Virus record (IMG/VR): IMGVR_UViG_2778261569_000018
Strand: one strand, 5' to 3'
Length of the DNA stretch: 9,572 nucleotides
Source: a virus
Taxonomy: Duplodnaviria > Heunggongvirae > Uroviricota > Caudoviricetes
Shown: one piece after another, positions 1 to 9,572 of the stretch
Layout of the letters: each line of letters opens with the position of its first letter
How positions within the stretch are numbered: the first letter of the stretch is position 1
The notes under the pieces: model-generated
The model's database searches: none
Told to the model about the DNA's origin: nothing
Seen by the model: the letters and a program-made list of their open reading frames with translations, nothing else
Program-made: the position numbers and the translations under genes

Positions 1-558
<558 letters not shown>

Positions 559-905
559 GACTGAAGATAATGTGATTGCTCCCGCCTGCTCAACACTCTG
601 TGATCGATACGAATCAGTTCGTACTTATCTACTAGGAAGTTGACTGTATCGGCTAAGGGGAATCCCGTTTTCAATATGTACCTTCATAACAGTGTCGTCA
701 ATGCGCTGCGTATCGTTAAGAGTCAGGCTGTAGTGTTTGTCCTGCAGGTATGTAACTAGGGGCTGTCAGACGGTTACAGAGGACTTCGCCACACGTTTTC
801 GGAATATAGGTAAAATTCTCATCGTCGGTTATTCTGCGAATAAAAGAAATTAATTGCGGACGGGTTTTTCGCGGTACGTCACTGTCGTATGGCAGCCAGC
901 GTATC
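559..905 (-). pseudogene. cbtA: CbtA/YkfI/YpjF-family toxin remnant, frameshifted and 3'-truncated by the IS insertion at 558
   Basis: Minus-strand translation of about 628-765 gives QPLVTYLQDKHYSLTLNDTQRIDDTVMKVHIENGIPL, then stop. A different frame from about 653 to 559 gives ADTVNFLVDKYELIRIDHRVLSRREQSHYLQ and runs straight into the IS end. This matches the central region of CbtA/YkfI toxins as recalled. The N-terminal region is not recognisable in any frame and there is no intact ORF of 60 aa or more. Confidence 0.55.
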
Positions 906-910
906 TTGGT

Positions 911-1319
911 TTATGCCCTGCTCCGTATTGTTATGTCGGTCGGTATGGCATAATGCAGTCCTAGCTTTTTCATCGCTGGCAAATGTACCAGTGCGAACCG
1001 AAGGGGGGATTCACCGATCATCCTTTTCGCATACAGCGTGACGGTCTGCTGATGACGGGGATTCAGTTCACCGCTGGTGAACATGAGTTCCAGTTGTTTC
1101 ATCAGCAGTGGAAAGGCTTGGTCCAGATGGTATGCATCCGCATCGCTGAACCGGCCTCTGATACCGGCGCGGTCTGCAAGGTAATGCAACTGATTGCCCT
1201 CCTGCACCAGACGGGCGCCAAAACGGGGTGTCACTGTCACGAACGGTGCAGGGCAGCCCCCACCAGGGGCGGTCGTGATTGTCGTCGGGATAATTTGTTT
1301 CATGGAGCGTGTCTGACAC
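911..1319 (-). pseudogene. cbeA: CbeA (YeeU)-like antitoxin with an internal frameshift
   Basis: N-terminus MSDTLHETNYPDDNHDRPWWGLPCTV is in one frame (GTG start at 1317-1319). The rest, TPRFGARLVQEGNQLHYLADRAGIRGRFSDADAYHLDQAFPLLMKQLELMFTSGELNPRHQQTVTLYAK..., is in a second frame. The shift maps to 1229-1244, where there is an apparent 10-nt insertion containing a GTGACA GTGACA tandem duplication. The open frame also runs past the expected C-terminus to 911. Confidence 0.7.
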
Positions 1320-1398
1320 GATAAAATCCTCACAGAAAATCGGTTAAGAACGGTCAGGTAATGTCGATAATTCTGCTCATCAGAATGCCCTTACTGAC

Positions 1399-1620
1399 TC
1401 AGTTCAGAGTGACGCTCATCAGCCGGACATACGGGCCAAAACTGTCCTTACGGCGTTCTGCAAACACGGCCAGCACACCGGGAATATTCTGCACTTCACG
1501 ACCGGTATACGCCTTAGCACTGCCGTGCCAGCGGTATTTGCCGGTACAGAACGGAAAAAGACGGGATGCAGGATGCTGTTGGTGAATACGCATGGCTTCA
1601 CCACGGGTGATGATTTTCAT
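1399..1620 (-). CDS. yeeT: YeeT/YkfH/YpjJ-family protein (DUF987)
   Basis: 73-aa ORF MKIITRGEAMRIHQQHP...VRLMSVTLN with ATG start, near-identical to my recollection of E. coli YeeT. Sits in the conserved position between the RadC-like gene and the antitoxin. Confidence 0.85.
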   Translation of the reverse strand: MKIITRGEAMRIHQQHPASRLFPFCTGKYRWHGSAKAYTGREVQNIPGVLAVFAERRKDSFGPYVRLMSVTLN

Positions 1621-1688
1621 GGTGTGATACCTCTGAAGACAGAAGATAAAAGTGAAAACAGGTGTGATGTGGTGGTGACGGTGACGGG

Positions 1689-2165
1689 TTAAAGCAGACC
1701 ATGTTCGGCAAAGGAGAAAACCTGGTTGCCACCAACTATCAGATGGTCCGGCACCCGGATATCCACCAGGCCCAGTGCCTGTACCAGACGTTCCGTGATA
1801 AGGCGGTCTGCCTTGCTGGGTGTGACTTCACCGGACGGGTGATTGTGTGCCAGCACCACGGCTGCGGCATTGTGGTACAGGGCGCGTTTAATCACTTCCC
1901 GGGGATGGACTTCCGTGCGGTTGATGGTGCCGGTGAAGAGGGTTTCACCGGCAATCAGCTGATTCTGGTTGTTCAGATACAGCACCCGGAATTCTTCACG
2001 CTCCAGTCCCGCCATGTTCAGAATCAGCCATTCCCGTGCCGTACGGGTGGAGGTGAAGGCCACGCCGGGTTCATGAAGATGGCGGTCCAGGGTTTTCAGG
2101 GCCCGCAGAATGAGGCTGCGCTCTCTGGTTGTCATTTCTCCGGGCAGAAAGGAAAGCTGCTGCAT
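1689..2165 (-). CDS. yeeS: RadC-like JAB-domain protein (YeeS/YkfG/YfjY family)
   Basis: 158-aa ORF with the JAB/MPN metal-binding motif HNHPSG and the conserved RadC-like C-terminus. ATG start at 2163-2165 preceded by AAGGGGG. Confidence 0.88.
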   Translation of the reverse strand: MQQLSFLPGEMTTRERSLILRALKTLDRHLHEPGVAFTSTRTAREWLILNMAGLEREEFRVLYLNNQNQLIAGETLFTGTINRTEVHPREVIKRALYHNAAAVVLAHNHPSGEVTPSKADRLITERLVQALGLVDIRVPDHLIVGGNQVFSFAEHGLL

Positions 2166-2180
2166 TGTTCCGGCCCCCTT

Positions 2181-2666
2181 TCAGTCGATGATGCGCATAA
2201 TGGCGTTGCATTCCGGATGCTGCAGGGCGTAATCCCGCAGCCGGTAATAATGGACCGTCATGGCATAACACTCCGTACGACAGGCATGATGGCTGTACGT
2301 CATCAGACAGGCGGCAATACCGGCGGCTTCCGGGCTCATTTCAGCGCGGTTACCGTTCATGGCATTGAACAGTACCCATGTTTCTCCATCATCTTCATCC
2401 GGTTCTGGAGCCATAAATGCCCCGCCGTTGTTCAGGGTGTACAGATTCCAGATACCACCACAGTAGTCTTCGCAAAGACGGTCCATCCAGCCGAAGATAC
2501 GGGGCTCCAGGGTCACCCACTGTGAAATGAGGCCAAAATGTTGCGGCCAGAAGCTGATGCGCTGTTCATCAGGGACGAGAGTAGCAACCAGCTGAGGTGG
2601 GTTATTCCCTGATGCAGCGGTTACGGAAACAGAAGGTGTGGTGGAATTATGCGTAACGGTTGTCAT
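2181..2666 (-). CDS. Antirestriction protein, KlcA/ArdB-like (YfjX/YafX family)
   Basis: 161-aa ORF; the region WNLYTLNNGGAFMAPEPDEDDGETWVLFN...MTYSHHA matches the island-borne antirestriction family as recalled. Conserved position directly upstream of the RadC-like gene. Confidence 0.8.
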   Translation of the reverse strand: MTTVTHNSTTPSVSVTAASGNNPPQLVATLVPDEQRISFWPQHFGLISQWVTLEPRIFGWMDRLCEDYCGGIWNLYTLNNGGAFMAPEPDEDDGETWVLFNAMNGNRAEMSPEAAGIAACLMTYSHHACRTECYAMTVHYYRLRDYALQHPECNAIMRIID

Positions 2667-2757
2667 GAGATTATTCCTTATAAAAAGTAAATGAATGGAA
2701 GAATGCCCGGGGGAAGGGACAGCCGTGAGTCAGGACTGCGCTTTCAGGGAAAAGGCA

Positions 2758-3576
2758 TCAGCGCATGCTCTCCAGCAGCGTTTCTGCCATCACCCACAAT
2801 GCCCGGTTGAGCTTAATGTCGGTATCGATGCTGTGAATGGCACGGGTGTGGATACGTTTTCCTTTTGCACTGCGACCGGAAAGCCCGCCTTTCAGCATAT
2901 TCTCCTGGATGGTCTGATAAGCACTCCACAGGTCCTTACCGTAATCCTCCCTGCGTCGTGGTGTCAGAATGTCGGCGGTGGTGACGGGCTGATGTTCGTC
3001 ACCATAACGGTAAGTCAGTGCCGCCTGTGCCAGCGCCTGGCGTGCCGGTGGCGGCAGGACCAGCGACTGCATGGCATCACGCTTCTCCTCTATCCGGTCA
3101 AACACACCCACCACCTCGTAAGCCCCTTCAATGACTCTGTCCACCACATTTCCCCGGTGCGGAACACGCACTTCCCCCAGAGACTGACCACAGACGCAGC
3201 CGTTCTGGCAGACGAATCTGAAGTAACCCGGCAGCATCTGGTAGCTGGAGGTACCGTCATGGGAGTTGAGCAGAATAATTTCAGGGACATGTTGTCCGTT
3301 TATCTCCCCGTCACGGCGCAGACGCAGCATGTGTTTGGTATACCCCCGGCGGCCCGGGTCACGTACGCGGGTCTGGCAGGCGAAGAATGGCTGAAAGCCT
3401 TCCCGCTGCAGGCTTTCCAGCACTGTGATGGTGGGGATGTACGAATACCGTTCACTGCGGGAGGTATGCCGGTCTTCCCCAAAAATGCTGGGAACATAGT
3501 GCATCAGTTCTTCATGGGTCAGTGGGCGGTCACGGCGTATCTGATTAATCCGTCCGAAGCGACTGGCTAATCGCAT
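2758..3576 (-). CDS. DUF932-domain protein (YfjQ/YafZ family)
   Basis: The ORF-track frame extends to 3636, but the family N-terminus MRLASRFGRINQIRRDRPL begins at the ATG at 3574-3576, which has AAGGAG 6 nt upstream. The upstream extension overlaps a terminator hairpin. 273 aa as annotated. Confidence 0.8.
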   Translation of the reverse strand: MRLASRFGRINQIRRDRPLTHEELMHYVPSIFGEDRHTSRSERYSYIPTITVLESLQREGFQPFFACQTRVRDPGRRGYTKHMLRLRRDGEINGQHVPEIILLNSHDGTSSYQMLPGYFRFVCQNGCVCGQSLGEVRVPHRGNVVDRVIEGAYEVVGVFDRIEEKRDAMQSLVLPPPARQALAQAALTYRYGDEHQPVTTADILTPRRREDYGKDLWSAYQTIQENMLKGGLSGRSAKGKRIHTRAIHSIDTDIKLNRALWVMAETLLESMR

Positions 3577-3600
3577 AATTAACTCCTTATCTGATAATGA

Positions 3601-3640
3601 AATAAAAGCAAAAAGGCCATGTCCCCGGAGGAACATGGCC
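3601..3640 (-). terminator. Rho-independent terminator downstream of the 312-aa secreted-protein gene
   Basis: Minus strand reads GGCCATGT-(10 nt loop)-ACATGGCC (8-bp perfect stem, 3615-3622 with 3633-3640) followed by TTTTTGCTTTTATT (3601-3614). Confidence 0.6.
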
Positions 3641-3665
3641 TGATGGAATATATTATTGCTGATGA

Positions 3666-4604
3666 TTAATGTTGCTGATTTTTCTCTTTAACTTTTGACC
3701 ATGAGGGGCGTCGGTTGCCGGAAAATTCCTTCTGCATTGACCAGTAACCAATCGGGAACTGCTTCACCAGCACCCCGTTGATACCAATATCGACGGACAG
3801 ATACTGACCGTTGTTGATGCTGCCCTTGCGGATGTACGCATCCGCACTGCAGGTGCCGGTATCATACTGCCGCCATGTTGCGGTATCGCGGGCGGCAACA
3901 TAAAAATCACCGAAAGCACAGCCCGTTGCTGACTTACGATTCAGAACGGCAACGTAATACTTAGTGTTGGCTATAATGGCGCAACTGCTGCTCTGACCGC
4001 CGCAGACCTGCCATAACGTTTTGCTGCTGTCACCCTTAAAGGTCCAGATAGTGTCTGCCGGTGCGCCGTCTGTATGTGTTACTGGCAATGCCGGAGCCTG
4101 CTGCACTGGTGTAACGTCGGGTACGTCGCGGCGTAATAGTCGTGCTTCAGCATCCCCGACATCGCCAAACATGTTTTCCTCTCCGCTGTTGTAATAAAAA
4201 CCGGCAATAACATGTTCTGAGGGGATATACAGTATTTTCAGATAATGGTCACCGCAATTACCCCGCTCACAGACAGACCCCAGCAGCCACTTCTCGTCAC
4301 CAACGACCACCGGAATTAATCCACTGTCAGGGCCGTTCATGGAGCCCTGTTTTCCCGTTAACCCGGTGAGTCCTGCTGACTTCAGCGCATCATCAAGGTC
4401 TTTCTTGAATACCGGGTCGGCATCGTAGATACTGCCCAGAAAGGGGCAGGAACCGTATCCGTTTTCATTATCACCAGCATCAGGATCACAGCGCATTGCA
4501 TCTGCTGCCGTTTTTGCGACACCGGCAGCGTAAACTCCGGTGGAAATAAAACAAAGCGAGGATATCAGTATTATCTGTTTTAATTTACGTAATACAAGAA
4601 ACAT
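3666..4604 (-). CDS. Secreted two-domain protein of unknown function; N-terminal domain carries an Ivy-like C-x4-C-G motif
   Basis: 312-aa ORF with ATG start. N-terminal signal peptide (hydrophobic core IILISSLCFISTGVYA, likely cleavage after VYA; no canonical lipobox). Cys-rich mature protein with VCERGNCGDHYLKILY motif. Terminator immediately downstream. Confidence 0.7.
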   Translation of the reverse strand: MFLVLRKLKQIILISSLCFISTGVYAAGVAKTAADAMRCDPDAGDNENGYGSCPFLGSIYDADPVFKKDLDDALKSAGLTGLTGKQGSMNGPDSGLIPVVVGDEKWLLGSVCERGNCGDHYLKILYIPSEHVIAGFYYNSGEENMFGDVGDAEARLLRRDVPDVTPVQQAPALPVTHTDGAPADTIWTFKGDSSKTLWQVCGGQSSSCAIIANTKYYVAVLNRKSATGCAFGDFYVAARDTATWRQYDTGTCSADAYIRKGSINNGQYLSVDIGINGVLVKQFPIGYWSMQKEFSGNRRPSWSKVKEKNQQH

Positions 4605-4632
4605 GATTATTTTTACTCCATCCTGTTTATAT

Positions 4633-4660
4633 AAAAGAAACGGGCTCCGTGAAGAGCCCT
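4633..4660 (-). terminator. Rho-independent terminator downstream of the 136-aa secreted-protein gene
   Basis: Minus strand reads GGGCTC-TTCACG-GAGCCC (6-bp GC stem, 4642-4647 with 4654-4659) followed by GTTTCTTTT (4633-4640). Confidence 0.5.
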
Positions 4661-4669
4661 GTAAAAAAT

Positions 4670-5080
4670 TTAAAAGTCAATGGTATTAAGACCAACATTC
4701 TTTTTGATGGAGGGATCGTAAATAACAACGGTAAGATGGTCTTTGTCTGAAGAACGGACAAACTTAGCGGTGGCCTCACCACTGCATGTTGCATGACGGT
4801 TATAATCCATCATTTTACCTTTGCTGGTAGCAAGATTGACAACGATGATATAAGGATCATAACAGGCCGAACCTCCCGGACTGCTCAGCAAGGCATATTT
4901 GCCATCATCAGAGACACCAATGAGGCTGCATATCCCGTCTTTTATATCCTCACTTCCGCACATCTGCTCACTTCCATCTTTCACATCAATCACAGTACGG
5001 GGTAATTTAACCTCTGTAGCATTAACTGATGCACTCAACAACAAACCTGAAACTATTAATGACAATATAAACGCTTTCAT
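4670..5080 (-). CDS. Small secreted protein of unknown function
   Basis: 136-aa ORF. Signal peptide MKAFILSLIVSGLLLSASVNA with predicted cleavage before TEV. Four Cys in the mature part. ATG start overlaps the primase stop (ATGA). Local sequence is visibly more AT-rich than its neighbours. Confidence 0.7.
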   Translation of the reverse strand: MKAFILSLIVSGLLLSASVNATEVKLPRTVIDVKDGSEQMCGSEDIKDGICSLIGVSDDGKYALLSSPGGSACYDPYIIVVNLATSKGKMMDYNRHATCSGEATAKFVRSSDKDHLTVVIYDPSIKKNVGLNTIDF

Positions 5081-5895
5081 ATACTCATCCTGTTTATCAT
5101 TACGGGGGATATATTCCTTTTATTCTGGGCGACATATAACAGGTTCCCGGCATCAATCGCCGCCACTGTCAGCGCCTCTGGACGAATTAAATGGGCAGAT
5201 AATGCCGTTGCCAGCCCTTCTGCGATTAAGATGCTCTGTGTTGTTTCTGGCGCGTTTATGGCGTGATATGCCCCCCGCTTTGCTGAACCTGTCAGGAGTC
5301 TTTTTTCACCATGTGATGTAATAGTCTGTGCTGCTGTGACTGCGCCGGATTTATCCACCAGCGCCAGCAACAGAGATCCATCGGGCAACACGGGGAATGT
5401 AAAATCACCTACCCCTTTCGCAACCAGATAATCAGATTTGCCGTTTACAGCCTTTCTGCGCATGTCATCAAACTGACGGGAAAACGTATCCCGTCTTTGT
5501 TGTTCGTCCTTCTCTGCCCTTTTCAGGCGCTCCTGTTCGCGTCGCTGGCGCTCGGTTTCCAGTTGTTCCCGTTTCTGGCTGGTGGCTTCTGGTGTTTCCG
5601 TTGTCCGGTAATCAATACCCAGAACATCAGCGGCAAGAAGCGCCGCCTCTGTTGTGTCGCAGTTATTTACGCGTTTAATTAAATCCAGCCCATCACCAGC
5701 GCCGCACTGATTACAGATGAAGCTACCGCGCCCGTTGTCATCGAACCGGAATCGATCTTTGCCCCCACATGCAGGGCAGGGAGCATGACGGCGCGGAGAG
5801 TCAGGGACATTTATGTTCAGGCAGCCCAGCACATGAGGCCAGTTGTTTTCAGACGCACTGATAACCTGACGGATAAGATCAATGTTTCGCATCAC
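5077..5895 (-). CDS. Primase-like protein: N-terminal zinc ribbon (primase-helicase type), coiled-coil linker, C-terminal Toprim-like region
   Basis: 272-aa ORF. CPACGGKDRFRFDDNGRGSFICNQCGAGDG is a four-Cys zinc ribbon of the kind found at the N-terminus of phage and plasmid primases. Charged linker QKREQLETERQRREQERLKRAEKDEQQRRD. C-terminal ILIAEGLATALS and AIDAG resemble Toprim acidic motifs. Confidence 0.75.
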   Translation of the reverse strand: MMRNIDLIRQVISASENNWPHVLGCLNINVPDSPRRHAPCPACGGKDRFRFDDNGRGSFICNQCGAGDGLDLIKRVNNCDTTEAALLAADVLGIDYRTTETPEATSQKREQLETERQRREQERLKRAEKDEQQRRDTFSRQFDDMRRKAVNGKSDYLVAKGVGDFTFPVLPDGSLLLALVDKSGAVTAAQTITSHGEKRLLTGSAKRGAYHAINAPETTQSILIAEGLATALSAHLIRPEALTVAAIDAGNLLYVAQNKRNISPVMINRMSI

Positions 5896-6250
5896 CGTAC
5901 CCCACGTGGTCTATAGCGTTTGCGATATGGCTAACCAGCATCTGCCACTTGGTTATTCCGTAATCAGTCAGCATGCCATCATTGTTTAGCCACATATCAA
6001 ATTCAGCGGTTGTCGCAAGTTTCCACTTATCGCCGTGGACAGTCCTCATTGCTGGGTACATGAATGCGCAAATCAGATCACAAACATCTGACGGCTTCAG
6101 AGATGTAGTAATGGTGCGTCCCTCTGGCGTCTGAATTGCCATTTTCTCTTCACCAGTAGAATGAAGGTTATGAATCCACACAGCACCAGCAATCTTTGCC
6201 ACCTGCTCTCCGATTGCGGAGCTAAGCGCCATTTCTGCATTTTCACGCAT
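5879..6250 (-). CDS. Hypothetical protein, 123 aa
   Basis: ATG start at 6248-6250. Its 3' end overlaps the primase start by 17 nt, and its start overlaps the upstream gene's stop (ATGCGTGA). Part of a same-strand, tightly packed operon. Confidence 0.6.
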   Translation of the reverse strand: MRENAEMALSSAIGEQVAKIAGAVWIHNLHSTGEEKMAIQTPEGRTITTSLKPSDVCDLICAFMYPAMRTVHGDKWKLATTAEFDMWLNNDGMLTDYGITKWQMLVSHIANAIDHVGYGDAKH

Positions 6251-6584
6251 GAGAACCTCCCGCTACAGTTGCGCCCATGTCATTAACCATGCTTTGCCAT
6301 ATCTCACGCCCGACGTCAGTCAATCCGTCCTTAGTGACGCAACGCTCAAGAAGCTCGATCCCCACGGTTTCCCACTGCGGGTAGAACACTTTCATGGCTG
6401 CCAGTGTGTAGCTATCGATCAGGCTGCGAACGCCTTTTACTCCATTAACGATTTCCACACGTACGGCCTCGCCGTCCGCATCAACCATGAAATAGTCCCC
6501 GCCGCTGGTGGAGGTAATGTGGTTATACAGTGCCGACGCATACTTATTTGCCAGCGCATTCAGTCGGAAATTTTTAGTAATCAT
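6243..6584 (-). CDS. Hypothetical protein, 113 aa
   Basis: ATG start at 6582-6584 with GAGGA upstream. Stop overlaps the next start in an 8-nt ATGCGTGA junction. Confidence 0.6.
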   Translation of the reverse strand: MITKNFRLNALANKYASALYNHITSTSGGDYFMVDADGEAVRVEIVNGVKGVRSLIDSYTLAAMKVFYPQWETVGIELLERCVTKDGLTDVGREIWQSMVNDMGATVAGGSHA

Positions 6585-6594
6585 GGCTCCATCC

Positions 6595-7197
6595 TCAGTG
6601 CGTCACTGGTTCCGCTGGCATGCCGTTTTCATTCAGTTCAGCTATAAAGCTGTTGTGAAGTTCAGCAAGCGTTTCACGACCAAATGGAGTCAGTGCTCCT
6701 TGTTCCACATCCATCATGGCTCTGTAGAAAATGATGGCGCGTTCTGTGCCAGACTCGATGCCAAAACGTTCTATCATCGCTCCCTCAATGTTGTTTGCCA
6801 TAGCGAGGCGCTCTGCTACTGGATACAGCGGCATGGCGACGATGCCGTTGGAATAAACAGCCACTTCGGAAGGATTGCCAGTATCATCAATGATGCTGAC
6901 AGTGCCGTTTTCCTCTCTCATTTCCAGCATGAATACTGTTGCGATCAGCCATCTCCACATAATGACGTTATGCTGTGATGTGTAATCGAAATATCCCTGG
7001 TTGCCGCCATCGGCAATAGCGAGATGTATTGACATACCTTCATCTGGTTTATCGTCATAATCCCCGGCATCCAGACGATTTACGGCATCAATATATGAGA
7101 CGGCCTCAACGCGTTCTGTCATGCCATCGTTGCTGCGGTACATGATGTTTACGCCGTCAGGCGTTGCTTCTGTATGGAAAGTTAAGAAATTATTCAT
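6595..7197 (-). CDS. Hypothetical protein, about 200 aa
   Basis: The ORF-track frame extends to 7302, but the ATG at 7195-7197 (MNNFLTFHTEATPDG...) has GAGG 6 nt upstream and forms the same 8-nt ATGAATAA overlap with the upstream stop seen elsewhere in the operon. Confidence 0.55.
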   Translation of the reverse strand: MNNFLTFHTEATPDGVNIMYRSNDGMTERVEAVSYIDAVNRLDAGDYDDKPDEGMSIHLAIADGGNQGYFDYTSQHNVIMWRWLIATVFMLEMREENGTVSIIDDTGNPSEVAVYSNGIVAMPLYPVAERLAMANNIEGAMIERFGIESGTERAIIFYRAMMDVEQGALTPFGRETLAELHNSFIAELNENGMPAEPVTH

Positions 7198-7411
7198 GTT
7201 TCGCCTCGCCTGAATGATTCTGTAACTCATATTTGCCCAACAATTCGTCCGCTTCCTGAATAGCTTCTGGTACGCCATTGAGCAGTGACATAACCGCGCC
7301 AATCATTAACTTGTCTCTGTTGCTGGGGCTGGCCCCTTCAAGCCAGAACCCTAAAACAGTCTGAACCTGTTCGATGCGACATTGCGCTTCAATGAGCTGG
7401 ATGTTGGTCAT
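7190..7411 (-). CDS. Hypothetical small protein, 73 aa
   Basis: ATG start at 7409-7411 overlapping the upstream stop (ATGA). Stop TAA at 7190-7192 overlaps the downstream start. Confidence 0.55.
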   Translation of the reverse strand: MTNIQLIEAQCRIEQVQTVLGFWLEGASPSNRDKLMIGAVMSLLNGVPEAIQEADELLGKYELQNHSGEAKHE

Positions 7412-7671
7412 TTCGCACTCTCCACATCGATTAAACCGATATCTATCAGGGAGGTAACTTTTTGTAGCCAGCTATTGATTACTGTCGCCTGTTCCCCGCC
7501 CACCGAGGGAACAATCTCATTCATCACATGAACCAGACCTGTGCGCGCTCTGGTAAGCCGTTCAGTCGCGCAATCTGCGGGAGTGAATGTGTCTGGATAT
7601 GGCTCTTCACGCCCCAGCAATGATTCAATTTCCAGCTCACACGGATGACGATAAATTAAGTTGATATTCAT
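7408..7671 (-). CDS. Hypothetical small protein, 87 aa
   Basis: ATG start at 7669-7671 overlapping the upstream stop (ATGA). Confidence 0.55.
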   Translation of the reverse strand: MNINLIYRHPCELEIESLLGREEPYPDTFTPADCATERLTRARTGLVHVMNEIVPSVGGEQATVINSWLQKVTSLIDIGLIDVESAK

Positions 7672-7862
7672 TTTTCACCCCCAAGAATTACCAGCTCGGC
7701 ACGGGCATCGTTAACCAAAGATGAGCACGCTTTAATCGCATCCACGACATCAGTAGCGTCCATTTCTTCAGCCGAAAGACTGACAGCAACCAGGACAGCC
7801 GCTGCTTGCTCGATTAATTGAAGTGCGGACGTAAGGCGAGGGGTATTAATTGAGTTATTCAT
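7668..7862 (-). CDS. Hypothetical small acidic protein, about 64 aa
   Basis: The ORF-track frame extends to 7919, but the ATG at 7860-7862 (MNNSINTPRL...) makes an 8-nt ATGAATAA overlap with the upstream gene's stop at 7855-7857. Confidence 0.5.
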   Translation of the reverse strand: MNNSINTPRLTSALQLIEQAAAVLVAVSLSAEEMDATDVVDAIKACSSLVNDARAELVILGGEK

Positions 7863-8073
7863 TGGTTGCCCCCGTTTTTCCTGGCATTTCGCCACCTTCC
7901 AGCAGGAAATGAACGTCACGAACGGCGAGATCCAATATCGCGAGTAACGCCTTCAGTCTTTCGTCTCGTGAGGGAGAGTTGCTCACCAGAATGTCGTTAA
8001 TCACTTCTGTCAGTGTGATGATCTGGCTTGTGCGTTCGAGGGGATCCATATGCACATCGTAGGTTTTAATCAT
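7855..8073 (-). CDS. Hypothetical small protein, 72 aa
   Basis: ATG at 8071-8073 (MIKTYDVHMDPLERTSQ...) preceded by GGAGGTG with a 4-6 nt spacer. It is the C-terminal part of the 355-aa ORF-track frame, but the strong internal RBS and the rare-codon run upstream argue for a separate gene. Confidence 0.55.
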   Translation of the reverse strand: MIKTYDVHMDPLERTSQIITLTEVINDILVSNSPSRDERLKALLAILDLAVRDVHFLLEGGEMPGKTGATNE

Positions 8074-8260
8074 GTGCCACCTCCATGCGGATACGACCAG
8101 CAAAAAAGCAGATGTGATCGCGCACCAGAGAACGGCGAGCATCGCGTTCAGACTCGGCAGCAATATGATGAATTTTGGCGGTAATTGTCGGGCAATCGCG
8201 GCGAACTGCGGCGATAATCCAGATAAATTGCGGTTTTTGGGTAGGGGTAGTAGCCAGCAT
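8066..8260 (-). CDS. Hypothetical small protein, 64 aa
   Basis: ATG at 8258-8260 ([22 protein letters not shown]...) preceded by AAGGAGG with a 7-nt spacer. Codon usage in this frame is good, while the alternative frame here has CTA CTA CCC CTA. Stop TAA at 8066-8068 overlaps the next start (ATGATTAA). The ORF-track start at 8407 is a TTG. Confidence 0.55.
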   Translation of the reverse strand: MLATTPTQKPQFIWIIAAVRRDCPTITAKIHHIAAESERDARRSLVRDHICFFAGRIRMEVAHD

Positions 8261-8922
8261 GTGGCAGCCTCCTTGTACTGGGAGTTCTTCCCACCACCGG
8301 AGCTGCGAAACTCGCTGGTGGTGGACTGAACAGAGTTCGCAGTACCGGCGTACAAGGAAACCGGCCAGCCTTTCGGCTGCCCTGTCCAGCCCACCATAAT
8401 TTTGCAAGCGACGCGGATTATAACCGCATCACTGAAAAAAGTGTGAGTCTGGCTAACGGCACAAAAAAAGACGCTCGGCGCGTCATGTGTCGCCTCGTAC
8501 ATTTCCGGGCTGCGAAACCCGGCACCCGTTTTATGAGGTGCCTTATAACCATAAACCGTGTTGCCGCATAACGGCAAGCTCTTTTTTATGGACTCCGAAA
8601 ACTCACTATTGGAAGCACCAGATGCACAATACATCGCGCTCATTTCGTTAACGTCGCGCGTGTGGACGAAGGTTTTTGTGGAGTCACTACGCGAGCAGAG
8701 AAAGCCATCTACGACCAGAAATTCTCTGGCGCAGCCGCCGACCTTCTCAACGCTAACACCATCGACCGTAATTTCTGACATAGTTAAGGCATCCGCTCCC
8801 ACCACCAGAAAATGATAAACTTTGCTTGTATCTGCTGTATTAATGCCAGACTTTGCTGTCATATTGCTGGATTTTGGCGACATACCAGCCAGTGAAAATA
8901 TCTTCTTCTGGACGGTTAGCAT
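8254..8922 (-). CDS. Hypothetical protein of about 220 aa, first gene of the operon; 3' end unresolved because the frame has no stop before 7855
   Basis: ATG at 8920-8922 preceded by GGAGG with a 7-nt spacer. Plausible codon usage from 8922 to about 8260. No family recognised. Confidence 0.4.
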
Positions 8923-9014
8923 TTGTTAACCTCCGCGAACTCCTTCATGAAGCGCGCCAGCGGTTGTACGCATGGCGATTGATACCCGTCGCGATAAAAC
9001 GTCACTCGGTTGTG

Positions 9015-9572
<558 letters not shown>

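What the first reader, a model, noticed from the sequence alone, without database searches (positions are those of the whole stretch)
559..1333. Toxin-antitoxin module decayed in two steps: a 10-nt insertion in the antitoxin and frameshift plus IS truncation of the toxin
The antitoxin N-terminus matches CbeA but shifts frame at 1229-1244, where the sequence GTTC GTGACA GTGACA looks like a 10-nt insertion with a 6-nt tandem duplication; that is a real mutation signature rather than a homopolymer miscall. The toxin remnant is readable only in two short frame-shifted stretches, and its 3' end is replaced by the IS terminus at 558. A toxin lost together with its antitoxin is the expected outcome once the antitoxin is compromised. 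The rest of the back-end module (DUF932, antirestriction, RadC-like, YeeT) is intact.
Basis: partly seen in the sequence, partly recalled or inferred. Interest (0 to 1): 0.45.

Follow-up and report, generated by a model that had tools for sequence, protein, structure and literature searches.

The report
Long-dead three-gene toxin-antitoxin relic

Summary
A 10-nt insertion (window 1235-1244, GTTCGTGACA) shifts a CbeA-like antitoxin out of frame. The CbtA-like toxin is readable in two frames. An IS629/IS1203 end abuts it at 558. The "two steps" reading is wrong. Intact relatives carry antitoxin, a conserved 76-aa gene, then toxin. Against these the window also shows a 2-nt deletion (1006/1007) and a ~172-nt deletion (983/984). 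That deletion removed the antitoxin 3' end and the 5' half of the middle gene, leaving a remnant at 879-983. The toxin has a TGG>TGA stop (766-768), an extra base (654-656) and a 9-nt deletion. The IS is a simple insertion with an imperfect 3-bp target duplication. In sibling genomes the last 60 nt of the toxin lie beyond it. About 35 of 5,426 complete E. coli genomes carry the relic, and RefSeq already marks the antitoxin, and in most carriers the toxin, as pseudogenes. The deletions and the toxin frameshift are in every carrier examined. The stop codon and the IS vary between strains. The toxin has lost 14 of 47 family-invariant residues, while the antitoxin 5' part is otherwise identical to an insertion-free allele. 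The toxin was therefore probably dead long before the 10-nt insertion. Ordinary; low interest.

The parts
1..558 (+). 3' part of an IS629/IS1203 (IS3 family) copy. The transposase OrfB C-terminus is at 25-516. The terminal inverted repeat ...CCCGGGGCGGTTCA ends at 558.
   Evidence: 100% identical to annotated IS1203 copies in E2863 and strain 14614. Sequence read.
559..561 (-). Left copy of the 3-bp target-site duplication. It reads GTC on the minus strand. The ancestral target and the right-hand copy read GAC.
   Evidence: E2863 junctions are CTTCAGTC|IS|GACCGTAG, against uninterrupted CTTCAGACCGTAG in RM9387. IS629 duplicates 3-4 bp (PMC3271280).
561..822 (-). CbtA-family toxin pseudogene, first ~87 of 106 codons, with ATG at 822-820. 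Lesions: a 9-nt in-frame deletion at 779/780, TGG>TGA at 766-768 (codon 19), one extra base within 654-656 (+1 frameshift), and the IS insertion after 561.
   Evidence: Pfam PF06755 matches in two frames at 41 and 36 bits. Alignment to intact toxins. Strain A39 keeps TGG.
823..878 (-). Spacer between the middle gene and the toxin. It is homologous to the 59-61-nt spacer of intact three-gene loci.
   Evidence: blastn and MAFFT alignments.
879..983 (-). Remnant of the conserved 76-aa middle gene: its last 34 codons plus the TGA stop at 879-881 (FASDEKARTALCHTDRHNNTEQGINQDTLAAIRQ*). It carries a 12-nt in-frame deletion at 901/902.
   Evidence: BLASTP to P0017 gives 65% identity over 37 residues, E 8e-7. 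The reciprocal blastn from the intact gene finds this 90-nt stretch at 83%, E 1e-16. Alignment.
983..984 (-). Junction of a ~172-nt deletion. It removed the last ~17 codons and the stop of the antitoxin, and the first ~38 codons of the middle gene.
   Evidence: MAFFT gap at columns 345-516 against six intact three-gene loci. blastn homology breaks at this point.
984..1319 (-). YeeU/CbeA-family antitoxin pseudogene with GTG start at 1319. Codons 1-~95 are cbeA-like. After YAK the sequence is of the three-gene type. A 2-nt deletion lies at 1006/1007.
   Evidence: Pfam PF06154 scores 114 bits over profile 8-83/101 only. dN 0.07 and dS 0.32 to K-12 cbeA, against dS above 1 to three-gene-type antitoxins. 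The 2-nt gap is seen.
1235..1244 (-). 10-nt insertion GTTCGTGACA. Placement is ambiguous by 2 nt. It creates the tandem GTGACA GTGACA and shifts the frame after codon 26.
   Evidence: Absent from the otherwise identical 5' allele of Z1322HEC0010 and from Z1322HEC0006. Present in RM9387, A39 and 34 genomes in all.
911..1333 (-). Chimeric 140-codon ORF created by the lesions. It joins an out-of-frame N-terminus, the antitoxin core, and an out-of-frame read-through into the middle-gene remnant. Probably not functional.
   Evidence: ORF list. RefSeq calls the locus 'frameshifted; incomplete; missing C-terminus'.
1399..3576 (-). Intact upstream back-end genes: DUF987/YeeT-like (1399-1620), RadC-like JAB (1689-2165), antirestriction (2181-2666) and DUF932 (2758-3576).
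   Evidence: Annotated as complete CDS in the 100% identical E2863 region. ORFs.

Best explanation
Window 559-1333 is the neutral wreck of a three-gene variant of the type IV CbeA/CbtA (YeeU/YeeV) module: antitoxin, a conserved 76-aa gene, then toxin. It sits at the distal end of a thrW-associated integrative island of E. coli O111-type strains. Nothing in it is expected to work.

The toxin has a nonsense codon, a +1 frameshift and an IS629 insertion. It has also drifted at residues that are invariant in the family.

The antitoxin has lost its C-terminal strands through a 2-nt deletion and a ~172-nt deletion, which fused it to the 3' half of the middle gene.

The antitoxin 5' two-thirds is a cbeA-like segment, apparently brought in by recombination with a paralogous island. 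This segment later acquired the 10-nt insertion.

Shown: every lesion and its coordinates, the three-gene ancestry, the distribution of lesions among sequenced relatives, and the simple-insertion nature of the IS event in sibling genomes.

Inferred: the order of events. The toxin and the 3' lesions are old. The 10-nt insertion is more recent. W19* arose after the split from the A39 lineage. The IS629 insertion came last.

Also inferred: the locus is non-functional.
For: Three-gene ancestry:
- Ten loci from E. coli and Salmonella (L010-L019) all show the order CbeA_antitoxin, 76-aa ORF, CbtA_toxin. Homologues of the 76-aa protein also come from Citrobacter, Enterobacter, Hafnia and Pantoea.
- The middle gene starts 2-5 nt after the antitoxin stop and has dN/dS of 0.10-0.16.
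- Its remnant in the window is 65% identical at protein level (E 8e-7). A reciprocal blastn recovers it at 83% (E 1e-16).

Lesions:
- They are mapped in the MAFFT and blastn alignments.
- The Pfam antitoxin match ends at profile position 83 of 101. The toxin match is split over two frames.

Age of the toxin lesions:
- 14 of 47 residues invariant in seven intact toxins are changed here, against 0-6 in leave-one-out tests of the intact toxins.
- The nearest intact toxin DNA in 5,426 genomes is only ~70% identical.

Youth of the 10-nt insertion:
- The 5' allele without it is otherwise identical over 369 nt.

Distribution among strains:
- 35 genomes carry the relic.
- In the five carriers whose sequence was aligned, the 2-nt deletion, the 172-nt deletion and the +1 frameshift are all present. 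The 99-100% identity of the other carriers implies the same for them.
- A39 keeps TGG at codon 19.
- Only 8 O111 genomes have the IS at this site. Other strains have IS629 at three other sites in or next to the relic.

Annotation:
- RefSeq labels the identical sequence 'frameshifted; incomplete' and 'frameshifted; internal stop'.
Against: - The order of the oldest events cannot be resolved. No sequenced relative carries only some of the shared lesions.
- Strain Z1322HEC0006 lacks the 10-nt insertion, but its 5' part is a recombinant with about 8% SNPs. It therefore does not give a clean ancestral state.
- The high divergence of the toxin could partly reflect a missing close intact relative rather than drift. 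The relative-rate test was significant with two outgroups (p of 5e-6 and 4e-5) but not with YkfI or YpjF (p of 0.11 and 0.22).
- Non-function is inferred from sequence alone.
- A 140-codon ORF remains open across the antitoxin core.
Confidence: 0.85

Rival explanations
1. This was a two-gene TA module that decayed in two steps. A 10-nt insertion first disabled the antitoxin. The toxin was then lost by a frameshift and IS truncation, as a consequence.
For: The 10-nt insertion, the toxin frameshift and the IS junction all exist.
Against: - At least eight lesions are present, and the ancestor had three genes.
- The antitoxin C-terminus is missing in every carrier aligned, including one without the 10-nt insertion.
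- The toxin frameshift is shared by all carriers aligned.
- The toxin is heavily diverged, while the antitoxin 5' part is pristine apart from the insertion.
- Deleting all three antitoxin paralogues in K-12 has no growth cost, so losing the antitoxin does not force loss of the toxin (PMC5371832).
Confidence: 0.05
2. The chimeric ORF at 911-1333 (or the insertion-free 132-aa version in Z1322HEC0006, which RefSeq annotates as a YeeU-family antitoxin) still makes a working orphan antitoxin. It would buffer CbtA-family toxins encoded elsewhere in the genome.
For: - The ORF is open for 140 codons and keeps Pfam CbeA_antitoxin profile positions 8-83 at 114 bits.
- Antitoxins of this family cross-neutralise non-cognate toxins, and orphan homologues such as YagB exist (PMC5371832).
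- These genomes carry 2-4 other loci of this type ('places in record').
Against: - The last 18 profile positions (the conserved ...ADTLGSCGYVYIAVYP segment) are replaced by out-of-frame read-through.
- The N-terminus is out of frame, and no obvious ribosome-binding site was seen by eye.
- The three SNPs that separate A39 from the window inside the ORF are all non-synonymous.
- RefSeq marks it as a pseudogene.
Confidence: 0.07
3. The indels are sequencing or assembly artefacts, and the genes are really intact.
For: One lesion lies next to a short homopolymer: the 2-nt deletion is beside CCCCCC. The extra base at 654-656 lies in CCCCTTAGCC.
Against: The same sequence is found at 99-100% identity in 34 independent complete genomes from different laboratories and platforms. 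The 10-nt insertion, the 172-nt deletion, the TGA and the IS are not homopolymer errors.
Confidence: 0.02

Closest known systems
CbeA/CbtA (YeeU/YeeV) type IV toxin-antitoxin of cryptic prophage CP4-44, E. coli K-12
   Same: - The same Pfam families: PF06154 antitoxin and PF06755 toxin.
- The same gene order, downstream of DUF932, antirestriction, RadC-like and DUF987 genes.
- The antitoxin 5' 100 codons are close to K-12 cbeA, with dN 0.07 and dS 0.32.
   Different: - Both genes are pseudogenes here.
- The toxin is only 45% identical to CbtA.
- The 3' part of the antitoxin and the toxin belong to a different, three-gene lineage.
- A remnant of a third gene lies between them.
YafW/YkfI (CP4-6, also at thrW) and YfjZ/YpjF (CP4-57) of E. 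coli K-12
   Same: The same family. The repaired toxin is 55-56% identical to YkfI and YpjF and is similarly short, at 106 aa. The relic sits in an island at the same thrW-proA site as CP4-6.
   Different: The K-12 pairs are intact and experimentally toxic and neutralising (PMC5371832). They have a 20-nt spacer and no middle gene.
Three-gene CbeA-like / 76-aa ORF / CbtA-like arrays (e.g. E. coli USDA-ARS-USMARC-51688, WP_021569960 / WP_021569959 / WP_021569958)
   Same: These are the nearest intact relatives of the window's antitoxin 3' end, middle-gene remnant, spacer and toxin, at 71-76% DNA identity. Gene order and spacer are the same.
   Different: Those loci are intact and are followed by DUF5983, DUF957 and DUF4942 genes. 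The window has only fragments, and those downstream genes are absent from its relatives.
IS629/IS1203 insertional inactivation and IS-adjacent deletions in enterohaemorrhagic E. coli
   Same: An IS3-family element with TGAACCGCCCCGGG ends and a 3-bp target duplication, inserted in a prophage-like element. Neighbouring strains show different IS629 sites and IS-bounded deletions or inversions.
   Different: Nothing unusual, except that the left copy of the target duplication has one mismatch (GTC against GAC).

Membership tests
Type IV TA CbeA/CbtA (YeeU/YeeV) family | Toxin with a CbtA_toxin domain (PF06755) | tested here: met
   Fragments score 41.0 and 36.3 bits in two frames, against a cut-off of 25.
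Type IV TA CbeA/CbtA (YeeU/YeeV) family | Antitoxin with a complete CbeA_antitoxin domain (PF06154) | tested here: not met
   114 bits, but only profile positions 8-83 of 101 are covered. The C-terminal segment is deleted or out of frame.
Type IV TA CbeA/CbtA (YeeU/YeeV) family | Uninterrupted reading frames for both genes (a functional member) | tested here: not met
   Antitoxin: 10-nt insertion, 2-nt deletion, 172-nt deletion. Toxin: TGA at codon 19, +1 frameshift, IS629 insertion.
Type IV TA CbeA/CbtA (YeeU/YeeV) family | Antitoxin gene upstream of the toxin on the same strand, at the end of a DUF932 / antirestriction / RadC / DUF987 back-end module | tested here: met
   ORF map and RefSeq annotation of the identical region.
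Type IV TA CbeA/CbtA (YeeU/YeeV) family | The toxin inhibits FtsZ/MreB, and the antitoxin counteracts it without binding the toxin | not testable with these tools
   This needs expression experiments. The property is known for the K-12 members (PMC5624674, PMC5371832).
Three-gene variant (antitoxin, 76-aa ORF, toxin) | A homologue of the 76-aa protein lies between the antitoxin and the toxin | tested here: met
   Present as a remnant only, at window 879-983. It is 65% identical to P0017 residues 40-76 (E 8e-7), and the reciprocal blastn gives E 1e-16.
Three-gene variant (antitoxin, 76-aa ORF, toxin) | The antitoxin C-terminus, spacer and toxin are closest to three-gene loci rather than to two-gene loci | tested here: inconclusive
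   DNA supports it. The window aligns to L010 across the antitoxin 3' end (GSH.Y motif), the middle-gene 3' end, the spacer and the toxin at 71-76%. The best non-relic blastn hit is a three-gene locus. Protein identity does not discriminate: the repaired toxin is 55-56% identical to L010/L013 and also 55-56% to the two-gene YkfI/YpjF.
IS629/IS1203 (IS3 family) | Terminal inverted repeats, OrfAB transposase and a 3-4-bp target duplication | tested here: met
   100% identity to annotated IS1203. The end TGAACCGCCCCGGG is at 558. In E2863 the flanks are GTC and GAC around target GAC, a 3-bp duplication with one mismatch. The 3-4-bp duplication is stated in PMC3271280.

The most novel reading that the evidence does not exclude
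The relic shows that some CbeA/CbtA modules are three-gene operons. The conserved, family-less 76-aa protein is made of four predicted helices. Its gene is under purifying selection and starts 2-5 nt after the antitoxin stop, in all ten E. coli and Salmonella loci examined; homologues of the protein occur across Enterobacteriaceae. It could be a genuine third component of a type IV TA system, for example a regulator, adaptor or second antitoxin. My two literature searches found no description of it. The window itself would only be a fossil of such a system.
Probability: 0.3. Interest if true: 0.45.

Novelty: new member of a known kind. Interest (0 to 1): 0.2.

Why it matters
There is little at stake for the finding itself. 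It is one more pseudogenised CbtA/CbeA locus in an IS-rich E. coli island, and RefSeq already flags the antitoxin as a pseudogene in every annotated carrier, and the toxin in most.

It is useful in three ways.

1. It corrects the record. The locus has many lesions, and there is no evidence for antitoxin-first decay. In some genomes RefSeq names two toxin fragments of 40 and 51 aa as proteins, and in one genome it names a C-terminally fused 132-aa antitoxin as intact.

2. It is a worked example of how recombination between paralogous islands can make one half of a dead gene look young.

3. It points to an uncharacterised 76-aa gene that is consistently wedged between CbeA-like and CbtA-like genes. 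That gene is worth one experiment.

Tried and rejected
1. Global DNA alignment of the antitoxin 3' end and spacer to the K-12 cbeA-cbtA, yafW-ykfI and yfjZ-ypjF loci. It gave a weak, gap-ridden match that suggested a second degenerate antitoxin 3' end. I rejected this once the three-gene locus L010 showed that the region is the 3' half of a different gene.

2. Function of the 76-aa middle protein.
- Pfam, NCBIfam, PHROGs, PADLOC and PDB sequence profiles gave nothing significant.
- The AlphaFold2 model reached only pLDDT 69, and Foldseek against PDB gave no match below E = 1.
- One source labels a homologue 'DUF1380'. Pfam scanning did not reproduce this label.

3. dN/dS for the toxin. dS is saturated (at or above 1) against all intact relatives, and that run contained a one-base error in the appended tail. 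I therefore used counts at invariant residues and relative-rate tests instead. The relative-rate result depends on the outgroup.

4. Search for a complete genome that contains the whole window. None was found.

5. Literature search for a described three-component CbtA system. Nothing specific was found.

6. Sequencing artefact as an explanation. Rejected, because 34 independent assemblies agree.

Full report
**Context**

The window is E. coli DNA. Positions 1-5125 are 100% identical to the thrW-proA integrative island of O111-type strains such as E2863. All island genes lie on the minus strand:
- DUF932 (2758-3576)
- antirestriction (2181-2666)
- RadC-like JAB (1689-2165)
- DUF987/YeeT-like (1399-1620)
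- a YeeU/CbeA-family antitoxin
- a CbtA-family toxin

An IS629/IS1203 copy ends at 558, and a second, inverted copy starts at 9015. RefSeq annotates the four upstream genes as intact. It annotates the antitoxin as 'frameshifted; incomplete; missing C-terminus'.

**Checking the observation**

The minus-strand frame that starts at GTG 1319 reads VSDTLHETNYPDDNHDRPWWGLPCTV. This matches K-12 CbeA at 21 of 26 residues. It then runs into GTTC GTGACA GTGACA at 1244-1229. After that the CbeA-like sequence (TPRFGARLVQEGN...) continues in another frame.

Strain Z1322HEC0010 has a 5' allele that matches the window at every other aligned base (369 of 379 columns). It lacks exactly ten bases here, reading CACC|GTGACACCCC. 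The insertion is therefore real. It can be placed at 1235-1244, 1234-1243 or 1233-1242. It does create a tandem GTGACA.

The insertion is present in 34 independent complete genomes: O111:H8/H-, some records labelled O157:H7, and strains including RM9387, EC102 and A39. That excludes a sequencing error.

The toxin is indeed split over two frames. Pfam CbtA_toxin profile positions 3-60 are in one frame and 53-89 in another. The IS end is at 558.

A distant blastn with the 3' part of the locus hit strain USMARC-51688. That strain has three genes in a row: a YeeU-family antitoxin of 111 aa, a 76-aa 'hypothetical protein' that starts 5 nt after the antitoxin stop, and a CbtA-family toxin of 125 aa.

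The 76-aa protein has 54 clusters of homologues in Salmonella, Citrobacter, Enterobacter, Hafnia, Pantoea and E. coli. In all ten loci I retrieved (L010-L019, from E. coli and Salmonella) the order is CbeA_antitoxin, this ORF, CbtA_toxin. Its dN/dS is 0.10-0.16, so it is a real gene. It has no Pfam, NCBIfam, PHROG, PADLOC or PDB match, and its modest AlphaFold model has no Foldseek match.

Aligning the window to six such loci gives a consistent picture:
- After the conserved ...TLYAK, the window's antitoxin follows the three-gene type (…GSH.Y…) but with a 2-nt deletion at 1006/1007.
- Homology stops at 984 and resumes at 983 inside the middle gene. A deletion of about 172 nt removed the last ~17 antitoxin codons, the stop codon, and the first ~38 codons of the middle gene.
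- Window 879-983 encodes FASDEKARTALCHTDRHNNTEQGINQDTLAAIRQ*. This is 65% identical to residues 40-76 of the E. coli protein P0017 (E 8e-7), with a further 12-nt in-frame deletion.
- The reciprocal search, with the intact middle gene as query, recovers the same 90-nt remnant at 83% identity in about 32 genomes. Only 8 of 5,426 complete E. coli genomes hold a full-length copy.
- In line with this, the Pfam antitoxin match ends at profile position 83 of 101.

The 140-codon ORF at 911-1333 is therefore a chimera. It consists of an out-of-frame N-terminus, the antitoxin core, and an out-of-frame read-through into the middle-gene remnant.

**The toxin**

The toxin starts at ATG 822. Relative to intact relatives it has:
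- a 9-nt in-frame deletion at 779/780;
- TGA in place of the family-invariant Trp codon, at 766-768 (strain A39 still has TGG);
- one extra base within 654-656 (CTTAGCC where CT.GCC is expected);
- the IS629 insertion after 561.

It is nevertheless aberrant. It differs at 14 of the 47 positions that are invariant in seven intact toxins (for example NDTPF>NDTQR and GF>VL). In leave-one-out tests the intact toxins differ at 0-6 such positions.

Relative-rate tests against L013 are significant with CbtA or L012 as outgroup (28 vs 3 and 29 vs 5 unique changes). They are not significant with YkfI or YpjF. The nearest intact toxin DNA in the complete-genome set is only about 70% identical.

**The IS event**

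In E2863 the junctions read CTTCAGTC|IS629|GACCGTAG. The uninterrupted sequence in RM9387 reads CTTCAGACCGTAG. This is a simple insertion with a 3-bp duplication of GAC, whose left copy carries one mismatch. IS629 makes 3-4-bp duplications (PMC3271280).

In E2863 the remaining 60 nt of the toxin pseudogene lie on the far side of the IS. The IS therefore interrupts the gene rather than replacing its end. The window begins inside the IS, so this cannot be verified for this genome.

Only eight O111 genomes have the IS at this site, and in strain 11128 it is inverted. Other strains have IS629 in different places:
- downstream of the toxin (strain 05-3004);
- in the toxin 5' part (strain 2159);
- in the middle-gene remnant (strain 95NR1).

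**Order of events**

Five carriers were aligned (checked): the window, RM9387, A39, Z1322HEC0006 and E2863. All five share the 2-nt deletion, the ~172-nt deletion and the toxin +1 frameshift. The 99-100% identity of the remaining carriers implies the same.

A39 has the 10-nt insertion but keeps TGG. Z1322HEC0006 has TGA but lacks the insertion. However, its first ~380 nt differ from the window at about 8% of sites while the rest is nearly identical. Its 5' part has therefore been replaced by recombination.

The window's own antitoxin 5' part is cbeA-like, with dN 0.07 and dS 0.32 to K-12 cbeA. Against three-gene-type antitoxins its dS is above 1. From YAK onward the sequence is of the three-gene type. 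The gene is therefore a recombinant. Its 5' segment is 'young', being identical to an insertion-free allele apart from the insertion. Its 3' segment and the toxin look old.

The most economical reading is:
1. the toxin and the 3' lesions came first;
2. a cbeA-like 5' segment was then acquired;
3. the 10-nt insertion followed;
4. W19* arose after the split from the A39 lineage;
5. the IS629 insertion came last.

This order is an inference. The oldest steps cannot be ordered among themselves.

The lesion distribution gives no support for this, and the experimental literature weakens the premise. In K-12, deleting all three antitoxin genes of this family did not affect growth, the genes are weakly transcribed, and antitoxins cross-neutralise non-cognate toxins (PMC5371832). 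The 'two steps' count is wrong, because at least eight lesions are present.

**Rival explanations**

- A functional orphan antitoxin encoded by the chimeric ORF cannot be excluded. It is unlikely because the conserved C-terminal segment is missing.
- An assembly artefact is excluded by the agreement of 34 assemblies.

**Verdict**

This is an ordinary, multiply-hit pseudogene cluster that RefSeq already flags as such. The only mildly new element is that it descends from a three-gene CbeA / 76-aa / CbtA arrangement. My two literature searches found no description of that arrangement. The window preserves only a fossil of it.

Noticed in passing
window 879-983; intact copies at L010:3291-3521, L013:4001-4231, L012:4001-4231: A conserved, uncharacterised 76-aa gene sits between the CbeA-like antitoxin and the CbtA-like toxin in all ten loci examined (E. 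coli and Salmonella); homologues occur in at least six enterobacterial genera. It starts 2-5 nt after the antitoxin stop and has dN/dS of 0.10-0.16. It has no family or fold assignment. It is full-length in only 8 of 5,426 complete E. coli genomes.
   Followed up: partly
window 5126-9014: A 3.9-kb P4-like segment, running from a truncated TOPRIM/DUF927 primase through small ORFs and an ash-family gene to a truncated DUF4222 gene. It is joined to the island at 5125/5126 with no IS at that junction. E2863-type genomes lack exactly this segment plus the right-hand IS. The junction at 5125/5126 is not found in any of 5,426 complete E. coli genomes.
   Followed up: partly
window 1-558 and 9015-9572: Two IS629/IS1203 copies in inverted orientation bracket 8.4 kb. 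In strain 14614 the right-hand copy has a clean 3-bp duplication (GTG, window 9012-9014). Strain 14614 looks like this arrangement after an IS-adjacent deletion of window 559-5291. E2863 looks like it after loss of 5126-9572. Strain 11128 has the IS inverted, with the island flipped towards thrW. The window may therefore be the intermediate that links these structures.
   Followed up: partly
L001:9654-9882 (= window 561-747): In E2863-type genomes RefSeq annotates two overlapping toxin fragments of 40 and 51 aa (WP_114078714.1, WP_311395789.1) as 'TA system toxin CbtA family protein' CDS rather than as a pseudogene. In Z1322HEC0006 the C-terminally fused 132-aa antitoxin (WP_406865597.1) is annotated as an intact YeeU-family antitoxin.
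   Followed up: yes
L004:3082-3451 (Z1322HEC0010): This is the only genome with the insertion-free version of the window's antitoxin 5' allele. Its cbeA is itself frameshifted by one base at GCGAAAAGGG, exactly where the sequence switches to canonical cbeA/cbtA. It sits next to an intact cbtA. This would be a natural case of an intact toxin with a broken cognate antitoxin.
   Followed up: no
window 3666-4604 and 4670-5080: Two minus-strand ORFs of 312 and 136 aa lie upstream of the back-end module. Both have hydrophobic, signal-peptide-like N-termini. Both are annotated only as hypothetical proteins.
   Followed up: no

Follow-up and report, generated by a model that had tools for sequence, protein, structure and literature searches.

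What are the two cysteine-rich proteins encoded between a primase ORF and a DUF932 gene in the window (the whole 9,572-nucleotide stretch of viral DNA analyzed here), and what might they do for the elements that carry them? The initial annotation took them for exported island cargo of no described family that could act at the envelope. Both ORFs were confirmed as described (Table 1), and we find a periplasmic module of two genes that travels on mobile elements. The 136-aa protein is a free-standing secreted beta protein that belongs to phrog_8968 and is a homologue of gp084 of phage SPN3US. The 312-aa protein, likewise secreted, joins a divergent Ivy-family domain to a small four-cysteine beta domain of the phrog_5248 family.

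Table 1. Features of the two-gene module and its flanks, in window coordinates.
Feature	Position	Strand	Details or basis
Truncated primase pseudogene (context)	5077..5895	-	Zinc ribbon and start of Toprim; Pfam
5' edge of the conserved module, with AGGA ribosome-binding site of the 136-aa gene	5081..5097	-	blastn boundaries; sequence read
136-aa secreted protein gene	4670..5080	-	Signal peptide, residues 1-21 (5018-5080); mature four-Cys all-beta domain, residues 22-136
Terminator-like hairpin and T-run 3' of the 136-aa gene	4632..4659	-	7 bp, 5 GC pairs
Weak sigma-70-like promoter match before the 312-aa gene	4606..4635	-	TTTATA, 18-nt spacer, AATAAT
312-aa secreted protein gene	3666..4604	-	
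Signal peptide, residues 1-26 of the 312-aa protein	4527..4604	-	Predicted cleavage after VYA; N terminus kept in relatives
Ivy-fold domain, residues 27-160 of the 312-aa protein	4125..4526	-	Includes disulfide loop C112-E-R-G-N-C117 (4254-4271)
Pro/Ala-rich low-confidence linker, residues 161-181 of the 312-aa protein	4062..4124	-	pLDDT, dN/dS, alignment
C-terminal four-Cys beta domain, residues 182-300 of the 312-aa protein	3705..4061	-	phrog_5248 match
Terminator-like hairpin (12 bp) and T-run 3' of the 312-aa gene	3614..3641	-	Folding energy
DUF932 gene (context)	2758..3576	-	First of the DUF932, antirestriction, RadC, DUF987, CbeA block

Both N termini carry Sec-like signal peptides (MKAFILSLIVSGLLLSASVNA before TE in the 136-aa protein and MFLVLRKLKQIILISSLCFISTGVYA before AG in the 312-aa protein, the cleavage sites being inferred), with maximum 11-residue hydropathy values of 2.75 and 2.59, respectively. 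A hydropathy scan found no further hydrophobic segment downstream of the signal peptide in either protein. The mature proteins contain four and eight cysteines, respectively, all of them invariant or nearly so among relatives. Reading the 312-aa protein as a lipoprotein was rejected, as Cys18 of its signal peptide is neither conserved nor part of a lipobox. Downstream of each gene lies a GC-rich hairpin with a T-run (4659-4642 after the 136-aa gene, -12.5 kcal/mol, z -3.9; 3641-3614 after the 312-aa gene, -24.8 kcal/mol, z -5.1). Thus, the initial description of two exported, cysteine-rich proteins with a terminator of their own held, as did their standing as exported island cargo. The hairpin between the two genes is kept in seven islands from four genera, among which we saw no compensatory changes. 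The promoter match within this intergenic stretch scores 9/12 and is weak, and such sites are no more numerous than expected from shuffled sequence.

Across seven islands, dN/dS was 0.095 for the mature 136-aa protein, 0.155 for the Ivy domain, and 0.088 for the C-terminal domain; this purifying selection indicates that both ORFs are real genes rather than chance ORFs. The linker of the 312-aa protein has the highest dN/dS (0.41), varies in length in the alignment, and is predicted with a pLDDT below 50 at residues 162 to 179. Matches to DUF7908 in three relatives fall on this low-complexity linker and were dismissed. Giant multi-repeat proteins among the matches of an exhaustive search look like composition matches to "SSNPGG"-type repeats.

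The pair lies physically between the primase ORF and DUF932 in the window, but the idea that it fills a variable slot of a CP4-type island at this place did not survive comparison with other islands. Homology of the window to intact CP4-like islands is limited to 2754-5097, and its upstream end falls at 5097 with ECONIH5 and at 5091 with PK5074 (blastn). The primase frame enters the module, and its stop overlaps the start codon of the 136-aa gene as ATGA. The same primase ORF is marked incomplete by RefSeq in TW05614, and a full-length, 918-aa version with TOPRIM and DUF927 is found in Combat13F7. The window carries a truncated pseudogene of this primase, which comes from another integrative element, and its adjacency to the pair is a truncation junction, which we mapped to about 5097-5127. 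In intact islands, the pair instead comes after a GTPase, a WYL/HTH regulator, and two tiny ORFs. It is co-linear with DUF932 in islands at tRNA-Thr, tRNA-Asp, and tRNA-Ile. Among loci encoding the C-terminal domain, 25 of 26 species have a DUF932 gene at a distance of about 2 kb or less, and an antirestriction gene is also present in 24; the exception, Proteus hauseri, has only a weak DUF932 match about 4.6 kb away. The position of the pair is therefore not independent of what follows it, and the pair belongs to the DUF932/antirestriction block, not to a slot beside the primase.

The 136-aa gene is AT-rich compared with its surroundings, as first noted (GC content of 0.414, versus 0.504 for the 312-aa gene and 0.51 to 0.57 for the neighbors). 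This had been taken as a sign of separate acquisition, a conclusion at odds with our survey of homologous islands, in which the two genes stand side by side in at least 75 E. coli genomes, as well as in Salmonella and Klebsiella. Lower GC content is a trait of the family, and phage gp084 shows it likewise relative to gp083. The synonymous divergence of the 136-aa gene exceeds that of its neighbor in four of six island comparisons (about 3-fold versus ECONIH5), so that some allele exchange is possible.

The Ivy scaffold inhibits peptidoglycan glycosidases of the lysozyme fold by inserting a loop, closed by a disulfide bond, into the active-site cleft of the enzyme. Pfam and NCBIfam at default thresholds gave no match for either window protein, and direct PDB sequence searches returned only chance-level matches (e.g., ferredoxin and talin), which we rejected. 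Contrary to the view that neither protein belongs to a described family, however, the N-terminal domain of the 312-aa protein has the Ivy alpha/beta fold and is a member of the Ivy family (PF08816; E. coli YkfE and P. aeruginosa PA3902; PDB codes 1GPQ, 1XS0, 1UUZ, and 4PS6), the closest known family; in addition, both proteins can be placed in existing PHROG families of unknown function. The window protein itself scores 14.4 bits against PF08816 (E = 0.042), below the gathering score of 21 bits, whereas 24 of 29 aligned relatives match at an E value of 0.01 or less (best, 4.2e-10), some of them above the threshold (25.9 and 29.5 bits). Membership thus follows from transitive homology rather than from a direct score. 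The profile of the 312-aa family finds Ivy in the PDB at an E value of 0.09, and some relatives are already named "Ivy family c-type lysozyme inhibitor" by NCBI.

The alignment also places a protruding loop, closed by a disulfide, where Ivy has its inhibitory loop. C112 is kept by all relatives and C117 by nearly all, and the two align with both cysteines of the CKPHDC loop in 1GPQ and 1XS0. That loop is essential for inhibition and is strictly conserved in 30 Ivy members, with CExxDxC in 5 others (PMC4262234). The sequence of the loop here is different: it reads CERGNC in the window (family consensus, CE-x-[GN]-N-C) and CE-x-[GNS]-[NS]-C in the clade, and it is neither CKPHDC nor CExxDxC and has no active-site histidine. 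The window domain further differs from Ivy in an additional conserved cysteine pair (C39/C53) and in its fusion, by way of a Pro-rich linker, to another conserved domain. In addition, its gene is found on mobile islands with a partner gene, whereas Ivy is a core, Rcs-regulated gene.

The remaining parts of the module have their relatives in jumbo phages. The 136-aa protein matches phrog_8968 nearly end to end (E = 2.9e-38; residues 1 to 134 versus profile positions 1 to 134 of 135), and tblastn found it at 43 to 48% identity in 48 jumbo-phage records, with gp084 being 43 to 44% identical in the SPN3US group and up to 48% in related Erwinia phages. For the C-terminal domain, phrog_5248 matches the 312-aa protein at an E value of 0.0027 over residues 199 to 258, a stand-alone form from Proteus at 7.6e-9 over its full length, and a 129-aa protein (L003) at 4.6e-31; conversely, an HMM of the domain retrieves proteins of the gp083 type at E values of 3.8e-5 to 3e-3. 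In SPN3US-type phages, the homologues of the two beta families, gp084 and gp083, are adjacent secreted proteins whose genes stand in the same order as in the window, and all of these are signal-peptide proteins with four conserved cysteines. The phage array holds further paralogues, gp085 and gp086. The gp083-like protein is solitary in the phages, whereas the window version bears an N-terminal Ivy domain. The C-terminal domain is also found by itself, in secreted form, in Proteus, Providencia, Morganella, Citrobacter, and Enterobacter (20 domain-only loci). It and the 136-aa protein are probably remote paralogues of each other, as suggested by HMM cross-hits and an hhalign comparison of the two families (P = 0.0019 over 79 columns, reached by 1 of 200 shuffles).

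Other assignments of the beta domains fared less well. The motifs SPGGSACY and TSKG raised the possibility that the 136-aa protein is an MliC/PliC protein (PF09864), which we rejected because there is no profile match and the predicted fold differs; MliC/PliC, PliG, and PliI are also small, exported, beta-rich proteins of Gram-negative bacteria, but the likeness is superficial. Neither a repeat profile match nor a closed propeller was found for a TolB/PD40-type beta-propeller.

The same two families form a second, far more common pair. A stand-alone Ivy-like gene followed by a 136-like gene precedes DUF932 in CP4-44-like islands of 1,889 of 5,426 complete E. coli genomes (35%, versus about 1.4% for the window version). 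Its products, WP_000775497.1 (Ivy-like; loop CKANTC) and WP_000846711.1 (136 aa), are 31% (Ivy domain; E = 2e-21) and 32% (E = 6e-15) identical to their window counterparts. Like the window pair, this one sits directly before the DUF932, antirestriction, and RadC block; it differs in having the two genes in the opposite order, an Ivy-like protein that lacks the C-terminal beta domain, and another loop sequence. The order of the parts varies with the element: the 136-aa gene and then the Ivy-C-terminal domain fusion in the window; Ivy-like and then 136-like in CP4-44-like islands; gp084 and then gp083 in SPN3US; and Ivy-like, gp084-like, and gp083-like in a 222-kb jumbo-phage-like replicon. Since tblastn in the phage collection gave no match for the 312-aa protein or the stand-alone Ivy-like protein, the occurrence of an Ivy-like gene in a jumbo-phage-like genome is documented by one replicon family (deposited as a plasmid and present in metagenome contigs).

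A hint of function comes from the common pair. Knockdown of an E. coli O121 gene whose product has an Ivy-like domain with the loop CKANTC increased T7 plating (bioRxiv 10.1101/2024.04.20.590424), a phenotype obtained by CRISPRi, which is polar on downstream genes, described in a preprint that is not peer reviewed, and concerning a paralogue at about 31% identity. Judged from the loop motif, WP_000775497.1 is probably the "Hypo_04657" of that preprint.

Tentatively, and at somewhat less than even odds, we read the pair as inhibiting, in the periplasm, a peptidoglycan glycosidase of an invader, in a manner similar to T4 Spackle. Once exported through Sec and disulfide-bonded, the Ivy-like domain would bind and block a lysozyme-fold enzyme brought into the periplasm by the invader, the likeliest target being a virion-associated lytic transglycosylase or lysozyme used for crossing the cell wall. 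Infection efficiency would be lowered as a result, much as Spackle acts on the tail lysozyme gp5. Lacking the histidine, the altered loop (CE-x-[GN]-N-C) would imply a target other than vertebrate c-type lysozyme, and the fused and the free beta domain may provide a second binding or targeting module, which is the least certain step. Several observations point in this direction: the Ivy family matches and aligned loop cysteines; the in vitro activity of Ivy against a bacterial lytic transglycosylase (PMC10139938, PMC10746161); export, conserved paired cysteines, and strong purifying selection; the linkage of Ivy-like, 136-like, and C-terminal-domain parts across unrelated mobile elements; and the T7 hint together with the CKANTC loop of the Ivy-like member of the common pair. 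Inhibition of a peptidoglycan hydrolase or superinfection exclusion had been suggested at the outset, and the Ivy fold, the jumbo-phage homologues, and the T7 phenotype of the paralogue make it our favored guess.

Phage-encoded inhibition of a tail lysozyme in the periplasm is established for T4 Spackle (gp61.3), which gives superinfection exclusion by inhibiting gp5 (PMC7677548, PMC7650644). The proposed likeness is that of a small exported mobile-element protein blocking a virion-borne wall-degrading enzyme in the periplasm. It is functional and inferred: Spackle works allosterically on a basic patch, without a plug loop, and no Spackle chain was among the PDB sequence or structure matches listed, nor is there a sequence or fold relationship. 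The defense models of PADLOC-DB 2.0 gave no match at an E value of 0.01 or less for the 136-aa protein, the 312-aa protein, or seven related proteins. This and further observations weigh against inhibition or defense. The window protein falls below the Pfam threshold for Ivy, and with the loop histidine of the catalytic cleft missing, inhibitor function may be lost or changed. The neighboring genes (DUF932, antirestriction, and RadC) serve element establishment rather than defense, and in a lytic jumbo phage such proteins could have another use, for example, in controlling its own lysis.

Other explanations share much of this evidence. The 312-aa protein could play the classical Ivy role, shielding its bacterium against the c-type lysozyme of the animal gut and serving STEC and Salmonella as an accessory colonization factor, with the 136-aa protein as an unrelated neighbor. 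The Ivy fold, the name that NCBI gives to relatives, and the enteric hosts, many from cattle and humans, would all suit such a role, but CERGNC, without the histidine, replaces the CKPHDC loop needed for lysozyme inhibition. Moreover, parts of the module occur in lytic jumbo phages, which have nothing to gain from resistance to vertebrate lysozyme, and the repeated linkage of 136-like and C-terminal-domain proteins speaks against an unrelated neighbor; we consider this reading unlikely. The jumbo-phage occurrence is also unexpected if the pair provides orphan immunity, neutralizing peptidoglycan toxins that competitors deliver to the periplasm (type VI muramidase effectors or pesticin-like lysozyme bacteriocins). 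Immunity-gene islands are the background to this idea, and small, periplasmic, disulfide-bonded proteins on mobile islands that have diversified into paralogues would fit it, as would a muramidase target for the Ivy scaffold. Yet neither a toxin gene nor a type VI component lies near any of the loci examined, and whole-domain dN/dS bears no sign of an arms race, making immunity an improbable function as well.

Presence in lytic jumbo phages fits the suggestion that the pair restrains endogenous lytic transglycosylases, or the phage's own lysis timing, to the benefit of the element in transfer, induction, or infection. Tight linkage to establishment genes downstream of a WYL/HTH regulator is in keeping with this, and so are the in vitro inhibition of a bacterial lytic transglycosylase, MltB, by Ivy and the proposal that lysozyme inhibitors regulate these enzymes (PMC10139938, PMC10746161). 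The physiological role of Ivy toward lytic transglycosylases is itself unproven, however, and the islands encode neither a transfer apparatus nor a wall hydrolase, so that control of an element's own enzymes strikes us as quite improbable. Finally, the pair might be decaying cargo without current function in this O111 strain, where the surrounding island is badly eroded (truncated primase, frameshifted CbeA, CbtA fragments, and IS1203 copies). Both frames are nonetheless intact and 99.6 to 100% conserved across O111, O157, and other lineages, and a dN/dS of 0.09 to 0.16 reflects purifying selection; decay is thus a very remote prospect.

Returning to the inhibitor reading, a broader form of it would make the Ivy-like, gp084-like, and gp083-like proteins one hitherto undescribed three-part periplasmic system common to nucleus-forming jumbo phages and enterobacterial islands that captures and inactivates the wall-piercing enzymes of incoming phages. 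This is speculative, and we think it rather doubtful. Within such a system, the beta domains could form a new class of binding module working with the Ivy-like plug, possibly as a heterodimer of the 136-aa protein and the C-terminal domain.

Phage exclusion at the envelope has been charted much less than cytoplasmic defense; to our knowledge, few periplasmic proteins that inhibit phage wall-degrading enzymes have been described, T4 Spackle being the main example. Our analysis links a rare two-gene module of O111, O157, and other E. coli strains to a paralogous pair in about 35% of complete E. coli genomes and to the secreted arrays of SPN3US-type phages. The Ivy-fold assignment of one part turns two hypothetical proteins into testable candidates for blocking phage entry at the wall, and it offers a possible explanation for an otherwise unexplained T7 hit of a genome-wide screen. 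If the target is instead host lysozyme or the toxins of competitors, the target range of Ivy would still be widened and two PHROG families would be given a function. If the three-part system proves true, it would be the most widespread envelope-level superinfection exclusion in E. coli, carried by about a third of genomes and now annotated as hypothetical.

The initial annotation's two secreted, cysteine-rich proteins, each with its own terminator, were confirmed as products of functional genes. Both ORFs are intact, and both products carry typical predicted Sec signal peptides (...SVNA/TE for the 136-aa protein and ...GVYA/AG for the 312-aa protein) with no second hydrophobic segment after them. 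The mature forms contain 4 and 8 cysteines, respectively, all invariant or almost so among relatives. A GC-rich hairpin with a T-run lies 3' of each gene; the hairpin between the genes is present in 7 islands (E. coli, Salmonella, Klebsiella, and two metagenome bins), across which it showed no compensatory changes. Over the same 7 islands, dN/dS was 0.095 for the mature 136-aa protein and 0.155 and 0.088 for the Ivy-like and C-terminal domains of the 312-aa protein. Positions 4600-9000 of the window are 100% identical to E. coli O111:H8 strain TW05614, and positions 534-5127, on its left side, match O111:H- 11128 at 99.9% identity.

Coordinates and profile matches of the features discussed (window positions unless a locus is named)
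Feature	Location	Strand	Remarks
136-aa ORF	4670-5080	-	RefSeq "hypothetical protein"; phrog_8968, E 2.9e-38 (PHROGs)
312-aa ORF	3666-4604	-	RefSeq "hypothetical protein"
C-terminal beta domain	residues 182-300 of 312-aa protein		Conserved, four invariant Cys; phrog_5248, E 0.0027 (PHROGs)
Stand-alone C-terminal domain, Proteus			phrog_5248, E 7.6e-9 (PHROGs)
Primase ORF	5077-5895		Truncated pseudogene
IS1203 ends	1-558; 9013-9572
Toxin-antitoxin end of island	534-1333		Decayed
Icd-like ORF	8066-8407		NCBIfam NF033153, E 3.7e-19
355-aa ORF	7855-8922
gp086-gp083 run	SPN3US (L041) 3539-5248		SPN3US-type array also at locus L007, 5001-6699
Four consecutive unannotated proteins	metagenome contig L003, 483-3887		185-375 aa
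Common Ivy-like gene	CP4-44-like islands L009 8813-9490; L042 5809-6492		225-227 aa in RefSeq
GTPase-to-phospholipase genes	L009 3222-8677; L042 2952-5673
Stand-alone C-terminal-domain protein with neighboring genes	Proteus mirabilis ATCC 29906 (L022) 5444-7953

The placement of the pair in a slot between primase and DUF932 proved misleading. Most of the primase is missing, and an intact 918-aa TOPRIM+DUF927 gene, 100% identical up to ~5125 of the window, occurs in elements that lack the pair. Homology to intact CP4-like islands is limited to 2754-5097, and these islands carry a GTPase, a WYL/HTH regulator, two tiny ORFs, and then the pair. Thus, the pair belongs to the DUF932/antirestriction/RadC block; its attachment to a piece of a different integrative element is secondary and lies in a region that IS1203 has also struck. 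The pseudogene frame crosses the element junction (~5097-5127) and ends in an ATGA that overlaps the 136-aa start codon, an arrangement that may now couple translation of the 136-aa gene to that of a gene fragment. Separate acquisition of this gene, previously suggested by its AT-richness (GC 0.414 versus 0.504 in the 312-aa gene), was not upheld, because the homologous genes of other islands, and phage gp084 relative to gp083 (see below), are low in GC too. In 4 of 6 island comparisons, the 136-aa gene has diverged more at synonymous sites than the 312-aa gene (~3-fold versus ECONIH5), making some allelic exchange possible.

Two 100% identical ends of IS1203 (IS3 family) flank the window in inverted orientation. 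O111:H- 11128 has a third arrangement, with IS1203 exactly at the equivalent of window position 5127 in place of the primase-side fragment. At the toxin-antitoxin end, the CbeA/YeeU antitoxin is frameshifted and the CbtA toxin is reduced to fragments beside the IS. The ORF with the Icd-like cell-division-inhibitor domain lies wholly within the 355-aa ORF (RefSeq, "ash family protein") in a different frame, representing either an overlapping gene pair or a misannotation.

Default searches returned no family match for the 312-aa protein. A relaxed scan matched Pfam Ivy (PF08816) to residues 98-140 (E 0.042); 24 of 29 aligned relatives also match Ivy (best E, 4.2e-10), and several relatives already bear the NCBI name "Ivy family c-type lysozyme inhibitor." The N-terminal domain was confident in an alignment-based structure model, and both of its loop cysteines align with the Cys pair of Ivy CKPHDC. 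In the Ivy-lysozyme complex, the histidine of that loop inserts into the lysozyme active site. The corresponding loop is CERGNC here and CE-x-[GN]-N-C clade-wide; it lacks the histidine of CKPHDC, a loop required for lysozyme inhibition by Ivy (PMC4262234). A Pro-rich linker of low model confidence leads to the C-terminal beta domain, which had no Pfam family or confident PDB match and is also found alone after a signal peptide, e.g., in Proteus mirabilis.

The 136-aa protein belongs to a very small family, with 25 close matches in a word-indexed search; an exhaustive search of 1.84 billion proteins yielded just 17 representatives. Its model became confident once distant members were added (mature region pLDDT >90), predicting an all-beta fold of eight strands. 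An MliC/PliC-like identity was rejected. By tblastn, 48 jumbo-phage records carry homologues (43-48% identity), among them Salmonella SPN3US with its relatives, the Erwinia phages Asesino and phiEaH2, and Proteus phage 7. The SPN3US homologue, gp084, is one of four small signal-peptide proteins encoded consecutively (gp086, gp085, gp084, gp083). Since gp083 is of the phrog_5248 type, the phage gp084-gp083 order matches that of the window, 136 then Ivy::C-terminal domain. A four-cysteine pattern is common to gp085, gp084, and gp083, which thus make up an array of secreted paralogues in this lytic phage. In SPN3US-type phages, gp086 has a possible lipobox (LAAC).

HMM cross-searches formed a chain from the 136 family through gp085-type and gp083-type proteins to the C-terminal domain. 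When the C-terminal domain was compared profile to profile with the enlarged 136 family, P was 0.0019 over 79 columns, and 1 of 200 column shuffles reached that score; 3 of 4 cysteines were aligned (4 of 4 in an earlier, weaker run), and the order of secondary-structure elements is identical in the two models. The two beta domains probably share an ancestor.

Of 5426 complete E. coli genomes, at least 75 have the 136-aa and 312-aa genes side by side (77 and 78 when counted separately). A species-level scan for the C-terminal domain (one genome per species, 26 loci) found a DUF932 gene within ~2 kb at 25 loci and an antirestriction gene at 24; the Proteus hauseri locus had only a weak DUF932 match, ~4.6 kb off. 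Six loci have the full Ivy fusion, four of them with an adjoining 136-aa gene, and none of the 20 domain-only loci has a 136-family gene within 7 kb. One further island has the fusion without the 136-aa gene. In 1889 of the 5426 genomes, O157:H7 included, CP4-44-like islands carry a paralogous pair immediately ahead of DUF932, a stand-alone Ivy-like protein then a 136-like protein (31% and 32% identical to the window proteins, respectively). A 222-kb replicon, which was deposited as a plasmid, resembles SPN3US in gene order and has consecutive genes of the Ivy-like, gp084-like, and gp083-like types. Thus, linkage of the three modules recurs across unrelated mobile elements but is not obligatory.

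That replicon (NZ_CP173450.1, L010; 221,873 bp, deposited under E. coli) is probably a jumbo-phage genome; it and matching 220-kb metagenome contigs (L003-L006) have the SPN3US-type order in the region examined. The four proteins of the run on L003 all end in the motif ...GW..V...G.QLLF.A and may be a family of tandem paralogues. Ahead of the common pair, CP4-44-like islands have GTPase, dynamin-family, RdcB-family, and patatin-like phospholipase genes, at the position of flu and yeeR in K-12. In Morganellaceae, a WYL-type regulator and a small polytopic membrane protein precede the stand-alone C-terminal-domain protein; in P. mirabilis ATCC 29906 an unrelated 148-aa signal-peptide protein comes next, and the island has the genes of the E. 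coli islands in another order. The common Ivy-like gene has a 65-residue N-terminal extension in RefSeq; starting at an internal Met instead yields a protein of 160-162 aa with a classical signal peptide, which makes the true start uncertain. This choice may account for the "helical second domain" reported for Hypo_04657 of E. coli O121 (bioRxiv 10.1101/2024.04.20.590424).

We favor a periplasmic inhibitor because the Ivy disulfide loop blocks c-type lysozyme (PMC4262234), Ivy also inhibits a lytic transglycosylase in vitro (PMC10139938, PMC10746161), T4 Spackle is a phage-encoded periplasmic tail-lysozyme inhibitor that excludes superinfecting phage (PMC7677548), and knockdown of an Ivy-like-domain gene of E. 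coli O121, with a CKANTC loop, reportedly raised T7 plating (preprint, bioRxiv 10.1101/2024.04.20.590424). The Ivy-like member of the common pair has exactly this loop, and we infer that the two genes are the same. The pair would inhibit an invader's lysozyme-fold enzyme in the periplasm, most plausibly a virion-borne transglycosylase or lysozyme, with the beta domains as an accessory binding module.

The missing loop histidine weighs against inhibition, the establishment-type neighbors weigh against phage exclusion, and CRISPRi polarity qualifies the T7 phenotype (bioRxiv 10.1101/2024.04.20.590424). PADLOC gave no match for the pair. The pair might instead confer resistance to host lysozyme or immunity to the muramidases of competitors, or control endogenous wall enzymes; decay, a further rival, is to be set against the evidence for functional genes. 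The earlier proposal of exported cargo acting at the envelope is partly supported: the analysis establishes the fold, the signals for export, the conservation, the linkage, and the homology to phage proteins, and the inhibitor activity, its target, and the beta-domain role are what we infer. The locus combines the known Ivy-family scaffold with a new loop, a new fused domain, and a partner gene that jumbo phages also carry. Its interest is moderate: a related pair is very common in E. coli, and direct tests of the proposed function are possible.

Follow-up and report, generated by a model that had tools for sequence, protein, structure and literature searches.

An island-borne, predicted periplasmic protein of Enterobacterales joins a diverged Ivy-like domain with a rewritten cysteine loop to a second cysteine-containing domain

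The stretch of viral DNA analysed here (9,572 nucleotides; hereafter the window) carries on its minus strand a gene for a 312-aa secreted two-domain protein, a gene for a 136-aa secreted partner on its upstream side, and a conserved island backbone of three genes on its downstream side. The 312-aa gene was taken from the open reading frame list and its translation, the signal peptide from inspection of the sequence, the N-terminal domain from Pfam, hhalign, an AF2 model and Foldseek, the cysteine loop from alignments and the model, and the linker from pLDDT and conservation. The backbone genes were assigned with Pfam and the RefSeq annotation of Escherichia coli O111 11128, and the transcription signals by consensus scan. 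The features are as follows.

4670..5080, minus strand: partner gene, 136-aa secreted four-Cys protein, phrog_8968
4606..4659, minus strand: upstream intergenic signals of the 312-aa gene (consensus matches only)
4642-4659, minus strand: terminator-like hairpin upstream of the 312-aa gene (consensus match)
4606-4635, minus strand: promoter-like site upstream of the 312-aa gene (consensus match)
3666..4604, minus strand: gene for the 312-aa secreted two-domain protein, stop codon at 3666-3668
4527..4604, minus strand: predicted signal peptide, aa 1-26, MFLVLRKLKQIILISSLCFISTGVYA, followed by A
4119..4526, minus strand: Ivy-like N-terminal domain, aa 27-162
4251..4271, minus strand: C112-E-R-G-N-C117-G118 (CERGNCG), aa 112-118, counterpart of the Ivy loop CKPHDC-G
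4062..4118, minus strand: Pro/Ala/Gln-rich interdomain linker, aa 163-181
3669..4061, minus strand: C-terminal beta-rich domain, aa 182-312
3614..3641, minus strand: terminator-like hairpin with a 12-bp stem and T tract, 25 nt past the stop codon of the 312-aa gene
1689..3576, minus strand: conserved island backbone downstream of the 312-aa gene
2758-3576, minus strand: DUF932 gene
2181-2666, minus strand: antirestriction gene
1689-2165, minus strand: RadC/JAB gene

The 312-aa gene is a functional gene, with omega values of 0.06-0.29 that indicate purifying selection in both domains. Its product begins with a typical Sec signal, composed of a K/R-rich basic n-region, a hydrophobic core and V-Y-A before the cleavage site (VYA, then A) with no lipobox, and is accordingly predicted to be exported to the periplasm; the signal peptide is kept in the homologues. 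On the upstream side, the hairpin at 4642-4659 is followed by the promoter-like site at 4606-4635, suggesting that the gene can be transcribed as a separate unit, and the total count of terminator-like hairpins in the consensus scan was not above the shuffle expectation.

The first-pass annotation had proposed kinship with the lysozyme inhibitor Ivy from a short motif. In a Pfam scan at E ≤ 1, Ivy (PF08816) was the sole family match of the 312-aa protein; MliC/PliC and LprI (DUF1311), the other families that had been named for comparison, gave no match. The PF08816 match aligned aa 98-140 to profile positions 36-78 (E 0.042) and scored 14.4 bits against a gathering cut-off of 21, so that the protein itself lies below the threshold, whereas among 25 full-length homologues 23 matched at E ≤ 1 and nine at E ≤ 1e-4, the best at 4.2e-10. 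NCBIfam gave no match for the 312-aa protein, PHROGs gave a weak one (phrog_5248, E 0.0027), and an alignment-based homologue search with the N-terminal domain returned family fragments and two distant single-domain relatives, with no bridge to canonical Ivy. Profile-profile comparison by hhalign aligned the N-domain profile with the canonical Ivy profile at 95% probability (E 3.5e-8, 87 columns, family columns 35-125), and the best PDB match of the family profile was E. coli Ivy (1gpq/1xs0), with the cysteine loop aligned. The N-terminal domain was modelled by AF2 with a pLDDT of about 85-95, and the best eight matches of a Foldseek search of the PDB were all Ivy (1gpq, 4ps6, 1uuz and 1xs0), with a probability of 1.0, TM scores of 0.48-0.67 normalised to Ivy and modest E-values of 1e-3 to 1e-2. 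The proposed kinship is thus present at the level of both profile and predicted structure, and the reading of the N-terminal domain as a divergent Ivy fold is well supported. Unlike canonical Ivy, the domain also has an N-terminal extension in which two cysteines, C39 and C53 (C-x(n)-CP), are conserved.

The motif that had suggested this relationship is real, but its start at 4250 had been placed one base too far; CERGNCG occupies 4251-4271. Translation puts the two cysteines at residues 112 and 117, as had been given, within VCERGNCGDHYLKILY (aa 111-126), and the pattern C-x4-C-G-x3-[IL]-x-[IV]-[LM]-[YW] is indeed common to the 312-aa protein and E. coli K-12 Ivy, CKPHDCGSQRIAVMW. Because C-x4-C-G alone was found in 2.4% of 200,000 shuffles of the 312-aa protein, and the six-frame translation of the window contains it four times, the motif is by itself weak evidence, and it is the profile and structure evidence that lifts it above chance; the long pattern, which was defined post hoc, occurred in none of the 200,000 shuffles. 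In both the HMM and the HH alignments, C112/C117 are in register with C57/C62 of Ivy, and in the AF2 model they enclose a loop flanked by the strands predicted at aa 104-112 and 120-127, as the first-pass annotation had anticipated. Alignment and model together show C112 and C117 as the predicted equivalents of the cysteine pair whose disulfide closes the protruding inhibitory loop of Ivy.

The residues held by these cysteines differ from those of Ivy. Residues 112-120 are the most conserved segment of the N-terminal domain (0.80 versus 0.57-0.64 elsewhere), with the family consensus C-E-x-[GNSH]-[NSD]-C-G-x-H and no His between the cysteines; both cysteines are conserved across the family, also where the loop is altered to C-x3-C (P0067) or CQQHMC (P0211). 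Their persistence through changes in loop length, together with the predicted export, is indirect evidence that they may form a disulfide. In canonical Ivy the first C, K, P, H and the closing C were invariant in 15 of 15 aligned sequences, D was replaced by N in one, and the residue after the second Cys varied among G, A, T and P. The loop here is therefore CERGNC and not the CKPHDC of Ivy proper with its active-site-inserting His. Since that His is absent, the protein need not inhibit C-type lysozyme, and with an acidic Glu leading the loop the inhibitory function could be lost.

The linker that follows was predicted with a pLDDT below 50 at aa 163-178 and is the least conserved segment of the protein (0.44); a DUF7908 match in four homologues spans this Pro/Ala-rich region and is probably compositional. 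Beyond it lies the extra cysteine-containing domain noted at first pass (aa 182-312), which has four invariant cysteines (C201, C208, C229 and C252), probably forming two disulfides, and a basic tail. This C-terminal domain is 72-81% identical between proteins whose N-terminal domains are only 40-51% identical. Its family is tiny and matches no solved fold, and no fold or family match points to an activity. In Morganellaceae the domain is encoded on its own, as a secreted protein, at 15 loci in the same island slot; the stand-alone gene of P. mirabilis adjoins an IrmA-family gene. The occurrence of the stand-alone form in this slot suggests that the two fused modules act in one process, and because the C-terminal domain is more conserved and more widespread than the Ivy-like domain, the main activity may lie in the C-terminal domain. 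No part of the cassette resembled K-12 YfjS, YfjT, YpjK or YfjW; a YfjT-like identity for the C-terminal part of one protein with the C-domain plus a further region (P0071) was dropped at a BLASTP E of about 1.

The same DUF932, antirestriction and RadC neighbours were found in Serratia, Salmonella, Pectobacterium, Erwinia, Klebsiella and Proteus, in line with the island location proposed at first pass, and the 312-aa gene is a recurrent cargo of CP4-57/CP4-44-type integrative islands. The two-domain gene is immediately preceded by the 136-aa partner gene in E. coli, S. diarizonae, Klebsiella sp. and an Enterobacteriaceae MAG. An Ivy-like fusion on such an island had been called unusual; the architecture is present as described, but it is not unique to this locus and belongs to a conserved family. 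Among 5426 complete E. coli genomes, the two-domain gene occurs in 83 (about 1.5%) and canonical ivy in 5424, and all carriers of the former also have the latter, so the two-domain gene is not redundant with ivy. The carriers are animal-associated Enterobacterales, including EHEC O111. A tblastn search of 50,697 phage records gave no match to the 312-aa protein, and PADLOC-DB gave none at E ≤ 1 for either the 312-aa or the 136-aa protein. Three apparent parallels were discarded: the 136-aa neighbour as a paralogue of the C-terminal domain, suggested by eye (hhalign probability 0.2%, BLASTP E 46); the 235-aa open reading frame of the window (6595..7302), which is unrelated to a gene of equal length (235 aa) that lies upstream of the Serratia homologue, the match in length being coincidental; and a 312-aa gene in the Proteus locus, whose equal length with the 312-aa protein is likewise coincidental.

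We then set the 312-aa protein beside known systems. E. coli Ivy (YkfE; PDB 1GPQ, 1XS0) and P. aeruginosa Ivyp1 (PA3902; 1UUZ, 4PS6), both of PF08816, are exported to the periplasm, as is predicted for the 312-aa protein, and their fold matches that of the modelled N-terminal domain (Foldseek probability 1.0 over 107-125 columns, against chains of 127-130 residues) at about 15% sequence identity. In these proteins as in the 312-aa protein, the C-x4-C hairpin loop lies at the same alignment position and leads through a G into a hydrophobic strand whose last residue is aromatic. The 312-aa protein differs from them in its loop residues (E-R-G-N, with no His, versus the invariant K-P-H-D of Ivy), in the extra C39/C53 extension and fused 130-aa C-terminal domain, and in being island-borne and rare (83/5426), whereas ivy is core (5424/5426). 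IvyP2 is chromosomal and single-domain. Compared by published motif, IvyP2/PA5481-type paralogues (CExxDxC) resemble the 312-aa loop in the C-E start and an Asp/Asn-type residue near the end, but their loop, C-E-x-x-D-x-C, has five residues and that of the 312-aa protein, C-E-x-x-N-C, has four. CKPHDC is reported to be essential for inhibition of HEWL, and five family members have CExxDxC instead (PMC4262234); the paralogue IvyP2 showed no lysozyme inhibition in vitro (PMC5526577), and Ivyp1 and Ivyp2 are cited as inhibitors of MltB (Clarke 2010, as cited in PMC10139938), so that Ivy-type loops differ in function. A later study found E. coli Ivy and MliC to be only weak inhibitors of lytic transglycosylases (PMC10139938). 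MliC/PliC and LprI (DUF1311) are envelope-located proteinaceous lysozyme inhibitors of Gram-negatives (PMC2267010), unlike the 312-aa protein in family, since it has no Pfam match to them at E ≤ 1 and its predicted structure matches Ivy instead. Phage T4 Spackle is a periplasmic inhibitor of the gp5 tail lysozyme that acts in superinfection exclusion, and its published description sets it apart as an unrelated protein (PMC7677548). The likeness would be functional only, both being small periplasmic proteins of mobile elements that may block a peptidoglycan hydrolase arriving from outside; by this analogy an exclusion role for the 312-aa protein is put forward as a hypothesis.

A single-domain relative with the loop CKANTC (WP_000775497.1 type) is 31% identical to the 312-aa protein across 160 aa, signal peptide included (E 2e-21), and has the same N-terminal Cys-pair extension. 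Its gene occupies the same island slot, upstream of the DUF932-antirestriction-RadC genes, with the same 136-aa secreted partner gene, which here lies downstream rather than upstream; in one such locus (L033) a 32%-identical 136-aa homologue (E 6e-15) directly follows the CKANTC gene. Unlike the 312-aa protein, the relative has no C-terminal domain and has K-A-N-T in the loop, and it is far commoner, occurring in 2375 of 5426 complete E. coli genomes (about 44%). Knock-down of a CKANTC Ivy-like protein of E. coli O121, hypo_04657, raised T7 plaquing (PHAGEPACK preprint 10.1101/2024.04.20.590424), and from the shared loop sequence the relative is probably this protein. Because CRISPRi is polar, the phenotype may come from downstream genes. 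The T7 plaquing phenotype was measured for the CKANTC protein and not for the 312-aa protein.

The physiological targets of Ivy-type inhibitors are debated between animal lysozyme and the cell's own lytic transglycosylases, and animal lysozyme normally cannot reach the periplasm. In the model that we favour, at somewhat better than an even chance, the 312-aa protein is an exported protein of two independent modules, carried as a recurrent island cargo, whose Ivy-type loop blocks a peptidoglycan glycosidase other than hen-type lysozyme. In the first module (aa 27-162), the putatively disulfide-constrained loop E-R-G-N, followed by G-x-H, would enter the active-site cleft of the glycosidase and block it. 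Since K-P-H-D including its His is replaced and the carriers already have canonical ivy, the target is most likely not a hen-type C-type lysozyme; it would be another muramidase or a lytic transglycosylase acting in the periplasm. Candidates are an enzyme associated with phage virions or delivered by a competitor, or else one of the cell's own lytic transglycosylases. The rewritten loop, second domain and mobile island together suggest that the enzyme blocked is probably a cell-wall cutter other than the classical animal lysozyme. The second module (aa 182-312), the more strongly conserved beta-rich domain, may contribute a putative activity in the same process.

Other readings of the same observations were weighed against this model. 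That the motif is a chance resemblance or another Cys motif, and the protein unrelated to Ivy, draws on the frequency of C-x4-C-G in shuffles, the subthreshold Pfam score of the 312-aa protein and a single-sequence phmmer search of the PDB, which ranked FeSII ferredoxins (CQDGNCGSC) first (E 0.13-0.34), with a Kunitz domain at E 0.37. These matches are not significant, however, and an identity as FeSII 2Fe-2S ferredoxin was rejected because the best E was 0.13, the protein has C-x4-C only, with no third or fourth ligand nearby, and it is predicted to be exported. Homologues above the threshold, hhalign and the Foldseek comparison of the predicted structure all agree on Ivy, by which the chance reading is effectively refuted, and we hold it to be extremely improbable.

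An additional C-type lysozyme inhibitor, serving as a virulence or fitness factor against animal lysozyme and working like E. coli Ivy despite the altered loop, would fit the Ivy fold, the register of the loop, the animal-associated carriers with EHEC O111 among them, and the NCBI name 'Ivy family c-type lysozyme inhibitor' on several homologues. That name is automatic and domain-based, however, the family loop lacks the His of CKPHDC, which is invariant in the 15 canonical sequences aligned and is reported to be essential (PMC4262234), the non-canonical loop of IvyP2 goes with no lysozyme inhibition in vitro (PMC5526577), and canonical ivy is already present in all carriers; we therefore judge this explanation unlikely. 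There is a modest chance that the Ivy-like fold is only a scaffold or binding module (for example periplasmic chaperone-like or peptidoglycan/envelope-binding) and that the C-terminal domain carries the real activity, such as envelope modification, exclusion of incoming elements or host interaction. The higher identity of the C-terminal domain, its stand-alone occurrence in the same slot and next to the IrmA-family gene, the missing canonical His, and the RefSeq label of K-12 Ivy as 'periplasmic chaperone' as well as inhibitor are consistent with such an arrangement. Against it, conservation within the N-terminal domain peaks at the loop, as would be expected of a loop that inhibits or binds, the domain alone persists as the CKANTC type in so large a share of E. 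coli genomes, which argues for a function of its own, and the C-terminal domain has no fold or family match suggesting an activity.

The favoured model of a non-lysozyme target admits a broader, tentative extension that we regard as doubtful at present, namely that CP4-type islands of Enterobacterales carry periplasmic 'anti-lysin' cassettes for superinfection exclusion or immunity, which would inhibit peptidoglycan-cutting enzymes delivered from outside, with loop variation setting the target. Each cassette would consist of an Ivy-like module with a variable loop (CERGNC, CKANTC or CQQHMC) together with the 136-aa partner and/or the four-Cys C-terminal domain, and the enzymes inhibited would include effectors of competitors and the transglycosylases or lysozymes of phage virions, T7 gp16 being one example. 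The mobile-element Ivy fold would then serve defence against phages and rivals, and not against animal lysozyme. The locus represents a mobile, accessory branch of Ivy in which the loop is rewritten yet is the best-conserved part of the domain, and which coexists with core ivy and is linked to anti-restriction and toxin-antitoxin cargo. If phage or competitor muramidases are what is blocked, these genes would form an unrecognised class of envelope-level defence in about 44% (CKANTC) and about 1.5% (two-domain) of complete E. coli genomes; if they are ordinary lysozyme inhibitors, they would modestly extend a virulence-factor family that is already known. The effect of the CKANTC relative on T7 plaquing makes the question of the target directly testable.

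Some members of the family are already named 'Ivy family c-type lysozyme inhibitor' by NCBI. A protein identical to the 312-aa protein (P0001) occurs on at least 1000 contigs under the names 'hypothetical' or 'Prophage protein', and the copy in E. coli O111 11128 is annotated as a hypothetical protein.

The 312-amino-acid (312-aa) protein is encoded on the minus strand of the window, and its gene is set among the following features.

Features of the window around the 312-aa gene
889-1620: CbtA/YeeU (CbeA) toxin-antitoxin remnants and an intact DUF987 (YeeT-like) gene, between RadC and the left IS
3614-3641, minus strand: strong hairpin with a 12-bp stem and a T tract, 25 nt past the 312-aa stop codon (consensus match only)
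3666..4604, minus strand: ORF of the 312-aa protein (ORF list and translation)
4251-4271, minus strand: segment encoding CERGNCG (translation)
4606-4659, minus strand: second hairpin and promoter-like site, between the 136-aa and 312-aa genes (consensus match only)
4670..5080, minus strand: ORF of a 136-aa secreted four-Cys protein (phrog_8968; without a Pfam family)
5077-5895, minus strand: truncated P4-alpha-type primase, N-terminal 272 aa only (zinc ribbon and start of Toprim)

In the translation, VCERGNCGDHYLKILY corresponds to aa 111-126, and Cys residues occupy positions 18, 39, 53, 112, 117, 201, 208, 229, and 252. Residues 1-26 (MFLVLRKLKQIILISSLCFISTGVYA, followed by A) were read from the sequence as a Sec signal peptide, and the mature protein therefore contains eight Cys residues. 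The first-pass annotation had likened the C-x4-C-G segment to the inhibitory loop of Ivy, a periplasmic lysozyme inhibitor, using a shared residue pattern; Escherichia coli K-12 Ivy, as fetched from NC_000913.3, contains YQVMSACKPHDCGSQRIAVMWSEK, and the pattern is therefore accurate. By itself, this short motif is weak evidence: C-x4-C-G appears in 2.4% of shuffles of the 312-aa protein, and a six-frame translation of the window contains it four times.

The sole Pfam match at E ≤ 1 was PF08816 (Ivy), at aa 98-140 (E = 0.042), and it was sub-threshold (14.4 bits versus a cut-off of 21); MliC/PliC and LprI gave no match at E ≤ 1. The 70 homologue clusters all came from Enterobacterales, and NCBI annotates six as lysozyme inhibitors of the Ivy family. 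Among 25 aligned homologues, 23 matched Ivy at E ≤ 1 and nine at E ≤ 1e-4, the best at 4.2e-10. The top PDB matches of the family profile were E. coli Ivy (1gpq/1xs0), with the two loop Cys residues in register, and profile-profile alignment of the N-terminal domain (N-domain, aa 27-162) with 15 canonical Ivy sequences gave 95% probability and an E value of 3.5e-8 over 87 columns; the loop was in register here too. The AlphaFold2 model (pLDDT about 85-95 across aa 30-160) places C112 and C117 in one loop between predicted strands 104-112 and 120-127. The top eight Foldseek matches in the PDB were all Ivy (1gpq, 4ps6, 1uuz, and 1xs0), with a probability of 1.0 and TM scores of 0.48-0.67 normalized to Ivy. 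The likeness to Ivy that the first-pass annotation proposed thus stood in both profile and structure, whereas the MliC/PliC and LprI families named beside it did not match. Pfam, homologues, profiles, and structure are four independent lines that agree, and homology of the N-domain to the Ivy fold is highly probable. The commonness of the short motif would suit a chance resemblance or another motif, but set against these four lines this reading is barely credible.

The loop itself differs from that of Ivy. Across all 15 canonical sequences, the loop reads CKPHDC without variation at C, K, P, H, or the final C; one sequence has N for D. By contrast, the loop of the two-domain family is C-E-x-[GNSH]-[NSD]-C-G-x-H, which therefore lacks the in-loop His of Ivy. 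A further difference is an N-terminal extension of the N-domain that holds a second conserved Cys pair (C39/C53) and is absent from canonical Ivy. CKPHDC is needed for lysozyme inhibition and is strictly conserved in 30 family members, whereas five others have CExxDxC (PMC4262234); the two-domain protein does not fit the latter motif because the Cys spacing differs. The protein shares the fold and superfamily of Ivy; the CKPHDC loop that defines Ivy orthologues was looked for and is absent, so it is not one of them. The Pseudomonas aeruginosa paralogue IvyP2 did not inhibit lysozyme in vitro (PMC5526577). Another report describes inhibition of the lytic transglycosylase MltB by Ivyp1 and Ivyp2, and E. 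coli Ivy is a weak transglycosylase inhibitor (PMC10139938).

The C-terminal domain (C-domain, aa 182-312), a separate module with four invariant Cys residues, follows a disordered Pro/Ala-rich linker and matched no Pfam family. Searched exhaustively, 1.84 billion representatives yielded just 18 relatives, some of them stand-alone secreted proteins and others with a different C-terminal partner. In the latter (P0071, P0075, P0076, and P0078-P0081), a signal peptide and the four-Cys domain precede an unrelated domain of ~120 aa, which ends in Cys and matches no Pfam family; the C-domain is thus a mobile module found with more than one partner. Its sole resemblance was to uncharacterized ~130-aa proteins of Erwinia jumbo phages (E = 3e-5, TM about 0.5). 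Between homologues, the C-domain is 72-81% identical where the N-domain is 40-51% identical, as might be expected if the Ivy fold were kept as a mere scaffold and the activity lay in the C-domain. Purifying selection acts on both domains (omega 0.06-0.29), and both loop Cys residues are retained in members with altered loop length. The loop segment (aa 112-120) is nevertheless the best-conserved stretch of the N-domain (0.80 versus 0.57-0.64), and we regard the scaffold explanation as rather unlikely.

In E. coli O111:H- 11128, the 312-aa gene lies within an island at the thrW tRNA-Thr site, together with an integrase remnant, IS1203 copies, CbtA/YeeU remnants (frameshifted or partial in the RefSeq record), DUF987, RadC/JAB, antirestriction, and DUF932 genes. 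Both the island location and the fusion to an extra Cys-containing domain, as the first-pass annotation had it, were seen. This neighborhood is found again in Serratia, Pectobacterium, Salmonella salamae and diarizonae, Erwinia, and Klebsiella, and the recurrent neighbors (YfjP-type GTPase, DUF932, antirestriction, RadC, CbeA/CbtA, and DUF4942) form the backbone of the K-12 cryptic prophages CP4-57 and CP4-44. The two-domain form is also found on four large Klebsiella plasmids, a solitary Yersinia copy adjoins rpoD, and tblastn against 50,697 phage records found no copy in sequenced phages. Of 5426 complete E. coli genomes, 83 carry the gene and 5424 carry canonical ivy; the 312-aa gene therefore adds to ivy and does not replace it. 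The C-domain without an Ivy-like domain occupies the same slot, beside DUF932 and antirestriction genes, at 14 Proteus, Providencia, Morganella, and Moellerella loci; at a fifteenth (L031), DUF932 was detected only as a distant fragment. In these Morganellaceae islands (L007 7001-8127 of Proteus mirabilis and L018-L032) it is a stand-alone secreted protein, and in P. mirabilis the next gene encodes an IrmA-family product (PF18673), named after a secreted host-interaction protein.

The 136-aa gene (GC about 42%, versus about 50% in neighboring genes) is conserved as the companion of Ivy-like genes carried on islands. Its position is upstream of the two-domain type, here as in S. diarizonae, Klebsiella sp., and two MAGs, but downstream of the single-domain type with the loop CKANTC. 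N-domain-only relatives were found on plasmids by tblastn; one on E. coli plasmid pNJS001-2 occupies the same slot, upstream of DUF932-antirestriction-RadC-YeeT-CbeA. It has the CKANTC loop and 31% identity to the 312-aa protein across 160 aa (E = 2e-21), and is followed by a secreted 136-aa protein 32% identical to the product of window 4670..5080 (E = 6e-15). On pNJS001-2 the pair spans L033 4812-5921. Of the 5426 complete E. coli genomes, 2375 contain it, among them O157 Sakai (in SpLE2) and O111 11128 (at about 2.607 Mb), and its annotation is nothing more than "hypothetical protein (x2)." The start of the annotated 227-aa CKANTC product is probably placed 65 codons too far upstream; a clean signal peptide starts at an internal MKRLHTLMLF. 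When a hypothetical protein of E. coli O121 that has an Ivy-like domain and a CKANTC loop was knocked down by CRISPRi, T7 plaquing rose, and the authors proposed the protein to be a phage-lysozyme inhibitor (preprint 10.1101/2024.04.20.590424). Judging only from the loop, we infer that this protein may belong to the same family as the CKANTC relative. CRISPRi polarity on downstream island genes is a caveat to the phenotype.

The 312-aa protein is thus an exported two-module protein with an Ivy fold, loop Cys residues in register, and a conserved noncanonical loop, and is recurrent island cargo. By analogy with Ivy-HEWL, its putative disulfide-closed loop would block the catalytic cleft of a peptidoglycan glycosidase. 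That the loop has changed, that core ivy is present alongside, and that the gene is carried on mobile elements all argue for a target other than a C-type lysozyme, possibly a lytic transglycosylase or muramidase active in the periplasm. An ordinary lysozyme inhibitor would share the fold, but these same three points weigh against it, and we consider it improbable. Inhibition of a peptidoglycan-cleaving enzyme by the N-domain through its loop seems to us evenly poised, and the joint claim of Ivy-fold homology and loop-based inhibition is slightly favored. T7 gp16 has a transglycosylase domain used in genome entry, and as a candidate target it would fit the T7 phenotype better than the cytoplasmic T7 amidase. 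Each module stands alone in the same slot and both are fused here, which suggests that they act in one process. A literature search found no study of the two-domain protein; parts were already visible in the automatic annotation of some homologues and in the one preprint on a relative. The novelty lies in how a rewritten loop and an extra N-terminal Cys-pair extension are joined to an orphan four-Cys domain and carried on CP4-type islands. The protein is relevant to what Ivy-type inhibitors do physiologically, which is debated, and to a possible anti-phage function at the envelope.

The primase ORF aligns to positions 14-247 of a PHROG profile of 802 positions and breaks where the cassette of the 136-aa and 312-aa genes starts, suggesting that a P4-like element here abuts a CP4-type island in a mosaic. 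The hairpins and promoter-like signals around the 312-aa gene are consistent with a self-contained cassette; the longest DUF932 ORF call (start 3636) overlaps the 3614-3641 hairpin, whereas the shorter RefSeq start (3576) is clear of it. Perfect 561-nt inverted repeats (1-561 and 9012-9572) form both window ends, each encoding the same 163-aa fragment of an IS3-family (IS1203-like) transposase, and the window looks like a short-read contig ending in IS copies. The largest share of it found at one place in any complete E. coli genome was 59%; O111 genomes match 1-5127 and then continue into IS1203. In the Erwinia persicina homologue (P0064, 381 aa; L011 7001-8146), a GYF_2 domain is annotated N-terminal to the signal peptide; a genuine cytoplasmic extension is possible, but a start called wrongly, ahead of an internal MERKSSS start, is more likely.

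Follow-up and report, generated by a model that had tools for sequence, protein, structure and literature searches.

The window, i.e. the whole stretch of 9,572 nucleotides analysed here, carries on its minus strand a chain of eight ORFs (G1 to G8, 8260..5879) that leads into a primase-helicase gene and is preceded by an RNA leader (Table 1). All ORFs and junctions were re-derived from the sequence, and reproduce exactly the eight packed genes and the junctions reported in a first-pass annotation of this DNA. With the GTG at 5895 as primase start, the overlap with G8 amounts to 17 nt; the ATG at 5892, which RefSeq takes in intact copies, shortens it to 14 nt. A purine-rich Shine-Dalgarno-like motif is found 5' of each of the starts, and seven of the eight products are acidic (pI 4.2-5.6), Icd (G1) being basic (pI 9.5). 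Counting coupled ATG-ORFs of at least 60 aa, the chain reaches 8 ORFs, whereas none of 300 shuffles exceeded 2 and the opposite strand gave 1. Shuffled sequence thus never approaches this packing, and the proposal of one co-directional, translationally coupled operon ending at the primase is supported. The short starts originally chosen agree with homologues and RefSeq for G1 and G3 to G8 (the RefSeq starts of G3 to G8 are identical), and those of G2 are discussed below.

Table 1. Features of the locus, in the order of the minus strand (positions refer to the window).
Feature	Position	Strand	Remarks
IS1203 copy end	9572..9012	-	inverted twin at 1-561
DUF4222 gene 3' remnant	9011..8916	-	coordinate transfer from L001
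Long ash family ORF	8922..7855	-	355 aa; Pfam Phage_ASH
Putative constitutive promoter (P4 PLE analogue)	8577..8548	-	by eye
isrK / P4 seqA-like RNA element	8541..8464	-	Rfam RF01394, 69 bits vs gathering score 50
Upstream C4 target b1 in isrK	8516..8510	-	UUCGCAG; complementarity
Upstream C4 target a1 in isrK	8500..8493	-	GUACGAGG; one G-U needed for pairing
C4 / P4 CI-type antisense immunity RNA	8401..8314	-	Rfam RF01695, full length
C4 loop a'	8358..8350	-	UCCUUGUAC; predicted fold
C4 single-stranded segment b'	8342..8336	-	CUGCGAA; predicted fold
Leader between C4 and icd	8313..8261	-	holds downstream C4 targets b2, a2
Downstream C4 target b2	8309..8303	-	UUCGCAG; exact complementarity
Downstream C4 target a2	8278..8270	-	GUACAAGGA; exact complementarity
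G1 (icd)	8260..8066	-	64 aa; G1/G2 overlap ATGATTAA
G2	8073..7855	-	72 aa; G2/G3 overlap ATGAATAA
G3	7862..7668	-	64 aa; G3/G4 overlap ATGA
G4	7671..7408	-	87 aa; G4/G5 overlap ATGA
G5	7411..7190	-	73 aa; G5/G6 overlap ATGAATAA
G6	7197..6595	-	200 aa; 10-nt gap with GAGGATGGAG before G7
G7	6584..6243	-	113 aa; G7/G8 overlap ATGCGTGA
G8	6250..5879	-	123 aa; overlaps primase start
Primase-helicase remnant	5892..5125	-	zinc ribbon and part of Toprim, ~256/918 codons

An antisense RNA leader upstream of icd

Directly upstream of the chain lie an isrK/seqA-like RNA and a C4/CI antisense RNA with targets at the icd ribosome-binding site, which the first-pass annotation had missed. The isrK-like element is found at the same place in P4 and seven relatives, and a terminator scan places an intrinsic terminator at its end (stem 8484..8470, U-run to 8464). 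A putative promoter (TTGCCG at 8577..8572, an 18-nt spacer and TATGGT at 8553..8548) would initiate transcription near the isrK 5' end at 8541; it agrees with the consensus at 8 of 12 positions, which is under the scan threshold, and is a weak match. The C4 RNA scores 81.1 bits vs a gathering score of 45, and its downstream target a2 overlaps the icd Shine-Dalgarno AAGGAGG (8274..8268). The upstream a1 site was read by eye, and its need for a G-U pair counts against the explanation preferred here.

Nine loci, P4 among them, hold seven different C4 loop sequences and five different b' sequences. An exact complement of the loop is present at the icd Shine-Dalgarno in all nine, and an exact complement of b' occurs in the leader of eight. 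Over these loci, 16 pairs are 92.4% paired vs 27-51% for slid controls, with changes on both sides in 13 of the 16 C4-target pairs, a level reached by 0 of 500 shuffles. In comparative terms, this covariation shows the predicted pairing of the C4 loop and segment with their targets in the leader.

Icd, the long ash ORF and the genes G2 and G3

Beyond the immunity RNA, icd is the first gene to be translated. Its product matches the Icd-like family NF033153 with 70.4 bits, is 41% identical to the P4 kil region, displays a dN/dS of 0.13-0.37 and is named 'Icd-like' in the RefSeq annotation of some genomes; it is best classed as an Icd/Kil homologue, Icd being likely a cell-division inhibitor. Within the operon mRNA, no stretch is richer in C and poorer in G than the first ~100 nt of icd (C/G 1.6-1.9 vs a median of 0.85); this is suggestive at most, because sequence cannot reliably predict Rho-dependent termination.

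The long ash family ORF, whose Phage_ASH match (99 bits) spans residues 124-232, i.e. 8553..8227, shares 7 nt with the end of the DUF4222 gene, extends across isrK and C4, passes icd out of frame and takes in G2 in frame. Its frame is open in seven loci, two of them with a different immunity allele, and RefSeq usually annotates it in place of G1 and G2. In P4, L007 and L015 the Phage_ASH frame is that of icd. By analogy, the long ORF is regarded as the counterpart of P4 eta. Concerning the short start of G2, the earlier choice is thereby put in doubt in part, since the longer ORF that contains it in frame is conserved and uninterrupted in loci with two different immunity alleles.

G2 is acidic, and just 20 near-identical homologues were obtained among 5.8 billion proteins, with substitutions too few to show purifying selection. 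G3, also acidic and a RefSeq CDS with the same start, is missing from L007-L010, L014 and L015 and partly deleted in L016 and L017, where deletions fuse G2 and G3 out of frame. Both genes are narrowly distributed and dispensable. Could they be translated spacers with no functional product, G2 being the tail of an ash/eta-like ORF that keeps Rho off the transcript? The position of G2 in frame with the conserved 355-aa ORF, its scarce homologues and substitutions, the tolerated deletion fusions and the precedent of P4, in which eta translation prevents termination (summary in PMC10111431), all speak for such a role. We nevertheless consider it unlikely, as G2 has a strong Shine-Dalgarno of its own (GGAGG) with a start codon that falls right on the icd stop, it is called as a separate gene in L016 and L017 by an independent gene caller, and G3 shows a dN/dS of 0.16-0.22, albeit on very few changes.

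Conserved small proteins and a probable Cnr-like gene

G4 belongs to the widely conserved genes of the operon. It is acidic; orthologues 52-54% identical follow icd immediately in Kosakonia and Enterobacter and lie at a greater distance from it in E. coli variants, still downstream, synonymous sites being saturated. Searches of PDB, Pfam and PHROG gave no match for G4, and comparison with P4 epsilon and orf151 no relation. The acidic G5 matches phrog_20558 (E 2.9e-9) and has orthologues in L008 and L009, duplicated in the latter; its dN/dS is ~0.4 at long distance and <= 0.08 at short distance. G7 (phrog_37628, 168 bits; dN/dS 0.13-0.23) is present in L007, L009, L014 and L015 and absent from L008, L010, L013, L016 and L017, and a temperate phage (record OM284015) has a homologue in its early-left operon; G7 is a mobile cassette carried by some relatives only. 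G8 has 21 homologue clusters of 52-71% identity in Kluyvera, Citrobacter and Serratia; its conserved C-terminus, VGYGDAKH, overlaps the primase start, and it bears a weak, tentative similarity to ubiquitin, the matches being marginal for a single domain (13-15 bits, E 0.15-0.7).

None of the eight products had initially been recognised. From the comparisons made, G4, G5 and G7 are indeed to be described as conserved proteins of unknown function, while G1 is recognisable as Icd/Kil-like and G6 probably as Cnr-like (see below). Concerning the role of this cargo, G2 to G5, G7 and G8 might be effectors of helper or host takeover or of counter-defence, resembling P4 epsilon or Icd and borne on exchangeable cassettes in the early operon. 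This is a possibility of some standing, though we do not favour it: the proteins are small and acidic, cassettes turn over among relatives, G7 also sits in a phage early-left operon, and P4 has epsilon, the helper derepressor, at the same position; however, no match to a characterised family emerged in Pfam, NCBIfam, known-function PHROGs, PADLOC or PDB, and G4 is unrelated to epsilon and orf151. PADLOC, which found no match in the operon, does not model anti-defence proteins, and leaves the anti-defence role mentioned in the first-pass annotation neither strengthened nor weakened. An effector role would be compatible with the satellite operon described below, as it concerns the cargo only.

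G6 is a very acidic core protein and matches phrog_1515 with 161 bits; searches gave 550 homologues and 145 cluster representatives, and its dN/dS is 0.07-0.30. Aligned with P4 ORF106 by hhalign, it reaches a probability of 82% (E 1e-5, 90 columns), a link made by one profile-to-sequence comparison, and distant family members yield faint DUF5375 matches. Homology to P4 Cnr (DUF5375) is probable for residues ~77-186, and an extra beta/alpha domain precedes them at the N-terminus; a search with the AF2 model (pLDDT 92.9) returned no structural neighbours. Cnr is the copy-number regulator of P4 and acts directly on the alpha primase-helicase; G6 is likely a regulator of the primase-helicase. In 90% of P4-like elements, the interval from epsilon to alpha contains a cnr-family gene (PMC8628076).

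Gene content varies among relatives

Relatives in Kosakonia and Enterobacter contain just icd, G4, an optional small ORF, G6, an optional G7 and the primase. E. coli variants either lack G7 and G8 or have unrelated ORFs replacing G2 and G3, together with a different primase type. Across relatives the 4- and 8-nt overlaps persist, whereas G2, G3, G5, G7 and G8 are swapped, lost or fused.

This variation bears on the initial claim that packing implies stoichiometric co-expression with the primase, in its strongest form that all eight proteins assemble with the primase into one complex, or are tuned to do so, with ratios fixed by the overlaps. The packing is unbroken up to the primase start, the conserved end of G8 overlaps that start, and Cnr, to which G6 is likened, acts directly on alpha in P4. 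Nevertheless, a fixed complex would not tolerate relatives without several of the eight genes, variants with another primase type, or out-of-frame G2/G3 fusions, and we judge this reading very improbable. Gene content that varies while overlaps persist argues against one fixed eight-protein complex, and makes stoichiometric co-expression improbable for the group as a whole. We regard the small proteins as exchangeable cargo, not as subunits of one complex.

The window holds a truncated island

The primase that closes the operon in the window, and which served as the operon end in the first-pass annotation, is a truncated pseudogene. Pfam detects Zn_Ribbon_Prim and a partial Toprim_3, and the remnant aligns to positions 14-247 of 802 in phrog_2249, while the intact gene has 2757 nt and encodes TOPRIM and DUF927. 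Homology with intact islands ends at 5125; the ORF then enters unrelated island sequence, with a stop at 5077, and the truncated primase is joined there to part of a CP4-type island. At the other end, a perfect inverted repeat of 561 nt places the boundary of the IS arm at 9012; IS1203 is annotated in O111 genomes, and in strain 14614 a partial DUF4222 adjoins it. As IS1203 cuts the DUF4222 gene, the operon is separated from the upstream alpA/antA part.

The operon is 98.9% identical to that of E. coli MP1, within the coordinates of EcCIMP1, a PICI mobilised by Kapi1 with helper-induced alpA, as demonstrated experimentally (Pick, Stadel & Raivio, ISME J 2025, PMC11773190). The gene order is also the same (int, alpA, antA/antB, DUF4222, ash, small ORFs, TOPRIM+DUF927 primase), as is the integration at tRNA-Thr next to proA; the window copy differs in the IS1203 cut and in the truncated, joined primase. 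The published EcCIMP1 description (PMC11773190) makes no mention of Icd, C4, IsrK or the small ORFs. Positions 5125..9011 are therefore an IS1203-truncated remnant of an EcCIMP1-like PICI at tRNA-Thr, and the EcCIMP1-like island is a satellite of P22-like phages. With the primase truncated and the upstream route cut, the module in the window cannot replicate anything; neither the RNA leader nor any of G1 to G8 is damaged.

Comparison with known systems

The isrK and C4 elements upstream, the Icd/Kil nature of G1 and the target pairing match the operon to the P4 left operon, whose order is PLE, seqA, CI RNA, kil/eta, epsilon, orf151, cnr and alpha. Both share the succession of isrK/seqA, C4/CI, icd/kil, small overlapping ORFs, a Cnr-like gene and a zinc-ribbon/Toprim primase-helicase, as well as the two-site complementarity to the CI loop, upstream and at the first ribosome-binding site. 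The C4-to-start spacing is similar, 8-nt stop/start overlaps occur in P4 too, and P4 alpha is 33% identical to the N-terminus of the window primase. However, the genes in the middle have no relationship to epsilon or orf151, the helicase part in the window lineage is DUF927 rather than of the P4 alpha type, and the long ash ORF lies off the icd frame (leader of 53 nt vs 54), so the kil-nested-in-eta arrangement of P4 is not reproduced exactly. The island has P22-type ejection genes instead of psu, delta and sid; strictly speaking, it is therefore no P4-like satellite.

The immI loci of P1 and P7 (c4 RNA, icd, ant1/ant2) likewise present a C4-family antisense RNA followed by icd. There ant is said, in papers from the Schuster laboratory, to depend on icd translation. 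In these phages c4 represses Ant synthesis (PMC8546580), and P1 Icd targets FtsZ (PMC11897509). In the window, by contrast, replication and small unknown ORFs rather than an antirepressor follow icd, the antA/antB gene of the island being upstream of the RNA. In the Gifsy-1 isrK locus (IsrK, orf45, anrP), translational coupling operates downstream of IsrK (Hershko-Shalev et al. 2016, PMC4825925), and an isrK with a leaky terminator again precedes a processed C4-like RNA (STnc1160), after which comes a small first ORF with translation coupled to that of its neighbour. In Gifsy-1, however, translation is activated in trans by the short IsrK RNA, and an antirepressor and AntQ are produced, whereas nothing in the window locus points to activation by IsrK and its output is a replication operon.

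A proposed translational switch relayed by coupling

The operon belongs to a known type, the early/replication operon of an E. coli phage satellite; its proposed membership in a replication/regulatory module is borne out, and the module belongs to a mobile element. We regard it as quite probable that the locus is a remnant copy of the early/replication operon of an EcCIMP1-like satellite with P4-left-operon layout, switched by C4 at icd, with coupling relaying the switch. The layout would comprise promoter, isrK/seqA-like element, C4/CI RNA, icd/kil, variable small acidic genes, the Cnr-like G6 and the primase-helicase. In Gram-negative PICIs a layout of four zones has been described, of which the Bro zone carries the C4/isrK immunity RNAs (PMC10111431).

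Judging by the Rfam match and the precedent of P1 and P4, the leader transcript would yield C4 RNA, whose loop and adjacent single-stranded segment pair with two leader sites, as shown by covariation. As one of these targets overlaps the icd Shine-Dalgarno, icd translation would be blocked, and the untranslated C-rich, G-poor icd RNA may then let Rho terminate, as in P4, so that nothing downstream would be made. In P4, kil/eta translation prevents termination (summary in PMC10111431). The ORF chain alpA, 143-aa ORF, antA, DUF4222 and long ash ORF, with the long frame open, suggests a second route: on induction of the alpA promoter by the helper phage, ribosomes already translating this chain would cross the RNA leader, a route presumably insensitive to C4, as is P4 eta. 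The 4- and 8-nt stop/start overlaps would pass ribosomes from cistron to cistron, thereby relaying the decision at the first ORF to the primase and leaving no untranslated gap for Rho. We infer that coupling serves to relay one translation switch and to shield the mRNA from Rho.

Operon and gene junctions

The operon is a real and well-described feature of known nature, namely a P4-type early operon controlled by antisense RNA and carried by a PICI similar to EcCIMP1, the published PICI of E. coli MP1 with helper phage Kapi1. Re-derivation of the open reading frames on the minus strand reproduced exactly the eight cistrons (G1 to G8) and all of the junctions that the first-pass annotation had proposed upstream of the primase. 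Within G1 to G8, four junctions are 8-nt overlaps of the form ATGNNTRA, two are ATGA overlaps and one is a 10-nt gap with GAGGATGGAG; a purine-rich motif lies 5' of each start. The overlap of G8 with the primase amounts to 17 nt from the GTG at 5895 and to 14 nt from the ATG at 5892, ATG being the primase start that RefSeq assigns in identical or near-identical copies, where its starts of G3 to G8 are also the same as those first proposed. Eight coupled ATG-initiated frames of at least 60 aa form the chain, whereas 300 shuffles gave no more than two and the opposite strand gave one. Seven of the products are acidic (pI 4.2–5.6) and G1 is basic.

Coordinates of the window features, and of comparable frames in related loci
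Feature	Position	Strand	Basis or remark
IS1203, inverted copies	1-561 and 9012-9572		perfect 561-nt inverted repeat at the window ends
CbtA toxin and YeeU antitoxin remnants	~600-1333	-	decayed
DUF987/YeeT	1399-1620	-	
RadC/JAB	1689-2165	-	
Antirestriction protein	2181-2666	-	
DUF932	2758-3636	-	
312-aa protein	3666-4604	-	N-terminus hydrophobic, signal-peptide-like
136-aa protein	4670-5080	-	N-terminus hydrophobic, signal-peptide-like; phrog_8968 match
G8	6250..5879	-	ORF re-derivation
G7	6584..6243	-	ORF re-derivation
G6	7197..6595	-	ORF re-derivation
G5	7411..7190	-	ORF re-derivation
G4	7671..7408	-	ORF re-derivation
G3	7862..7668	-	ORF re-derivation
G2	8073..7855	-	ORF re-derivation
G1 (icd)	8260..8066	-	ORF re-derivation
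C4/CI-family RNA	8401..8314	-	Rfam RF01695, 81.1 bits vs gathering score 45, full length
isrK/seqA-like element with own terminator	8541..8464	-	Rfam RF01394, 69 bits
355-codon frame, window	7855-8922	-	open in both immunity alleles
355-codon frame, L012	3477-4544		open in both immunity alleles
355-codon frame, L013	3759-4826		open in both immunity alleles
Apparently misnamed small ORF, L012	3030-3293		RefSeq
Apparently misnamed small ORF, L014	3722-4036		RefSeq
Apparently misnamed small ORFs, L015	2884-3147, 3144-3458		RefSeq

RNA leader and antisense pairing

Two RNA elements, C4 (the CI RNA of P4) and isrK (seqA of P4), lie immediately 5' of G1 on the same strand as the operon. The C4 loop of the window, UCCUUGUAC (8358..8350), is exactly complementary to GUACAAGGA (8278..8270), a target (a2) that overlaps the Shine-Dalgarno AAGGAGG (8274..8268) of G1, or icd. 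Beside the loop, the single-stranded CUGCGAA (8342..8336) matches UUCGCAG at 8309..8303 and again at 8516..8510, within isrK. Of the two targets in isrK, b1 is an exact 7-mer and a1, as read from the sequence, forms eight pairs, one of them G-U.

The pairing was compared over nine loci, i.e. the window, Kosakonia, two Enterobacter, four other E. coli-type loci and P4, among which the C4 loop takes seven distinct sequences and the second segment five. A site exactly complementary to the loop is present at the icd Shine-Dalgarno in all nine loci and within isrK in seven; for the second segment such a site is present in the leader in eight and within isrK in all nine. Paired cells make up 92.4% of the aligned ones, against 27–51% when the partners are slid by one to three columns; both sides have changed in 13 of 16 pairs, and none of 500 shuffles reached the observed values. 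The pairing of C4 with the icd ribosome-binding site is thus maintained in evolution, as supported by covariation. Spacing is also kept, with 52–57 nt from the 3' end of C4 to the first start codon in 9/9 loci, and the E. coli islands at this site present at least two immunity alleles of equal length, one in the window and L001, the other in L012 and L013. Whole-molecule RNAduplex runs of C4 versus its flanks were dominated by long unrealistic duplexes and were uninformative; counts of exact complements and of covariation were used in their place.

Comparison with P4 and P1/P7

P4 itself gives Rfam matches to isrK (8692..8615) and C4 (8507..8420), which are the known seqA and CI RNA (PMC3632133; PMC4825925). 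Its next features are the kil region, epsilon, orf151, ORF106 (cnr) and alpha, the kil region being 41% identical to G1 (E 4e-8) and alpha 33% identical to the N-terminus of the window primase. Traits of the P4-type early operon that are found in the window are a C4/CI RNA in the leader, an upstream seqA/isrK with copies of the target, a CI loop paired to the ribosome-binding site of the first gene, and a kil/icd homologue in first place. In P4 eta kil is nested in frame, whereas the long frame of the window spans the RNAs in the frame of G2, so that both arrangements are analogous, not identical. As none of the genes psu, delta, sid and epsilon of P4-like satellites (de Sousa & Rocha 2021) is annotated in the intact islands, the element is not classed as a P4-like satellite. 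It differs from the immI region of P1/P7 as well, where ant1/ant2 lie downstream of icd and are coupled to it; in the window this place is taken by G2 to G8 and the primase, and the antA/antB gene of the intact islands is located, unlike in P1/P7, upstream of the RNAs.

Island identity and state of the window copy

Among 5,426 complete E. coli genomes, 925 contain some part of 5879..8560 and 257 contain the greater part of it. Intact copies are islands at tRNA-Thr adjoining proA, with the order integrase, AlpA-type regulator, 143-aa ORF, AntA/AntB, DUF4222, 'ash family protein', six hypothetical proteins and primase-helicase, which in two intact E. coli islands (L001, L002) is followed by DUF2824 and then by P22-type DNA-ejection genes. 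Gram-negative PICI are organized in four zones, integration, Bro with immunity RNAs, replication and captured late genes (PMC10111431). Co-oriented zones of this kind (integrase, Phage_AlpA, AntA, DUF4222, ash with C4 and isrK, primase) were found in L001, L002 and two metagenome-derived islands (L016, L017), and the window holds just part of zones 2 and 3. The int-to-alpA region is absent from it; in five of the related loci (L006, L007, L009, L010, L016) the interval from integrase to alpA contains the Rfam int-alpA RNA motif (RF02996).

The operon of E. coli MP1 is 98.9% identical to that of the window and falls within the published coordinates of EcCIMP1, a 19,963-bp PICI that excises, circularises and transfers only with helper Kapi1 and in which alpA, induced by the helper, acts as master regulator (PMC11773190). 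Icd, C4, IsrK and the small ORFs are not mentioned in that paper (PMC11773190). PICIs of the EcCIMP1 type possess an antisense-RNA immunity switch in the style of P4, with several distinct specificities, and the explicit link between this island type and such a C4/isrK switch is modestly new. The 'hypothetical proteins' of a block that is common in E. coli hereby gain a concrete regulatory frame, and none of these results overturns the current understanding of satellites.

The operon in the window is a disabled remnant. Its RNA leader is intact, as are G1 to G8, and all show 100% identity to the intact-island versions; the right-hand IS1203, however, cuts the DUF4222 gene, and homology to the intact islands ends at 5125, where the primase frame continues into a CP4-type island fragment. 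The zinc-ribbon/Toprim primase that ends the operon in intact relatives is a 918-aa TOPRIM+DUF927 primase-helicase, of which the window retains the first ~256 codons only. Because IS1203 separates the integrase side and the primase is truncated, helper-dependent excision, replication or transfer is impossible for the window copy as it stands.

The fragment on the other side, at 562-5125 on the minus strand, is a CP4-57/CP4-6-type cassette in a decayed state and directly abuts the truncated PICI primase. The exact arrangement of the window occurs in none of the complete E. coli genomes. O111 genomes show further IS1203-mediated variants of the locus, with only the first, CP4-type block (562-~5125) between the IS copies in strains 11128 and 1056-1, and only the second in strain 14614.

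The long frame across the RNAs

In place of G1 and G2 RefSeq usually annotates one 355-aa ORF, an 'ash family protein' whose coding sequence overlies isrK and C4 and, in the window lineage, also icd, which is read in another frame. Its match to Pfam Phage_ASH spans residues 124-232, or 8553..8227, which is exactly isrK, C4 and the leader; the Phage_ASH family corresponds to the translated RNA leader. In P4, Kosakonia (L007) and one E. coli locus (L015) the Phage_ASH domain is in the icd frame, a layout that corresponds to P4 eta with its nested kil. In the window the long frame is that of G2 and not that of icd: the leader of this lineage measures 53 instead of 54 nt, and since it is 1 nt shorter the long ORF crosses icd out of frame and enters G2 in frame. 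This shift between icd and the long ORF is modestly new.

One may regard the 'ash' ORF as a mere mistranslation of RNA genes, an idea that has to be softened on two counts. The long frame is open in 7/7 loci, two of them with a very different immunity segment, and P4 eta is reported as translated. As summarised in PMC10111431, only the upstream late promoter gives rise to eta translation, which is coupled to the alpA homologue and prevents termination. In any case the RefSeq name needs care, with two RNA genes underneath and, in this lineage, icd inside in another frame.

icd, Rho and the proposed switch

Although the first-pass annotation recognised none of the products, G1 is a 'host cell division inhibitor Icd-like protein' (NF033153, 70.4 bits), and its dN/dS of 0.13–0.37 denotes clear purifying selection. 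The first ~100 nt of icd (8280..8161) are the most C-rich and G-poor part of the operon mRNA, with C/G ratios of 1.6–1.9 (up to 1.93) at the icd start versus an operon median of 0.85, which is how a Rho-utilisation site would be expected to look.

In the proposed switch C4 would block the translation of icd, and the RNA of icd, left untranslated and C-rich, would undergo Rho termination. The overlaps would hand this single on/off decision down to the primase, with no gap open to Rho. Ribosomes coming from alpA, antA and DUF4222 would, in turn, read across the entire leader; from alpA to ash the genes of intact islands form a chain with three overlaps (1, 8 and 7 nt) and a single gap of 12 nt. 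The RNA genes, the covarying pairing at the icd ribosome-binding site, the ORF chain with its conservation and the island identity are from this analysis; helper-induced alpA (EcCIMP1), C4/CI as an immunity RNA, the coupling downstream of IsrK and the translation-dependent read-through of P4 are from the literature.

G6 and the primase-helicase

A G6 profile built from 60 sequences aligns over 90 columns with P4 ORF106 (Cnr, DUF5375), with an hhalign probability of 82% and E 1e-5, and a few distant members of the G6 family match Pfam DUF5375 under its curated cut-off. Gene order agrees with this likeness: in the simplest relatives G6 is directly 5' of the primase, ~10 nt apart, as cnr precedes alpha in P4, and 90% of P4-like elements have a gene of the cnr family placed between epsilon and alpha (PMC8628076). 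The AF2 model of G6 is confident (pLDDT 92.9) and finds no structural neighbours in PDB or BFVD. An interaction of G6 with the primase is plausible.

Small proteins G2 to G8

Scans of all eight products against Pfam, NCBIfam, PHROGs and PADLOC yielded only the Icd-like assignment of G1 and PHROGs of unknown function for G5, G6 and G7. In tblastn of all products versus P4, icd and the primase were the only matches; no small ORF matches the Derepression (epsilon) family, and comparison of G4 with P4 epsilon and orf151 gave no relation.

The overlaps persist while the gene content from icd to primase changes. In Kosakonia and E. sichuanensis the run consists of icd, G4, a 66-aa ORF and G6, to which Kosakonia adds G7; E. 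asburiae has icd, G4, G5 and G6, and Cedecea two copies of G5, G6 and G7. Some E. coli variants are devoid of G7 and G8, and others present unrelated ORFs of 180 and 315 nt instead of G2/G3, plus a P4-family primase. In the two metagenome-derived islands short deletions fuse G2 to G3 out of frame (L016 5001-5218, with the breakpoint at a common CTGAAG motif, and L017 5001-5287), leaving out-of-frame tails and a 16-nt gap 5' of G4, and on account of these fusions G2 and G3 are dispensable. Such variable content argues against one fixed eight-protein complex.

Selection is clearly purifying on G6 (dN/dS 0.07–0.30) and G7 (0.13–0.23); G5 shows the same trend, at long distance only, while for G4 synonymous sites are saturated at ~53% protein identity, and within E. 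coli substitutions in G2, G3 and G8 are too few for dN/dS. G8 has homologues of 52–71% identity in Kluyvera, Citrobacter and Serratia, and G2 only 20 relatives, all near-identical, among 5.8 billion proteins. G4 and G6, and less surely G8, are conserved unknowns worth pursuing in the tractable EcCIMP1/Kapi1 system.

For G8 and its family profile ubiquitin repeatedly comes first among the PDB matches, at 26% identity over 70 aa and with GRxxT..KPSD and LSDYGI.K as common motifs. E-values of 1e-15 to 1e-19 with polyubiquitin are sums of nine weak repeats and were rejected as evidence; against a single ubiquitin G8 scores a marginal 13–15 bits (E 0.15–0.7) and an hhalign probability of 4%, and no member of the G8 family matches the Pfam ubiquitin models. 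The putative ubiquitin-like similarity is a weak, unproven lead. A broader reading would make the exchangeable acidic micro-ORFs from icd to the Cnr-like gene a hotspot, in satellites of the EcCIMP1 type, for effectors of helper takeover or counter-defence, with G8 as a ubiquitin-like beta-grasp protein in fixed coupling with the primase-helicase, and would have ribosome transit, rather than the peptide, selected across the RNAs. We consider it improbable as a whole; on this reading the long ORF, which is open across the immunity RNAs in either relation to the icd frame, would directly attest from evolution that transit of ribosomes is what is selected.

Two RefSeq names in this region, 'nicotinic acetylcholine receptor subunit beta' for the G4 family and 'ubiquinol-cytochrome C reductase' for the 315-nt ORF, look spurious and propagated. 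Finally, a G7 homologue with 68% nucleotide identity is found at 3991-4332 of OM284015.1, 'Elizabethkingia phage EKP1', where it sits at the end of this temperate phage's early-left operon. Such similarity to enterobacterial DNA is surprising given the recorded host, a member of Flavobacteriia, and may reflect a wrong host assignment or a recent transfer.

Follow-up and report, generated by a model that had tools for sequence, protein, structure and literature searches.

The window, i.e. the whole stretch of 9,572 nucleotides analysed here, probably carries the early genes and the immunity region of a P4-like satellite prophage, in which a long reading frame resembling P4 eta is kept open for the transit of ribosomes. 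The layout of P4 eta is known; what is new is that the frame of the window passes through icd in a different phase and then joins the following gene. By analogy with experiments carried out on P4, this frame would be translated and its translation would influence transcription termination. A few hundred bases carry four layers of information: a putative promoter, two regulatory RNAs, a small toxin-like gene and a reading frame of which selection appears to preserve the openness rather than the product.

The long frame and the genes that it crosses

The long read-through ORF (7855..8922, minus strand), which comprises 355 codons and a stop, is eta-like and is annotated elsewhere as 'ash family protein'. 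As originally predicted, it is uninterrupted and begins at an ATG at 8922, 7 nt downstream from a GGAGG motif (8934-8930). It had also been presented as the first gene of its operon, but its ATG overlaps the stop codon of an upstream DUF4222 gene (ATGCTAA, 8922-8916), to which its start is coupled. The DUF4222 gene, recognized from PGAP annotation of both identical DNA and an intact copy, is reduced to a 3' remnant (8916..9017, minus strand, TAA stop at 8918-8916), its N-terminus having been removed by an IS1203 insertion that fills approximately 9018-9572. The insertion point lies 95 nt upstream of the long-ORF ATG, and alignments with genomes devoid of IS1203 begin at window position 9014 or 9017. 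Because IS1203 severs the upstream operon, the long frame of the window, although intact, is probably no longer transcribed from its natural promoter. In 15 of 19 loci, the upstream stop codon and the first ATG overlap, in either the ATGA-type or the ATGnnTAA-type form, P4 showing the ATGA form.

A gene of 64 codons and a stop (8066..8260, minus strand), preceded by AAGGAGG at 8274-8268, is nested, as had been noted, in a different frame within the long ORF. It matches the NCBIfam model NF033153 (70 bits for a cutoff of 25), which also matches the Kil part of P4 Eta, and PGAP annotates it in NZ_CP169023. Over this gene, dN/dS reaches only 0.16-0.25 in the icd frame, versus 1.7-1.9 for the long frame and 2.1-2.4 for the third one; furthermore, 52 of 55 third codon positions of icd are variable. 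Judged from these substitution patterns and from the model match, icd is a real gene under purifying selection and is assigned to the Icd/Kil-like family.

The in-frame tail of the long ORF is an independent gene of 72 codons (7855..8073, minus strand) endowed, as proposed, with its own ribosome-binding site (GGAGGTGG, 8084-8077). Its pN/pS is 0.55 in its own frame, versus 0.95 and 1.46 in the two others. Its ATG overlaps the icd stop (ATGATTAA) and, because it starts 5 nt before this stop, the long frame runs in frame through all its codons, ending 211 nt past the icd stop. A next-gene family differing from the 72-codon gene is found fused to the long frame in one locus (L009) and stands alone in another (L015). 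The ATG of the following small gene (7668..7862, minus strand, 64 codons) overlaps the stop of the long ORF (ATGAATAA).

The unusual codon usage pointed out originally is also present: the rare-codon stretch CTA CTA CCC CTA was found, and very rare codons represent 15% of the long frame within the icd overlap versus 1-4% upstream. The statement that four of the six frames are open across 8074-8410 was, however, excessive. Two minus-strand frames are stop-free, but the other four all contain stops (one in the third minus frame, one in a plus frame, four and six in the remaining plus frames).

The 1068-nt ORF occurs at ≥99% identity in hundreds of complete Escherichia coli genomes, and its length remains exactly 1068 nt in relatives carrying an internal 204-nt cassette that is about 40% different, i.e. 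a swapped immunity cassette. More generally, long ORFs of 330-355 aa recur in Escherichia, Klebsiella, Raoultella and Pluralibacter. The full window as one contiguous stretch was absent from every complete genome searched. The element that hosts the long frame is degenerate, with IS insertions and a truncated primase.

A putative promoter and two RNA genes inside the frame

A putative internal promoter, equivalent to the PLE promoter of P4, would lie at 8548..8577 (minus strand), with a -35 box TTGCCG (8577-8572), an 18-nt spacer and a -10 box TATGGT (8553-8548). It was located by alignment with PLE, a generic consensus promoter scan having failed to report it, and is kept position for position in 17 relatives and in P4. 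Six nucleotides separate its -10 box from G8541, the first base of an isrK/seqA-type RNA (8464..8541, minus strand; Rfam RF01394, 69 bits for a gathering score of 50). A terminator scan detected in this RNA an intrinsic terminator consisting of a stem (8484-8470) followed by a T run.

Further downstream lies a C4/P4-CI-type antisense immunity RNA (8314..8401, minus strand; Rfam RF01695, 81 bits versus 45). Its recognition loop (CCTTGTAC, 8357-8350) can form a 9-nt duplex with a first target located within the isrK RNA (TGTACGAGG, 8501-8493) and a 14-nt duplex, G-U pairs being allowed, with a second target (GTACAAGGAGGCTG, 8265..8278, minus strand) that overlaps the ribosome-binding site of the icd/kil-like gene. 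Across loci, the loop co-varies with both the icd ribosome-binding site and the isrK site, defining at least 10 specificities. In the C4 alignment, 98.5% of cells are paired versus 33-52% in slid controls, 16 pairs have changed on both sides and none of 500 shuffles matched the observed pairing. Among 18 loci selected on Icd, the Rfam C4 model detects its RNA in all and the isrK model in 17; both RNAs are also found in P4. The isrK and C4 RNAs are real and under structural selection.

The C4 gene contains an ATG (8397-8395) that belongs to the frame of the long ORF and is invariant in 19 of 19 sequences. The ATG of icd lies 137 nt from this ATG (2 mod 3); since this spacing is 137 nt and not 138, the long frame of the window is out of phase with icd.

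The Pfam model Phage_ASH (PF10554) matches residues 124-232 of the window ORF (99 bits for a cutoff of 26) and residues 37-161 of P4 Eta (82 bits). In the window ORF, this match coincides exactly with the two RNA genes. A literature search on 'ash family protein' and PF10554 found nothing relevant.

Openness and phase of the frame among relatives

The comparison relied on 133 distinct relatives selected by their Icd protein alone, a first sample consisting of 19 loci. In all 19, the frame of the C4 ATG is free of stops over at least 228 nt upstream and onwards as far as icd, whereas the other two frames are stop-free from this ATG to icd in only 7 and 2 loci. Furthermore, every isrK-to-C4 spacing, measured from the C4 ATG, is a multiple of 3. 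The frame is also open upstream through isrK in 129 of the 132 sequences that are in phase 0 or 2 relative to icd.

These two phases are almost equally frequent. In 68 of the 133 relatives, the frame is offset as in the window (phase 2), while in 64 it enters icd in phase as in P4 (phase 0). No stop interrupts the icd+1 frame within icd in 66 of 67 phase-2 sequences, versus 11 of 64 phase-0 sequences. Most of the phase-2 set (57 of 67) falls into a single broad cluster when grouped by single linkage at <10% distance, and the offset-frame layout is seen in 67 distinct sequences belonging to many genera. At least three distinct indel patterns gave rise to the offset. On the icd tree, the phase would have changed at least 15 times, a count that may be inflated since a tree resting on about 190 nt is prone to recombination or tree error. 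Given the Icd protein, an open offset frame is not an improbable outcome at most phase-2 loci (probability 0.2-0.6); in one locus (L023), the frame is open although this probability is only 0.01-0.02.

Other phages carrying a genuine C4 RNA served as a control. They came from a scan of viral contigs with a short C4 DNA pattern, which returned mostly chance matches (C4 being present in only 13 of 124 loci). Genuine C4 phages of this set carry stops in the corresponding frame; therefore, the constraints acting on the RNA alone do not hold the frame open.

Lack of conservation of the product

The long frame is almost always open, but the amino acid sequence that it specifies over icd is not conserved (dN/dS about 1.8 versus about 0.2 for icd). 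The 105 N-terminal residues cannot be aligned between lineages, and amino acid conservation starts where the promoter starts. In the N-terminal third, pN/pS is 0.3-0.55, but it was calculated from few differences and another frame gives similar values. AlphaFold assigns a pLDDT <50 to residues 1-299 and exceeds 50 only in the 72-codon part; as the alignment has only 16 rows, this low confidence is weak evidence. The 72-aa tail is predicted to be helical and is under modest purifying selection.

The original prediction opposed the existence of separate genes to that of homologues sharing the same 355-codon frame as one conserved protein. Such uninterrupted frames were indeed found, but purifying selection acts on the 64-aa gene, which is real, and no single conserved protein corresponds to the long product.

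A proposed track for ribosomes and its alternatives

In P4, eta is described as translated from an upstream promoter, its translation preventing transcription termination (PMC10111431, summarising Forti et al. 1999, J Bacteriol 181:5225). According to the same account, transcripts initiated at the internal promoter are normally stopped early, and a processed antisense RNA blocks downstream translation (PMC10111431). A Rho review yielded nothing on eta.

A similar scheme can be proposed for the window. Its minus strand successively carries the end of the upstream gene, the start of the long ORF, the putative internal promoter, the isrK/seqA RNA with its terminator, the C4/CI RNA, the C4 target on the icd ribosome-binding site, icd, small overlapping genes and the primase gene. 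Transcripts originating from the internal promoter would stop early, and the antisense RNA processed from them would block icd translation. On transcripts coming from an upstream promoter, ribosomes would enter at the coupled start at 8922 and cross the RNA module and icd; this translation would hold off Rho and the antisense RNA, which would otherwise halt transcription. Because translation of the long frame would keep transcription going, the downstream replication genes could be expressed despite immunity. What would matter is the openness of the frame and not the sequence that it encodes.

A more tentative extension, which we regard as possible but doubtful, is that the one-base phase change in this ribosome track constitutes an evolutionary toggle that was flipped many times. 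In the P4-like state, translation from the late promoter would end as an Eta-Kil fusion. In the state found in the window, ribosomes would bypass the toxic Kil/Icd frame and reach the next gene in frame.

The long ORF could also never be translated and be a mere by-product of the conserved RNAs, the promoter and icd coding, the 'Ash family' being created by gene callers and Pfam. The exact coincidence of the Ash match with the two RNA genes, the onset of amino acid conservation at the promoter, the elevated dN/dS over icd and the lack of any predicted fold would all agree with such an origin. So would the PGAP annotation, which is contradictory for identical DNA: one genome receives a 355-aa protein under which the Icd-like and 72-aa genes disappear, another a pseudogene plus Icd. 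However, diverse loci display no stop in the long frame versus dozens in the other two, genuine C4 RNAs of other phages tolerate stops there, the start codon overlaps the upstream stop in most loci and the openness of the offset frame follows the phase. Furthermore, P4 eta nonsense mutations are reported to be polar in the account cited above (PMC10111431), and a tagged version of the protein from Gifsy-1 orf45, whose ATG and frame are the same, was detected (PMC4825925). The spacers differ in length only by multiples of 3; as every isrK-C4 spacing obeys this rule, the absence of translation is reduced to a minor rival, which we consider unlikely. Slightly less probable still is a function of the 355-aa product itself, either as an 'Ash' protein or as the 72-aa protein with an N-terminal extension, whose sequence would matter. 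The recurrence of ORFs of similar length in four genera, the selection on the helical tail and the N-terminal pN/pS would fit such a function, although another frame gives a similar ratio. It is at odds with an N-terminal third that is unalignable between lineages, a middle part conserved only at RNA or promoter elements, an icd overlap that evolves like an unused frame, a tail gene that changes family between loci and also exists stand-alone, and the low pLDDT obtained, from a shallow alignment, for residues 1-299.

Two other explanations carry little weight. A programmed -1 frameshift near the icd start would generate an Eta-Kil fusion as in P4: the icd frame is indeed -1 relative to the long frame, and the strong Shine-Dalgarno-like AAGGAGG lies just upstream of the junction. 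Nevertheless, the offset frame is open across the whole icd gene in all but one of the phase-2 sequences, which would be needless if shifting were the rule, and inspection of 8280-8230 revealed no canonical slippery heptamer; such a frameshift is therefore very improbable. A sequencing or assembly error, or a stop codon recently lost in a decaying prophage, had been envisaged originally and might seem compatible with the degeneration of the element and with the lack of a contiguous copy of the whole window. It is hardly credible for an ORF found almost unchanged in hundreds of complete genomes, and for a layout shared by so many distinct sequences from many genera; it was rejected, the length and openness of the frame being conserved across many genomes. 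The other option put forward at the same time, a real arrangement, agrees with the data, since the frame is the counterpart of P4 eta and encloses a predicted promoter as well as two RNA genes. Maintenance of the open frame for ribosome transit thus remains the preferred reading.

Implications for annotation and for the role of eta

Most of the widespread 'ash family protein' (PF10554) corresponds to a pair of translated RNA genes. About half of the sampled P4-like elements carry the out-of-phase eta/kil layout, which offers a natural experiment on ribosome transit alone as the mode of action of eta. If the phase change does act as a toggle, expression of the replication genes would be uncoupled from production of the killing protein.

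Comparison with known systems

By its layout and model matches, the long ORF is a homologue of P4 eta. The P4 layout comprises the nested eta and kil genes, the PLE promoter, seqA, the CI RNA and seqC. Like eta, the window ORF begins at the stop codon of the upstream gene and encloses the isrK/seqA and C4/CI RNAs, with a presumed constitutive promoter located at the equivalent internal position; in both cases, the antisense RNA targets the ribosome-binding site of an Icd/Kil-family gene that comes next, and the same Pfam (Ash) and NCBIfam (Icd-like) models match both. In the P4 ORF (8812..8168), residues 16-18 are three Met codons in a row and the in-frame tail is 65 aa long. In P4, kil forms the in-frame end of eta, a single stop serving the two genes, whereas in the window no kil is nested in the same frame with a shared stop: the long frame, shifted by one base, passes over icd in +1 and ends with the next gene. 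The N-terminal parts of the two ORFs are unrelated in sequence.

The immI operon of P1 and P7, studied by Citron, Schuster and colleagues (Rfam RF01695, RF03163), reportedly comprises the c4 antisense RNA, icd and ant. The antisense RNA is processed from its own target transcript, the ribosome-binding site of icd lies within the sequence that it recognizes, and icd and the following gene overlap. The window resembles this operon in all three respects. However, in the P1-like phage D6, the equivalent frame is interrupted by stops and a long read-through ORF is absent. Long ORFs of lambdoid phages (SfV orf37 'immunity region'; 'Ant'/Rha of Stx1 phages) also combine an Ash region, an embedded C4 RNA and an in-frame downstream domain, but their downstream partner is a Rha/Ant-type regulator and not icd plus a small gene.

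The Gifsy-1 isrK-orf45-anrP region of Salmonella shows the same order (isrK, a C4-like RNA named STnc1160, a downstream gene), the same invariant ATG inside C4 (8397 in the window) and the same phase relative to the downstream ATG (134 nt versus 137 nt in the window, both 2 mod 3). The nucleotide sequence of orf45 is conserved while its amino acid sequence varies (Hershko-Shalev et al. 2016, PMC4825925). Unlike the window frame, which is open 525 nt upstream, the Gifsy-1 frame is closed just upstream of the ATG. Furthermore, orf45 ends after 45 codons at a TGA overlapping the next start (ATGA), an arrangement of termination-reinitiation coupling. The stop that was expected near 8255-8262 in homologous loci thus exists at exactly this place in Gifsy-1, an experimentally studied relative, but P4-like frames enter icd in phase or cross it. 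As the window has acATGc there instead of ATGA, its frame meets no stop at the icd start and runs on for 134 codons.

The 355-codon frame and the genes it contains

The uninterrupted 355-codon frame of the window is real and, judging from sequence comparison, is best explained as a read-through frame of the type of eta from phage P4, which overlies a C4/isrK immunity module and which, in an out-of-phase variant, runs across the Icd/Kil-like gene icd to join the next gene in frame. It runs on the minus strand from an ATG at 8922 to a TAA at 7857-7855, with a ribosome-binding site (GGAGG, 8934-8930) followed 7 nt later by the ATG. The nested 64-codon ORF (icd, 8260..8066), in a different frame and preceded by AAGGAGG, was found as described, as was the 72-codon gene that begins at 8073, shares the frame of the long ORF and is preceded by its own GGAGGTGG. 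The reported rare codons were also recovered, very rare codons amounting to 15% in the overlap with icd versus 1-4% upstream. The claim of four frames open across 8074-8410 was overstated: two are stop-free and two others carry one stop each. The sequence error considered in the original prediction can be discarded, since the same 1068-nt ORF is found at ≥99% identity in hundreds of complete E. coli genomes.

The sole Pfam match of the long ORF, Ash (PF10554), covers residues 124-232 and coincides with the bases of two RNA genes. The predicted structure of the product, built from a shallow input alignment, has a mean pLDDT of 33 and exceeds 50 in the tail only, and the pN/pS values of the N-terminal third are ambiguous. 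In 15 of 19 loci, the first ATG overlaps the stop codon of the upstream gene.

Embedded RNAs, promoter and antisense targets

Both RNA genes lie on the minus strand inside the long ORF: isrK at 8541..8464 (Rfam, 69 bits) and the C4 antisense RNA at 8401..8314 (Rfam, 81 bits). Among 18 loci selected by their Icd protein, all carry C4 and 17 carry isrK. The C4 structure displays compensatory change, 98.5% of cells being paired versus 33-52% in slid controls, with both sides changed in 16 pairs. The C4 loop is complementary to 8278-8265, which covers the icd ribosome-binding site, and to a site internal to isrK (8501-8493); the loop co-varies with these targets, in at least 10 distinct specificities among the relatives.

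An internal promoter (-35 TTGCCG, 8577-8572; -10 TATGGT, 8553-8548; minus strand) is predicted from alignment with P4 PLE, with which the hexamers of the window and 17 relatives line up. A perfect inverted repeat, TTGCCG-ttatg-CGGCAA (8561-8577), spans its -35 hexamer; this repeat was scored as a terminator-like hairpin on the plus strand and is absent from most relatives.

Conservation of the open frame

A protein search returned homologues of 330-355 aa from several genera, whose N-terminal 105 residues are unalignable, similarity starting just upstream of isrK. As this sample is biased towards long ORFs, 18 loci from 18 genomes were gathered with the 64-aa protein alone. Where the long ORF overlaps icd, dN/dS amounts to 0.16-0.25 for the icd frame, as against 1.7-1.9 for the long frame and 2.1-2.4 for the third; icd is therefore the protein under selection there. 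The frame set by the invariant C4 ATG (8397 in the window) is nevertheless stop-free in all 19 loci over a stretch that begins 228 nt or more upstream of this ATG and reaches icd, versus just 7 and 2 loci for the remaining two frames between the C4 ATG and icd.

Such a frame could be a mere artefact of the conserved RNA that it contains. This explanation is unlikely, given the 19 open frames, isrK-to-C4 spacings that are multiples of three in every locus, and the stops found in the corresponding frame of the P1-like phage D6 and of several IMG/VR contigs that carry a genuine C4 RNA; these stops imply that the RNA alone does not force the frame open. The comparative evidence points to selection that acts on the openness of the frame and not on its sequence. 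Two further relatives (L145 and L147) differ from the window by about 40% in the isrK-C4-target cassette (8261-8463) and by less than 3% in its flanks, a sign that immunity specificities have been exchanged through recombination. Their ORF is still exactly 1068 nt.

Phase offset and fusion to the next gene

In 11 of the 18 loci, the C4 and icd ATGs are separated by a distance of 0 mod 3, and the long frame terminates at the stop of icd. The other 7, among them L007, which has practically the same sequence as the window, resemble the window: this distance is 2 mod 3 and icd is crossed out of phase. The indels behind this offset follow at least three distinct patterns. Because the ATG of the next gene lies 5 nt before the icd stop, the long frame then goes on in frame through that gene in all offset loci but L019, where it ends 4 nt past icd, just within the next gene. 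The next gene is preceded by a conserved GGAGGTGG of its own, belongs to families that differ between loci and, for one family, stands alone in the in-phase locus L015 and is fused in the offset locus L009; the 72-codon gene is therefore independent. Overlapping stop/start junctions, including ATGATTAA (8073-8066) and ATGAATAA (7862-7855), link the chain of small genes from icd to the primase (7668-8073, on to 5895). The family libraries searched gave no significant match for the three products examined, of 72 aa (8073..7855), 64 aa (7862..7668) and 83 aa (7919..7668).

An Icd profile added 160 loci from metagenome and viral collections, for a total of 133 distinct sequences, of which 64 have phase 0, 68 have phase 2 and a single one has phase 1. 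Among 67 phase-2 sequences, mostly from one broad cluster, the icd+1 frame crosses icd without a stop in 66, versus 11 of the 64 with phase 0; for the third frame, the counts are one and four, respectively. A tree of icd (about 190 nt) requires at least 15 phase changes versus about 44 with shuffled labels. Given the Icd protein, the chance of an open offset frame is 0.2-0.6 in most phase-2 loci; in the divergent L023 it is 0.01-0.02, yet the frame is open. The only exceptions to the open-frame rule are two metagenome contigs, L174, whose long frame is closed by a stop 73 nt inside icd, and L156, with a 136-nt spacing (phase 1) and a contig coverage of about 1x; their Icd proteins are 97-100% identical to the window type, and both are probably recent mutations or read errors.

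Annotation, neighbourhood and insertions

The NCBI pipeline annotates this DNA in one genome record (L001, 9139-10206) as a single 355-aa 'ash family protein', leaving icd and the 72-aa gene unannotated, and identical DNA in another (L002, 3234-3949) as two features, a truncated pseudogene of ash and a 'host cell division inhibitor Icd-like protein', the 72-aa gene again being unannotated. Intact copies display the order integrase, AlpA, AntA/B, DUF4222, long-ORF region, small genes and primase, beside a tRNA-Thr gene, which corresponds to a P4-like satellite prophage.

Two IS1203 copies (IS3 family), inverted relative to each other, flank the window content (1-530 and 9018-9572); their transposase fragments, at 25..516 (+) and 9057..9548 (-), are identical. 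Inserted 95 nt upstream of the 8922 ATG, the right-hand copy truncates the DUF4222 gene and splits the long ORF from its upstream operon, so that the ORF of the window may no longer be expressed in its natural way. None of the complete E. coli genomes of the collection carries the whole window in one piece; in O111 genomes, window 1-5127 and the P4-like right part lie at different places, the break falling within a primase-like ORF (5077..5895, at about 5077-5127). An IS-mediated rearrangement, or a junction unrepresented in the collection, may accordingly lie within the window. The primase fragment of NZ_CP077460 is interrupted earlier, by a further IS1203 copy.

Comparison with other C4 systems

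This kind of read-through frame is already known from P4. The P4 ORF 8812..8168 (214 codons) runs through the isrK and C4 matches of this phage into a 65-aa in-frame tail. It bears a run of three Met codons (residues 16-18), of which the first overlaps the stop codon of vis/orf88, the gene upstream (ATGA). Ash matches its residues 37-161, and the NCBIfam Icd-like model (NF033153) matches both its tail and the 64-aa ORF of the window. The ORF and its tail match the published eta and kil genes. In P4, transcripts from a constitutive promoter inside eta end early through the CI and seqA RNA sites, full-length Eta is made only from the upstream late promoter and coupled to the upstream gene, eta translation prevents termination, and Kil is a truncated form of Eta (PMC10111431, summarising Forti et al. 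1999). The P4 reference record lacks eta and kil and carries a historical CDS, 'cI gene product (AA 1-137)' (8168-8584), labelled transcriptional repressor; the immunity factor is the CI RNA. In the literature searched, no description was found of the out-of-phase variant or of comparative evidence for selection on openness. In P4, the distance between the C4 ATG and the icd ATG is 0 mod 3 and the long frame terminates at the stop of icd; in the window, this distance is 2 mod 3 and icd is crossed.

The read-through design may extend to lambdoid phages. An Ash region with an embedded C4 RNA is found within a long ORF in a Stx1 phage (1275-2297 of its record), in frame into a Rha domain ('Ant'), and in phage SfV (1143-1979), where this ORF, orf37, is annotated 'immunity region'. 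In Gifsy-1, translation of orf45 has been demonstrated experimentally (PMC4825925). The start of orf45 is the invariant C4 ATG, in the phase seen in the window; orf45 ends after 45 codons at a TGA overlapping the next start, where the window has acATGc.
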